Notes under the pieces: generated by a model | The model's database searches: none | Told to the model about the DNA's origin: nothing | What the model saw: the letters and a program-made list of their open reading frames with translations, nothing else | Source of the DNA: Eledone cirrhosa | Lineage: Eukaryota | Direction of reading: 5' to 3' | Length of the DNA: 64,000 nucleotides | NCBI GenBank assembly: GCA_964016885.1 | Contig: OZ024742.1 | Coordinates: 106,516,001 to 106,580,000 of the forward strand | Shown here: piece by piece, positions 1 through 64,000 of the stretch | How the letters are laid out: each line of letters starts with the position of its first letter | Position numbering within the stretch: position 1 is the first letter of the stretch | Made by a program: the position numbers and the translations under genes

Positions 1-7
1 ATATATA

Positions 8-797
8 TAAATATAATTCAGCGAGAATCGTATTTCGGCTGGTAGAAAAGCAAAACGAAACGCAAAATCGTAGAAATGCTGGCAAGCGCTCAATAGTTAA
101 AAAAGCTAAACAATATGTTAAAACGCCATACAAACTGAAAAAGTGGTTAAGAAGGCATTAACCACCTAAGCCAAAAAACAAATCAAGCTAAACAGGTCAA
201 ACAAAATAAATCATAAAAACCTGGACCCAAATGGAACTGGTGGTAAAATACAAATGCAGGGTTTCTATGACACCTAAATCAATAATACTGTCTGCTTAAA
301 ACTATAAGCTTTCAGCATAAAGATCGAACAAGGAATATCACGTTATCAACAGGTAATTTTGCTCTGTAACCAACTTTGCGAGTGACGCAGAGCTTAGTAA
401 ACGCACATGCGTGAGTCACAAGGGGAAATTCCCCATATTTTGGCAAATGAATTCAGTATGTGTATATCATACAAAAAATTGCATAGATAGCACAAATCGA
501 ATAAGCACTCAACCGGGTAGTTTTTAAAATAAACTTATGCAATTAATCTGTCAATAGAATTATTAACAGGTTAATTGTAAGACTCGGGAGATTAATACAA
601 ATATAATTCAGCGAGAATCGTATTTCGGCTGGTAGAAAAAGCGAAACGCAAAATCGTAGAAATGCTGGCAAGCGCTCAATAGTTAAAAAAAACTAGAGCT
701 AAACAATATGTTAAAACGCCATAGAAACTGAAATAGTAGTTAAGGAGGCATTAACCACCTAAGCCAAAAAACAAATCAAGCTAAACAGGTCAAACAA

Positions 798-805
<8 letters not shown>
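8..805 (-). mobile_element. Non-coding terminally redundant repeat unit (~590 bp period), PLE pLTR/retrozyme-like
   Basis: ~8-212 is repeated at ~598-805; flanked by (TA)n; contains an HHR-like motif on the minus strand. Confidence 0.55.
302..352 (-). ncRNA. Hammerhead-like motif, U3-A8 core variant
   Basis: Minus strand: CTG-TTGATAA-CGTGA..TTATGCT-GAAA-GCTTA-TAG; stem II weak. Confidence 0.4.
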
Positions 806-854
<49 letters not shown>

Positions 855-888
855 CAGTAGTGCTAAGTTTAATATTCTGATCGCAGAT

Positions 889-1725
889 TTGGTACGAGTG
901 ATGAAGAATGTGTCCCGCATGTGCGACCCAACAGAAATGGTAAGACACATTCAACACTTCATCAACCGCATGCAGTTCTCTGGCTACAACCAAAGAGACA
1001 GAGTCAGAGTATACGAAGGAGCCATGGAAAAGTATAAGACCCTCATAGAACTGGACATGAAAGGAATTTGCCCATTATACAGAAGTAAATCATGGAATAG
1101 CTTAGATAGGACTAGACATAAGATAGGGAAAGCCACCTCATGGTACGACAACCAGAGATACCAGAGTGTCATGTTAGTGGACGCCACCCCTGGATGGAAA
1201 TTAGCTAACCAGTGTAGAAAGGCCCTGAAAAAGACCCACTTAAAAATAAAGGTGGTAGAAAAGCCAGGAACCACCATAAAATCCCTGATCAGCAAAACCT
1301 ACCCTTTTAAGAAAACCCACTGTACCAATAGGAAATGTATCATATGTAAGGTCAAGCCCCGGATAAACTGTAAAACTAGAAACGTAGTCTATAGCATAAG
1401 ATGTACAGAGGGTACTTGCAGAAACATGACAACAACATACATAGGTGAGACAGCTCGTAGCATAGGTGAAAGGATAGACCAACACTGGGGGGAACTAAAA
1501 GGACGAAAAAACGGGTCAGTACTATACGAACATGCTAGACAACAACATGAAGGTAACATAGACAACATAGAAATTAGAATAATATCTAAACATAGAAATG
1601 ACCCAGCAAATAGGCAAATCAGAGAGGCCAGTGAAATAGAAATTAGAAGACCAAAGCTAAACAGAAAGAATGAATGGAATAACAACAACACCCAAACAAA
1701 CAACACTGACCCAAGAGAAGTATAA
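889..1725 (+). pseudogene. 5'-truncated Penelope-like element ORF: RT thumb/linker + GIY-YIG endonuclease (Nematis/Neptune-like)
   Basis: CTNRKCIIC..NCKTRNVVYSIRC..YIGETARSIGERIDQH..REASEI..LNRK; begins just after (TA)n. Confidence 0.85.
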
Positions 1726-1965
1726 ATAAGTAAATAAAATAAGATAAATAAATAAATAAATACATACACAAGCACAACAACAACAAGCACATAAACACAC
1801 ACTAGTCACCCATCACACAGCAAACATAACACTATACAAACACGCAAATGCATGCGCAAAGAAGACGAAATAAAATAAACAAACAAGCAAATAAATAAAT
1901 AAATATATAGACAGACTGAATAAAAATGGCGTAGACATACAACACAACAGGAGGAAAATATAACA

Positions 1966-2004
1966 CCACTGACGATGTTGCAGATGTGCAACGAAAGATT
2001 TAGG
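1966..2004 (+). ncRNA. Hammerhead-like motif in PLE 3' pLTR
   Basis: CTGACGA-T-GTTGCA gatg TGCAAC-GAAA; stems I/III imperfect. Confidence 0.5.
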
Positions 2005-2191
2005 ATAAACTATATATATGTGTTTGTGTCTATATTGTATCTGTATTATTTTTGACCGTCGGTCAGTCAATGGCAACATTGAGTAAGTTAGATTACCGAT
2101 ATAAAAGACAGCGAGAAGCGAAAACCAACCAAACAGTGAGTGTGTTCTGTTATTAATTCTGGCAATATTACACAAATATGACCCTCCCCAA

Positions 2192-2638
<447 letters not shown>

Positions 2639-2894
2639 AGAGTATTGAAGTTTGCTTGAAGCATTGTGGAACAATAAGTAAATATCTTTAAGTCGTTTGG
2701 AAGCCTCGACAATGGAAATGGGTAAATCTCCGGGTAACAAGGTCCGGTGGTGGGGAGAGAGATGTAAGTGGGTGTACGTTGAGATGCGTGGTGTGTATAA
2801 GATATGTGAGATGTGTAGAATGAAGGGAAGAGTATAAAGGATAAAATTAAAATAACAACACAAGAAAGAGTTACCTTGGGAGAGATTTAATAGT

Positions 2895-2930
2895 CCCTAT
2901 ATATTTCGGGTTCACATCCATCAACTGGGG
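2895..2930 (-). ncRNA. Degenerate hammerhead-like motif
   Basis: Minus: CCC-CAGTTGA-..-GAAA-TATATA-GGG; two core substitutions. Confidence 0.3.
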
Positions 2931-2984
2931 TTTTTTTCCGGGTGCTCACTTGATGTCAATGTGTCAAGAAAAATGTAAGAGAAG

Positions 2985-3212
2985 GAGGATACCTACGGAC
3001 CATTGATGAAAGGTTAACAGATCTAATCTCAAAGATACACATTCAACTTCATACCCGTTATAATTGCAGCTACATGTTATATACCAACTAGTCTGGACGA
3101 AAACATAACTAAACATGGATTGAAGGAACTTAGCTCTTTAATTCATAACCTACAATTGACCGCAATATCTGGAACCTTCAAAATTTACAAAGCATTCTTA
3201 CAATTCAAATAA
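2985..3212 (+). pseudogene. Degenerate C-terminus of an R4/Dong-like non-LTR element
   Basis: Translates ..IHNLQLTAISGTFKIYKAFLQFK*, resembling the REL-LINE C-terminal motif. Confidence 0.4.
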
Positions 3213-3337
3213 TGAGCGCTTGCATATGAGACAACGACAATTTCCCTTTATAACCTTGCCACCGGGAAGGTGGCCGGTCAAAAATAAACTCAAAATCCAG
3301 AGATAGAGATAACATACATGCACACATACATACATAA

Positions 3338-3432
<95 letters not shown>
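3338..3432. repeat. (GATA)n microsatellite
   Basis: Direct reading. Confidence 0.97.
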
Positions 3433-4115
3433 TGTGGTTATGTATCAGTATATATGTGTGTGTATCGTATGAGAGTATACGCTGTATAGCCGAGAAAAAA
3501 AGCTTAGTATTTGATAAGTATATACTAGCAGCTAACGAGACATGGGTTCACAACGACTGCTGACGTTCATTTTCCTTCATTGTGTTGTAAGGCATGGCAC
3601 TTAATTTTACATGCTTCAGTTGATGTAACTATCTTCTGGGAGATGATTGCTTACTATAGAGTGAAGATTTATCTGCCGTCCACTTTAACGCTACTGAATC
3701 CCACATCCAAGCACTGACTTTATGACCCCCTGTATAGCATGGAGATATTTATTGTAATCATATAATCATAAATACTGGTCGCTTGAAACGGTTGGCTCCC
3801 TCTCACTTGCAATATCTTTTTCTTACATTCCGAAAAAAGAAAAACAGATTTAACGCAAAAGAAGTTAGAAAATGTTTTACCATGTAAGATTTAAACTAGA
3901 GTTAAAGAGAAACATAGATGGAGGTTTAATGGATGTTAACGCCAGAAACGTGACACAGGCAATAGAATCCCAAAACCGAGTATTTGGGTACGCAGCAGTG
4001 ATATAAAATATCTTTCATTTTAATTAGTAGGGAGACAAGTCTTGTCGGAGAAAAAAATTGGTGGAAATGGCATTTGTAAACGAAATATACAGAACTGTTG
4101 TGCCTTGGTGAAAGA

Positions 4116-4184
<69 letters not shown>

Positions 4185-4227
4185 AAATAAACCAAAGAAG
4201 CCTTCAATACATCAAAAGTCTTTATTA

Positions 4228-4265
4228 GCCAACAATGTTTCGTCCTATTAAGGACTCATCAGGGC
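4228..4265 (-). ncRNA. Minimal type I hammerhead ribozyme
   Basis: GCC-CTGATGA-GTCC ttaata GGAC-GAAA-CATTG-TT-GGC. Confidence 0.8.
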
Positions 4266-4713
4266 AATTAAAGCTATAAGAAGCACTATCGGCCAATACA
4301 AGCCAAAAACTCAGAAGAATATGGCGTGTATATACATTTGTGCTTCTATTGATGGAAATGTGTATTGATATATATGTATATATGTGTACATATGTATATA
4401 TATATATATGTGTATATTGGGCCTTTTAATATTATTATTATTATTGTCATTATCAATTATATTATTTTATATTATATTATATTATATTATATATAGTACA
4501 ATAATTCCCGCTCTATATCACCACCTTTGTTTAGCTTTAGTTTTTGTATTTGACTATATTTGTAATATGGTTCAAAATGTTATTCACTTCCTTAGCAATT
4601 TTTACTTGATAATTTTTACCCGATAATCTTCCTATGCTTTAATGTATGTACACTCCATATTCTTCTGAGTTTTTGGCTTGTATTGGCCGATAGTGCTTCT
4701 TATAGCTTTAATT

Positions 4714-4751
4714 GCCCTGATGAGTTCTTAATAGGACGAAACATTGTTGGC
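4714..4751 (+). ncRNA. Minimal type I hammerhead ribozyme
   Basis: GCC-CTGATGA-GTTC ttaata GGAC-GAAA-CATTG-TT-GGC. Confidence 0.78.
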
Positions 4752-5232
4752 TAATAAAGACTTTTGATGTATTGAAGGCTTCTTTGGTTTATTTTCATAA
4801 TTCTTCGGCTCTGTTTAATTACATTGAGCTATACCTTTACTGTCATTTCTATAATACGAAGAGGGTGTTTAACTCCAACACACTCTAGTATTTTAATTCT
4901 TATATATATATATGTGTGTGTATGTAGAGAGAGAGAGAGAGTGTGTGTGTGTATGTGAGAAAGAGAGATTGGGAGATACCAATTTCGACTAGTAAGACCA
5001 TTGTTCGGCTAAGTACTCGATATATGGGAAAGTAGAGTATAGGTATTGTAAAGAGTTAGTTTCCACCGCCTGACCTCTTGCCGTTTCGACAGCCCGTCGG
5101 TAACTAACTCCTTGCATTATATATATATATATAATGCAAGGAGTAACTTTGCCTTTCATCCTTACGGGGTCGATAAAATAAAGTACCAGTAATGTACTGG
5201 GTAATTGCTGGCCTTGTGCCAAAAGTAGAAAC

Positions 5233-5300
<68 letters not shown>

Positions 5301-5304
<4 letters not shown>

Positions 5305-5480
5305 GTTTCTACTTTAGGCACAAGGCCAGCAATTACCCTGTGCATTACTGGTACTTTATTTTATCTACCCCGTAAGGATGAAAGGCAAGGTGAACCTCGG
5401 CGGGATTTGAACTCAGACGGTAAAGAGACGTAACTATGCTGGAAATCATGGCGTCCGACTCTCTACCGATACTGCCAATC
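5301..5480 (-). mobile_element. tRNA-derived SINE (Meta-domain-like; octopus OR-type)
   Basis: B box GAGTTCAAATCCC; GCCTTTCATCCTTACGGGGTNGATAAAATAAAGTACCAG core; a plus-strand partial copy lies at 5146-5236. Confidence 0.8.
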
Positions 5481-5639
5481 TACATATAATGCGTTGAAAT
5501 GTCGGTGACCTCTAGCAGATAACTGAAGAGAGGACTGTCCCTTGTTTGTGCTTCCCTTTTATTTCTAAATACACTTTGTCAAGTAACCACACAGCCCCTT
5601 GTTTCGTCTGTTTTTCCTATATATATATATATGTGTGTG

Positions 5640-5748
<109 letters not shown>

Positions 5749-6026
5749 TAAGATATCGGTATATAAAAATATATATATATGTATTTGCTGATATTTTCGA
5801 AACGGTGTGATCTCCCAAAACATCATTACTGGTAAATCAATTTGGATATCTTGTACAAAACACATACAGAACACATAATCCGTTAGAGCAATTAAATATT
5901 ACTTACTTTATATTAACAATATACAGTTCTACAACATGCCCAGACAGGCGCTGTTCCTGGTTCTAAATAGCATATTTTTAATCAAAGGTACTTTATTCGG
6001 GTTCATTATGTTTTAAGTACGCAAAT

Positions 6027-6213
6027 GGCGGTGGATTGGCAGTATCGGTAGAGGGTCGGACGACATGCTTTCCAGCATAGTTACGTCCCTTTACAATCTG
6101 AGTTCAAATCCCGCCGAGGTTGACTTTGCCTTTCATCCTTACGGGGTCGATAAAATAAAGTACCAGTAATGCACTGGGTAATTGCTGGCCTTGTGCCTAA
6201 AGTAGAAACAATT
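6027..6213 (+). mobile_element. tRNA-derived SINE, full copy
   Basis: A box TGGCAGTATCGG, B box GAGTTCAAATCCC, conserved core, 3' tail GCCTAAAGTAGAAACAATTA. Confidence 0.85.
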
Positions 6214-7374
6214 ATGTTTTAAGTACGCCAAGGTCTGCAGTTTCAGGACAGTTAAGACATTTTGAATTACAGAATTCCACTATAAGGTATCTTTCTTGAC
6301 CATTTAAAAATTTAACCATCACTACTAAGTAGTGATGCTCCTCACCCCATATGCTCAAGCGCCATTAGATGGCACTGAAGACCACTACGAGGTCCACTTA
6401 TAACCAATTAAATAAGCTTCTGTTTGTCATCTTGTTTTTCAGCATTCACTTCAAGATACCTAAAGTCAGCACTTTACGTGAAAACTCGCGTACCCATGTA
6501 TTGAGAGCATTATCGACTCTATAAAGTAAATAAACTTTAAATAATGCATTGATTAGTCTTTTTTTATTTGCAATCCAAAACGTACACATGCACAAGACTG
6601 AAATTAGCCCTCAGTGACCCCAACATCTTTTTTACATTGGAAAGCTCCCAGTTTCCAATGAGACTGGATCATCCAAGGATTATCCAATAAAGTGGGTCTG
6701 TTTCTTCCTGAGCCAGTATTTAGCAATGCTCTAGTGTATGCCATTTTTTTTAAGAGTATGCAGACAGTCATGTAAAAATCAAAGTATTGAACACTGATAA
6801 GCAAGGGTGGCAAAGTAATAAACTGTGAAAAAGAACATCGTATGCAAAGATATATTAAGATAAATATGAGTCCAGTTAAAATGCTGCAAGTTGCAATGGA
6901 ATTGAAACTAATCATGCAAATGTAAAGATTCTATATATTCTCTATATTGTTTTGTGTAAATTATTTGTATATAATGTAAAATAATTATGATAAAATATTG
7001 CGTAATAAGAAATATGCAATTATATATTGATCTTTCAACTTCCATATATTAAGTATTGCACAGATTGTTATTGTATATTTTTGTTTTATTTATTGCACAG
7101 GCAACAATAATATTTATATGCAATAAACATACTAATCACCCTTTTTTTTTAAATAGCTCCTCCTAATTTTTTTTATCCCTGGTATTTACACAGGGCCTGC
7201 TAGTATAATATAATGTATTAATAGATATCGGACGATATTATGTGTGGATGCGTACATAAATACAAACATGCACCTATAGTCTTATACTTACACATGTATA
7301 CGTAACTATATGCTATATATATATATATATATATATAAATATATGTGTGTGTGTGTGTGTGTGTATGTGCGTGT

Positions 7375-7575
7375 ATGACCCCGGGTTCAATTGGGGGTAA
7401 CCACAGTAAGAAGGTACTCAATACATTAGTAGAGTGTATACAACAAATTTAATATAGAAATAGTTTCTACAGGACTAGAACTGTTTCATTCGAATGAAAC
7501 AGTTCTAGTCCCGTAGAAGCCATTTATATATTAAGTTTGTTCTAGTTACTCCTGTTTTTCCTGTTACTATAATTA
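7375..7575 (-). mobile_element. PLE-type 3' fragment with fold-back centred in HHR stem II
   Basis: Palindrome 7442-7541 centred on TTCATTCGAATGAA; homologous to 29765-29880. Confidence 0.65.
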
Positions 7576-7587
7576 TATATATATATA

Positions 7588-8121
7588 TTATTTACGTCTT
7601 TCATATAATTGTTCTGCACCCCCCTGCATAGAACCACAAAGTTACTAAGACAAAACATATATATCTGCTAGCATAGGTATGCATCTGTATACATATGTCG
7701 GTAGATATATTAATTCTTTATAATTATCTCCAAATTATTTGTTGAGCAAAATTTGCCGAAATTACTACTGTGACTGATAGTAGTGGCTAGGCTCTGTCTT
7801 AATAGCACCCCCACTCCAAGCTGGTTAACCTCAGTGTCACGTGATTGATTCTTTTGAATTTGCCACTTGACCAAGAAGGCAGTGAATTTTTCAATGGCTT
7901 GGAATCTAGTCCCGCTCGCTTTTTTCCATCCACTGAATTATTTTTATATAAGTTCCCAGTGTCCCCGCACTGCCTGGAAGCTTAGCTGAGAATAGACTCC
8001 CTGTTGACGTAAGGCTTCTCTATAGTTATTACGTAACTATATTTATCCCCTTACAGAAACTAATTAGTTGGAGTGAAATTTTAGTAAATAAGTCAATTTT
8101 CATAACTTTCTTATTTACGTC

Positions 8122-8130
<9 letters not shown>
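7588..8130 (+). mobile_element. Terminally redundant 523-bp non-coding unit with one HHR (retrozyme-like)
   Basis: TTATTTACGTCTTTCATATA at both ends (7588, 8111); homologous to reverse complement of 44640-45323. Confidence 0.7.
7997..8073 (+). ncRNA. Hammerhead ribozyme with extended stem II (A6>U mutated copy)
   Basis: CTCC-CTGTTGA-cGTAAGG..CCTTACa-GAAA-CTAATTAG-TT-GGAG. Confidence 0.65.
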
Positions 8131-8192
<62 letters not shown>

Positions 8193-8197
<5 letters not shown>

Positions 8198-8530
8198 ATG
8201 ATATTAATAAATGGAAACTATTTTTATAAAACCCCATTTATTTTATTATATATATTTCAAGGGTACCAAAATTTTGGTACGCTCTCATCAGATAAAATAT
8301 AAAAGTTGTTTTATAGATATTGACATATCCAAAAAGTTCAGTTTAGATAGACTATCCAAACTGAACTTAAAACGATAAGTTCTTGTTCTTTTTGGATATG
8401 TCAATATTTATAAAACAACTTTTGTATTTTATCTGATGAGAGCGTACCAAAATATTGGTACCCTTGAAATATATATAATAAAATAAATATGGTTTTATAA
8501 AGATAGTTTCCATTTATTAATATCATTGAT
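8193..8530. mobile_element. Fold-back pLTR fragment related to the 22.5-27.2 kb PLE, with two inverted HHRs (8240-8298 minus, 8426-8484 plus)
   Basis: ~145-bp inverted arms; ATTTTAT-CTGATGA-GAGcGTACC..GGTACcCTT-GAAA-TATATA-TA-ATAAAAT. Confidence 0.8.
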
Positions 8531-8605
8531 TGTTATATATATATATATATTGTTATATATATATATATATATTGTTATATATATATATATTAATATCATT
8601 GATTG

Positions 8606-8948
<343 letters not shown>

Positions 8949-9095
8949 ATTAGAATACTGGAGCGTGTTTGAGTCAAACACCCTCTTCGTATTATAGAAA
9001 TGACAGTAAAAGGTATAGCTCAATGCAGTTAAACAGAGCCAAAAAATTAAGAGAGTAAAACAAAGAATCCTTTAATACATCAAAAGTTTTTATTA

Positions 9096-9133
9096 GCCGA
9101 CAATGTTTCGTCCTATTAAGGACTCATCAGGGC
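9096..9133 (-). ncRNA. Minimal hammerhead ribozyme (GUC)
   Basis: GCC-CTGATGA-GTCC ttaata GGAC-GAAA-CATT-GTC-GGC. Confidence 0.85.
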
Positions 9134-9490
9134 AATCAAAACAACAAGAGGTAATATCGGCAGATACAAGCCAGAAACGCTGAAGAATATGGAGTGTACA
9201 TACACTAATGTCTTACAAAGATATACGATAATAAAAATGAAAATAAAGATAAAAATAATAAAAATATATAATAACTAAGGATGTAGATAACATTAAGAAC
9301 CATATTACAAATATAGTCCAAAGCCACCAACCTAAATCTAAACAAATTTGGTTATATAGAGCAGGAATTATATATAACACAATATAATACATTATAATAA
9401 TAATATATTTATAATAATAATATATTTATACCAACATCAAAATTCCAAATTAAAAATCAAAAGGTACAATATATACATGTATATATGTGC

Positions 9491-9521
<31 letters not shown>

Positions 9522-11046
9522 ACAATACACATATCTATGTTCTATTACACAGAAATTAAGCCCTATTAGAAGTTTGAATATTAAAAATAAGCATGGTAAT
9601 AGTGAAAATAATACTAATACATCTACCCAATATACATGAGGCAATAATATGATATAATTACAAGAAACACATATAACAAATAATAAACAACAAAATTATA
9701 TAATTCAATACAATATAATAAAGTAGAATAGATAATCCCCGGTTAATTTACAGAAACAATATAGATGTCACAATGAAATACAATGATAAAATGTTAACAT
9801 TATATTAACAAGTACCATAAACAATATATACGAATTGATTCATACTGGGTTACATAATAAATGAGGAAATATAAATCATATAATACTCAAAAAAACTATA
9901 ATGGTACAGGGAAAAATTGTGATGTTACAGAAAAAATATGATGTTACAGAAAAAAATATACAGACATCTAACATGATATGTAAAGTCTAAATATCATAAT
10001 GTTACATATTACAATATTAAAAAAATCCAGACATCTTACATAATATATAAAGTTTAAATATCATAATGTTATATATAATGAACGGTAAGTAATAAGGATC
10101 TATATCATAATGTAATATATTTTTAAATTGGCATAAAATATATAAATACTTATAATGACAAGGTTAGTAGACAGACATGTGTGGATGAGTGAGCGAAGCC
10201 AGACAGTGAATAGTAAATAGAATATAGAATAAAACAAATAAATACAATCAACCGGAAATTACAAAACAAAAGCAAATGTATACACATTTAGGCCTCGCGT
10301 GCATTAAGAAATTAGGTAAACACCAAGGAAAGCGATCATTTTAAATGACTCCAAACCCTATCTGATAAATTAATATTAAAAATATCGAACCCGTCCAATA
10401 AGGTAGTATAATATTAGCTGTAGTTTAAGTCATTAAAGTATATAAACTTTAATGTATCATTACAAATGTTTACAAAAAGGAATAAAATTACACTATCATA
10501 TACGCAACGATATCTAAAAAACTGACTTAAGTAGAGTTAAGGTAGGCTAATGGGGACAGAATTGACAAAATATATGGAGGGTGCGAAGTGGCATAAAATA
10601 TATTCGATATACTATAATAAATAATAGAACGGAGCATAAAAGAGGGGGGGTTAAATATAATCATATTCAATCTGGAGGGGTTGACAATAAGTTTATGTGT
10701 GCATGGGGGGAGGGGGGAGAAAGGGGGGGGTGTCGATAGATAAATCAGAATAGACTTAGAAATAAAAATAGAATTAAAAATAAAACTAAAATTAATATTA
10801 AAATTAAAATTAAAATTAAAGTTAATAATAATAAAAAAAATATAAAGATAATAATAGAATAACGTAAGTGGCGTAAAGTGTGTAATCTTATGTATACTAA
10901 CAAGGTGTAATAGTGAAGACATAGATATGGTACAGTGGCCAAATGATTATGAGAGCTAGAATGAAGAGTCATCAAAAACCAATGATAACATTAATATTGG
11001 CAAACAAAAGAACCCAAACAAAAAACTAAGTAATGGAATATATCTG

Positions 11047-11330
11047 CTAATGGGTACAATTTGTACTACTAGAACATTTGGGTTTATAATAAAAATAAGA
11101 ATTAGAAATGGCATGGGGGCAAGAAGAGAATATCTCAGACATTCTATTCAGTAAGGGTACGCTAGAGAAAATAATAGAGTGTGTCTCAAGTATACAGAGA
11201 TTACAAAACTTACTATGTGCAGAAAGGTGGTTAGATCGTGCAACTAAACTCCAGTTAAGGCTATATGGTATATAAGCTCCCTTAAGATCCCAGATATAAT
11301 GCGCTAGAGAGGTAGAATTCTTAAACCTAA
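11047..11330 (-). pseudogene. Penelope GIY-YIG endonuclease C-terminal fragment
   Basis: NSTSLAHYIWDLK..W..CNLCILE..LLNRMSEIFSSCPH (CCHH-type PLE motif). Confidence 0.8.
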
Positions 11331-11348
11331 CATAGATATGTGTATTGT

Positions 11349-11464
<116 letters not shown>

Positions 11465-11818
11465 CATATATACATGTATATATTGTACCTTTTGATTTTT
11501 AATTTGGAATTTTAATGTTGGTATAAATATATTATTATTATAAATATATTATTATTATAATGTATTATATTGTGTTATATATAATTCCTGCTCTATATAA
11601 CCAAATTTGTTTAGATTTAGGTTGGTGGCTTTGGACTATATTTGTAATATGGTTCTTAATGTTATCTACATCCTTAGTTATTATATATTTTTATTATTTT
11701 TATCTTTATTTTCATTTTTATTATCGTATATCTTTGTAAGACATTAGTGTATGTACACTCCATATTCTTCAGCGTTTCTGGCTTGTATCTGCCGATATTA
11801 CCTCTTGTTGTTTTGATT

Positions 11819-11856
11819 GCCCTGATGAGTCCTTAATAGGACGAAACATTGTCGGC
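11819..11856 (+). ncRNA. Minimal hammerhead ribozyme (GUC)
   Basis: Inverted copy of 9096-9133. Confidence 0.85.
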
Positions 11857-11943
11857 TAATAAAAACTTTTGATGTATTAAAGGATTCTTTGTTTTACTCT
11901 CTTGATATATATATATATATGTATATATATGTATATATATATA

Positions 11944-11992
<49 letters not shown>

Positions 11993-11995
<3 letters not shown>

Positions 11996-12077
11996 CCTAT
12001 TACCCACTCTACTACCCTAAGTATTGAGTACTTTGGTGCGTTATGGTCCACCTGGTTCCTTACCACATTTCCTTCGT
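11993..12077 (+). mobile_element. 3' tail of short (TA)n-embedded repeat family (other copies at 29990, 52668, 52985, 58895)
   Basis: Reverse complement of GTGGTAAGGAACCAGGTGGACCATAACGCACCAAAGTACTCAATAC. Confidence 0.7.
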
Positions 12078-12125
12078 TATATATATATATATATTTACAT
12101 ATATATATATATACATACATATATA

Positions 12126-12158
<33 letters not shown>

Positions 12159-13020
12159 TTACATACATATATATATGTATATATATATATACATACATGC
12201 ACTCATAAATACATATTCGCGCACGCATAAATAATACATACATACACTTATGATAGACATACATAAATGCATATGTACCTACACATAAATTCATGAATGC
12301 ACACTTGCATACACACTTATACATACATACACACATACATATACATACATATACATACGTATATATATTCATACATTCATTGATACATAATTATATACAT
12401 ACATAAATTCATTCAAACATACATCCACACGTATATACATGCATATATACATATAAGCATGTACATACGTACCTTCATTCATTTATACATGCATACATGC
12501 GTACATACAAATATACATACATAAATTTCATTGATACATACATACATATATATACATACATAAATTCATTCATACATATATACATATATATATACATACA
12601 TAAATTCATTCATACATACATACGTACACACATGCATATATACATATATGCATGCATACATACGTACATTCATTGATTCATAATTGCATACATACATACG
12701 TACAAATATACATACATAAATTTGTTGATACATACATACAAACATTTATATATACATAATTTCATTCATACATACATATATACATACATATATATATACA
12801 TACAAAAATTCATTCATACATACATACGTACACACATGTATATATACATATATGCATGCATACATACGTACATTCATTCATTCATTCATAATTGCATACA
12901 TACATACGTACATACGTACATACGTACAAATATACATACATAAATTCATTGATACATACATACAAACATATATACATACATAAATTCATTCATACATACA
13001 AATACATACATATATATATA

Positions 13021-13631
13021 CATGGTGGCTGCCAACTCGTTTTCGAGTACGGCCACTACTTTATATCCATGTAGGAGAACCCCTACCGATGCGCTGAACG
13101 AATGTGACTTTTTAGTCCAGCCAGCGACTTGAAAACTCTGGTACAAAGACTACACTTGTGACCATTATTGACACATAGTGCAGGGCCCATGGTACCATGT
13201 GATGACAAGTGCAGAGAGATCTCCAGATATAAAGCAATGCCTGTGCTGTGAAGCTTTTATAGTGAGCAAAGGCACTGCACAAAGCCAGTCCCACTCTCTT
13301 AACCAAGATGATATTTACCAAAAAGAAGAACAAGTCAACATCATTGGATACCATCAGGGTTGCAGGTGTTATATCAGAGTTTTCCTTCTCCTAGAATTCT
13401 GCCTTGACAAAGGCTAAGGGGTCATCTCTCCCGGTGATTTTGGATGGCTATTGAGTCTTAAGAGCTCCCTTGCCCTTTGACAGGTTTTGTTTTTAGTCCT
13501 GCAGGATGTCCAAAGTCACCCTCCTCACCAAGAAACCTTGGTGGGGTTGCCAGTTTAGTCGCCAACGACCCGACCATGAGACAGGTTGTACTGGGATACA
13601 TGTTACCAGTAGCACCAACTGGTGACCTGAC
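13021..13631 (-). mobile_element. ~610-bp interspersed repeat (RTE 5'-region-like/non-autonomous), copy 1
   Basis: Near-identical copies at 13834-14440 and 33607-34216, diverged copy at 30627-31148; strand inferred. Confidence 0.7.
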
Positions 13632-13833
13632 ATAATATACATACATATATACGTACACACATGCATATATACATATATGCATACATACGTACATTCATTC
13701 ATAATTGCATACATACATACATATATACATTCATACATACATAACCATAAATAGTATCCTTAATACATACATACATACATACATACATACATACATACAT
13801 ACATACATACATACATACATACATACATACATA

Positions 13834-14440
13834 CATGGTGGCTGCCAACTCGTTTTCGAGTACGGCCACTACTTTATATCCATGTAGGAGAACCACTACC
13901 GATGCGCTGAACGAGTGTGACTTTTTAGTCCAGCCAGCGACTTGAAAACTCTGGTACAAACACTACACTTGTGACAATTATTGACACATAGTGCTGGGCC
14001 AATGGTACCATGTGATGACAAGTGCAGAGAGATCTCCAGATATAAAGCAATGCCTGTGCCGTGAAGCTTTTATAGTGAACAAAGGCACTGCACAAAGCCA
14101 GTCCCACTCTCTTAACCAAGATGATATTTACCAAAAAGAAGAACAAGTCAACATCATTGGATACCATCAGGGTTGCAGGTGTTATATCAGAGTTTTCCTT
14201 CTCCTAGAATTCTGCCTTGACAATGGCTAAGGGGTCATCTCTCCCGGTGATTTTGGATGGCCATTGACTCTTAAGAGCTCCTTTGCCCTTTGACAGGTTT
14301 TGTTTTTAGTCCGGCAGGATGTCCAAAGTCACCCTCCTCACCCAGAAACCTTGGTGGGGTTGCCAGTTTAGTCACCAACGACCCGACCATGGGACAGGTT
14401 GTACTGGCATACATGTACCAGTAGCACCAACTGGTGACCT
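13834..14440 (-). mobile_element. ~610-bp interspersed repeat, copy 2 (local tandem duplication with TACA flanks)
   Basis: Same translated frames as copy 1. Confidence 0.7.
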
Positions 14441-14454
14441 AACACACACATACA

Positions 14455-14980
14455 TCCGTACAAATATACATACATAAATTCATTGATACATACATACATA
14501 TATACATACATAAATTCATTCATACATACATACATACATACATACATACATACATACATACGTACACACATGCATATATACATATATGCATGCATACATA
14601 CGTACATTCATTCATTCATAATTGCATACATACATACCTACGTATAAATATACATACATAAATTCATTCATACATACATACATACATACATACATACATA
14701 CATACATACATACATTCATACATTCATTCATACATACATACATACATACATTCATACATTCATTCATACATACATACATACATACATACATACATACATG
14801 TATTCATACATACATTCATTCATTCATACATACATACATGCATACATACATACACACATACATACATACATACATACATACATACATACATACATACACA
14901 CATACATACATACATACATACATACATGCATACATACATACATACATACATACATACATACATTTATTCATACATACAAA
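14455..14980. repeat. (TACA)n/(TTCA)n compound microsatellite
   Basis: Direct reading. Confidence 0.95.
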
Positions 14981-15269
14981 AGAGGCAAGATAATATATAT
15001 ATAAAAAGCAGGCAATTTCTAGTTGCCATCTCCAGTTGAGCTCCACAGACTATATTGTCAGCTACTACTGCAAGGCGGAATAAGCAACCTAAGCGACATC
15101 AATGCCTGCACTTTGCACACCAGGTGGCACCGCTTGGAAAATTGTTATTAGAAAAAAAAAATCAAAAACAAAAAGAAAATAATTACACGTATTCATTTAT
15201 TAATGAGGTGACTTTTTCTCTCTCACTCTTATATAAATATATATGTATGATATATACATGTATATATAT

Positions 15270-15341
<72 letters not shown>

Positions 15342-15402
15342 ATGTATATATATATATATATACGTGTATTTATATATATATACATATATACATACATGCA
15401 TA

Positions 15403-15435
<33 letters not shown>

Positions 15436-15599
15436 ATATGTATATATGTATATATATATATGTGTGTGTATGTATATACGTGTATATATATATATACATG
15501 TGTGTGTGGGTGTGTGTGTGTATGTGTGTATATATGTATATATATACATATATATATATGTGTAGGTATATATATATATATACGTGTGTGTGTGTGTGC

Positions 15600-15701
<102 letters not shown>

Positions 15702-15789
15702 ATATGTATTTATATTCGTGCGTATATATACGTATATACGTATATATACAAATATATACGCATACGTACAAATATATATTTGTCATGGC

Positions 15790-16636
15790 TGTTATTGTGT
15801 TTGTCGCAGCTGTTGTTGTTGCAGCTGAGGTGATGCTGTTGCTACTATTTGTGTTACTGCTGCTGTTGCTGTTGCTGTTGGTGCTGCAGATGGTCTCTCA
15901 TTATTGCTGGTTTTATTACTGCTGTTGCTGATGATGATGATGGTGATGGTGGTGATGATGGTGGTGGTGGCGATGGTGCTGGTGGTAGTGGTGGTAATGG
16001 TGTTGGTGATGATGATGATGGTGATGGTGGTGATGATGGTGGTGGTGGTGATGGTGGTGGTGGTGGTAGTGGTGGTTGTGGTGCTGTTGGTGATGATGAT
16101 GATGATGGTGGTGGTGGTGATGTTGATGGTGGTGGTGGTGATGTTGATGGTGGTGGTGGTGGTGGTGATGATGGTGGTGCTGATGATGGTGATGATGATG
16201 ATGGTGGTGGTGGTGATGTTGATGGTGGTGATGTTGATGGTGGTGGTGGTGGTGGTGATGATGGTGGTGCTGATGATGGTGATGATGATGGTGGTGGTGG
16301 TGATGTTGATGGTGGTGGTGGTGATGATGATGGTGGTGGTGGTGGTGGTGATGATGGTGGTGGTGATGATGGTGATGATGATTTTGGTGGTAGTGATGTT
16401 GATGGTGGTGGTGGTGATGTTGATGGTGGTGGTGGTGGTGGTGATGATGGTGGTGGTGATGATGGTGATGATGATGGTGGTGGTAGTGATGTTGGTGGTG
16501 GTGGTGGTGATGATGATGGTGATGATATTTTATTGATATTCTTTTTATTGTTATTTTTACTGTTTTGGTTCGTTGTGCTGATTTATGGCTGATGTTGTTG
16601 TTGTTGTTGTTTTTGTTGTTGTTGCTGTTGTTGTTT

Positions 16637-16680
<44 letters not shown>

Positions 16681-16732
16681 GATGATGATGTTGTTGTTGT
16701 TGTAGTTGTTGTTGCTGTTGCCGTTGTTGTTT

Positions 16733-16764
<32 letters not shown>

Positions 16765-16842
16765 GTTGTTGTTGCTGTTGTTGTTGTTGTTGTAGTTGAT
16801 GTTGTTGTTGTTGCTGTTGCCGATGTTGTAGTTGTTGTTGTT

Positions 16843-16902
<60 letters not shown>

Positions 16903-16936
16903 TTGTAGTTGTTGTTGCCGTTGTTGTTGTTGTCGT

Positions 16937-16970
<34 letters not shown>

Positions 16971-17300
16971 GTTGTTGTCGTTGTTGTTGTTGTTTTGTAG
17001 TTGTTGCTGTTGATGTTGTTGCCGTTGTTGTTGTTGTCGTTGCTGTTGTTGTGGTGGTGGTGGTGATGCTGATGGTGGTGGTGGTGTTGTTGATGGTGGT
17101 GGTGGTGGTGGTGGTGGTGATGATGGTGGTGGTGATGATGGTGATGATGATGGTGGTGGTGGTGATGTTGATGGTGGTGGTGGTGATGTTGTTGTTGTTG
17201 TTGTTTTTGTTGTTGTTGCTGTTGTTGCTATTGTTGTTGTTGCTGTTTTTGTTGTTATTGTTGCTGTTCTTGTTGTTGTTGCTGTTGCTGTTGTTGTTGC

Positions 17301-17351
<51 letters not shown>

Positions 17352-17407
17352 CGTTGTTGTTGTCGTTGCTATTGTTGTTGGTGTTGTTGTTGTTGCTGTT
17401 GTTGTAG

Positions 17408-17447
<40 letters not shown>

Positions 17448-17480
17448 CGTCGTCGTCGTCGTTGTTGTTGTTGTTGTTGC

Positions 17481-17517
<37 letters not shown>

Positions 17518-17591
17518 GGTATTGATGTTGCTGTTGTTGTTGTTGTTGTTGTTGTTGTTGTCGTCGTCGTCGTCGTCGTCGTTGTTGTTGT

Positions 17592-17623
<32 letters not shown>

Positions 17624-18060
17624 GTATTGGTATTGATGTTGCTGTTGTTGTTGCTGTTGTTGTTGTTGTTGATGTCGTCGTTGTTGTTGTTGTTGCCGTT
17701 GTTGTTGTTGTTGTTGTTGTTGCTGTTGTTGTTGTTGTTGTTGTAGTTGATGTTGTTGTTGCTGTTGCCGTTGTTGTGGTTGTTGTTGTTGTTGTTGTTG
17801 TTTTTTGTTGTTGTTGCTGTTGTTGCTATTGTTGTTGTTGCTGTTTTTGTTGTTATTGTTGCTGTTCTTGTTGTTGTTGCTGTTGTTGTTGTTGTTGTAG
17901 TTGTTGTTGTTGTTGTGTTGCTGTTCTTGTTGTTGTTCTTGATATTGTTGTTGTTGTTGTTGTAGTTGTTGTTGTTGTTGTTGTTGTTGTTGCTGCTGTT
18001 GTTGTAGTTGTTGTAGTTGTTGTTGTTGTTGTTGTCGTCGTCGTTGTTGTTGTTGTTGCT

Positions 18061-18096
<36 letters not shown>

Positions 18097-18208
18097 GCTG
18101 TTGTTGTTGTTGGTATTGGTATTGATGTTGCTGTTGTTGGTGTTGTTGCTGTTGTTGTTGCTGTTGTTGTTGTTGTTGATGTCGTTGTTGTTGTTATTGT
18201 TGTTGCCG

Positions 18209-18282
<74 letters not shown>

Positions 18283-18287
18283 GCTGT

Positions 18288-18319
<32 letters not shown>

Positions 18320-18726
18320 TTGTTGTTGTTGCTGCTGTTGGTGGTGGTGGTGGTGGTGGTGGTGGTGTTGATGGTGATGGTGGTGGTGGTGGTGTTGTTG
18401 ATGGTGATGGTGGTGATGGTGGTGGTGGTGGTGGTGGTGGTGATGGTGGTGGTGGTGGTGGTGGTGATGGGGTTTATGGTGATGCTGCTGATGGTGATGG
18501 TGGTGATGGTGGTGGTGGTGGTGGTGGTGGTGGTGGTGATGGGGTTTATGGTGATGCTGCTGATGGTGTTGATGGTGATGGTGGTGGTGGTGGTGTTTAT
18601 GGTGATGGTGGTGCTGACCATGATGATAATGATACTGTGGTTGTGGTGGTTATATATTACTACTTTATATATTATATTGTCTTTCTACTCCGGTGGTCAC
18701 CAACACTCCCATCAGACGCCCTTTTT

Positions 18727-18766
<40 letters not shown>

Positions 18767-18773
18767 CACCACC

Positions 18774-18810
<37 letters not shown>

Positions 18811-18962
18811 TTACTACTGCTGCTGCTGCTACTACTGCTGCTGTTGCTACTACTACTACTACTACTACTACGACCACTACTAATACTACTACTAATACTG
18901 CTGTTGCTACTACTACATTTACTACTACTATTGCTACTACTACTACCACTACTACTAATAAT
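15790..18962. repeat. Compound trinucleotide array (GGT/GAT/GTT/GCT, then CTA)
   Basis: Direct reading; source of the poly-N/H/T/L/V ORFs. Confidence 0.95.
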
Positions 18963-19162
18963 AATTGTTTCTAATTTTTGGCACAAGCCCAGCAATTACC
19001 CAGTAGATTACTGGTACTTTATTTTATCGACCCCGTAAGGATGAAAGGCAAAGTTAACCTTGGCGGGATTTGAACTCAGTCCATAAAGTACCATAAAGTG
19101 CTGTAACTCTTTGCTGCAGAGCATGGCGTCCGACCCTCTACCGTTACTGCCAATCCAGCGCC
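18963..19162 (-). mobile_element. tRNA-derived SINE
   Basis: Same core as 6027-6213. Confidence 0.8.
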
Positions 19163-19304
19163 TTTCTAATAATGGTTTCCTTTATTGACCACAAGGCCCG
19201 ACATATAGGGGACAATACAGTAGACGGGGAGAGTGGGGGTTTTGGCATAAAAATCGAGTAAAAAATATGAAAACAATAACAATAAACAAGAAAAATACAA
19301 TAAT

Positions 19305-19915
19305 GACTTGCATGGACTTGCCTCTCCAGATGCCGAGTGCAAGCCCACCGACTTTTCCGGGTTAAGTTTCGCTCCCGTTAACCTTTCAAATTCCTCCAAT
19401 AAGGTGCTGATCACCACGATTTCCGAGGTGTCCGACACCAACACGGAGATGTCGTCCGCATAAGCCGACACAACCTTTCGGCGTCCCGGTTCGAGTGGGA
19501 TGCCCTGCAATAACTTCAGCTTCCGCAGTAAAGACTCAAGAGTCAATACGTACAGAAGGGAGGAGAGAGGGCACCCTTGACGGACCGATCGGGAGATCTG
19601 AAACGGTTCTGAGAGGTGGCCATTAACTTTAACCACCGAGCAGATGCCGCTGTGCATTGCAGCGATCCAGCTTCTGAAGATGGGGCCGACGCCAGCTGCC
19701 TTGAGGACAGCCTCCAGGTACCGATGGTCGACCCTGTCGAATGCTTTTGATTGATCTAAATTGATCAAAGCCCCACCGAAACCAGGTTTACACTCTATCC
19801 TCTCTAAGCATGGGGTGGAGGCTGTATTGTATGGACCTGGTCGGGATTGTGCAAGTTTGAGCCTCCCCAACCAAATCCTCGACGACAATCGCCACCCTCT
19901 TCGCTAACAACTTTA
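19305..19915 (-). pseudogene. L1/Tx1-like LINE reverse transcriptase fragment
   Basis: GGALINLDQSKAFDRVDH..VRQGCPLS..SAYADD. Confidence 0.85.
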
Positions 19916-19974
19916 GTTTATCGTGATCTTTATCACCATTGTATCGACATCGTTACCATAATCAATTTAGGTAC

Positions 19975-21003
19975 AATGTCAACAATTTGGAGAGAAGGGG
20001 AGAGTCAATTAAGTTGACACCAATGCATGAGTGGTACTTTATTTTACTGATCTCGGAAGAATGAAAGGCAAAGTTCGCCTCAGTGGGGTTTGAACTTAAA
20101 ACGTAAAGAGCTGAAAAAAAAAGTATTTTGACCGATTCTCTAACGATTCTACCAATTCGCAGCCCTAAAATAGATTGATAATGGTCACTCATTTAAGCAC
20201 ATGTTTAGCCGGTTTTTTATAGGGGGCGAGTAGATTATATCGACGCCAGTAATTGTTTGGCACTTTATTTTACTGGGATCCTAAAAGGAAAAGTTAACAT
20301 CAGCGGGATATGAACTCAGAATATAAAGACACTTGTCTACCGCTCTAACGTCTGTGCCAACCTCCCACCATTAATACTAATTTCTAATATTAGACACAAT
20401 TGCAGTAATTCATGCGGAGGGAAAATTTGATTATAAGCACCCCAGTACTTGACTGGTACTTTATTTTATCGGCTTCAGAATTCTAAAAGACAAAGTTAAC
20501 TTCGGCGGGATTTGAATTCAGAACGTAGCGATCATTTGGCTGAAGCTTTAACATGTCAATCCCTCACCATCAATAATAAAGATGATTCTGATATTGGCTA
20601 TGGTTTGTTAGGATGAAGTAGAATCGATTATTTCAACCTCAATAGTTTTCCCATTTTTATTTTAATGACACCAGAAACATGAAAATCAAAGTCTAGACAC
20701 AAGGACAGGTATTGATTCAAAGTAACAACAGCGGGGTTAGAACTATCTTTCAAAGTAAACAAAAGAAAAATGGAGAGAAATTAAAGAAAAAAAACTTTTT
20801 TGGCACAAGGCCAATAATCATTGGTGGGGAGGGGGTCGATTAAATCGGCCCCAGTACATTACTGGTACTTTATTTTATCGACCACGTAGGAAGAAATTCA
20901 AAGCTAACGTTGATAGAATTTTAACTCAGAACGGAGAGGGACATAACTATATGCCACAAAGTATGTTGTCTGACGCTCTGCTGAAACTGCCAATACTCCG
21001 CCC
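19975..21003 (-). mobile_element. Cluster of about four older copies of the same SINE
   Basis: Repeated GGTACTTTATTTTA..GAAAGGCAAAGT..GGATTTGAACTCAGA at ~20030, 20260, 20455, 20862. Confidence 0.7.
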
Positions 21004-21803
21004 TGCATATAGTAAAGTACAGACTATAAATAGTAAAGTACAGACTACACACAAAAATTCATTTAGCTGAAGAGAAAATAGTAGACACGGTTAAAAACCA
21101 AGACAACATCAAAATGGAATTCCAACATGTACTAAAGAAAAAATTGAGAAAAAAAAAGCACTGAATAGTCAAACCCTGTCAGAGAGGAAATAAGCCACAG
21201 TGAAAGCATATAATGTTTAAAATTGCTCGGGGCTAAAAGCAGAAACTGAATGTCAAAGTTATGAAACGAGGTTGACATCAAATACAAGCTGTGCTATCAG
21301 TATAATGAAACAATTAACCTCATCATTTCTGTTTGTCTATTCTTGCAAGTTAAGAGTATTTCTATCGATATTATCGAGTCAGCTATTATATCCCTAGAGA
21401 AATACATCCATATTTCGACGTAAAAGCTAAGGAATTATATAGGTATGCACCAACCAAATACAGTACATAACAACGACCTCGCTACAATAATCATTTTTTT
21501 TTTTCCTGTGAGGACATTCTGGAAAAACCTGCAGTTGATACAACTACCAATCTTGCATCTGCTTGTCATTGGATTCTGGCTGTTGATATTTAGGGAGCAA
21601 CATGTGTATAGCACAAGCACATGCTGCTTTGATCTCCTTGTGCAGATATCTCTTCAAAGTCCTGCGGCGATGAGGAAGCAGCGACGTATACAATCCTAAC
21701 GAGTTAGGGGTATACAGTTGCTAATCTACACGTAGGCGGCTTAAGGCTTATCTAACGTCGATACCAGTTTTCGAAATAGGAACTGGCTTGGGCAGAGTCT
21801 TTT

Positions 21804-22045
21804 GTGACTGAGCGGCCCTTTCAAGGGAGAACGTGCTCACCCAAATTGAGGGTCACAGAAGTACAAGTGCCAAACTGTATAGATGTCTCCAAACAGCAAA
21901 GTTTAGATGTTCTTAATAATAGACTTGAGAACGTTGTCTTTGGTGAAACTTGGGAACAGTTTAAAACACAAGTTTACAACGCTGGGGTCGATGTACTCGG
22001 TCTTAAGAAAAGAAAACACCGAAACTGGTTTGAAGATAATGGTGC
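21804..22045 (+). pseudogene. RTE-clade LINE linker fragment
   Basis: WEQFKTQVYNAGVDVLGLKKRKHRNWFEDN. Confidence 0.6.
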
Positions 22046-22329
22046 AGCACCAGCCCACGGTAAGTATACTAAACTTACACTAATCCTAGTCATAATTCCT
22101 TTTAATTTAATTTTGAATTCTTTTCATTGTTTTTAATAATTCTATATTATCCTAACGAACAATAAAACATAGAATACATAAAACGTTTGCCGTTTTAGCA
22201 ACTTTTGTACCAACCATTATTTTTTTTTTCTTTCCTCCTTACTTCCAGCTCCCTATGTCTCATTCGCCCGCCCTCACTTACCTAATGTCATCAGGGACAT
22301 CGCGTATCTACAACGTCTGCACAACCCAC

Positions 22330-22502
<173 letters not shown>

Positions 22503-22552
22503 ATATATACACTATATTAATAAATGGAAACTATATTTATAAAACCATATTT

Positions 22553-22616
22553 ATTTTATTATACATATTTCAAGGGCAACCAAGGCAAATTATGGTGCGC
22601 TTTCATCAGATAAAAT
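22553..22616 (-). ncRNA. Hammerhead ribozyme in inverted pLTR
   Basis: Reverse complement of 23994-24057. Confidence 0.75.
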
Positions 22617-23993
22617 GCAGATTTGTTTTATAAATAAATATTGACATACCCGGAAAGAACCTTAACGGTTGGAGCTTCCTGGATAGTGGAGATAGTACAT
22701 TTATTGAGGGTAATACAAAGTTATGAGTGAGTATGCAAATGAGTGTCCGAAAGGTTGAAAAGATAACGGTTTATTTAAATTAAACTGTTGGAAGAAGATG
22801 ATATGTCAGGGAGAGAGAAAAAAAAGAAAAAAGAAAGGAGAAAGATAGAAGAGGAAAGAAAGAACGATTATACATATTGATAGTGAAGATAGAGTGCATG
22901 AAGAAATAAGTTTCAAAGGAGAAATATACACAGCGTAAGTATATCTAAGTGAAAGAAGAAATAAGATTAACGTGGAAGAATAATATTTATAATGCAGGGT
23001 ACATTATGTTTTGATTACAATACTTATAATGAGAGGTTGAAAAATTAGATTAAAATTAAAAATTAGAAATCAAAATTAAAGATTAAAATTTGCCTTAAAA
23101 TTTGCCTTAATATTAAATATGTGGAATAACCTATGGTTTATGCTTTAAATATATTCTTATGATAAATTTTTTTTTTTTTTAAACTTTATAGCAAGTAAAT
23201 TTATGACTTCGTATAAAATAACATATGGTTCATGTTTTAATTATATTCTTAAGATAAAAAATGTTTAACTTTTTAACTTTATAACATTTAATCCTTGGAT
23301 TAAAAAAATCACTTCTAACTTCCTTTACACTTCCTTACTGTTTTTATAATATAATTAAGTAGTTATTCCATTGTAAACTCTCGTAAATTTTTCATAAATT
23401 TAGAATTATTTGGATGTTTAAATTTTGACTTACAACTTTTAATAAAATAAACTATACTAGATTTTCTCTAATGTAAAATACTATATATTTATTTAAATAT
23501 TTTATAATCCTTAACATACACATTTAAACTAATTATTAATATTAAATTATTAAATTAAATCTTTAATATTAAGGCAAATTTTAATCTTTAATTCTGATCT
23601 CTAATTTTTTGTTTTAATCTAATTTTTCAACCTATCATTATAAGTATTGTAATCAAAACGTAATGTACCATGCATTATAAATATTATTCTTCCACGTTAA
23701 TCTTATTTCTTCTTTCACTTAGATATACTTACGCTGTGTATATTTCTCCTTTGAAACTTATTTCTTCATGCACTCTATCTTCACTATCAATATGTATAAT
23801 CGTTCTTTCTTTCCTCTTCTATCAGTTTAATTTAAATAAACCGTAATCTTTTCAACCTTTCTGACACTCATTTGCATACTCACTCATAACTTTGTATTAC
23901 CCTCAATAAATGTACTATCTCCACTATCCAGGAAGCTCCAACCGTTAAGTTTTTTTCCGGGTATGTCAATATTTATTTATAAAACAAATCTGT

Positions 23994-24057
23994 ATTTTAT
24001 CTGATGAAAGCGCACCATAATTTGCCTTGGTTGCCCTTGAAATATGTATAATAAAAT
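23994..24057 (+). ncRNA. Hammerhead ribozyme in 5' pLTR
   Basis: ATTTTAT-CTGATGA-AAGcGCACCA..TGGtTGCcCTT-GAAA-TATGTA-TA-ATAAAAT. Confidence 0.75.
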
Positions 24058-24215
24058 AAATATGGTTTTATAAATAGTTTCCGTTTATTAATATATTGTC
24101 CTTTATATCAGTTATAAATATTGTTAAGCTTGTTGAATCCCAACAAATTAATTATAACCTCTGCATATATTTTGCTCCTTTATTGTTGAACGCTTTAAAT
24201 TATAACTGATTAAAA

Positions 24216-26401
24216 ATGGAATTCTTTAGGATCTCTTTTTCTCTAATAGACATACCTTTACCTAAGAATAAGGACTTTCTAAAACAACTTATAGAAAAAT
24301 CGCACTCATTTATAAGAAGACTCAGATGGCGTGCTTTTCATTTCTGATGCGAAAGAAAATATTTCCAATCTTGATAGAATCTTCAAATCCAAAAAGAATC
24401 CACCTTCCAACAAACTATTAATGGAATTTGAAAATGAGATGATCTCTATCATACAAAGCATTAAATTTAAGAAAAACCACTTTGTAGGCCAGGATTACCT
24501 AAAAAGTTTCAAAAATAATATTGAAAACTTTGAAAAAACGGAAAAAATTCTTGTTAAATCAGATAAAACCAACAATCTTTACGGAATGCAAAAGGATGAT
24601 TACAATGATCTTATATTGAAGGAATTAAGGAAAAATTACAAAAGAGCAACGAATGATGACCTTGAAAAACTAAATACTGAAGCTTCTTATATAATGCAGG
24701 AATTAGGCATCGAAAATAGGACGCAACCCTTCATACCTAGGAAACCAAAAATTAATTTGAAGGACCATAAAAGAAATTTTGAAATTGAATTACCAGTTAG
24801 ATTGCTTGCACCATCTAAATCGGACCTTGGCATACTTAGCATATTTTAGATAGAATCATACCACAACTTAAGGAAATATCTTATTTAAAATTATGGAATG
24901 GGACTAATGAAGTTATTGACTGGTTTAAGGACATTAAATATAAACATAACAATAAATTCATTCAATTGGATATTGCTAATTATTACTCATCTATCACTCC
25001 TAATCTACTTAATAAAGCCCTTACATATGCATATAAATATACAGATTTAACTAGCAATGAAATGCACATTATCTTAACTACACGTAAAACATTAATTAAA
25101 TTTAGCAACCACCTTTGGACTAGAGCAGATAGGGATAACAATTTCGATATCACTATGGCGTCATCGGACTCGGCGCAATTAATGGATCTTGTGGGGCTTT
25201 TTATTAACAATACTTTACATAGGAAAATACCGGAGATGACCGGTGGTTTATATCGTGACAATATGCTATTACTTATTGAAAATAATAATAATTGTGAAAT
25301 AAATAGGAAAAGAATTATACAATTTTTTAATAGCGTTAATCTTAAAGTAGAAGTAGAGAATAATTATAAAATAGTTAATTTTTTAGATGTAACTTTAAAC
25401 CTTGATACTGGTCTTTATTATCCATTTCATAAAATAAATGAAAATTTAAACTATGTTAACTTTAATTCCAATCACCCCAGATCCGTTAAAAACACTATTG
25501 TAAATTCTGTGCAGCAACGTATTTCTAGAATTTCAGCGAATAAAAATATATTTTAAGATAAGGCACAATATTATAATGAAGGGTTAGGTAGAGCAGGCTA
25601 TAGTAATGAAATTAAATACATTGACAATAAGGATGTGCCAATTAACCATAACTATAAATATAATTATAATAGGAAACCTTGCACTAACTCGAAAATCAAA
25701 AGGAAAAATAGAACTAGAAATATATTATGGTTCGCTCCCCCTTTTTTATTAAGTATTAAAACTCCTATAGCTAAATTATTCTTTAAAGCTTTCCTAAGAC
25801 ACACAGGTATTACTCAATCTTTAATAGACATACTATTAAACTCTCATATTCCACCACTATGAATTTAGCGCAGAATATTAATAGAATTAATAATAGAAAC
25901 TTAAAACCTAACCATAATAGCATTAATACCCCTAGCAATATCCAATATAATGTTACGGCTCCCAATAATATAAATTCAAATAAATGTAATTGTAGAAATA
26001 AATCTAACTGTCCTCTAAATAATAATTGTTTAGTTAAAAATATAGTATACAATTGTAATGTCAAAACAAATGAAAACTCCTTTAACTATGTCGGCTCTAC
26101 TTTCACAGACTTCAAATCTCGTTTTAATAACCATAAATGTTCCTTTACGAATATTGGTAAAAAATCTTCAACTTCTCTATCTAACTTAGTATGGGACTTA
26201 AAATCCAAGAATATATTAACTATTCTTTACTTTGGAAAATTATCTCCAAAGCTCCTTCATTTATCCAAAAATTGCTCACTTTGCGTTGAAGAAATATTCT
26301 TTATATTAAAAAGTAAGAACTCTATTAATTTGCAAAATAATTTATTTAGTTCCTGTAAACATCGTTTAAACTCAACTTTTAAATATATATATAAAATGTA
26401 A
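24216..26401 (+). pseudogene. Frameshifted Penelope RT + GIY-YIG ORF
   Basis: N-term FSLIDIP..LIEK..FIRRLRWRAF; DIANYYSSI; GLYRDN (YRDD mutated); FLDVTL; CNC..CPL..NIVY..YVGST..FKSRFNNH; CSLCVEE. Confidence 0.9.
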
Positions 26402-27011
26402 TATATGATTTATCTCCTTTACATAATGTTTTCTATATCTATATACGATTCATATATATTTAATTTACTTTCTATTATCTCTACCTCATATATATACTAT
26501 ATACTTTATATTATTACACCTATCGAGAGATTATAAATTTTTTTTATATGACTGCTTGAAACTCCTTTAAGAAAAAAATTTCTTGAAAAACTTATGGAAG
26601 GTTTTAGGAAAAAAATCCTTTGAAAATTCCTTTGAAAGATATAGAAAAACCATTATTTTCATACCTTCCAATATTTTTATATCTTCAAACGTTTTAAATA
26701 TATATATATCCAAATGTTTATATATATGTGGAAAAACATGATTTTTATATATAGGTTTTTTATATATATGTGGAATAACCTATGGTTTATGCTTTAAATA
26801 TATTCTTAAGATAAATTTTTTTTTTATTTTTTAACTTTATAGCAAGTAAATTTATGACTTCGTATAAAATAACATATGGTTCATGTTTTAATTATATTCT
26901 TAAGATAACAAATTTACCCTAAATAAATGTACTATCTCCACTATCCAGGAAGCTCCAACTGTTAAGGTTTTTTTCCGGGTATGTCAATATTTATTTATAA
27001 AACAAATCTGT

Positions 27012-27075
27012 ATTTTATCTGATGAAAGCGCACCATAATTTGCCTTGGTTGCCCTTGAAATATGTATAATAAAAT
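27012..27075 (+). ncRNA. Hammerhead ribozyme in 3' pLTR
   Basis: Identical to 23994-24057. Confidence 0.75.
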
Positions 27076-27206
27076 AAATATGGTTTTATAAATATAGTTT
27101 CCGTTTATTAATATATTGTGTATTCCACTAAACTGTTGAGTGTTTTATATCAGTTATAAACATTTTTAAGCTTGCTGAATCCCAACAAATTAAATATAAC
27201 CTCTGC

Positions 27207-27275
<69 letters not shown>

Positions 27276-27294
27276 CAGTCGATCGACTTTCGTC

Positions 27295-27494
27295 AAATCG
27301 GGCCGAGGAAATAATGCTTCCATCGGTCTTTCCAATTGCTAGTATTCTCTATCGGTTGCAACTCCAGCTAGAAGGAGCAACGTGAAATAAAGTGTCTTGC
27401 TCAAGGACAAAACGCATCACCCGGTCTGGGAATCGAACTCACAAACTCACGATTGCGAATCCTATTCTCTAACCACTCAGTCACGCGCCTTCAC
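27295..27494 (-). mobile_element. tRNA-derived SINE (second family)
   Basis: Minus strand: A box TGACTGAGTGG, B box GAGTTCGATTCCC, then GTCCTTGAGCAAGACACTT. Confidence 0.75.
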
Positions 27495-27515
27495 ATATAT
27501 ATATATATATATATA

Positions 27516-29240
27516 TCCCACCCTACACACACTAAACACTCTATTCCCTACTCCCAACTCCTCAGGATCTGCCGCCTCTGCGGCCGAGATGCTGACTTTG
27601 AGTCCCAGGCCCTTCCCCTAGTCAGCCATTTCATCCGCAGAGGTTACGTCCACGCCGCCCTCATTCGCGCCCGTGCTGTCCACCGCTCCTCCCCCTCACC
27701 CCACGCCACCGCACACCCACCGTCTCCTCTTCCCCATCACCTACCACCCCTCTACCATGCCCCTCCACCGCACCATCCTCCGCCTCTTCCGACGCCTCCA
27801 GTCCGACCCCTCCACCTCCCACATCTTCCCATCCCCACCCTCCCCTCCTTCAAACGCCCACGCAATCTTGCACCCTCCTCGTCCGTAGCTCCCTACCCCC
27901 CAACCCACGCTCTTCTTTCCCCACCGATTCCCTTCCCTGTTCCAGGCCTCGTTGCAACACCTGCCCCCACATCACCAACACCACCACCTTCCAGGGTATC
28001 AACGGCCACTCTCTCTCTCTGTCCGGCACGCCTTCCGCTGCACCTCCTCCAACCTAGTCTACGGACTTCGCTGCGCGGAGTGCAGCGCAACCTACGTCGG
28101 ACAGACTGGACGTCGCCTGGCGGACCGTTTCACCGAACTCCTCCGAGATATTCATCTCGGCGGGAGTTCCCCCATCGCCCGCCACTTTGGCTCCCCTTGA
28201 CATTCCGCGCACCACCTCACAGGCTGTGCCCTACTCCAATGCCACGGAACACCCGCCACCCGCCTCACGGTCGAACAACGCACCATCTTCACCCTACAGA
28301 CCCACACTCCCCTCGGCCTGAACCCCTCACCCCTATTCCTTTAGCCTTCGACCGCCCTGTCCCACCCTCCACACACACATATCCCCCACTAATACCACTA
28401 ACGCACTAATCCTTTTCACCGCCCACCCCCTTGGCCCACACACAACTAACAATACTAACACCCCACCCCGACCACCCTCCCCCAACTAACAATACTAACA
28501 TCCCCTCCCCCTATCACGCACGCACAAACCAGTACACTACACTCCCTATACCGTCCCCCATACATTTTCTCTCCCCGCTCCACCCACACCCCTTCACACA
28601 CACACACACACACACACATCCCACTAACACCTCTACTAATACACACCCCATCCCCCTACATGACTCCCTCCCCACTCCACCTTTCATACCTACCCATCAT
28701 TTCCCCTGTCCACCGCACCTCCGCACACACAGACACACTGACTTTCTTCACCTGCCATTCTCCTCTACTGCTGCTATGCCTTCTCCTGCCTTGACCCTCT
28801 GACCACTTCTACCAACATACAGACACACAGTCCTCTCCACCTGTCATTCTCCTCTACCTTCATCCTGCCTTGACCCTCTGACCACTTCCTGTTGCGCGCG
28901 CAACCCACATCTCCTCTCTTCCGACCACCACAACCAACGGATTACATACCACCGGCCATCGTTCCAACTATCTACTCCATAACATGGAAAATATCCAGCA
29001 ACTCTTCACACCCTCTACGGAACTACCTTAGGAACTTACCCACGGACATACACTCACAATTCTTTTTCGAACCAAGCCACCTACATCCACAAAACGTATA
29101 AACACCAACACACACGTCCGTACCCCCACATATATACACAATCAGCCTCCGGAATCCCCCCCCCCCCCCCTCAAGAGCGTGAAACTAATGAACCTTTGTT
29201 TGTACTGCCTCTCGGTTTTGTTCCCGTTCCATTTTTCACT
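27516..29240 (+). mobile_element. 5'-truncated Neptune-like PLE (frameshifted thumb + GIY-YIG to ~28330, then C-rich 3' region)
   Basis: SHPTHTKHSIPYSQLLRICRLC; CSRPRCNTC; FRCTSSNLVYGLRCAECSATYVGQTGRRLADRFTE; bounded by (TA)n. Confidence 0.85.
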
Positions 29241-29262
29241 ATATATATATATATATATATAT

Positions 29263-29309
<47 letters not shown>

Positions 29310-29322
29310 AGAGAGAGAGAGA

Positions 29323-29412
<90 letters not shown>

Positions 29413-29590
29413 AAATAATTATATAATTAGAAATTAGCTTCGACATAGCTGTATACAAATATGTATGTGAATTTCGTATATCTAAATATATACGGTTTGT
29501 TTGATAAATAAACATTTTGAAAGCCTCAGCTATGAATAGGAGACTGACGGTAGCGCCGTCGAACGGAGTCCAGCAGAAGCAAGGAGGATA

Positions 29591-29634
29591 ATTGTCTATG
29601 CATTTCGAACTTAAATGGTTCTCATCAGGACAAT
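29591..29634 (-). ncRNA. Hammerhead ribozyme, intact core
   Basis: ATTGTC-CTGATGA-GAAC catttaa GTTC-GAAA-TGCA-TA-GACAAT. Confidence 0.85.
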
Positions 29635-29746
29635 GCCTCCATCTTCCTACTGCTGTAATTTGTGACAAAAAATATATATATGAAATAAATATTTATATAT
29701 GAAATGCATAGACAATTATGCCCCTCGAATCTGCTGGACTCCGCTC

Positions 29747-29797
29747 AGCTTCCTGATGATTTCTCACGAATGAAACAATTCTAGCCCTGTCAAAGCT
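29747..29797 (+). ncRNA. Hammerhead ribozyme (GUC)
   Basis: AGCTTc-CTGATGA-tTTC tcac GAAt-GAAA-CA..TG-TC-aAAGCT. Confidence 0.6.
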
Positions 29798-29891
29798 TTT
29801 CTATATTAAAACATTTATACTCTGCTATGTATCGAGTACGTTACTTACTGTGGTTACCCCAGATTGAACCCGGAATAACTTTTATATATAT

Positions 29892-30190
<299 letters not shown>

Positions 30191-30411
30191 TATATATATA
30201 TGTGTGTGTGTGTGTATGTATATACATATTTGTTCTATACTTCCTACACTGTCGAGTGAAAAAGGCTAAAAGGGACCGCTGCCTCTAGCAATTCCGTTTA
30301 CTTGCCAATCGTCCATCTCTTTCTTCTCTTCTTGTCAACTACATGCCACGTGGTGGTTGTCTTTCTCGAAAACATGGTAGCAGTCACTTGAGAATTCTCT
30401 TGATGTGAGAA

Positions 30412-30502
30412 GGTACCCTGAAGAGCTAACTTCTCCCATCCTGATATACTCAATAATAAGAATACCTAGGCTGAACTTTACAGCGGAACTGCAGTCGGGA
30501 CC
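30412..30502 (+). ncRNA. Hammerhead-like motif with long stem II (GAAA>GGAA)
   Basis: GGTaCC-CTGAAGA-GCT..AGC-GGAA-CTGCAG-TC-GGgACC. Confidence 0.55.
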
Positions 30503-30527
30503 AAAAGGTATTTTATCTTAATTCCTT

Positions 30528-31148
<621 letters not shown>

Positions 31149-31152
31149 TACA

Positions 31153-31695
<543 letters not shown>

Positions 31696-31719
31696 ATATA
31701 TATATATATATATTGGTTG

Positions 31720-32430
31720 TCTGTTTAATACAAAGCCTGACCATTCCAGTGTCCATGATACTCAGTTCTGGCATGAAATCTTTTGTGGCTTTTTAGACCA
31801 GATTGATACGGGTGAACTGGTTTGTATATTCTACAGGCATTAGGGAGTGTCCTATTGTGTGTTATTTTGTGATATTGAGGTCTAGCCTCTGACAGGCAGA
31901 TTCTGCCACAAACTGTACAAGTACAAAAAGTTCTATTTATTTCATATTCCCTTAGTGGCTGATTTCTTCTTGCATTCCTATTAATATTTACTTGCATCAA
32001 TTTGTTTTGCTCAAACGTTTTCACCCATCCAATATTTTCGAACACCAGGTAGAGCGATCCACTACGAGATTTTTCACGTTTCTGGGGGTCAATACTTAGT
32101 CATCAAATTCTCCGTCAATGCATCCGTGAACCACTTCTTTTGCTTACTCTGTTTTCTTTTTCCCTCTGCAAGTTCCCCATAAAGCAGTTGCTTAGGGATT
32201 CACTCGTCAGCTACGCGGAAAATATGTTCAGACAACCACAGTTGGCTTTTCAAAATTATTGTTTGGGTGGAACAAATACCAGATCCAACTAGAACATCAG
32301 AGTCAGGAGTGAATGAATTCCATATTATTTTCAGAATATGTCGTAAGCATTTTAGATGGAATCGTTCCAGGGGTCTAAAGTGAAATTTGTAACACGTTCA
32401 AGTTTCAGAAAAGTGCAGGATCTATAAACA
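31720..32430 (-). pseudogene. RTE LINE 3' fragment with C2H2-like C-terminus
   Basis: Minus: RFHLKCLRHILKI.., IPKQLLYGE.., CTVCGRICLS..H. Confidence 0.7.
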
Positions 32431-32879
32431 GATATATAAACATACTTCAACGTATGTAATTATAAAATAACTCTATGAAATGAATGAATAGACAATGAAT
32501 AGAGAAATATATTCAAATAGGTCGGTATATTGATAAAATTATTGCTACTTTTTAGTTCACTGCCATAATTCCATTCACATCTAGGATACATTATGAGAAT
32601 AAAGGACGGTTATTTATTTTTTATTTGCATAACAATTATGAAATGTAAAGTTGAAGTTAGCGAGATTTGAACTCAAAAACGTAAAGAACTGTAATAATAA
32701 CTGGTGCCATTTTGTCTGATGGTCTTAAAATTCTGTCAATCAATCGCCTTTTGATTGATGTAATTTTTGTTATTATAACTAAAAAAGAAGGATGAGTCAC
32801 GATTAAGATCATCACCATCTACCAACATGACAATCGTAATTATGAACATCATCATTATATATTATGTAGGTATGTATGT

Positions 32880-32942
<63 letters not shown>

Positions 32943-32971
32943 ATATATGTATATATGTATATATATATATA

Positions 32972-33097
<126 letters not shown>

Positions 33098-33162
33098 GTT
33101 AAAATATCCAACATATAGAGCAACTCAAGTCCGTCGGTATAGCGGACGAGTTTAAATATGAA

Positions 33163-33360
33163 TATTAAGGTCAGTTACTACAACGGCAACATAGCAGGTA
33201 CGTACGTTTGGTTATCTCTGAGGACCAACTAGTTACACCCGTGCCGTTGAGAATGAACGGTTCATTTTCATTGGCACAGATTAAACAAGTTGATTCGCAG
33301 GGCTAACGAAACGTACGTACCGTACCAGCTATGGCGCCGTTGCAGTAACTGGCCTTAATA
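33163..33360. mobile_element. Fold-back element containing the 3' half of an HHR
   Basis: Imperfect inverted arms; GAAA-CGTACG-TA at ~33308-33319. Confidence 0.5.
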
Positions 33361-33386
33361 AACATATATATATATATATACATATA

Positions 33387-33463
<77 letters not shown>

Positions 33464-33485
33464 ATACTTTGGGAGGGTCGTGTTG

Positions 33486-33561
<76 letters not shown>

Positions 33562-33606
33562 TACATATGTATATATATAAATATACATAAATATATATAT
33601 ATATAC

Positions 33607-34216
33607 ATGGTGGCTGCCAACTCGTTTTCGAGTACGGCCACTTCTTTGTATCCATGTAGGAGAACCCCTACCGATGCGCTGAACGAGTGTGACTTTTTAG
33701 TCCAGCCAGCGACTTGAAAACTCTGGTACAAACCCTACACTTGTGACAATTATTTACACATAGTGCTGGGCCCATGGTACCATGTGACGACAAGTGCAGA
33801 GAGATCTCCAGATATAAAGCAATGCCTGTGCCGTGAAGCTTTTATAGTGAGCAAAGGCACTGCACAAAGCCAGTCCCACTCTCTTAACCAAGATGATATT
33901 TACCAAAAATAAGAACAAGTCAGCATCATTGGATACCTTCAGGGTTGCAGGTATTATATGAGAGTTTTCCTTCTCCTAGAATTCTGCCTTGACAATGGCC
34001 AAGGGGTCATCTCTCTCGGTGATTTTGGATGGCCATTGACTCTTAAGAGCTCCTTTGCCCTTTGGCAGGTTTTGTTTTTAGTCCTGCAGGATGTCCAAAG
34101 TCACCCTCTTCACCAAGAAACCTTGGTGGGGTTGCCAGTTTAGTCGCCAACGACCCGACCATGGGACAGGTTGTACTGGGATACATGTTACCAGTAGCAC
34201 CAACTGGTGACATGAC
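33607..34216 (-). mobile_element. ~610-bp interspersed repeat, copy 3
   Basis: Near-identical to 13021-13631. Confidence 0.7.
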
Positions 34217-34233
34217 ATAATATGTATACATAC

Positions 34234-34264
<31 letters not shown>

Positions 34265-34398
34265 TATATATAAATATATATATATATTTCTATATATATA
34301 TATGAAAAGATTCAGGACACCCGGTCAGCTGAGCTCCGACTCTTTCGACAACTATATCCGAACATATATATATGTGTGTGGGTGTGTGTGTGTGTATG

Positions 34399-34502
<104 letters not shown>

Positions 34503-34518
34503 TTATACATATATTCTG

Positions 34519-34582
<64 letters not shown>

Positions 34583-34769
34583 ACACACACATAATTATCT
34601 GATATCATAAAATTGTTAAGGTAATTATTTGCCCGTATAATTCTCCGTTGCAATCGAATTTCGTGACGTTGGAATGTCAAAGTAACGTGAGATATGAAGA
34701 GGGAGTGAGTGAGTGAGTATGGTTGATGAGAAATAAAGAAAGGGAGAGTCTGAGAGAGAGAGGTAGAGA

Positions 34770-34922
34770 TGTCGCGCACGTGACGTAAGCAGGTCAGACA
34801 CATCCGACAGCCAAAATTTGCACCGACTGACCTCGCAGAGATTCCCATGTTGTCAGATTGATTATTTTGTTAAAATGGTTCCGGAATAAGTGAACTGACA
34901 ATTACGGGGGCGGAGGGTGAGT
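34770..34922 (+). promoter_or_regulatory. Candidate promoter/first exon of a host transcript
   Basis: CACGTGACGTAA (E-box/CRE), CCGGAA, GGGGCGGAG, donor-like GG|GTGAGT; locally CpG-rich and unique in the window. Confidence 0.35.
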
Positions 34923-35236
34923 TGCTTTTATAAAGTGTGGGTGTTGTGTTTAAAATATATGTGTCTCTGAGTGTGTGTGTACGAGAGAGCGAGAGAGAGA
35001 GAGAGGGGGTATGTGTGTGTGTGAGGTGTGAGAGAATTGAGTGTTCGCATATATGTGTATATGTGTGAATTCAATATGTGCAGGTCTGTACAAGTGTGTG
35101 CGTGTGTGAAAGTGGTAGAGAGCCTGTATCTTAAAACAAGAACCAACCTCTGAACAAACAAAATATACAAGTTGGTTTCGATCCCTGACTGCAGCTGTGT
35201 AAGTGCTACTATAATATAGTGGATGCTGCTTATTAT

Positions 35237-35845
35237 AATTGTTTCTACTTTTGGCACAAGGCCAGCAATTAACCAGTGCATTACTGGTACTTTATTTTAT
35301 CGACCCCATAAGGATGAAAGGCAAAGTTAACCCCAGCGGGATTTGAACTCAGATCATAAAGGGCCGTAACTCTTTACTGCAAAGCATGGCGTCCGACCAT
35401 CTACCGATACTGCCAATCCCCCATCATGCTGCTTATTATAATGACAGATAGGATGACGGAATGGTTGAATTGTTAGAGCGTCGGAAGAAACTCTTTGAAG
35501 TATTTCTCCCGGCTGTTTACGTTTTGAGTTCAAATCTTCCCTGGGTCAACCTTACTTTTCATCTTTCCGAAGTCGATAAAATAAAGTACCTGTTACGTAT
35601 TGGTGTCAATGTAATCGACTCTCTCTTCCTCACAATTTGTTAGCCTTGTGCCTAAATTATAATTGTTTCTACTTTTGGCACAAGGCCAGCAATTAATCCA
35701 GTACATTACTGGTGCTTTATTTTATCAACCCCGTAAGGATAAAATGCAAAGTTAACCTAGGTGGGATTTGAACTCAGAACGCAAAGGGCCATAACTCTAT
35801 GCTTCAAAGCATGGTGTCTGACGCTCTACCGATACTGCCAATTCA
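35237..35845. mobile_element. Three adjacent SINE copies (35237-35420 minus, 35452-35660 plus, 35660-35845 minus)
   Basis: B boxes and conserved core. Confidence 0.8.
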
Positions 35846-36699
35846 CCAGAGAATCATTGTTCATTATTTTCATTATATCAAATATAGTCGGAATGTAAAT
35901 CGACCAGGAAAGAACAAAGGAACGAAGCAGCCACTTTATATGGCAACTAGAAATAACAATGAAAATTGCTTCTTGATTATTTTCAAAATTAATTAAAACA
36001 CATAAACCAGAGTGTTTCATTGGAAAGATGTTATCGAAACGGTTTTTAAAAATCTGCAATCATCTGCAAATCAGCATGTGTCAATTTATTTTTGTCTTCT
36101 CCGGTTCAGTGAGCGCGTAATTGACTTACCAAGGACATGTTATTGCTAAGATATACATTTATACATTGTATATTTGTCTGATCTCCTGATGGAGTCGTAG
36201 GGTAACAGTAGTGTATCTTGGGAATTTTACACCTGGCGGATTACATTCGTCTTCAGGCCATAACAGTGCTGATTTCTTCCAGAGAACAAGAGAGAGTGAG
36301 TGAGGGAGAAGAAGCGAGCACAATTATATAGGAAGAATCTACCTCAGTACTGGACTGGTACTCTTTTATCCACCTCAACGGACGAAAGAATGAAATACCA
36401 CAAAGCATTCTATCCGATGTTCTAATGACTCTGCCACTTCGCCGCCTACGATATATATTTCAACAATCATATCAAAACCTAGCCAGAAAATACTAAGTAG
36501 TGAAGAAAAATCAATAATATTTAATGACTAATATTATTTTAATTATTTCGGCAAGTACTATAGACGATCTAAATACTGAAAATTCTTTCATCTCCAAAGA
36601 TGAGACAAAGAGTCGAAAACATTTCGGTCTATTCGCACGTTTTCAATGAAATCTCAATTGACTGTCTCAATATATCTTTACTATCTTATCTATACTTAT

Positions 36700-37620
36700 T
36701 GTAGGTCAATCTGTCCATGCTGACCAATTACTGTTTGACCGGAATGCTCCTGTGGCTAGATCTTTAACCCTGGGCATCGTTACTCACGCTCAATTTCACA
36801 GCACTCAAAATCCTGGAACATTTATCAAAAAATGATAATCTTCATATTGGAGTATTGGTAAAGTTTGTTCCCTTCTGTGCCTTCTTTGAGGTCACAGGAA
36901 ACGCAACCTTTGTGCGCCCATTCTATGCCTTTCAAGACGCTTCGCAGGCCCTTCGTCAGTTATAAAAAGTTTGGTTTCAGGCTACAATATATATTTCGGA
37001 CAAGCCCGCTCCACATAAGGCCTGTTACCCTGTGCGAGTGAATATGTGATATGATTGCTTTTATTGAATCTGGCGATACTGCAGTTTTTGGTAGTCTTAT
37101 TCGCACCAATCACCAATCTAGTACTTTTCTCAGGCCCATGAAGTCTAGGATTTATTAGAGGCAGCATTTACTTGCCTTGTCCTAACTACATCGCTGGGAT
37201 ATGAGAATTATCTTGAGATCTATTGCACCATCTTCCCTAGTAGCTTACCACTTTTTCATCCGAGGCTGCTTATTTGTCCGACAGGAGCCCACTTACATCG
37301 CAACTATCTGGCATATATAGTGGCCGTAACGCTATCTACCATCTGCAACTCCTTCTCGGACAGAAAAGTTCTGCCGAGGACCTACAACCAGTTCTATAGC
37401 AGAACCGCTAGGCAGGTTTTACGAGCAAAGTCAGCTGGCAGGAAACCCATAGTTAGACCGTGAGCAAGATTGTTAGATAACATCCATGAGTTCGGTTGGC
37501 TACGTCTGGGATCCAGCCAGATCAATTGGAGACGATTGCTTCGGATAGGACCCTCCCGGGAATACGGGGCAACGAAAAAGGGGGAAAATATTGAATTATT
37601 TGGAAATACACCAGTCATAA
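36700..37620 (-). pseudogene. Highly degenerate LINE (CR1-group-like) remnant
   Basis: ..AQGNRPYVE.. resembles the RPxLEY motif; otherwise weak. Confidence 0.25.
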
Positions 37621-37700
37621 CCCTGACTATAATCTTGAAACATTTATAGTTTCAACTTCTCTTCGCTCAAAGAAGAACTGCAAAATCCTTCAATTAGAAA

Positions 37701-38051
<351 letters not shown>

Positions 38052-38059
38052 AATATATA

Positions 38060-39032
38060 TATATCATAAAATGTCTTTCGAATCACTAGATATAATATAT
38101 ACCATTTCCTCTCCCAATTAGCATAATTAACCATATAAAAAATCAATTAGACAAAGCTATAAGAATAAAGGCTCCTATGAAGAAATCTCCGACAAATAAC
38201 CGAAAGCAGCAACGATAGATTATTTATCTAACATTTCTACAGCATGTAAAAATCGACCAGATATACAGTCAACCAGACACAATTAGGTGTAAAAATTGAA
38301 CTTAGAAGAATTGTGTACATACCAAATTACCTCTACCATGTAAACCTTTATATGTAATAATCCTCCGTTATGTTGAGATACAATTTGGCGGTATTAGGCT
38401 GCGCTTTCTAGCATTAAGCCTACCCGCTGTAAGCAACTAATCACATCCTTTCTAACTTGACCGCTGCCACGTCACGATTCTTAGCCATTTTTTAATGTAT
38501 TTTTGGCGCGATCACTTTGGATAATTAAATGTCTAATTTTGAGTTCGCTCCTGATGATTCAGAAACTCTAGACATTCCGTTATCGGATGTCTTAAAATAC
38601 GGATGAAACCATGGTAGAGGTAATTTGGTATGTACACAATTCTTCTAAGTTCAATTTTTACACCTAATTGTGTTTGACTGTATATCTGGTCGATTTTTAC
38701 ATGCTGTAGAAATGTTAGATAAATAATCTATCGTTGCCGCCGCGAAGGGGCTGCTTTCGGTTATTTGTCGGAGATTTCTTCATAGGAGACGTTATTCTTA
38801 TAGCTTTGTCTAATTGATTTTTTATATGGTTAATTATGCTAATTGGGAGAGGAAATGGTATATATTATATCTAGTGATTCTAAAGACATTTTATGATATA
38901 TAGCTCTGATTGTTTAATTTGTTAATTTTGCATTGAGCCACAACGTGACCTGTTGCAAAACACATATATATCTATGACTTTTTATATATATGTATGTAAA
39001 CCTTTATATGTAAATATAAAGGTTTACATATG
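38060..39032 (+). mobile_element. ~655-bp terminally redundant HHR unit (38338-39013) preceded by an inverted partial copy (38060-38340)
   Basis: ATGTAAACCTTTATATGTAA at both ends; diverged relative of 50962-52066. Confidence 0.75.
38548..38619 (+). ncRNA. Hammerhead ribozyme, long stem II (GUA)
   Basis: CTC-CTGATGA-..AGACATTCCG ttat CGGATGTCT..-GAAA-CCATGG-TA-GAG. Confidence 0.7.
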
Positions 39033-39117
<85 letters not shown>

Positions 39118-39161
39118 CAGACACATTCCTACTGACCATCCCTCTACCACGAATTACTCTG

Positions 39162-39210
<49 letters not shown>

Positions 39211-39777
39211 TCTTAATAGGCATTTGAACTGTCAATAGGCTGCGGTTCGCACACACATCCCTGCTGACCATTATCACAACAACGAACCTCTTTACTACTA
39301 CTACACACACACACATATTTGTTTTGAAAGACTTATTTTTCAGTGACTTCTCAATCAGCCGACACAAACCTACATTTGGCGCAAAATCAATTTTTAACAT
39401 TCACATGACCTCTACCGACCAATCAAAATTGTTTTGACCACAAGAATTTTTGCAACACGAATTGGCGCGAAACTTATTTTAATACCGCTGGAGCCACTTT
39501 CTTCACATAAAAACAGGTAGAATTCCCAAAACTAATCAGAGCAAACATCACGGACGCTCTGTCTCAAAATTGTTTTTGAAAAGCATTAGAAATGCGCAAC
39601 CGGTAAAACTTAAAACCAAAACTGAATATTAACCAATACTATAACTAATTCTCACTTATTCCTAAGTAAACTATTTTTCACTGTGAACAATTTGTCAGCA
39701 TTTTCTTTTCCATTTACCTATATATCATAACTTGTGTGTTACACCTCTATTCTTTTAAATATATATATATATATATA

Positions 39778-39956
39778 TCCCTTAACGAGATCTGAAACAG
39801 TTTCAGAAGATCCCGTTAAGGGCGAAAGCAGCGATTCTTTGCTTAAACTTTAATCTGTTATTTTAATAAATATTTGCTCTATGGTTCTTATATATTTGAT
39901 ATATATTTATCCTTAGTGAGCCCTCTTTGGATTTTAGTCTTCAAATTTATTATTAT

Positions 39957-39960
<4 letters not shown>
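39778..39960 (+). mobile_element. Insert between (TA)n tracts starting at a putative HHR stem II
   Basis: CCCTTAACG..CGTTAAGGG-C-GAAA-GCA..TGC-TT then AATAAA. Confidence 0.5.
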
Positions 39961-40038
<78 letters not shown>

Positions 40039-40093
40039 GTGAGGTTTTTTTTACAAAATGAAAAATAACCAAGGTGTCCTACACGAGTGGAAG

Positions 40094-40394
40094 TATAAAG
40101 AAAAAGGGATGAAATCGAAAATGCAACTGAAGTCTTATTTTTTTTTAAAATATATATATTTATTTGGTTCCTTTACCGGTTTCGCAGTTCTTCTGCTTTT
40201 CAAAAGGTGAGTTGAGATGGAGGGTCTGTGGTTTTTCTCACATCATGTGAGAAAAACCACAGACCCTCCATCTCAACTCGCCTTTTGAAAAGCAGAAGAA
40301 CTGCGAAACCGGTAAAGGAACCAAATAAATATATATATTTTTTTAAAAAATAAGACTTCAGTTGCATTTTCGATTTCATCCCTTTTTCTTTATA
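40094..40394. mobile_element. Near-perfect 300-bp palindrome with two U3-A8 HHRs (40170-40207 minus, 40281-40318 plus)
   Basis: CCTT-TTGAAAA-GCAG aagaa CTGC-GAAA-CCGG-TA-AAGG in both arms. Confidence 0.8.
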
Positions 40395-40420
40395 TATATA
40401 TATATAAATATATATATACG

Positions 40421-40454
<34 letters not shown>

Positions 40455-40460
40455 CAAATA

Positions 40461-40534
<74 letters not shown>

Positions 40535-40548
40535 CATATATATATACA

Positions 40549-43500
40549 TAACTTTGAATAACTTTGAAATGTTTTGGCCAGTATTGGCCCAGGCCATGTC
40601 TAACTTAATAGCACCACCTGGCGAAGTCTTTCAATTCAGGATTTGGGCACCATGGCCCATTCGAAAAGGGAATTACTGTTTGCGGAGACATATCCCGGTG
40701 TGGGTGGTTTGTCCGGGATTACTTGGAGGAATTTGTCCAAAGACTTCTTGAATTTTGTGTGGTCAGTTTCTGTTTTGACGTGTCTTGGTGTGATGTTGAA
40801 GAGAGCAGTGCCAATTGAGGTGAAATAATTGTGCCGTATTGTTGTTATGAGTTGCGATTTAGATTTTTGTTTGGGACGGATAGCACGGGGCCCAAGCCTT
40901 GGGTGTATTTTGAAGGTGATGCCAACATCATTTGGGCAGTGCTGATGAAACATTTTCCACATCATGCAGATAATATAACGCTCACGGCGACGTTGGAGTG
41001 AGTAAGTTTCAGCTTTTCTAGTCGACCCCAGTAGTCAAGGTCTGACATGCCATCTATCTTTTTCGTGATTGCCCTTTGGGGAGCTTCAAGTTTCATGATA
41101 CTTTGTTTCGTGTGGGGAGACCACAGTATTCAAGGTGTGGTCGGGCAAAAGTGGAGAAGGATAATGGTGTGGGAATCTCTCTACTGGAAGGTTCTGAGGA
41201 TCCAGGAACACATTTTGCGGGCCATGTCAACTTTGCTGCTTATATGCGTGGCCCAGCTTATGTTGCTGTCCACAGTTACTCCCAAGTCTCTGATGTTGTT
41301 AGATGCCACGAGAGTTTCACCGGAGGGAAGGGAGTACGGGAGTTTCAGAGCATCCTCTTTTCCAAAGTGGATCTGTTCGAATTTGTCTTCGTTCAGTAAC
41401 ATGTTGTTCTTTTCCGCCCATTGGGTAACATCCAGTAGGTCTGACTGAAGGCTTATCCGGTCATCCACGCCATTGGTGACCTTCTGGAGCTTGGAATCAT
41501 CAGCGAAAATTCTAATGTTGCTGTGTTTGATGATGTCAGTGATGTCATTAATATAGATGATGAAGAGAAGTGGGTCCAACACAGTGCTTTGTGGGACCCC
41601 ACTACTGACTTTGGCTGGGCTGGATTTGACTCCTTCGACTACAACATGTTGGGTTCTGTTTGACAGGAAGCACTTGATCCACTGCAGCAGCTTTCCAGTG
41701 ACACCAATATTGGACAGCTTTCTTAGTAGAATGTTGTGATCAACCCTGTCAAAGGCCTTGCTGAAATCAAGGTAGATAACATCAGTGTTGGAACCCTCTC
41801 CCAAGGCTCTCAAAATGTCATCAAAGTGATGCAGTATATGCGTCAGGCAATCCCTTCCATTACGGAATCAATGCTGGTTGGAGTTCAGCATATCGTTACT
41901 CTCAAGGAAGTGAGTCATTCGCGATCTCACCACTCTCTCAAATACCTTAATGATATGAGAGGTGAGTGAGATTGGACGGTAATTCACGGCAAGGGATCTG
42001 TTTCCTTTTTTGAAAACTGGGATAACAGACTGGGATAGAAGGTTTTCTGGCACATATCCAGCATCCAGTGAGTTCCGCCACAGATTGGCAAGAGTAGATG
42101 CAAGTTGGTGTTGACACGCCTTCTAGACACAAACAGGGAACCTATCGAGACCTACTGCTGAATTATGCTTGATTTCCTTTATTGCCGCTAAGACATCAGG
42201 GGCGCCAAACGTTATGTCCGATAAGGTGTAATGGGGAGTAACATCGCCGATACAACCCAGATCGGCCATATCAGGATTGCTGAAAACAGAGCAGTATTGT
42301 TTCTGCAGTATCTCACCCATGGTTTTAGCATTATCTTGAAGAGTGCCATTTTCATCAATTAGAGGGCCAACAGTAGAGCCAGTGATTTTGTGTTTTTTTT
42401 GCAAATGAAAAGAACACTTTGGGATTGAGTTTAATCTTCTCAATGGCCCAGGCCTCTTCAGCTCTTCTCTGATTGTTGATGATAGACATCATATTGTTTT
42501 GGAGGTTATGTTTTTTAATCTCTAGTGATGAAATGACAGTCAAGTTGGTGTGTTGCTGCTGACAGTATTTCAGCTTGTTGATTTTTTTGTTAGTTCTCTT
42601 AATTTTCCTGATGAGCGTTTTTCTATTTCTAGGGATTCTGCTCTTAGATTTGTTTATAGTTCTTAATAGCGTGTGTTTTGCACATGTTTGTAACAGTGTC
42701 CACAAATGTCTGCCAGGACTTTTTGATGTTAGTGGGTGTGTGAGTGTGCGTGAAGGACCAGTCGACATATGCAAGATCATGACTGATCGCTTCCCAGTTT
42801 GCATTGTGGAAATCCATAGCGTCAAACGGATGGACAGGAGAGATGACATTGGGTTTGTATATTGGACGGTGGAATCTCAGATCACAGAGAACCATGTCAT
42901 GATCAGAGAGTAGAGTTTTCTCCACTGCAATATTGTGGATATTGTCAGTGTGATTGCTGAAAATTAAGTCTAGGACGTTTTTGTGGCACCTCGTTGGTTC
43001 GAGCACCAGTTGGGACAGGAAGAAATCATCCATGAAGACAAGAAGCGATTCCACTGCTTCCCTGTCAGAGGTTGAGGCAGAAGAACCTGGTGGCAGGCTG
43101 TTTGTGGACCAGTCAACTCCGGGGAGGTTGAAGTCCCCCATCATTAAGATGTTGTCAGGGTGACACTCTTGGATGAAACACTTTATGCTGTTGAGGCAAT
43201 CCTTGAAGCATGGTAAAGGCGTTTGGGGTGGCCTATAGAGCCCAACTACTATTAGGTTGTTGGTCTGACTGAATACAGTGACTGCTTCGCAGTATCCAAT
43301 AGAAAATATGTTCATAGCCTCTGTTGAGAAAGAATTATAGACATAAATGGCAGTCCCACCCTTTCTTCTGCCAGCGCGATCAGCACGGATGGCTTTGAAA
43401 TTTTTCACTTTCACCTCAGCTTCCAAGTGGAAGAGATGGGTTTCAGTGAGACGAAGAAAGGGATGTGGTTTGGATGGACATCAACCCTGTCCTCCAGGAA

Positions 43501-43629
43501 TTTGATCTTCCATTTTTTAGTATTGGTGGAAGGGCTGATGCCTTGGGCGTTAAGCAAAAATGTTGACGCGAGAGTGGATGGTTTTAATTGTTTTGGTGTG
43601 TTGATAATTTGTTTGTTTGTTAATGGCAG

Positions 43630-43630
<1 letters not shown>
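40549..43630 (-). mobile_element. CR1-group LINE ORF2 (AP endonuclease + RT), frameshifted
   Basis: LLNAQG, YRPP, MGDFNLP, LDLIF, SDHDMV; NYRPISLTS; YLDFSKAFDRVDH; SGVPQS; FADDSKL; 3' tail (TTCAAAGTTA)2. Confidence 0.92.
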
Positions 43631-43631
<1 letters not shown>

Positions 43632-43690
<59 letters not shown>

Positions 43691-43795
43691 TATACATATA
43701 TATATACATATATATATACATATATATTTATATATATACATATATATATATACATATATATATACATATATATATACATATATACATATATATAC

Positions 43796-43840
<45 letters not shown>

Positions 43841-43855
43841 TAAATATATATATAC

Positions 43856-43906
<51 letters not shown>

Positions 43907-43911
43907 TATAC

Positions 43912-43992
<81 letters not shown>

Positions 43993-44029
43993 CATATATA
44001 TATACATATATATATACATATATATATAC

Positions 44030-44106
<77 letters not shown>

Positions 44107-44175
44107 CATATATATATATATACATATATATATACATATATATACATATATATATACATATATACATATATATAC

Positions 44176-44228
<53 letters not shown>

Positions 44229-44245
44229 TATAAATATATATATAC

Positions 44246-44291
<46 letters not shown>
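43632..44291. repeat. (TA)n/CA microsatellite, ~660 bp
   Basis: Direct reading. Confidence 0.98.
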
Positions 44292-44293
<2 letters not shown>

Positions 44294-44586
44294 GTAATCA
44301 CCGTATACGAAAAACATTTAAATACTATAAACCTAATTAAATACTATAAACCTAATTAAATATTCTAAATACCAACTCACTATAATTCCGTATAGAATAA
44401 CATTTATTAGTACCTCTTTCCCCTAATTATATGCTTTCATGCTTATTTTTGCCTTTTAATGTTTTAGCTTCCTTAGATTTATGCGTTAATGACTAAAGGC
44501 AACAAGATACACAGCCACCCGTAATTGCATGAGTGAAAATAAACATCTATGTATGATATGGAAATATATTTATGTGTGTATATATT

Positions 44587-44639
<53 letters not shown>

Positions 44640-44645
<6 letters not shown>

Positions 44646-45323
44646 GACGTAAAATAAGAAAATTTAAAAAAAATTTAAAAATTAACTTACTTACTAAACT
44701 TTTCACTCCAACTAATTACTTTCTGTAATGGGATAAAGATAGTTACGTAATATAACCATCGAGAATTCATTACGTCATCAGGGAGTCTATTCTCAGCTAA
44801 GTCTCCAGGCAATGCGCGGACACTGGGGACTCATATAAAAATAATAATAATTCGGTAGATGGACAGCAAGCGGGGACTGGATTCCATGCACTGAAAAGTT
44901 CGCTGTCTCTGGTCAAATGGCAGATTCTAAAGAATCAATCACGTGACACTGAGGCTAGTCGGAAGGAGTGGGTTGGTAAGATGACAGAAGCCTACTACCA
45001 CACCAATGAATTAGTAGTGGTTTTGGCAGGTTTGCTCAACAAATAAATAATTTGGAGATAAATATAGAGAATTTAGTATATCTACCAACATATGCGTACA
45101 GATGTACACTAATGCTAGCAAATACATAAGTTATGTCATAGTACCTAGGTGGTTCAATGCAGGAGGATGCCGAACAATAATATGAAAGACGTAAAATAAG
45201 AAAATTTTAAAAAAATTTAAAAATTAACTTACTAAAATTTTCACTCCAACTAATTAGTTTCTGTAATGGGATAAAGATAGTTACGTAATATAACCATCGA
45301 GAATTCATTACGTCATCAGGGAG
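44640..45323 (-). mobile_element. ~1.3-mer of a ~540-bp non-coding unit with two tandem HHRs (44706-44785, 45244-45323); retrozyme-like
   Basis: 44640-44785 repeats at 45182-45323; minus: CTCC-CTGATGA-cGTAATG..CATTACa-GAAA-CTAATTAG-TT-GGAG; (TA)n on both sides. Confidence 0.78.
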
Positions 45324-45441
45324 TATATATATGTATATATGTATATATATATATATGTTTATGTATGTGTATATGTGTATATATGTATATGCTTGTATAT
45401 ATGTATATGCTTGTATATGTATATGTATGTATGTGTGTATA

Positions 45442-45540
<99 letters not shown>

Positions 45541-46066
45541 ATGTATGGGTGTGTTTATGTATGTGTATATATATATACTTATCTGAGTTTGATTGTTTAT
45601 GCATAAACATACTTAGTAATATGTTAGCGTGTATAATATGTTATATTATACTGAGTGCAATTTACCACACCGTACTTTATGCTGTTGGTTAAGTTGTATA
45701 TTATCGCATTACTATATCACATTATCTTATTATAATTTTCATCTTTTAATATACTATCTTTCCTAGCCATAAAATTAATTTATATTCACCTTAAAACTCA
45801 ATACAACACTAATCACCATTTATTTTGACATTCCTTTTAAATTCACTATCAGTTTGACAATCCCTTCCTTCCTAATAGATAGTTATGCCATTTCTACTAA
45901 CACCTTTCAACTATTCCTTTCAAAGGGTCATGACCTCAACTAAAGTGTATTACTTTTCATCTTAACACCATATGAAAAAAACAATTTGATTCGTTAGTTC
46001 TTCAACTACCTCCAAATATGGACATGATACTAATTCTGAGTAAAATTATTATTGAATCAAATTATT

Positions 46067-46202
46067 ATTGCTTTTGAAAACAGCTGGTGATATGCATGTA
46101 AGTAAATATTCTCTCTATCAGATAGTTTGTAAACTTACATAGATTAATAACTGAGTATAGATTCAATGTATTATCACCATGTAGAAACGATCGTAAAGCA
46201 GT
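46067..46202 (+). ncRNA. Hammerhead ribozyme, U3-A8 core, ~100-nt stem II domain
   Basis: ATTGCTT-TTGAAAA-..TGGTGATA..TATCACCA..-GAAA-CGATCG-TA-AAGCAGT. Confidence 0.65.
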
Positions 46203-46245
46203 GAAGTATATCTCTAATGACTTGATTTTTTATTTCATTGTTTTA

Positions 46246-47693
<1,448 letters not shown>

Positions 47694-47703
47694 AACGATT
47701 TAT

Positions 47704-48907
47704 ATGAAGTGGATTACTCTCTGAAGAATATTCCCACTCCCTCCAACCATGTTTACTTAAAGCTTCTCCTACAAAAAGCGGAAGATGTCGTGAAACGCTT
47801 AAGATGGCGAGCCCTAGCTTTTGACTGTAAAATTACAGGCACCAGTAACACCTTCAACCTGAAATCGAGAGCCTACCCTCCTAAGGTAACTGAACTCGCT
47901 CCTTTCGAAGCGGACCTTCTTAACTTAGTCGCTAACATTTCCTTTCGCAAACACTCTAACACCTTCCAAACTAAACTTAGAAATGATATTAAGAAATTTA
48001 AGTCTTCCAATAACACTTTCGTTCTTTCTGACAAAACCAATAATATTTACTAAGTCGATAATACTACTTAAAGCCACTTGGCACGTAACGCCATAACCTC
48101 TAAATATAAGAAGGCTAACCCTACGGCCTACCACGACATCAATACAGAATCCAAAGACCTTGCTACCGCCCTTAAGGTAGATAAGACTCTACAATGCTTA
48201 GCTAAACGTGAGGCGTTTCACACCCTGAAGGATCACAAGGTAGACTTTGCTTCTAATCCCACGTGTAGACTAGTGAACCCGGCACGCACGGAAATGGGAC
48301 TAGTCAGTAAGGCTACATAGTTAAGCCCATTAGGACCAAGTCCATCCTGTCTCAGTGGGAGAACAGCGACTCTGTCATTAAGTGGTTTAACTCCTTCAAC
48401 TTCAAAAAAGCGAAGTTCACGCAATTCGACATTGTGGATTTTTACCCGTCAATCTCAGAGACCTTGCTAAACAAAGCGTTGGACTTTGCTGCCACTTACG
48501 CTACCGTCCATGTTTTAGAGAGGAAGATCATCGCACACTGTAGGAAAACCCTCCTCTTCAATAACGGAGTAGCCTGGACAAAAACGTCAACCACTTCAGA
48601 GCTATTCGACGTCTCCATGGGATCGTTCGACAGTGCTGGCGTATGCGACTTGGTTGGCTTATTTGTTTTAGATATATTACGTGTTAGGTTCCCGGATTTC
48701 CACACGGGAATATACCGCGACGATGGTCTGACCTTATCGAGCCATAAAAGTGGTCACAACCGTGACCGGTTTAAAAAAGATTTAATTTAACGGTAGATAC
48801 CAACCTCTCTAGCGTAGATTTCTTAGACATTAATTTAGACCTTCGCACACATACCTTCAGACCCTTCCATAAACTAAACGAAAAACTTAATTACATACAC
48901 AAGGACT
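47704..48907 (+). pseudogene. Penelope element N-terminus + RT (same family, opposite orientation)
   Basis: DYSLKNIP..VKRLRWRAL; SDKTNNIY; LKDHK; FDIVDFYPSI; MGSFDSA; IYRDDGL. Confidence 0.9.
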
Positions 48908-49337
48908 TGTAGTGACCTACAATCCGCGGGCTCACATACATTCTCTGTGCGTGATTTGGCTCAGCTCAGCCAATCAGCGCCAGGAGAAGAGGATGTATCC
49001 CTACGCGTCCTGAGGGAGAAATAGCCCTCGAAGATTTGAGGAATCTCACTCTTGCAGCTCGACCACGCTAAGGTAAAACACCACTTGTTCTTTTGCTCCG
49101 TAAGCACAAACAATATGTAACGACGCAACAATTTTACTACGGACCTGGCCAAACGCCTCAGCCAGTCGACCGTATTTTCTCTTGTAATCTTAATTGAATT
49201 ATTTCATTATTCTTGGAATCCCAACTTAATTCACTTCTTAACCTTTGTTAATAAATTATGTAAAAACAAGCTAAAGTCGTTGTCGATATTCCTATCATAT
49301 CTTTCTACCAAAGATGGTTCCTCGTGGCAACATTACA
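48908..49337 (+). mobile_element. Probable solo LTR (~430 bp)
   Basis: TGTAGT..ATTACA termini, CCAAT, AATAAA; interrupts the PLE; no clean TSD. Confidence 0.6.
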
Positions 49338-49368
49338 ACTTCTAAACATAACTCTCTGCTAAAGACTC

Positions 49369-49763
49369 ATCCGTCTTGTGTACTGTGTATTGAAGAAAGG
49401 ATAAATATTCTAAGGAGATTACGCCATAGTGATTGCCTAAATTCAAGAATTGAAATATTCTCACGTTGTCCACACGTCTGGAAACACCTCTTGCATAACT
49501 ACAAAGCTCCGGATTGAATAACAGCGACATTCTAATATTCTAATCAACTCGAACAATTTATTCCGAACATTCGCAGTTATCTCCCCGACACTATTCGCCC
49601 GTGGTTTTGTATCGTTTGGGTGAAGTGACTGTTCTGCGCGTGCGCGTTCATACGGTTGTTTTTCCTGTTCCGTATAACCATTGCCAGTCCGAGCTGAAGA
49701 TCCGCATAAGGTGAAACAATTGTTCTCGGTATGGTGAACTAACTGTTGTGTTACTACTTCTAC
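49369..49763 (+). mobile_element. Penelope 3' end/pLTR (HHR-like motif 49691-49727), inverted relative to 46434-46822
   Basis: PSCVLCIEERINIL..RCPHVWKH; GAG-CTGAAGA-..-GAAA-CAATTG-TT-CTC. Confidence 0.85.
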
Positions 49764-50569
49764 CAAACTCATCCCATGGATTGAGTGCTCTACCACTACG
49801 GATATTACCTTCCAGTGTATTTATATATTTATTTACACAGAGTGTAGTGTTGTGGGAACAGATTTCCCTTAATTTTTGGAGGAGGCACGGCGTTCCCTTA
49901 CTATATTAAATACATCCAATTTAAAGACACTAAAAAAACATTCCTTGCCCAAAACATAAGGAACATTCATCAACCATTTCAAAATTCTTTAATTCTACTG
50001 AACTGTTGAGTCATTATCGCATTACGTACTAAATTTATTGCAGATTGGCGGCCGTTCCCCTCACATTGATGTTAAAACATCTGGTTTAAACAGTTTTAGT
50101 CTGTTATTCTTATTGGTATAAACAGTCTTAGTCTTTTATTCTTATTGTATTTTACTTTAATTCGTTGGTATGAAATATTATTCTTTTAATAAACAGCAGA
50201 AACATGAAACATTTTTTTTTAAATAATATGCTTTCACGTGAACATACTGGAGGCAGAACATATGTTCTTCACCTCACACTTAGTTCTTTACTCCCGACAC
50301 CCAAAAGATCGATGCTAATCATATTTCGCTGAAACTGTTGCAAGTCAACACTTTTTGAAAAACATGTACAGATAGGGAGTGTTCCAGAGTGTCGACATTT
50401 TGAGAAAAAAGGATTGGACATAATGCTTCTTCTAGCAATGAACCTACATGCAATCCGGCCTACCCTTCACAGCACTTCTATCTTGACCGCTAGCCACGCG
50501 ATGTTTTCCACCCCATTTGAATTCGTTACTAACGGCGATCAATTTGGAAATTTCGCTTCTGACTGAGGG

Positions 50570-50656
50570 AGTCTCTTGAAAAGCTCGGAGCCTCGTGGAT
50601 AATGCAACGATTAGACATTCCACAAGGTACAAGCGAAACTATCGATAGTCGGGACT
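50570..50656 (+). ncRNA. Hammerhead ribozyme, U3-A8 core (GUC)
   Basis: AGTCTC-TTGAAAA-GCT..GTGGA..TCCAC..AGC-GAAA-CTATCGATAG-TC-GGGACT. Confidence 0.72.
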
Positions 50657-50961
50657 GGGAGAGTTTTTTGGTAACGTTTATCTATTATTTCTTCAAATTC
50701 ACATTTTAGACTTAGCTCCGTTTAATTGATTATTTGTCTAGTTAATTTCTACGAGGAAAGATTTGGTAAATTTTATCTCCTCATAAAGTAATATCGATAA
50801 CATTTATCTGTTATTTCTTCAAAGTTACATTTTAAACTGAGTTCCGTTTAAATTATTATTAATCTGGTTGATTTCTACGGACTAAGAAGAAAGAATTGGA
50901 TAAATTTTGTCTGACTATTCTTCAAACTTATACTTATTTATATATATATATATATATATAT

Positions 50962-52066
50962 ACAAAAAAGTACGTCCATAGAATCATTTGATAAAATATA
51001 AACAGTATTTCCACTCCCAATCAGCATAATCAACCACACAAAAAATCAATTAAACAAGTCTATAAGATTAAAAGGCACCTATGAAGAAACATTAGATAAA
51101 TAAACGATAGCTATTTATCCGCGATCAACAACCACAGAATATTTACCCAGTATTTCTAATAGCCCGTGGAAATCGATTAGATATATCGCCAACCATGCAC
51201 AATTAGGTACAAAATCAAAGTTAGAAGAAAAAGTATATTGCTCTGATTGTTGATTATTTAATTAATTAATTTGTCATTGAGCCACACCGTGAATTGATGC
51301 CAAAAACACATATATATATCTATGGCTCTGTCTAGTTTATGTATATGTAAATCTATATATTTGATAATCTCCCATATGGGTGAGAAACAATTTAGGCAGT
51401 ATTCGGCTACGCTTTCTAGCAACCAGCCCACTCGCCGTAAGGCACCAATCACAAACTTTCTGACTTGACCACTAGCCACGTCACAGTTCATAGCTATTTT
51501 GAATTCGTTTCTGGCGGGGATCAATTAAGAAAAATCTTTGTCCAATTGAGTTTGTTTCCTGATGATTTCGAAACTCGTGAATTTATCTTGGATCGGATAT
51601 TTCCAAAAAGCGAATGAAACCCCATCGGGTAGAGACATAATTTTGGTATGCTTATATACATTTTTTATTCTAACTTTGATTTTGTACCTAATTGTGTCTG
51701 GTTGGCGATATATCTAATCGATTTCCACGGGCTATTAGAAATACTGGGTAATATTCTGTGGTTGTTGATCGCGGATAAATAGCTATCGTTTATTTATCTA
51801 TTGTTTCTTCATAGGTGCCTTTTAATCTTATAGCCTTGTTTAATTCATTTTTTGTGTGGTTGATTATGCTGATTGGGAGAGGAAATACTGTATATATTTT
51901 ATCAAATGATTCTATGGACATACTTCCTTGTATATTGCTCTGATTGTTGATTATTTAATTAATTAATTTGTCATTGAGCCACACCGTGAATGAATGCCAA
52001 AAACATATATATATATATATATATATATGGCTCTGTCTAGTTTATGTATATGTAAATCTATATATT
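50962..52066 (+). mobile_element. ~700-bp terminally redundant HHR unit (51233-52066) with upstream inverted partial copy (50962-51235)
   Basis: 51233-51361 repeats at 51930-52066; 50965-51232 is the reverse complement of 51660-51928. Confidence 0.8.
51553..51637 (+). ncRNA. Hammerhead ribozyme (GUA)
   Basis: TGTTTC-CTGATGA-..CGAAT-GAAA-CCC catc GGG-TA-GAGACA. Confidence 0.72.
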
Positions 52067-52067
52067 T

Positions 52068-52106
<39 letters not shown>

Positions 52107-52354
52107 AAACAAAACTACATAAAAAATTCACAGATACACACGCACGCACATTTCCATCAAACGATACACAAACCAAACACATACACAATCAATAATGCAT
52201 ACCCACGAAATGCACTCCATCTGCACACACATAACACCCATGATACGCCGAGACTCTCAGCTTCGGTATTCCCCTACCACCCTCCCTTCACGTAAGCTAG
52301 ACTATGCACCTACCCCCACCCAGCCATCTAATTTTTTTCTATACTTCATTATTC

Positions 52355-52440
<86 letters not shown>

Positions 52441-52631
52441 AACTCTCTTTCCGAACTCTCTCTCTCTCCGAACCCTTTCTCTCCGAACTCTCCATTTTCC
52501 TGAAGAAGAAATTATATATAGTTCACATAGACTCCCATGCGTGTTGAAACCCATCTTTTCTCCGTTCAGTGGGTTTATACGCCTCGTTATAATTAGACTA
52601 TTTTATTTAGTAAAAAGGTTGCTGTATATAT

Positions 52632-52987
<356 letters not shown>

Positions 52988-53397
52988 AGAAAGTGTGGTA
53001 AGAAACCAGGTGGACCATAACGCACCAGAGTATTCGATACTTAGGGTAGTAGAGTGGGTAATAGGAAAAGAGTCAGGACCCCGACGGCTGAGCTCCGACC
53101 GTTTCGACATCCTATATATATATATATTAATATATCAAAGCTTGATATGTTAGGAAAAGAAAAGACTATTTACATATCGGACACTAGTCATTCATCAGAT
53201 GATAGAGAGAGAATTAAAAGATGAAATAAATATAAAAAGTGAAAATTGAAAGGAATGCTAAAAAGTTTTTTTTTCTGAAAAGCAAGTGTGTATTGTGTGA
53301 GCCATATATATGTGTGTGGGGTGGGGTGGGGGTGGGGGATTGTGTGTGTGTGTGTGTGTGCGCGTGTGTGTGTGTGTGCGAATAGGCAGGCAGACAA

Positions 53398-53478
<81 letters not shown>
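53398..53478. repeat. (GATA)n microsatellite
   Basis: Direct reading. Confidence 0.97.
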
Positions 53479-54738
53479 AGGATTGAGGTATGCACAAATT
53501 TATACATACAGACGCTTATATACATGCACATGAAAGTTCTCAAGCATAGCAACAGCAACAACGACCATAAAATACAAAGAAAACAGCAGCCATAACAACA
53601 CTAGCTATAACAATATCAATAATGGCAAGTAAAATATTTTTCAACAACAGCGACAATACTATCATCATCATGAACAATAATAATAATAATATTAACTACA
53701 TCAACAATAAAAGTTGTATCACGATTTACAATAGCAGTAACGAAGTCAACTATAGTCATAACAGAAGCAGGGGCAACAATAGCTACAAGGGCGACAACAG
53801 CAATAAAAACAGGAGATAAAAAGCATCAATAGCGAAGAATGAAGCAATAAAAAGGGGAAACTAGAAAACTAATTATAAAATCTAGAATGAGAATAAGTTG
53901 GGTTAATGAAGGATAAAATAGAGAGCATAATTATTTGAGATTAAATATCGGTGAGATACTAAAGAAGCTAGGCATTACAATTGAAAGTTATAATGGCTGG
54001 GAGCAGACGATAATAAATAGAATTGGTGGGAAAATAGAATGCGTGTAGCAACGGTGGAAATGGAGCGGAATGTAAGACGGAAAAAAATGTTTATCAACAA
54101 TGTAAAGTTATATATTTTTTAGGCAGATCTTGAAGAAACAAAAGGTTGGGAGTGAAAGAAAAACATATTTGTACTAATATAGTTCATTTACAGCGCAACA
54201 ATGGCCGGACAACTAAATCTTTAAAAAATTGACATCTTATGAAGAAGAAAGTTTTATACAGATTAAGCACATTGAAATATAACTGGAAGTTGTATGGAAG
54301 ATAATTAAAAAGGCGAGTTAAAACAAGTAACAATCCAATACGTGGAATATTGGATAAACCATCAAGAAAGTTTGACTGGAAAGATAGTGAATCACATTCG
54401 TTATACAATGCCCAACGAAACTGCGTACGACTAATTTAGATTGTTGTGTGGAAAATAATTGTTTTAATCAACGGATTTGAAGAGAATCAGATTGAATGGA
54501 ATGGAAACAAAATAGATTGGAATTAGATAATACAGCAATGCAGTCAACATACCACATAAAATCCTCTTTTAAGAAAGTTATTGGATCACTACTAAAAAGA
54601 GCTGTTTTGCTCCAGGTCAGTACCGATCGCATACACGTGCGGTGAAAGACGTGTTAGCCGTAACCAACCTGATCTTTTTTAAATTTCTTAATGTCTATAA
54701 CTACATTAGCTAATATGCCATTCCTCTTTAAGATAGTA

Positions 54739-54958
54739 CAAACTTGTCAACTCTCCCCGCTGGACGAGATCTCCCACCTAGTTTGGTGTGGGTAAGAGAT
54801 ATCTTCTCTTGTAAAATTATGTAAAATCATTGTAAATCTTGTAAAATCATTGTAAATTCATTATGTAAAATCTCCCCATTTTGTCTCCTTTCTCCCCGTT
54901 TTGGCGCATTTTTCTTCATGGTACTCCTCGTTTGGGTTTTTAAAGGTTGACAGGTCTA
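54739..54958. mobile_element. Possible MITE
   Basis: Imperfect terminal inverted repeats CAAACTTGTCAAC / GTTGACAGGTCTA. Confidence 0.3.
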
Positions 54959-55975
54959 GATATTATATAGTCCAGCTCATTCCAACACAAAAATTGGGCT
55001 TAAAACAGTTTACGTCTACCCAATTTCATTCATTCACAGGGCATATGATTTCAGAAAAATTTGGTTGCTATTTTTAGAAGAACAAGCAATTAGTTAGAGG
55101 CCCTTTCATTGTGTAGTCTTTTTCTGGATAGAAGATTTTGCCCTCACGTGGGGAGATGTCTTGCAGATATCACACCATGTAATGGTAAAATCTTCTATTC
55201 TGAAAAACTATGGGAACTTATCTTGCTCTATATTGCTGCTTATACCCGAAATTACTAGTAGGAATAGGTACTTTGACAGCTCACGATGGATCACCATCGG
55301 TTTCGACGATGAGTGTTCCAGTTGTTCGATCAGTCTGTTCATAAAATTAACATTCAAATGCCGAGCATTATAGAGACACGTATAACCTTAACGTAATTAT
55401 CAGGGAGGTTCAGTGTGAATTGCAGATGCAGTCCATTCGAGGGATTCTCCATAATTTCTGTCTACCAATTTCACTCACAAAGCATGGGACCACCCGAAAC
55501 TATAGTAAATTTCACTTGCACAAGATGCCACGCAGTGGAATCGAAACCGGAACCTAATTGCGAATCAAACCTCTTAACCATTTGGATATGTTGCGACCAC
55601 GTTGATAGTCCGACCAGAAATTGCACCTTCATCTAGGAATCCGCATGTTGGAAGACTACGATTACATTACATTGACCATACACCCAACTTACAATAACTA
55701 GTGTATTTCTGAGTACATTTTATCTTGTCGGTTTATATTGAATATTAAGATGAGTGTTAAAAATATCATAGTATTAAAACATTTAAACATTAACTGATTG
55801 AGCATGTAATACGTATGGGCAGATTGTCATTGATATTTTCTACGTAGAAAAGTGGCAATGTCTTCGAAGTTTCAGCTTGGTCGCTTCATCTAGCTACGTC
55901 ATATCGTGAGATCAGACTTAGGTTTATAGAGGTCTGGATAGTAGTAGAAGGTAGGAGGATTAGAAAATCTATATA

Positions 55976-56137
55976 TAATTGTTTCTACTATTGGCACAAG
56001 GCCATCAATTAATTACCCCGGTGCATTTATCGACTCCGTAAGGATGAAAGGCAAAGTGAACCTCGGTGGGATTTGAACTCAGAACGTAAAGGGTCATAAC
56101 TCTATGCCACAAAGCATGGTGTCTCACGCTAGTACCA
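55976..56137 (-). mobile_element. tRNA-derived SINE
   Basis: Same family as 6027. Confidence 0.75.
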
Positions 56138-56237
56138 AATGTGTGTTTGTAGAAGGTTGATTGCTTTTGATTGGGTGTCTCGAGTGTATGTGATTGTGTG
56201 CATGTGTGCCTGTGTCTTATGTGTGTACGTGTCTAAA

Positions 56238-56340
<103 letters not shown>

Positions 56341-56484
56341 AAGAGAGAGAGAGAGAGTATTTTAGCTTACGGGATGTAAGTGTTAAACGGGTGGGGATTT
56401 TTATATAAAAAAGTGGAGAAATTTATATATATATAAAATTATTTAGAATGTACCTCTAATATCGTTAATATATAATAGTTGTAA

Positions 56485-56682
56485 GTGGCGGATCGGTAGA
56501 GCAGCGAGTAAAATGCCATTGCGGTATTTATTTTGACTCTTAACTTTCTGAGTTCGAATTCCAACAGGCTTAACTTTGCCTTTCATCCTTCTGGGGTGGA
56601 TACTATAAAGTAGCAATCAAGTACAGGGGTTGATTTAATCCATTTGCTCTTCACCCAAATATGTGCCTAAATTAGAAATCAA
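56485..56682 (+). mobile_element. tRNA-derived SINE (older)
   Basis: B box GAGTTCGAATTCC; GCCTTTCATCCTTCTGGGGT core. Confidence 0.7.
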
Positions 56683-56696
56683 TATACAAGATTTGT

Positions 56697-57050
56697 ATGG
56701 TGGTGGTGATGGTGGTGGTGTTGGTGGTGGGGGGCGTGGTGGTGATGGTGATGGCGGTGGCAGTGGTGGTGGTGGTAGTGGTGTTGATGGTGATGGTGGT
56801 AGTGCTGGTGGTGGTGTTGGTGGTGGTGGTCGTGGTGGTGATGGTGGTGGTGATGGCGGTGGCAGTGAACGTGGTGATGGTAGTGGTGTTTGTGGTGATC
56901 GTGGTGGTGTTGGTGGTGGTGTTGGTGGTGGTGGTGGTGATGGTGGTGGTGGTGATGGTGATGGTGGTGGTAATGGTGTTGGTGGTGAAGGTGGTGGTCG
57001 TGGTGGTCGTGGTGGCCGTCATCTTTGTCGTCGTCGTTGTCGTGGTAATT
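56697..57050. repeat. Degenerate (GGT)n
   Basis: Direct reading. Confidence 0.9.
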
Positions 57051-57678
57051 GAAATGGGGGTTTGGAGCAGGTGGAGTGTTAGAGGGGTGTGCAGGGGGTG
57101 ACAATAATGTTTGTGGTGGGGATTCTTGGTGTGTGATGGTAACATTAGTGATAATGACAATGATATTGATGGTATTGGCTGCTGCTGCTGCTGCTGATGA
57201 TGATGATGATGAGGAGGAGGAGGAGGAGGAGGGGGGAGGAGGAGGAGGAGGGGGGGATATGGGTAGCAGTCTGGGTGGTGATTGTTGTTAATATAGTGTT
57301 GTCAGCAGCAACTCTGATTCAAATAAATTCAAATTATATTTTCCCTTGAGGGAAAAATAAACAAAAAAACGTTGAAATAAATTTTATTTCAAATGAGGGA
57401 GAAAATCGAGGTGGAATGAGGAAAAGAGAAGGAAAGCAAGCGAGAGAGAGAGGATAAGGTAGATTTACGTGGAGAGTATCCAGAGATATACAATAACAGA
57501 GAGGTGGGAGGAGAGAGAGAGTGGGAGATAGAGAGAGGAGGGAGGAGAGAGAGATGCGGTGGAGAATTGGAGTAGCTTTGAGGGAATATCTATACATATT
57601 TGTGTATGTGTGTATGTGTTTATATATATATCATATATAAAATATATATATCATATATAAAATATATATAAATATATG

Positions 57679-57744
<66 letters not shown>

Positions 57745-58670
57745 GCGTGCATACACACATGGATACATTTATAATGTCCATTATGTCACATATCTGTGTA
57801 GATGATATTCCACATGTGATAAGCAGCTGCCTAAAAATTATCATGAAGCTACCACCTTCGTAAGCGGCGTTGTGTTGTTGTTAAAACAATATACAATGCC
57901 ATTCATAAGAGAGATTGCCCTGGGACTAATATATTTTTGATGTTGTGTATATTCATACATTCCAGCACAAGGAATATTGGAGGAACAATTCTATCAAAGC
58001 TGCCGCCATATGTAAACACAATAATGCTTGATACACTGAGTTAAGCCGAGGAGGCCTCTATACGGTCGCACAAACTATGGGAAATAGCTGCCAAATTTCT
58101 CCCAAAGCACACAATATAATTTTAATAAGTGACATTGAATAATGTAGCCCGAAGTAGGCTATTTCTAAGGAGTAAGAAACACAATCGACCACAACCAAAA
58201 TGTTAAACCATGTCATAAGATTTATTACTCTTAAACACCTTAGTGGCAGAGTTAAAATATTATATCTCCGAGGAATGACACAACTGATTTTTAATAAAAA
58301 TTAAAAGCCCCTGTTTTAAGCTGTTTGGCCTCACAAAACAGTCAACTTGTGTTTCCTGTAAAATTTGTCTGAAAGGTATACCTGGAAATAGACATCGCGC
58401 ACGCCCCAATGGTAAATGGAGAGACGTCAATGCAATGACAATTAACAGGGGAAGTCTCTCTTAAATAAGTCTGGAAGCTATGATACATAGAAAGAGAAAT
58501 CGAGAACGTCCTGTAATAGATGGTTAGAACAGATCCTGTTAATCAGTGACACATGTAAATGCATTAACAGTGTATAGGAATACATTGAGGAAATATGTTC
58601 AGGATATAGGTAGAAGCTGATTTTCAGCACCATGGATTCTATCTGTTATATTCCTTTGTTATATTTTGAA

Positions 58671-58726
58671 TACCTTATGATGTCACCGGATTCATACTGA
58701 ACCCGGTCATTGAAATGATCATAGTA
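58671..58726 (+). ncRNA. Hammerhead-like motif (G5>U mutated)
   Basis: TAC-CTTATGA-..ACCGG..CCGGT..-GAAA-TGATCA-TA-GTA, then AATAAA and (TA)n. Confidence 0.5.
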
Positions 58727-58767
58727 CAATAAACCTTTCAAGGATTTACACCAGCCCAGCCTCCTGT

Positions 58768-59094
<327 letters not shown>

Positions 59095-59199
59095 ATATAT
59101 ATATATATATATAAATTTTTTTTTTTTTTTTTAAAGAAAGCGGGTATAATTTAAAAGAAATTTGGCAACTATACTCGTATTTGGTTCACCAGGTCACGG

Positions 59200-59640
59200 T
59201 AGTTCATTGGTTGAATGAGTTTTTATCAATCATCCATTTGCCGTTCTTCTTTCGGATAGAGTCCATAATGTTAGTAAGTGTAGTAACAGCACCATAACAG
59301 ATATAGGGGGAATACTCTAATGCTGGTTTTCTATGAGCCACCCGATCACGCAGGGCTTTCATAAGTTAGAGAAGAAAAAGGCAATATGATATCCATAATT
59401 AGTGGCCAGTACCGTGATGTAGGGGTAAGATGAGAAGTGACTCTACAACAACTAAAACCATGAAATAGTTTCAATAACTACCTAACAACATTTCACTTAT
59501 GTGGCCACTAATGCCTTTGGGGGAAATGTAGAGACATCACAACTTACCGTATCTTTTCTATTTGTCTACGAAAATCTGGGGCTTAAAGTACTCAATAGAA
59601 TTGAGAATTGAATTACCAGAGGGACTGTGTAGTAACAGTA
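59200..59640 (-). pseudogene. Degenerate CR1-group LINE remnant
   Basis: Minus: KPALEYSPYICYGA..IMDSIRKK. Confidence 0.4.
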
Positions 59641-60268
59641 GTAGAATACTAGATTGAATTTCATGAGTTTTTTAAATCTCTGTGAGTTCTTATTCCGCCG
59701 GTGTTTGCGTTGACTTTTTCTTGTGACATCGATAAAATATGTACTATTAATATACTGAGTCGCTTCAATCGACTATATCCTCCCTTTCATATGCGTTGTC
59801 CAATAGTTCGAAATCGATATTCAAAATTTATTCTGGTGAATCAATAGCTTTTAACATCTTACAATGATTTAACAGACCTTATCTAAAACGTGGTATGTTG
59901 ATTAAAATGTATTTAGTATCTTCGTTATTGAATAGATAATTGTGAAAATTTGCAATATTTGAGTAAAGGTTTTTATTTTTTATTTAATGTAGTCATAATG
60001 TTGTTCTATACCTTTCAAGAATGTATTGGCTTCATTTGGTATAGGACATTAAAATTAAAGTAGCCCGATTTTTATTCATGTTGATTATAATATAACTTTA
60101 TATGTATATGACTAATGTCGATGAATAATCGCAAGCATGGCTGTGTGGTTAAGAAGTTCGTTTTGCACTTGTCCAAGATGCCCATAAGGGCATCTTGGAC
60201 AACTGTCTTTATCAGATTAAATGGCTGGTAAGGAAGGTGTTTAACGAAATAGAAAAGATCTTCTGAAA

Positions 60269-60535
60269 ATGAGAATGCACAGGCAGTTTGAAAGAAATAC
60301 ACAGGATATCAAGGATAAAACAACATCATGGACATATTTTAAGCAAGGTGAATTGAAGCGTACCACTGAAAGCCTAATAATTACAGCACAAGACCAAGTT
60401 CTTCCTACCAATTCGATGAAGTATAATATCTACAAAACTTTTAGCACCAAGAAATACACACTCTGTGGAAAGAATGTGAAAATATTGCCAACTTGGTAAG
60501 TGGATGTGAGAGTCTTTTGCAAAAAGAATACAAAT
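60269..60535 (+). pseudogene. R4/Dong-like LINE fragment
   Basis: SWTYFKQGELKRTTESLIITAQDQVLPTN..LCG. Confidence 0.65.
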
Positions 60536-60642
60536 CCCGTAAGGATGAAAGGAAAAATTAATATCGGCGGGATTTGAACTCAGAACGTAAAGGGCTGTAA
60601 CTCTATGTCGCAAAACAATATCCGACGCTCTACTGATACTGG
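60535..60642 (-). mobile_element. SINE fragment
   Basis: GGCGGGATTTGAACTCAGAACG. Confidence 0.7.
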
Positions 60643-62150
60643 ACGGTTGCGTGCAGCACAGGCTGACAGCACTTCCATGTCTGTAAAGTTTGTCTCGAAC
60701 TGGCAAAGCTCCTCGGTAGCACTGCCAGGCCAGGGATTTCTGGAAATTATCCATTGGCCCTGGACAGAAAGTCCTCTCGAAAAGAGTAGTTAGTTGATTT
60801 TTATCGATGTCTAGAGTTTCCCCAAGAACGTCGTCGCTTTCATCCACCACTAACCTTCTATAGAACGTCGAGGGGGAGTTTCCACCGATCATATTGCCCG
60901 ATTGGCGAAGAGCTGTAAGTGCCTGAAGACATTCCAGCTTCCAAGCGCTCCCTCTCGGTCTTCCTTTGACCCAGAACTGCAGCCCCGTTAAGGATACGAG
61001 CTGGGAGAACATGTATCTAGTTCACGTTAAGGAAAAGATGAGAATGTCGTAGCCTCAGCGCATGTCTGCACATCATCAGCTACTACATTCCCAGTCCTCT
61101 AAGCAGCGGGTGTTGACAGCAGATGGATCGCCTGACAATTGGAACGCGTCCCTTCCACAAGAAGCGGAAGAGCAAACACTTCAGTGCAGTCAGACGAGGT
61201 TGGGGACAAGGCATGATGGTTAGACGGTAGTAGATGACGGACGTGATGTATGCATTCACCACCTCTACCCTACCTTTCAGTGACAGCTTTCTCTCGGCCT
61301 ATTCCTGGTTGAGTTTGGCCACTCTGTCCGTCACCTTGTCCCAGTTTCTGTCCATATGGCGGTCGGGACCGAACCAGACCCCGAGAAATTTAACTCGGCC
61401 GCAGTTGGACGACATGGACCTACACCGCCAAGTGCCGAGTTGCAGGCCCACGGACTTTTCCTTGTTGATTTTCACTCCTGTCAACGCTTCGTATCCTTCA
61501 GAGCAGTGCCGATCACTTCAATGTTTGACACTACGAGTGTGACTCCGTCGGCATAAGCTGACACAGATCTTCCATGTCCTAGTTCACACGTCTCTAATTT
61601 GTGTAGTAGTGGATCGAGAGTCAATACATACAACAAGGATGAGGGGGGGGGGGACAGTCTTGGCGGATCGAACGCATGATGTCGAACGGTTCCGAGAGGT
61701 GACCGTTCACTCTGACCACAGAACAGATGTCACTGTGCATAGCAGCGATCAATCCTCTGAAAACGGGACCAATATCCGCGGTTTTGAGGACCACTGCCAG
61801 GGACCGATGGTCGACCCTATCGAATACTTTGAATTGATCCAAGTTAATCAGTGCCCCACCCGTGCCAGTTTCTTCAGCCATCATCGTTATGATGTATCGC
61901 ATGAGATGAAGGCTGTCGTGGATGGATCTCTTGGAAATAGCACATGTCTGAGCCTCTCCTACCAGACCAACGACAAGCGCCAACCGCGTTGCTAACACGT
62001 TTGCCAAAATTTTGGACTCTGCATTTAGCAGAGTTATGGGCCTAAAATGATTTATACTGCCCCCCCCCCCCCCCCCCCCACCCTGTTCTGATCTTTACTC
62101 AGCAGTGCCACAACTCCACGGCTCACAGAACTGGAAATACTCCCGTGAAA
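60643..62150 (-). pseudogene. L1/Tx1-like LINE RT + C-terminal region, frameshifted
   Basis: ANVLATRL; GGALINLDQFKVFDRVDH; FLGVWFG; SLAWQCYRGALPVRDKL; same family as 19305-19915. Confidence 0.85.
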
Positions 62151-62169
62151 GAGACGATAATGTCAATAA

Positions 62170-62352
62170 AGATGATGACGATAATGATGATGATGATGAT
62201 ACATCATCATTATCATCATTATCATCATCATCATCATCATCATTATTGTCGTCATTATTGTCATCGGCGTCAGCATCATTGTTATCATCATCATATTCAT
62301 CCTCATCATCATTTTCGTCGCCACCATCATCAGCATCATCATCGTCATCAAC
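62170..62352. repeat. (GAT)n followed by (CAT)n
   Basis: Direct reading. Confidence 0.9.
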
Positions 62353-62515
62353 ATATTCACAATAATAAAGATGGAAATCATGTCTGAGAGAGAGGAAGAA
62401 AAAGAGAGAAGAGAGTGTGGGGGGGAGGGAGAGAAAGGAGCCACGTGACCAAAATTCTATGAAAGAGGCACAAATATCTGGGATTCGTATTACACTAAAT
62501 TGTTCGAAAGATAAT

Positions 62516-62601
62516 GGTGGTGGTGGTGGTGGTGGTGGTGGTGGTGGTGGTGGTGGTGGTGGTGGTGGTGGTGGTGGTGGTGGTGGTGGTGGTGGTGGTG
62601 G

Positions 62602-62632
<31 letters not shown>

Positions 62633-63051
62633 GGTGGTGGTGGTGGTGGTGGTGGTGGTGGTGGTGGTGGTGGTGGTGGTGGTGGTGGTGGTGGTGGTGG
62701 TGGTAGTGGTGGTGGTGGTGGTGGTGGTGGTGGTGGTGGTGGTGGTGGTGGTGGTGGTGGTGGTGGTGGTGGTGGTGGTGGTGGTGGTGGTGGTGGTGGT
62801 GGTGGTGGTGGTGGTGGTGGTGGTGGTGGTGGTGGTGGTGGTGGTGGTGGTGGTGGTGGTGGTGGTGGTGGTGGTGGTGGTGGTGGTGGTGGTGGTGGTG
62901 GTGGTGGTGGTGGTGGTGGTGGTGGTGGTGGTGGTGGTGGTGGTGGTGGTGGTGGTGGTGGTGGTGGTGGTGGTGGTGGTGGTGGTGGTGGTGGTGGTGG
63001 TGGTGGTGGTGGTGGTGGTAGTGGTGGTGGTGGTGGTGGTGGTGGTGGTGG

Positions 63052-63082
<31 letters not shown>

Positions 63083-63123
63083 GGTGGTGGTGGTGGTGGT
63101 GGTGGTGGTGGTGGTGGTGGTGG

Positions 63124-63154
<31 letters not shown>

Positions 63155-63796
63155 GGTGGTGGTGGTGGTGGTGGTGGTGGTGGTGGTGGTGGTAGTGGTA
63201 GTGGTGGTGGTGGTGGTGGTGGTGGTTGTGGTGGTGGTGGTGTTGGTGGTGCTGGTGGTGGTGGTGGTGGTGGTGGTGGTGGTGGTGGTGGTGGTGGTAG
63301 TGGTAGTGGTGGTGGTGGTGGTGGTGGTGGTGGTGGTGGTGGTGGTGGTGGTGTAGTGGTGGTGGTGGTGGTGGTGGTGGTGGTGGTGGTGGTGGTGGTG
63401 GTGGTGGTGGTGGTGGTGGTGGTGGTGGTAGGTGGTGGTGGTGGTGGTGGTGGTGGTGGTGGTGGTGGTGGTGGTGGTGGTGGTGGTGGTGGTGGTGGTG
63501 GTGGTGGTGGTGGTGGTGGTGGTGGTGGTAGTGGTGGTGGTGGTGGTGGTGGTGGTGGTGGTGGTGGTGGTGGTGGTGGTGGTGGTGGTGGTGGTGGTGG
63601 TGGTGGCTGGTGGTGGTGGTGGTGGTGGTGGTGATGGTGGTGGTGGTGGTGGTGGTGGTGGTGGTGGTGGTGGTGGTGGTGGTGGTGGTGGTGGTGGTGG
63701 TGGTGGTGGTGGTGGTGGTGGTGGTGGTGGTGGTGGTGGTGGTGTTGGTGGTGCTGGTGGTGGTGGTGGTGGTGGTGGTGGTGGTGGTGGTGGTGG

Positions 63797-63827
<31 letters not shown>

Positions 63828-63856
63828 GGTGGTGGTGGTGGTGGTGGTGATGGTGG

Positions 63857-63887
<31 letters not shown>

Positions 63888-64000
63888 GGTGGTGGTGGTG
63901 GTGATGGTGGTGGTGGTGGTGGTGTTGGTGGTGCTGGTGGTGGTGGTGGTGGTGGTGGTGGTGGTGGTGGTGGTGGTAGTGGTAGTGGTGGTGGTGGTGG
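62516..64000. repeat. (GGT)n array of about 1.5 kb, running off the window end
   Basis: Direct reading. Confidence 0.98.

What the first reader, a model, noticed from the sequence alone, without database searches (positions are those of the whole stretch)
50962..52066. Second family of terminally redundant ~650-700 bp HHR units (also 38060-39032 and 31260-31695)
Seen: three copies of a non-coding family with one long-stem-II HHR each. Two copies have direct terminal redundancy (~130 nt; ~20 nt) plus an upstream ~270-bp inverted partial copy. No ORF is attached. The same architecture appears at 8-805 (~590-bp period). Inference: non-autonomous PLE-mobilised elements, possibly with a circular RNA intermediate.
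Basis: partly seen in the sequence, partly recalled or inferred. Interest (0 to 1): 0.75.

Follow-up and report, generated by a model that had tools for sequence, protein, structure and literature searches.

The report
Long hammerhead retrozyme with Penelope footprints
This is one of at least two thousand candidate copies of a 700-base non-coding repeat that carries a hammerhead ribozyme motif and lies in TA-repeats in the two-armed, one-sided-tail layout of Penelope-like retrotransposons, so it is likely a passenger copied by their enzymes: a known kind of element, here in an unusually long form.

Summary
Window 50958-52073 is one insertion of a 697-bp ORF-less unit. It has an inverted partial arm, a full unit and a 136-bp repeat of the unit's start, and (TA)n lies on both sides. 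Two more copies sit at 31259-31687 and 38071-39018.

Each copy carries a type I hammerhead motif with a 50-nt helix II. Rfam misses it. The core is invariant across diverged lineages and the helices covary.

The genome holds at least 2,100-4,200 candidate copies. In 51 loci (78 arms), 74 arms end at one of two fixed points: E1 (unit 685-697) or E2 (118-138). Of 24 head-to-head pairs, 17 combine E1 with E2. Arms reach 1.57 units. 5' ends pile up just 3' of the predicted ribozyme cut. All 11 arms that end at 120-122 carry a (CT)3-34 run that the opposite flank lacks in the 10 loci printed.

One real Penelope element in the same genome shows the same layout. No helper with shared sequence was found, and no RNA data exist.

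Verdict: a non-autonomous, likely Penelope-mobilised retrozyme, a new member of a known kind. A circular RNA stage is untested. The scan noted the same kind of element before on other DNA of this genome, but not this family.

The parts
50935..50961 (.). (TA)n on the left of the insertion, abutting the E1 end of the inverted arm
   Evidence: sequence; arm-end listing
50958..51238 (-). Inverted arm: unit 422->693, 3' end (E1) facing left. Joined head-to-head to the direct arm over a 6-bp GTATAT overlap (51233-51238)
51233..51929 (+). One full 697-bp unit (my numbering 1-697), no ORF
51553..51637 (+). Type I hammerhead motif. Helix I 6 bp; CUGAUGA at 51559-51565; helix II about 50 nt with U.U at its base; GAAA at 51617-51620; helix III ACCC/GGGU. 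Predicted cut after A51631 (unit 399|400)
51858..51885 (+). Most conserved block between subfamilies, just upstream of E1. Includes a small hairpin (GGUUGAUUA-UGC-UGAUUGG) kept through G.U pairs that work only on this strand
   Evidence: the hairpin is read by eye from the alignment
51930..52073 (+). 'Tail': second copy of unit 1-136 that ends the direct arm at E2 and runs into (TA)n
52066..52095 (.). (TA)n on the right of the insertion
31259..31687 (+). Second copy (90%): single arm, unit 268->693 (E1), (TA)n on both sides, hammerhead motif at 31313-31397
38071..38310 (-). Third copy (diverged subfamily, 73%): inverted arm, unit 433->689 (E1)
38338..39018 (+). Third copy: direct arm, unit 113->697->128 (E2). 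Hammerhead core at about 38545-38622, predicted cut after 38616

Best explanation
This is a 697-bp non-coding, hammerhead-bearing repeat family whose copies lie in (TA)n as 5'-truncated arms ending at two fixed points, and it is likely a non-autonomous retroelement (a long 'non-LTR retrozyme') copied by the reverse transcriptase/GIY-YIG endonuclease of Penelope-like elements.

Inferred mechanism:
- The sense (ribozyme) strand is transcribed from copies longer than one unit.
- Part of the RNA is probably cut, or at least folded, at the hammerhead (unit 399|400).
- The enzyme would break a TA-repeat and prime cDNA on both DNA ends from two internal UA-rich sites of the RNA. These are E1 (unit 693-697, followed by GUAUAU) and E2 (unit 120-137), about 125-140 nt apart, usually one site per end.
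- The two cDNAs run towards the RNA 5' end and are joined head-to-head at short homologies. This would give an inverted partial arm beside a longer arm that carries the 'tail' between E1 and E2.
- At E2 the enzyme would sometimes copy CU repeatedly before moving on, leaving (CT)n.

Shown here: the anatomy, the fixed ends, the pairing of E1 with E2, the hot spots of 5' ends, the terminal (CT)n, and the same layout in one real Penelope element. Inferred: the enzyme, the RNA forms and cleavage.
For: Abundance and boundaries:
- 4228 candidate places for the unit and 2144 for its last 138 nt; 40 were scored each time, at 87-100% identity.
- 51 non-overlapping loci gave 78 arms. 49 end at 685-697, 25 at 118-138 and 4 elsewhere.
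- 66 of the 74 E1/E2 ends have (TA)>=4 within 40 nt.

Polarity:
- Truncation is always on the side that is 5' on the hammerhead strand.

Two-armed copies:
- 24 head-to-head pairs: 17 E1/E2, 3 E1/E1, 4 with another end. One of the E1/E1 pairs (L013) runs on to 134 at 79% identity.
- From the counts, independent draws would give about 45% mixed pairs (my arithmetic).
- In 8 further pairs found through an E2 end, the partner ends at 686-697 in 5, at 666/671 in 2, and elsewhere in 1.

Arm length:
- 28 of 78 arms exceed 697 nt, with a maximum of 1096. They cross the 697|1 junction once or twice with a subfamily-specific, templated junction.

5' ends (104 arms):
- Termination is 6 times the average at 397-408 (9 arms, p=2.9e-5) and at 1-12 (9 arms, p=6e-5).
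- One arm starts exactly at G400 (L095); most start at 404-411.

Hammerhead:
- The core is invariant in 9 lineages. 84.4% of cells are paired against 36-48% when partners are slid. 6 of 15 pairs change on both sides (2 of 500 shuffles reach this).
- A consensus-like copy folds at minimum free energy into the three-way junction.
- 22 of 42 distinct main-family copies keep the whole motif.

(CT)n:
- All 11 arms ending at 120-122 are followed by (CT)3-34 and then (TA)n. None of the other 67 arms is.
- The opposite flank has none in 10 of 10 loci.
- 25 exact sites genome-wide against 0 for the reversed control, with (CT)4-38 in 17 new loci.

Helpers exist:
- 10,597 GIY-YIG candidates; 150 were scored and all are over the cut-off.
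- A 938-aa frame carries RVT_1 followed by GIY-YIG.
- A two-armed RT/EN element (L049) has both 3' ends in (TA)n and a 62-nt tail on one side only.

Literature (passages read): PMC8557442 (pLTRs, inverted truncated copy, one-sided tail, (TA)n bias); PMC11167929 (two internal initiation sites, both strands extended); PMC7229834 and bioRxiv 10.64898/2026.07.22.740005 (animal retrozymes as non-autonomous relatives of Penelope-like elements).
Against: - No helper was identified. In 33 Penelope loci the family occurs only as a neighbour at least 1.1 kb from the frames (L043, L054, L061, L063). No similarity was found in pLTR-like flanks and no protein remnant (best tblastn E 0.24). These 33 are a tiny sample of more than 10,000 candidates.
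- The tail is 125-140 nt, not the 30-40 bp described for Penelope-like elements.
- Both initiation sites are homologous to the TA target. The one element studied in vitro initiated at a site not homologous to the DNA (PMC11167929).
- The main family has a U.U pair at the base of helix II. In axolotl retrozymes this goes with weak cleavage (PMC7229834).
- Rfam's hammerhead models do not score the motif.
- Most hot-spot 5' ends lie 4-11 nt 3' of the predicted cut, not on it. This fits a stop at the folded helix I, or microhomology at nearby TA-like words, as well as cleavage.
- Many arms read through one or two uncut ribozyme sites.
- Target duplications could not be read: 3 weak candidates in 51 loci.
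- The loci are the best-scoring copies, not a random sample.
Confidence: 0.75

Rival explanations
1. The template is a unit-length circular RNA, made by hammerhead cleavage and ligation and copied round and round. It is not a linear transcript of partly tandem copies. This concerns the form of the template and is compatible with the main reading.
For: Copies behave as segments of a virtual concatemer, with fixed 3' ends and variable 5' ends. 28 of 78 arms are longer than a unit and cross the 697|1 junction up to twice. Genomic copies reach at most 1.57 units, so lengths above one unit need a way to be regenerated. Helix III is a palindrome (ACCCCAUGGGGU), as in dimer-acting retrozyme ribozymes. 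Animal retrozymes are known to form circles (PMC7229834).
Against: No arm exceeds 1.57 units and no array was seen among the scored loci. Rolling-circle copying should give some long arrays. The circular fold is no better than shuffles (z -1.48, 61% paired). No RNA data exist. Linear transcripts of the 1.2-1.6-unit copies already explain every arm seen.
Confidence: 0.3
2. The repeat is only the pseudo-LTR part of an autonomous Penelope-like element, and the redundancy is an ordinary partial tandem.
For: Hammerheads sit in the pLTRs of Penelope-like elements, and partial tandems are their normal form (PMC4209133 search listing; PMC8557442 passages).
Against: In 51 loci both outer ends mostly meet (TA)n and then unrelated sequence. 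There is no frame over 88 aa. No family sequence lies next to any of the RT/EN frames sampled, and there is no coding remnant.
Confidence: 0.04
3. It is a SINE-like passenger of a LINE, with the inverted arms made by twin priming.
For: LINE endonuclease and RT fragments lie in the window (41181-43480). Twin priming does give inverted 5' parts.
Against: Both outer ends are fixed RNA positions, and in 17 of 24 pairs they are two different ones. Twin priming gives one fixed end only. There is no poly(A) or LINE-like tail and no similarity to the window's LINE. The same layout is seen in a GIY-YIG element.
Confidence: 0.06
4. It is a DNA-level product: a foldback or MITE-like transposon, or a satellite reshaped by unequal crossing-over and inversion.
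For: There are long inverted repeats and partial tandems, and the repeats sit in recombination-prone microsatellites.
Against: Inner junctions differ from locus to locus while outer ends are constant. Arms are unequal and there are no terminal inverted repeats at the outer ends. The copies are dispersed over many chromosomes. Truncation is polar, and the 5'-end hot spot sits at the ribozyme.
Confidence: 0.04

Closest known systems
Non-LTR retrozymes of animals (Cervera and de la Pena 2020, PMC7229834, passages read; Li, Clavereau and Pollet 2026, bioRxiv 10.64898/2026.07.22.740005, abstract and passages read)
   Same: A non-coding, AT-rich repeat (34.6% G+C) with one type I hammerhead per unit. 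It is dispersed in high copy number and co-resident with Penelope-like elements. 'Solo' and dimer-like copies are described. A U.U pair at the base of helix II and dimer-prone helix III are known from axolotl retrozymes.
   Different: The unit is 697 nt, against about 170-400 nt (about 300-bp repeats) in PMC7229834. Helix II is about 50 nt, so Rfam models miss it. No arrays were seen: at most 1.57 units per arm. Expression and circles are untested. The RNA is not notably self-paired.
Insertion architecture of endonuclease-bearing Penelope-like elements (Craig et al. 2021, PMC8557442; Frangieh et al. 2024, PMC11167929; passages read)
   Same: 5' truncation; an upstream direct or inverted truncated copy; an extension ('tail') at one end only; (TA)n targets; two internal initiation sites; extension of both DNA strands. 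One RT/EN element of this genome shows the same layout.
   Different: There is no RT/EN frame. The tail is 125-140 nt instead of 30-40 bp. The initiation sites are UA-rich and homologous to the target. A terminal (CT)n run is present. I found no description of such a run in one search (8 papers held the terms 'Penelope-like', 'slippage' and 'microsatellite'; I read passages of only one).
Minimal hammerheads of Penelope-like elements (Cervera and de la Pena 2014, PMC4209133: search listing and abstract start only; Lunse et al. 2017: recalled, not read)
   Same: A type I topology on the sense strand of the retroelement, with a palindromic helix III region.
   Different: In the main family helix III is a stable 4-bp stem with a tetraloop, and helix II is very long. 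The minimal variants have 1-2-bp helix III and short helices.

Membership tests
Hammerhead ribozyme, type I | Conserved core: C3 U4 G5 A6 N7 G8 A9, G12 A13 A14, A15.1-U16.1, H17 not G | tested here: met
   The core is present in 51553-51637 and 31313-31397 and invariant in 9 diverged lineages. The numbering of core positions is recalled.
Hammerhead ribozyme, type I | Three helices around the core, helix I open, supported by covariation | tested here: met
   84.4% of cells paired against 36-48% when slid. 6 of 15 pairs change on both sides (2 of 500 shuffles). The minimum-free-energy fold of L002 gives the junction. Energies are not better than shuffles (z -0.45 to -2.2).
Hammerhead ribozyme, type I | Match to the curated Rfam models | tested here: not met
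   No hammerhead match in 50900-52100 at E<=10 and none at gathering score in the window. The likely reason is the 50-nt helix II (inference).
Hammerhead ribozyme, type I | Self-cleavage | not testable with these tools
   Only an indirect trace: a 5'-end hot spot at 397-408 beside the predicted cut.
Animal non-LTR retrozyme | Non-coding unit with a type I hammerhead, low G+C | tested here: met
   Longest frame 88 aa; 34.6% G+C; motif as above.
Animal non-LTR retrozyme | Head-to-tail repeats (dimers to multimers) of about 170-400 nt | tested here: not met
   The unit is 697 nt. Arms reach at most 1096 nt (1.57 units) and no arrays occur among the scored loci.
Animal non-LTR retrozyme | Expressed as linear and circular monomer RNA | not testable with these tools
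   No RNA run is listed. Contigs of unknown kind show only that the repeat is abundant.
Penelope-like element (autonomous) | A frame with RT and GIY-YIG endonuclease | tested here: not met
   No frame over 88 aa. No tblastn match to 37 frames of 300 aa or more taken from the 20 fetched Penelope loci, some of them not Penelope frames (best E 0.24).
Penelope-type insertion (mobilised in trans) | 5' truncation, an upstream direct or inverted partial copy, a one-sided tail, a microsatellite target | tested here: met
   The same layout is seen in an RT/EN element of this genome (one locus).
Penelope-type insertion (mobilised in trans) | Sequence shared with a resident autonomous element (pLTR or initiation region) | tested here: not met
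   None in 33 sampled loci out of more than 10,000 candidates. The sample is too small to exclude it.

The most novel reading that the evidence does not exclude
The copies are a fossil record of one enzyme complex writing a ribozyme-bearing RNA into both ends of a broken TA-repeat. It starts from two fixed internal sites 125-140 nt apart, one per DNA end. At one site the telomerase-related reverse transcriptase stutters on a CU dinucleotide and so makes (CT)n microsatellites de novo. The pile-up of 5' ends at unit 400-411 records hammerhead cleavage in vivo.
Probability: 0.3. Interest if true: 0.65.

Novelty: new member of a known kind. Interest (0 to 1): 0.45.

Why it matters
Animal retrozymes and their link to Penelope-like elements are already in print, and this scan has met the same kind of element repeatedly in this genome. 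The family itself is therefore not a surprise. Its value lies in its anatomy.
- The unit is long enough to place the ends of each arm to within a few bases.
- The two initiation sites lie far enough apart to be told apart.
- One site leaves a (CT)n signature.
- The 5'-end hot spot sits beside the predicted ribozyme cut.

Together these give concrete predictions for the poorly understood Penelope insertion cycle and for what the ribozyme does in it. The family also shows that hammerheads with long helix II escape the Rfam models, so ribozyme censuses based on those models undercount.

Tried and rejected
- Rfam at gathering score and at E<=10: no hammerhead in the finding.
- RNA evidence: no RNA holder is listed. 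The three runs laid are contigs of unknown kind from one sample. They show many fragments of the repeat and nothing about transcripts, ends or circles.
- Helper search:
  - The family was compared with 12 + 1 + 20 loci around GIY-YIG hits by blastn, by an nhmmer profile of the E1-to-E2 region, and by tblastn. Only neighbouring insertions at least 1.1 kb from the frames were found.
  - Smith-Waterman comparison with a small hammerhead element that shares the UUUC/GAAU helix II base gave only TA-repeat matches.
  - That element proved to be a separate palindromic insertion of about 200 bp, not a pLTR.
- Conserved-block search (a 28-nt hairpin block and an 18-nt AC-rich block) in the window and the Penelope loci: only family copies and weak 4-5-mismatch hits.
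- Consensus fold of the E1-to-E2 region across 4 lineages: nothing convincing (-8.6 kcal/mol).
- Target-site duplications: 3 weak candidates in 51 loci.
- A listing of microsatellites around Penelope frames was too noisy to define their ends.
- Earlier notes by sequence: none for this family.

Full report
**1. What is there**

The window lies in a 3.0-Gb genome, at G000:C3:106516001-106580000. It is AT-rich and full of (TA)n and (CA)n.

At the finding, 50958-51238 is the reverse complement of 51654-51935 (283 bp, 95%). 51930-52073 repeats 51233-51368 (about 91%, period 697). I number the unit 1-697 = window 51233-51929. In these terms the locus reads: inverted (422->693), then 1->697, then 1->136, with (TA)n on both sides.

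- 31259-31687 is a single arm, 268->693, at 90% identity.
- 38071-39018 belongs to a diverged subfamily (72-75%). It has an inverted arm 433->689 and a direct arm 113->697->128.

The unit has no frame longer than 88 aa in a dimer.

The stretch 8-805 has a 590-bp direct redundancy (5-215 against 595-808, 92%). It has no canonical CUGANGA on either strand.

**2. The hammerhead**

Rfam finds no family at gathering score in the window and no hammerhead in 50900-52100 even at E<=10. Three sub-threshold Hammerhead_1 hits lie elsewhere in the window.

A rule-based scan asked for the core, closure of helix II, a helix III hairpin ending in U followed by H, and helix I of at least 4 bp. It finds 8 motifs in the window, among them 51553-51637 and 31313-31397, and none in 20 shuffles.

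The motif reads:
- helix I of 6 bp;
- CUGAUGA;
- a helix II of about 50 nt, made of a closing helix, a conserved internal loop (AAACUC / AAAAAG) and a distal hairpin;
- GAAA;
- helix III, ACCC-CAUG-GGGU in consensus-like copies;
- a cut predicted after A399 (window 51631).

A consensus-like copy (L002) folds into exactly this junction at minimum free energy. The energies are no better than shuffles.

Nine lineages that differ by up to about 35% keep every core base. On their alignment:
- 84.4% of cells pair, against 36-48% when the partners are slid;
- 6 of 15 pairs change on both sides, a figure that 2 of 500 shuffles reach.

The main family has U.U at the base of helix II, where two older lineages (L074, L005) have G-C. 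The same mismatch goes with weak monomeric cleavage in an axolotl retrozyme (PMC7229834, passage read). Helix III is a palindrome, so the ribozyme may act as a dimer (inference). 22 of 42 distinct main-family copies keep the whole motif. Cleavage itself is untested.

**3. The family in the genome**

The unit has 4228 candidate places and its last 138 nt has 2144. Only 40 were scored each time, at 87-100% identity. These are the best-scoring copies, not a random sample.

After removing overlaps, 51 loci gave 78 co-linear arms (only alignments of 82% identity or more were kept).

*3' ends*
- 49 arms end at 685-697 (E1), 25 at 118-138 (E2) and 4 elsewhere.
- 66 of the 74 E1/E2 ends have (TA)>=4 within 40 nt.
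- E1 reads ...GGAC(G/A)TACTT(TCTT/TATT), followed by GTATAT that merges into (TA)n.
- E2 reads ...GTAAATCT, followed either by ATATATTTTATA merging into (TA)n or by a (CT) run.
- Both sites are therefore UA-rich words of the RNA that can pair with a TA-repeat end.
- A third (TA)6 tract, at unit 78-90, is never a 3' end.

*Flanks.* Beyond the microsatellites the flanks are heterogeneous. 105 pairs among 102 flanks share other repeats, at varying offsets. The unit therefore does not continue into a longer element.

*Arm length.* 28 of 78 arms exceed one unit, with a maximum of 1096 nt. They cross the 697|1 junction once or twice. The four bases at that junction are the same within a subfamily, so they are templated rather than added.

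**4. Two-armed insertions**

24 loci have two arms head-to-head with their 3' ends pointing outward.
- 17 pairs combine E1 with E2.
- 3 pairs are E1/E1. One of these (L013) continues to 134 at 79% identity, below my filter.
- 4 pairs have another kind of end.

With 49 E1 and 25 E2 arms, independent draws would give about 45% mixed pairs (my arithmetic).

The loci found through an E2 end contain 8 more pairs. The partner ends at 686-697 in 5, at 666/671 in 2, and elsewhere in 1. None has an E2 partner.

So the 125-140 nt between E1 and E2 behave as the one-sided 'tail' of Penelope insertions, but three to four times longer than the 30-40 bp described (PMC8557442). This fits the finding that a Penelope enzyme extends both strands and starts at two internal RNA sites (PMC11167929).

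I checked one real element of this genome. In L049, two inverted arms each carry a 551-aa frame, one of them with the GIY-YIG hit. Both arms end in (TA)n, and the right arm carries 62 extra bases before it. This is a single locus.

**5. 5' ends**

Over 104 arms, the rate of termination per base is about six times the average in two 12-nt bins.
- 397-408: 9 arms, p=2.9e-5. This lies directly 3' of the predicted cut.
- 1-12: 9 arms, p=6e-5. This is the GTATAT word.

One arm begins exactly at G400 (L095). Most begin at 404-411, and two loci are perfect palindromes centred there.

This is a trace of the ribozyme in vivo, but it does not separate three causes:
- run-off on cleaved RNA followed by trimming;
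- a stop at the folded helix I;
- joining at nearby TA-like microhomology.

Many arms read through uncut sites, so cleavage is not obligatory.

**6. (CT)n**

- All 11 arms that end at 120-122 are followed by (CT)3-34 and then (TA)n. None of the other 67 arms is.
- The opposite flank has no (CT)n or (AG)n in 10 of 10 loci.
- In the multi-unit arms mapped, the alignment runs unbroken through unit 122, so no internal (CT)n was seen.
- An exact 25-mer of the end plus four CT occurs 25 times in the genome, and 0 times for the reversed control. In 17 new loci the runs are 4-38 units long.

The simplest reading is repeated copying of CU (unit 121-122) at initiation, before the enzyme moves on (inference). 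Rival readings are expansion after insertion and compound target repeats.

One search for a description in print held 8 papers for 'Penelope-like' + 'slippage' + 'microsatellite'. I read passages of only one of them, and it does not describe this.

**7. Helper and RNA**

The genome has 10,597 GIY-YIG candidates. 150 were scored and all are over the cut-off. It also has open frames of 844-1096 aa with RVT_1; one of 938 aa has RVT_1 followed by GIY-YIG.

None of 33 sampled loci shares sequence with this family, except as a separate neighbour at least 1.1 kb from the frame.

The best-conserved part of the unit between subfamilies is 631-680, just before E1 (0.79-0.89 identity against 0.65 overall). 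It follows a small hairpin that is kept through G.U pairs possible only on the sense strand (read by eye). This is a candidate recognition signal, untested.

No RNA run was available. The unit as a circle folds no better than shuffles (z -1.48).

**8. Verdict**

The repeat is a non-autonomous retroelement with a hammerhead motif, inserted in the Penelope manner. It works like the non-LTR retrozymes of animals (PMC7229834; bioRxiv 10.64898/2026.07.22.740005). It departs from their description in three ways: unit size (697 against about 170-400 nt), the very long helix II, and the lack of arrays.

Its circular-RNA idea stays open.

Earlier notes of this scan describe the same kind of two-armed, two-end-point insertions for other ribozyme families and for Penelope elements of this genome. 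None covers this family. I tested the pattern independently here.

Noticed in passing
window 8239-8299(-), 8425-8485(+), 22553-22616(-), 23993-24058(+), 27011-27076(+): A second hammerhead family (UAUUUUAU-CUGAUGA...GAAA-UAUGUAU-A-AUAAAAUA) with 8-bp helix I and 2-bp helix III. One head-to-head pair lies at 8.2-8.5 kb. Two direct copies lie 3.0 kb apart around frames with no Pfam match (24316-26401).
   Followed up: partly
window 45242-45325 (-): Another hammerhead-like motif with a 51-nt helix II, unrelated in sequence to the family studied.
   Followed up: no
Words like CATTGAGCTATACC lie about 70-110 nt from two of them and resemble the family's AC-rich tail block at 4-5 mismatches.
   Followed up: no
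window 5-215 and 595-808: A 92% direct repeat with a 590-bp period and no canonical CUGANGA core on either strand.
   Followed up: partly
L062:3131-3325, L053:8004-8205 (also L044, L049): A palindromic two-armed mini-insertion of about 200 bp in (TA)n. Its hammerhead (CUGAUGA-UUUC-UAAA-GAAU-GAAAC) has the same U.U-based helix II closure as the family studied, but without the 40-nt insert.
   Followed up: partly
L046:6694-6773 and 7153-7232: A 459-bp tandem repeat with a hammerhead motif that also has a 50-nt helix II, 1.7 kb downstream of an 844-aa RT frame.
   Followed up: no
L045, L052, L053 (about 200 nt after the RT/EN frame; in L045 also upstream of it): The sequence ...CTTTCCTACACACACACATA is followed by (CA)n and then (TA)n at the same place in several Penelope copies. 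This could be the same kind of dinucleotide stutter at an element end as the (CT)n seen here. L053:7289-7329 shows (TA)9-C-(AG)11 next to another element's end.
   Followed up: no
L049:6517-6579 and window 51919-51929: The word ACTTTCT directly precedes the TA-repeat both at this family's E1 end (GTACTTTCTT) and at the tail end of the two-armed RT/EN element in L049 (CACTTTCTAA). With only 7 nt it may be chance.
   Followed up: no
window 41181-43480 (-) and 19166-19903 (-): LINE remains: Exo_endo_phos_2 plus RVT_1 frames, and a separate 245-aa RVT_1 fragment of undetermined type.
   Followed up: no
L065 (G000:C10:23024269-23027406): The only insertion with a readable candidate target duplication. 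TATCTTTATA lies 19 nt from both ends, separated from the element by (TA)n on the E1 side and by (CT)4(TA)n on the E2 side. This hints that part of the flanking (TA)n is also added at insertion.
   Followed up: partly
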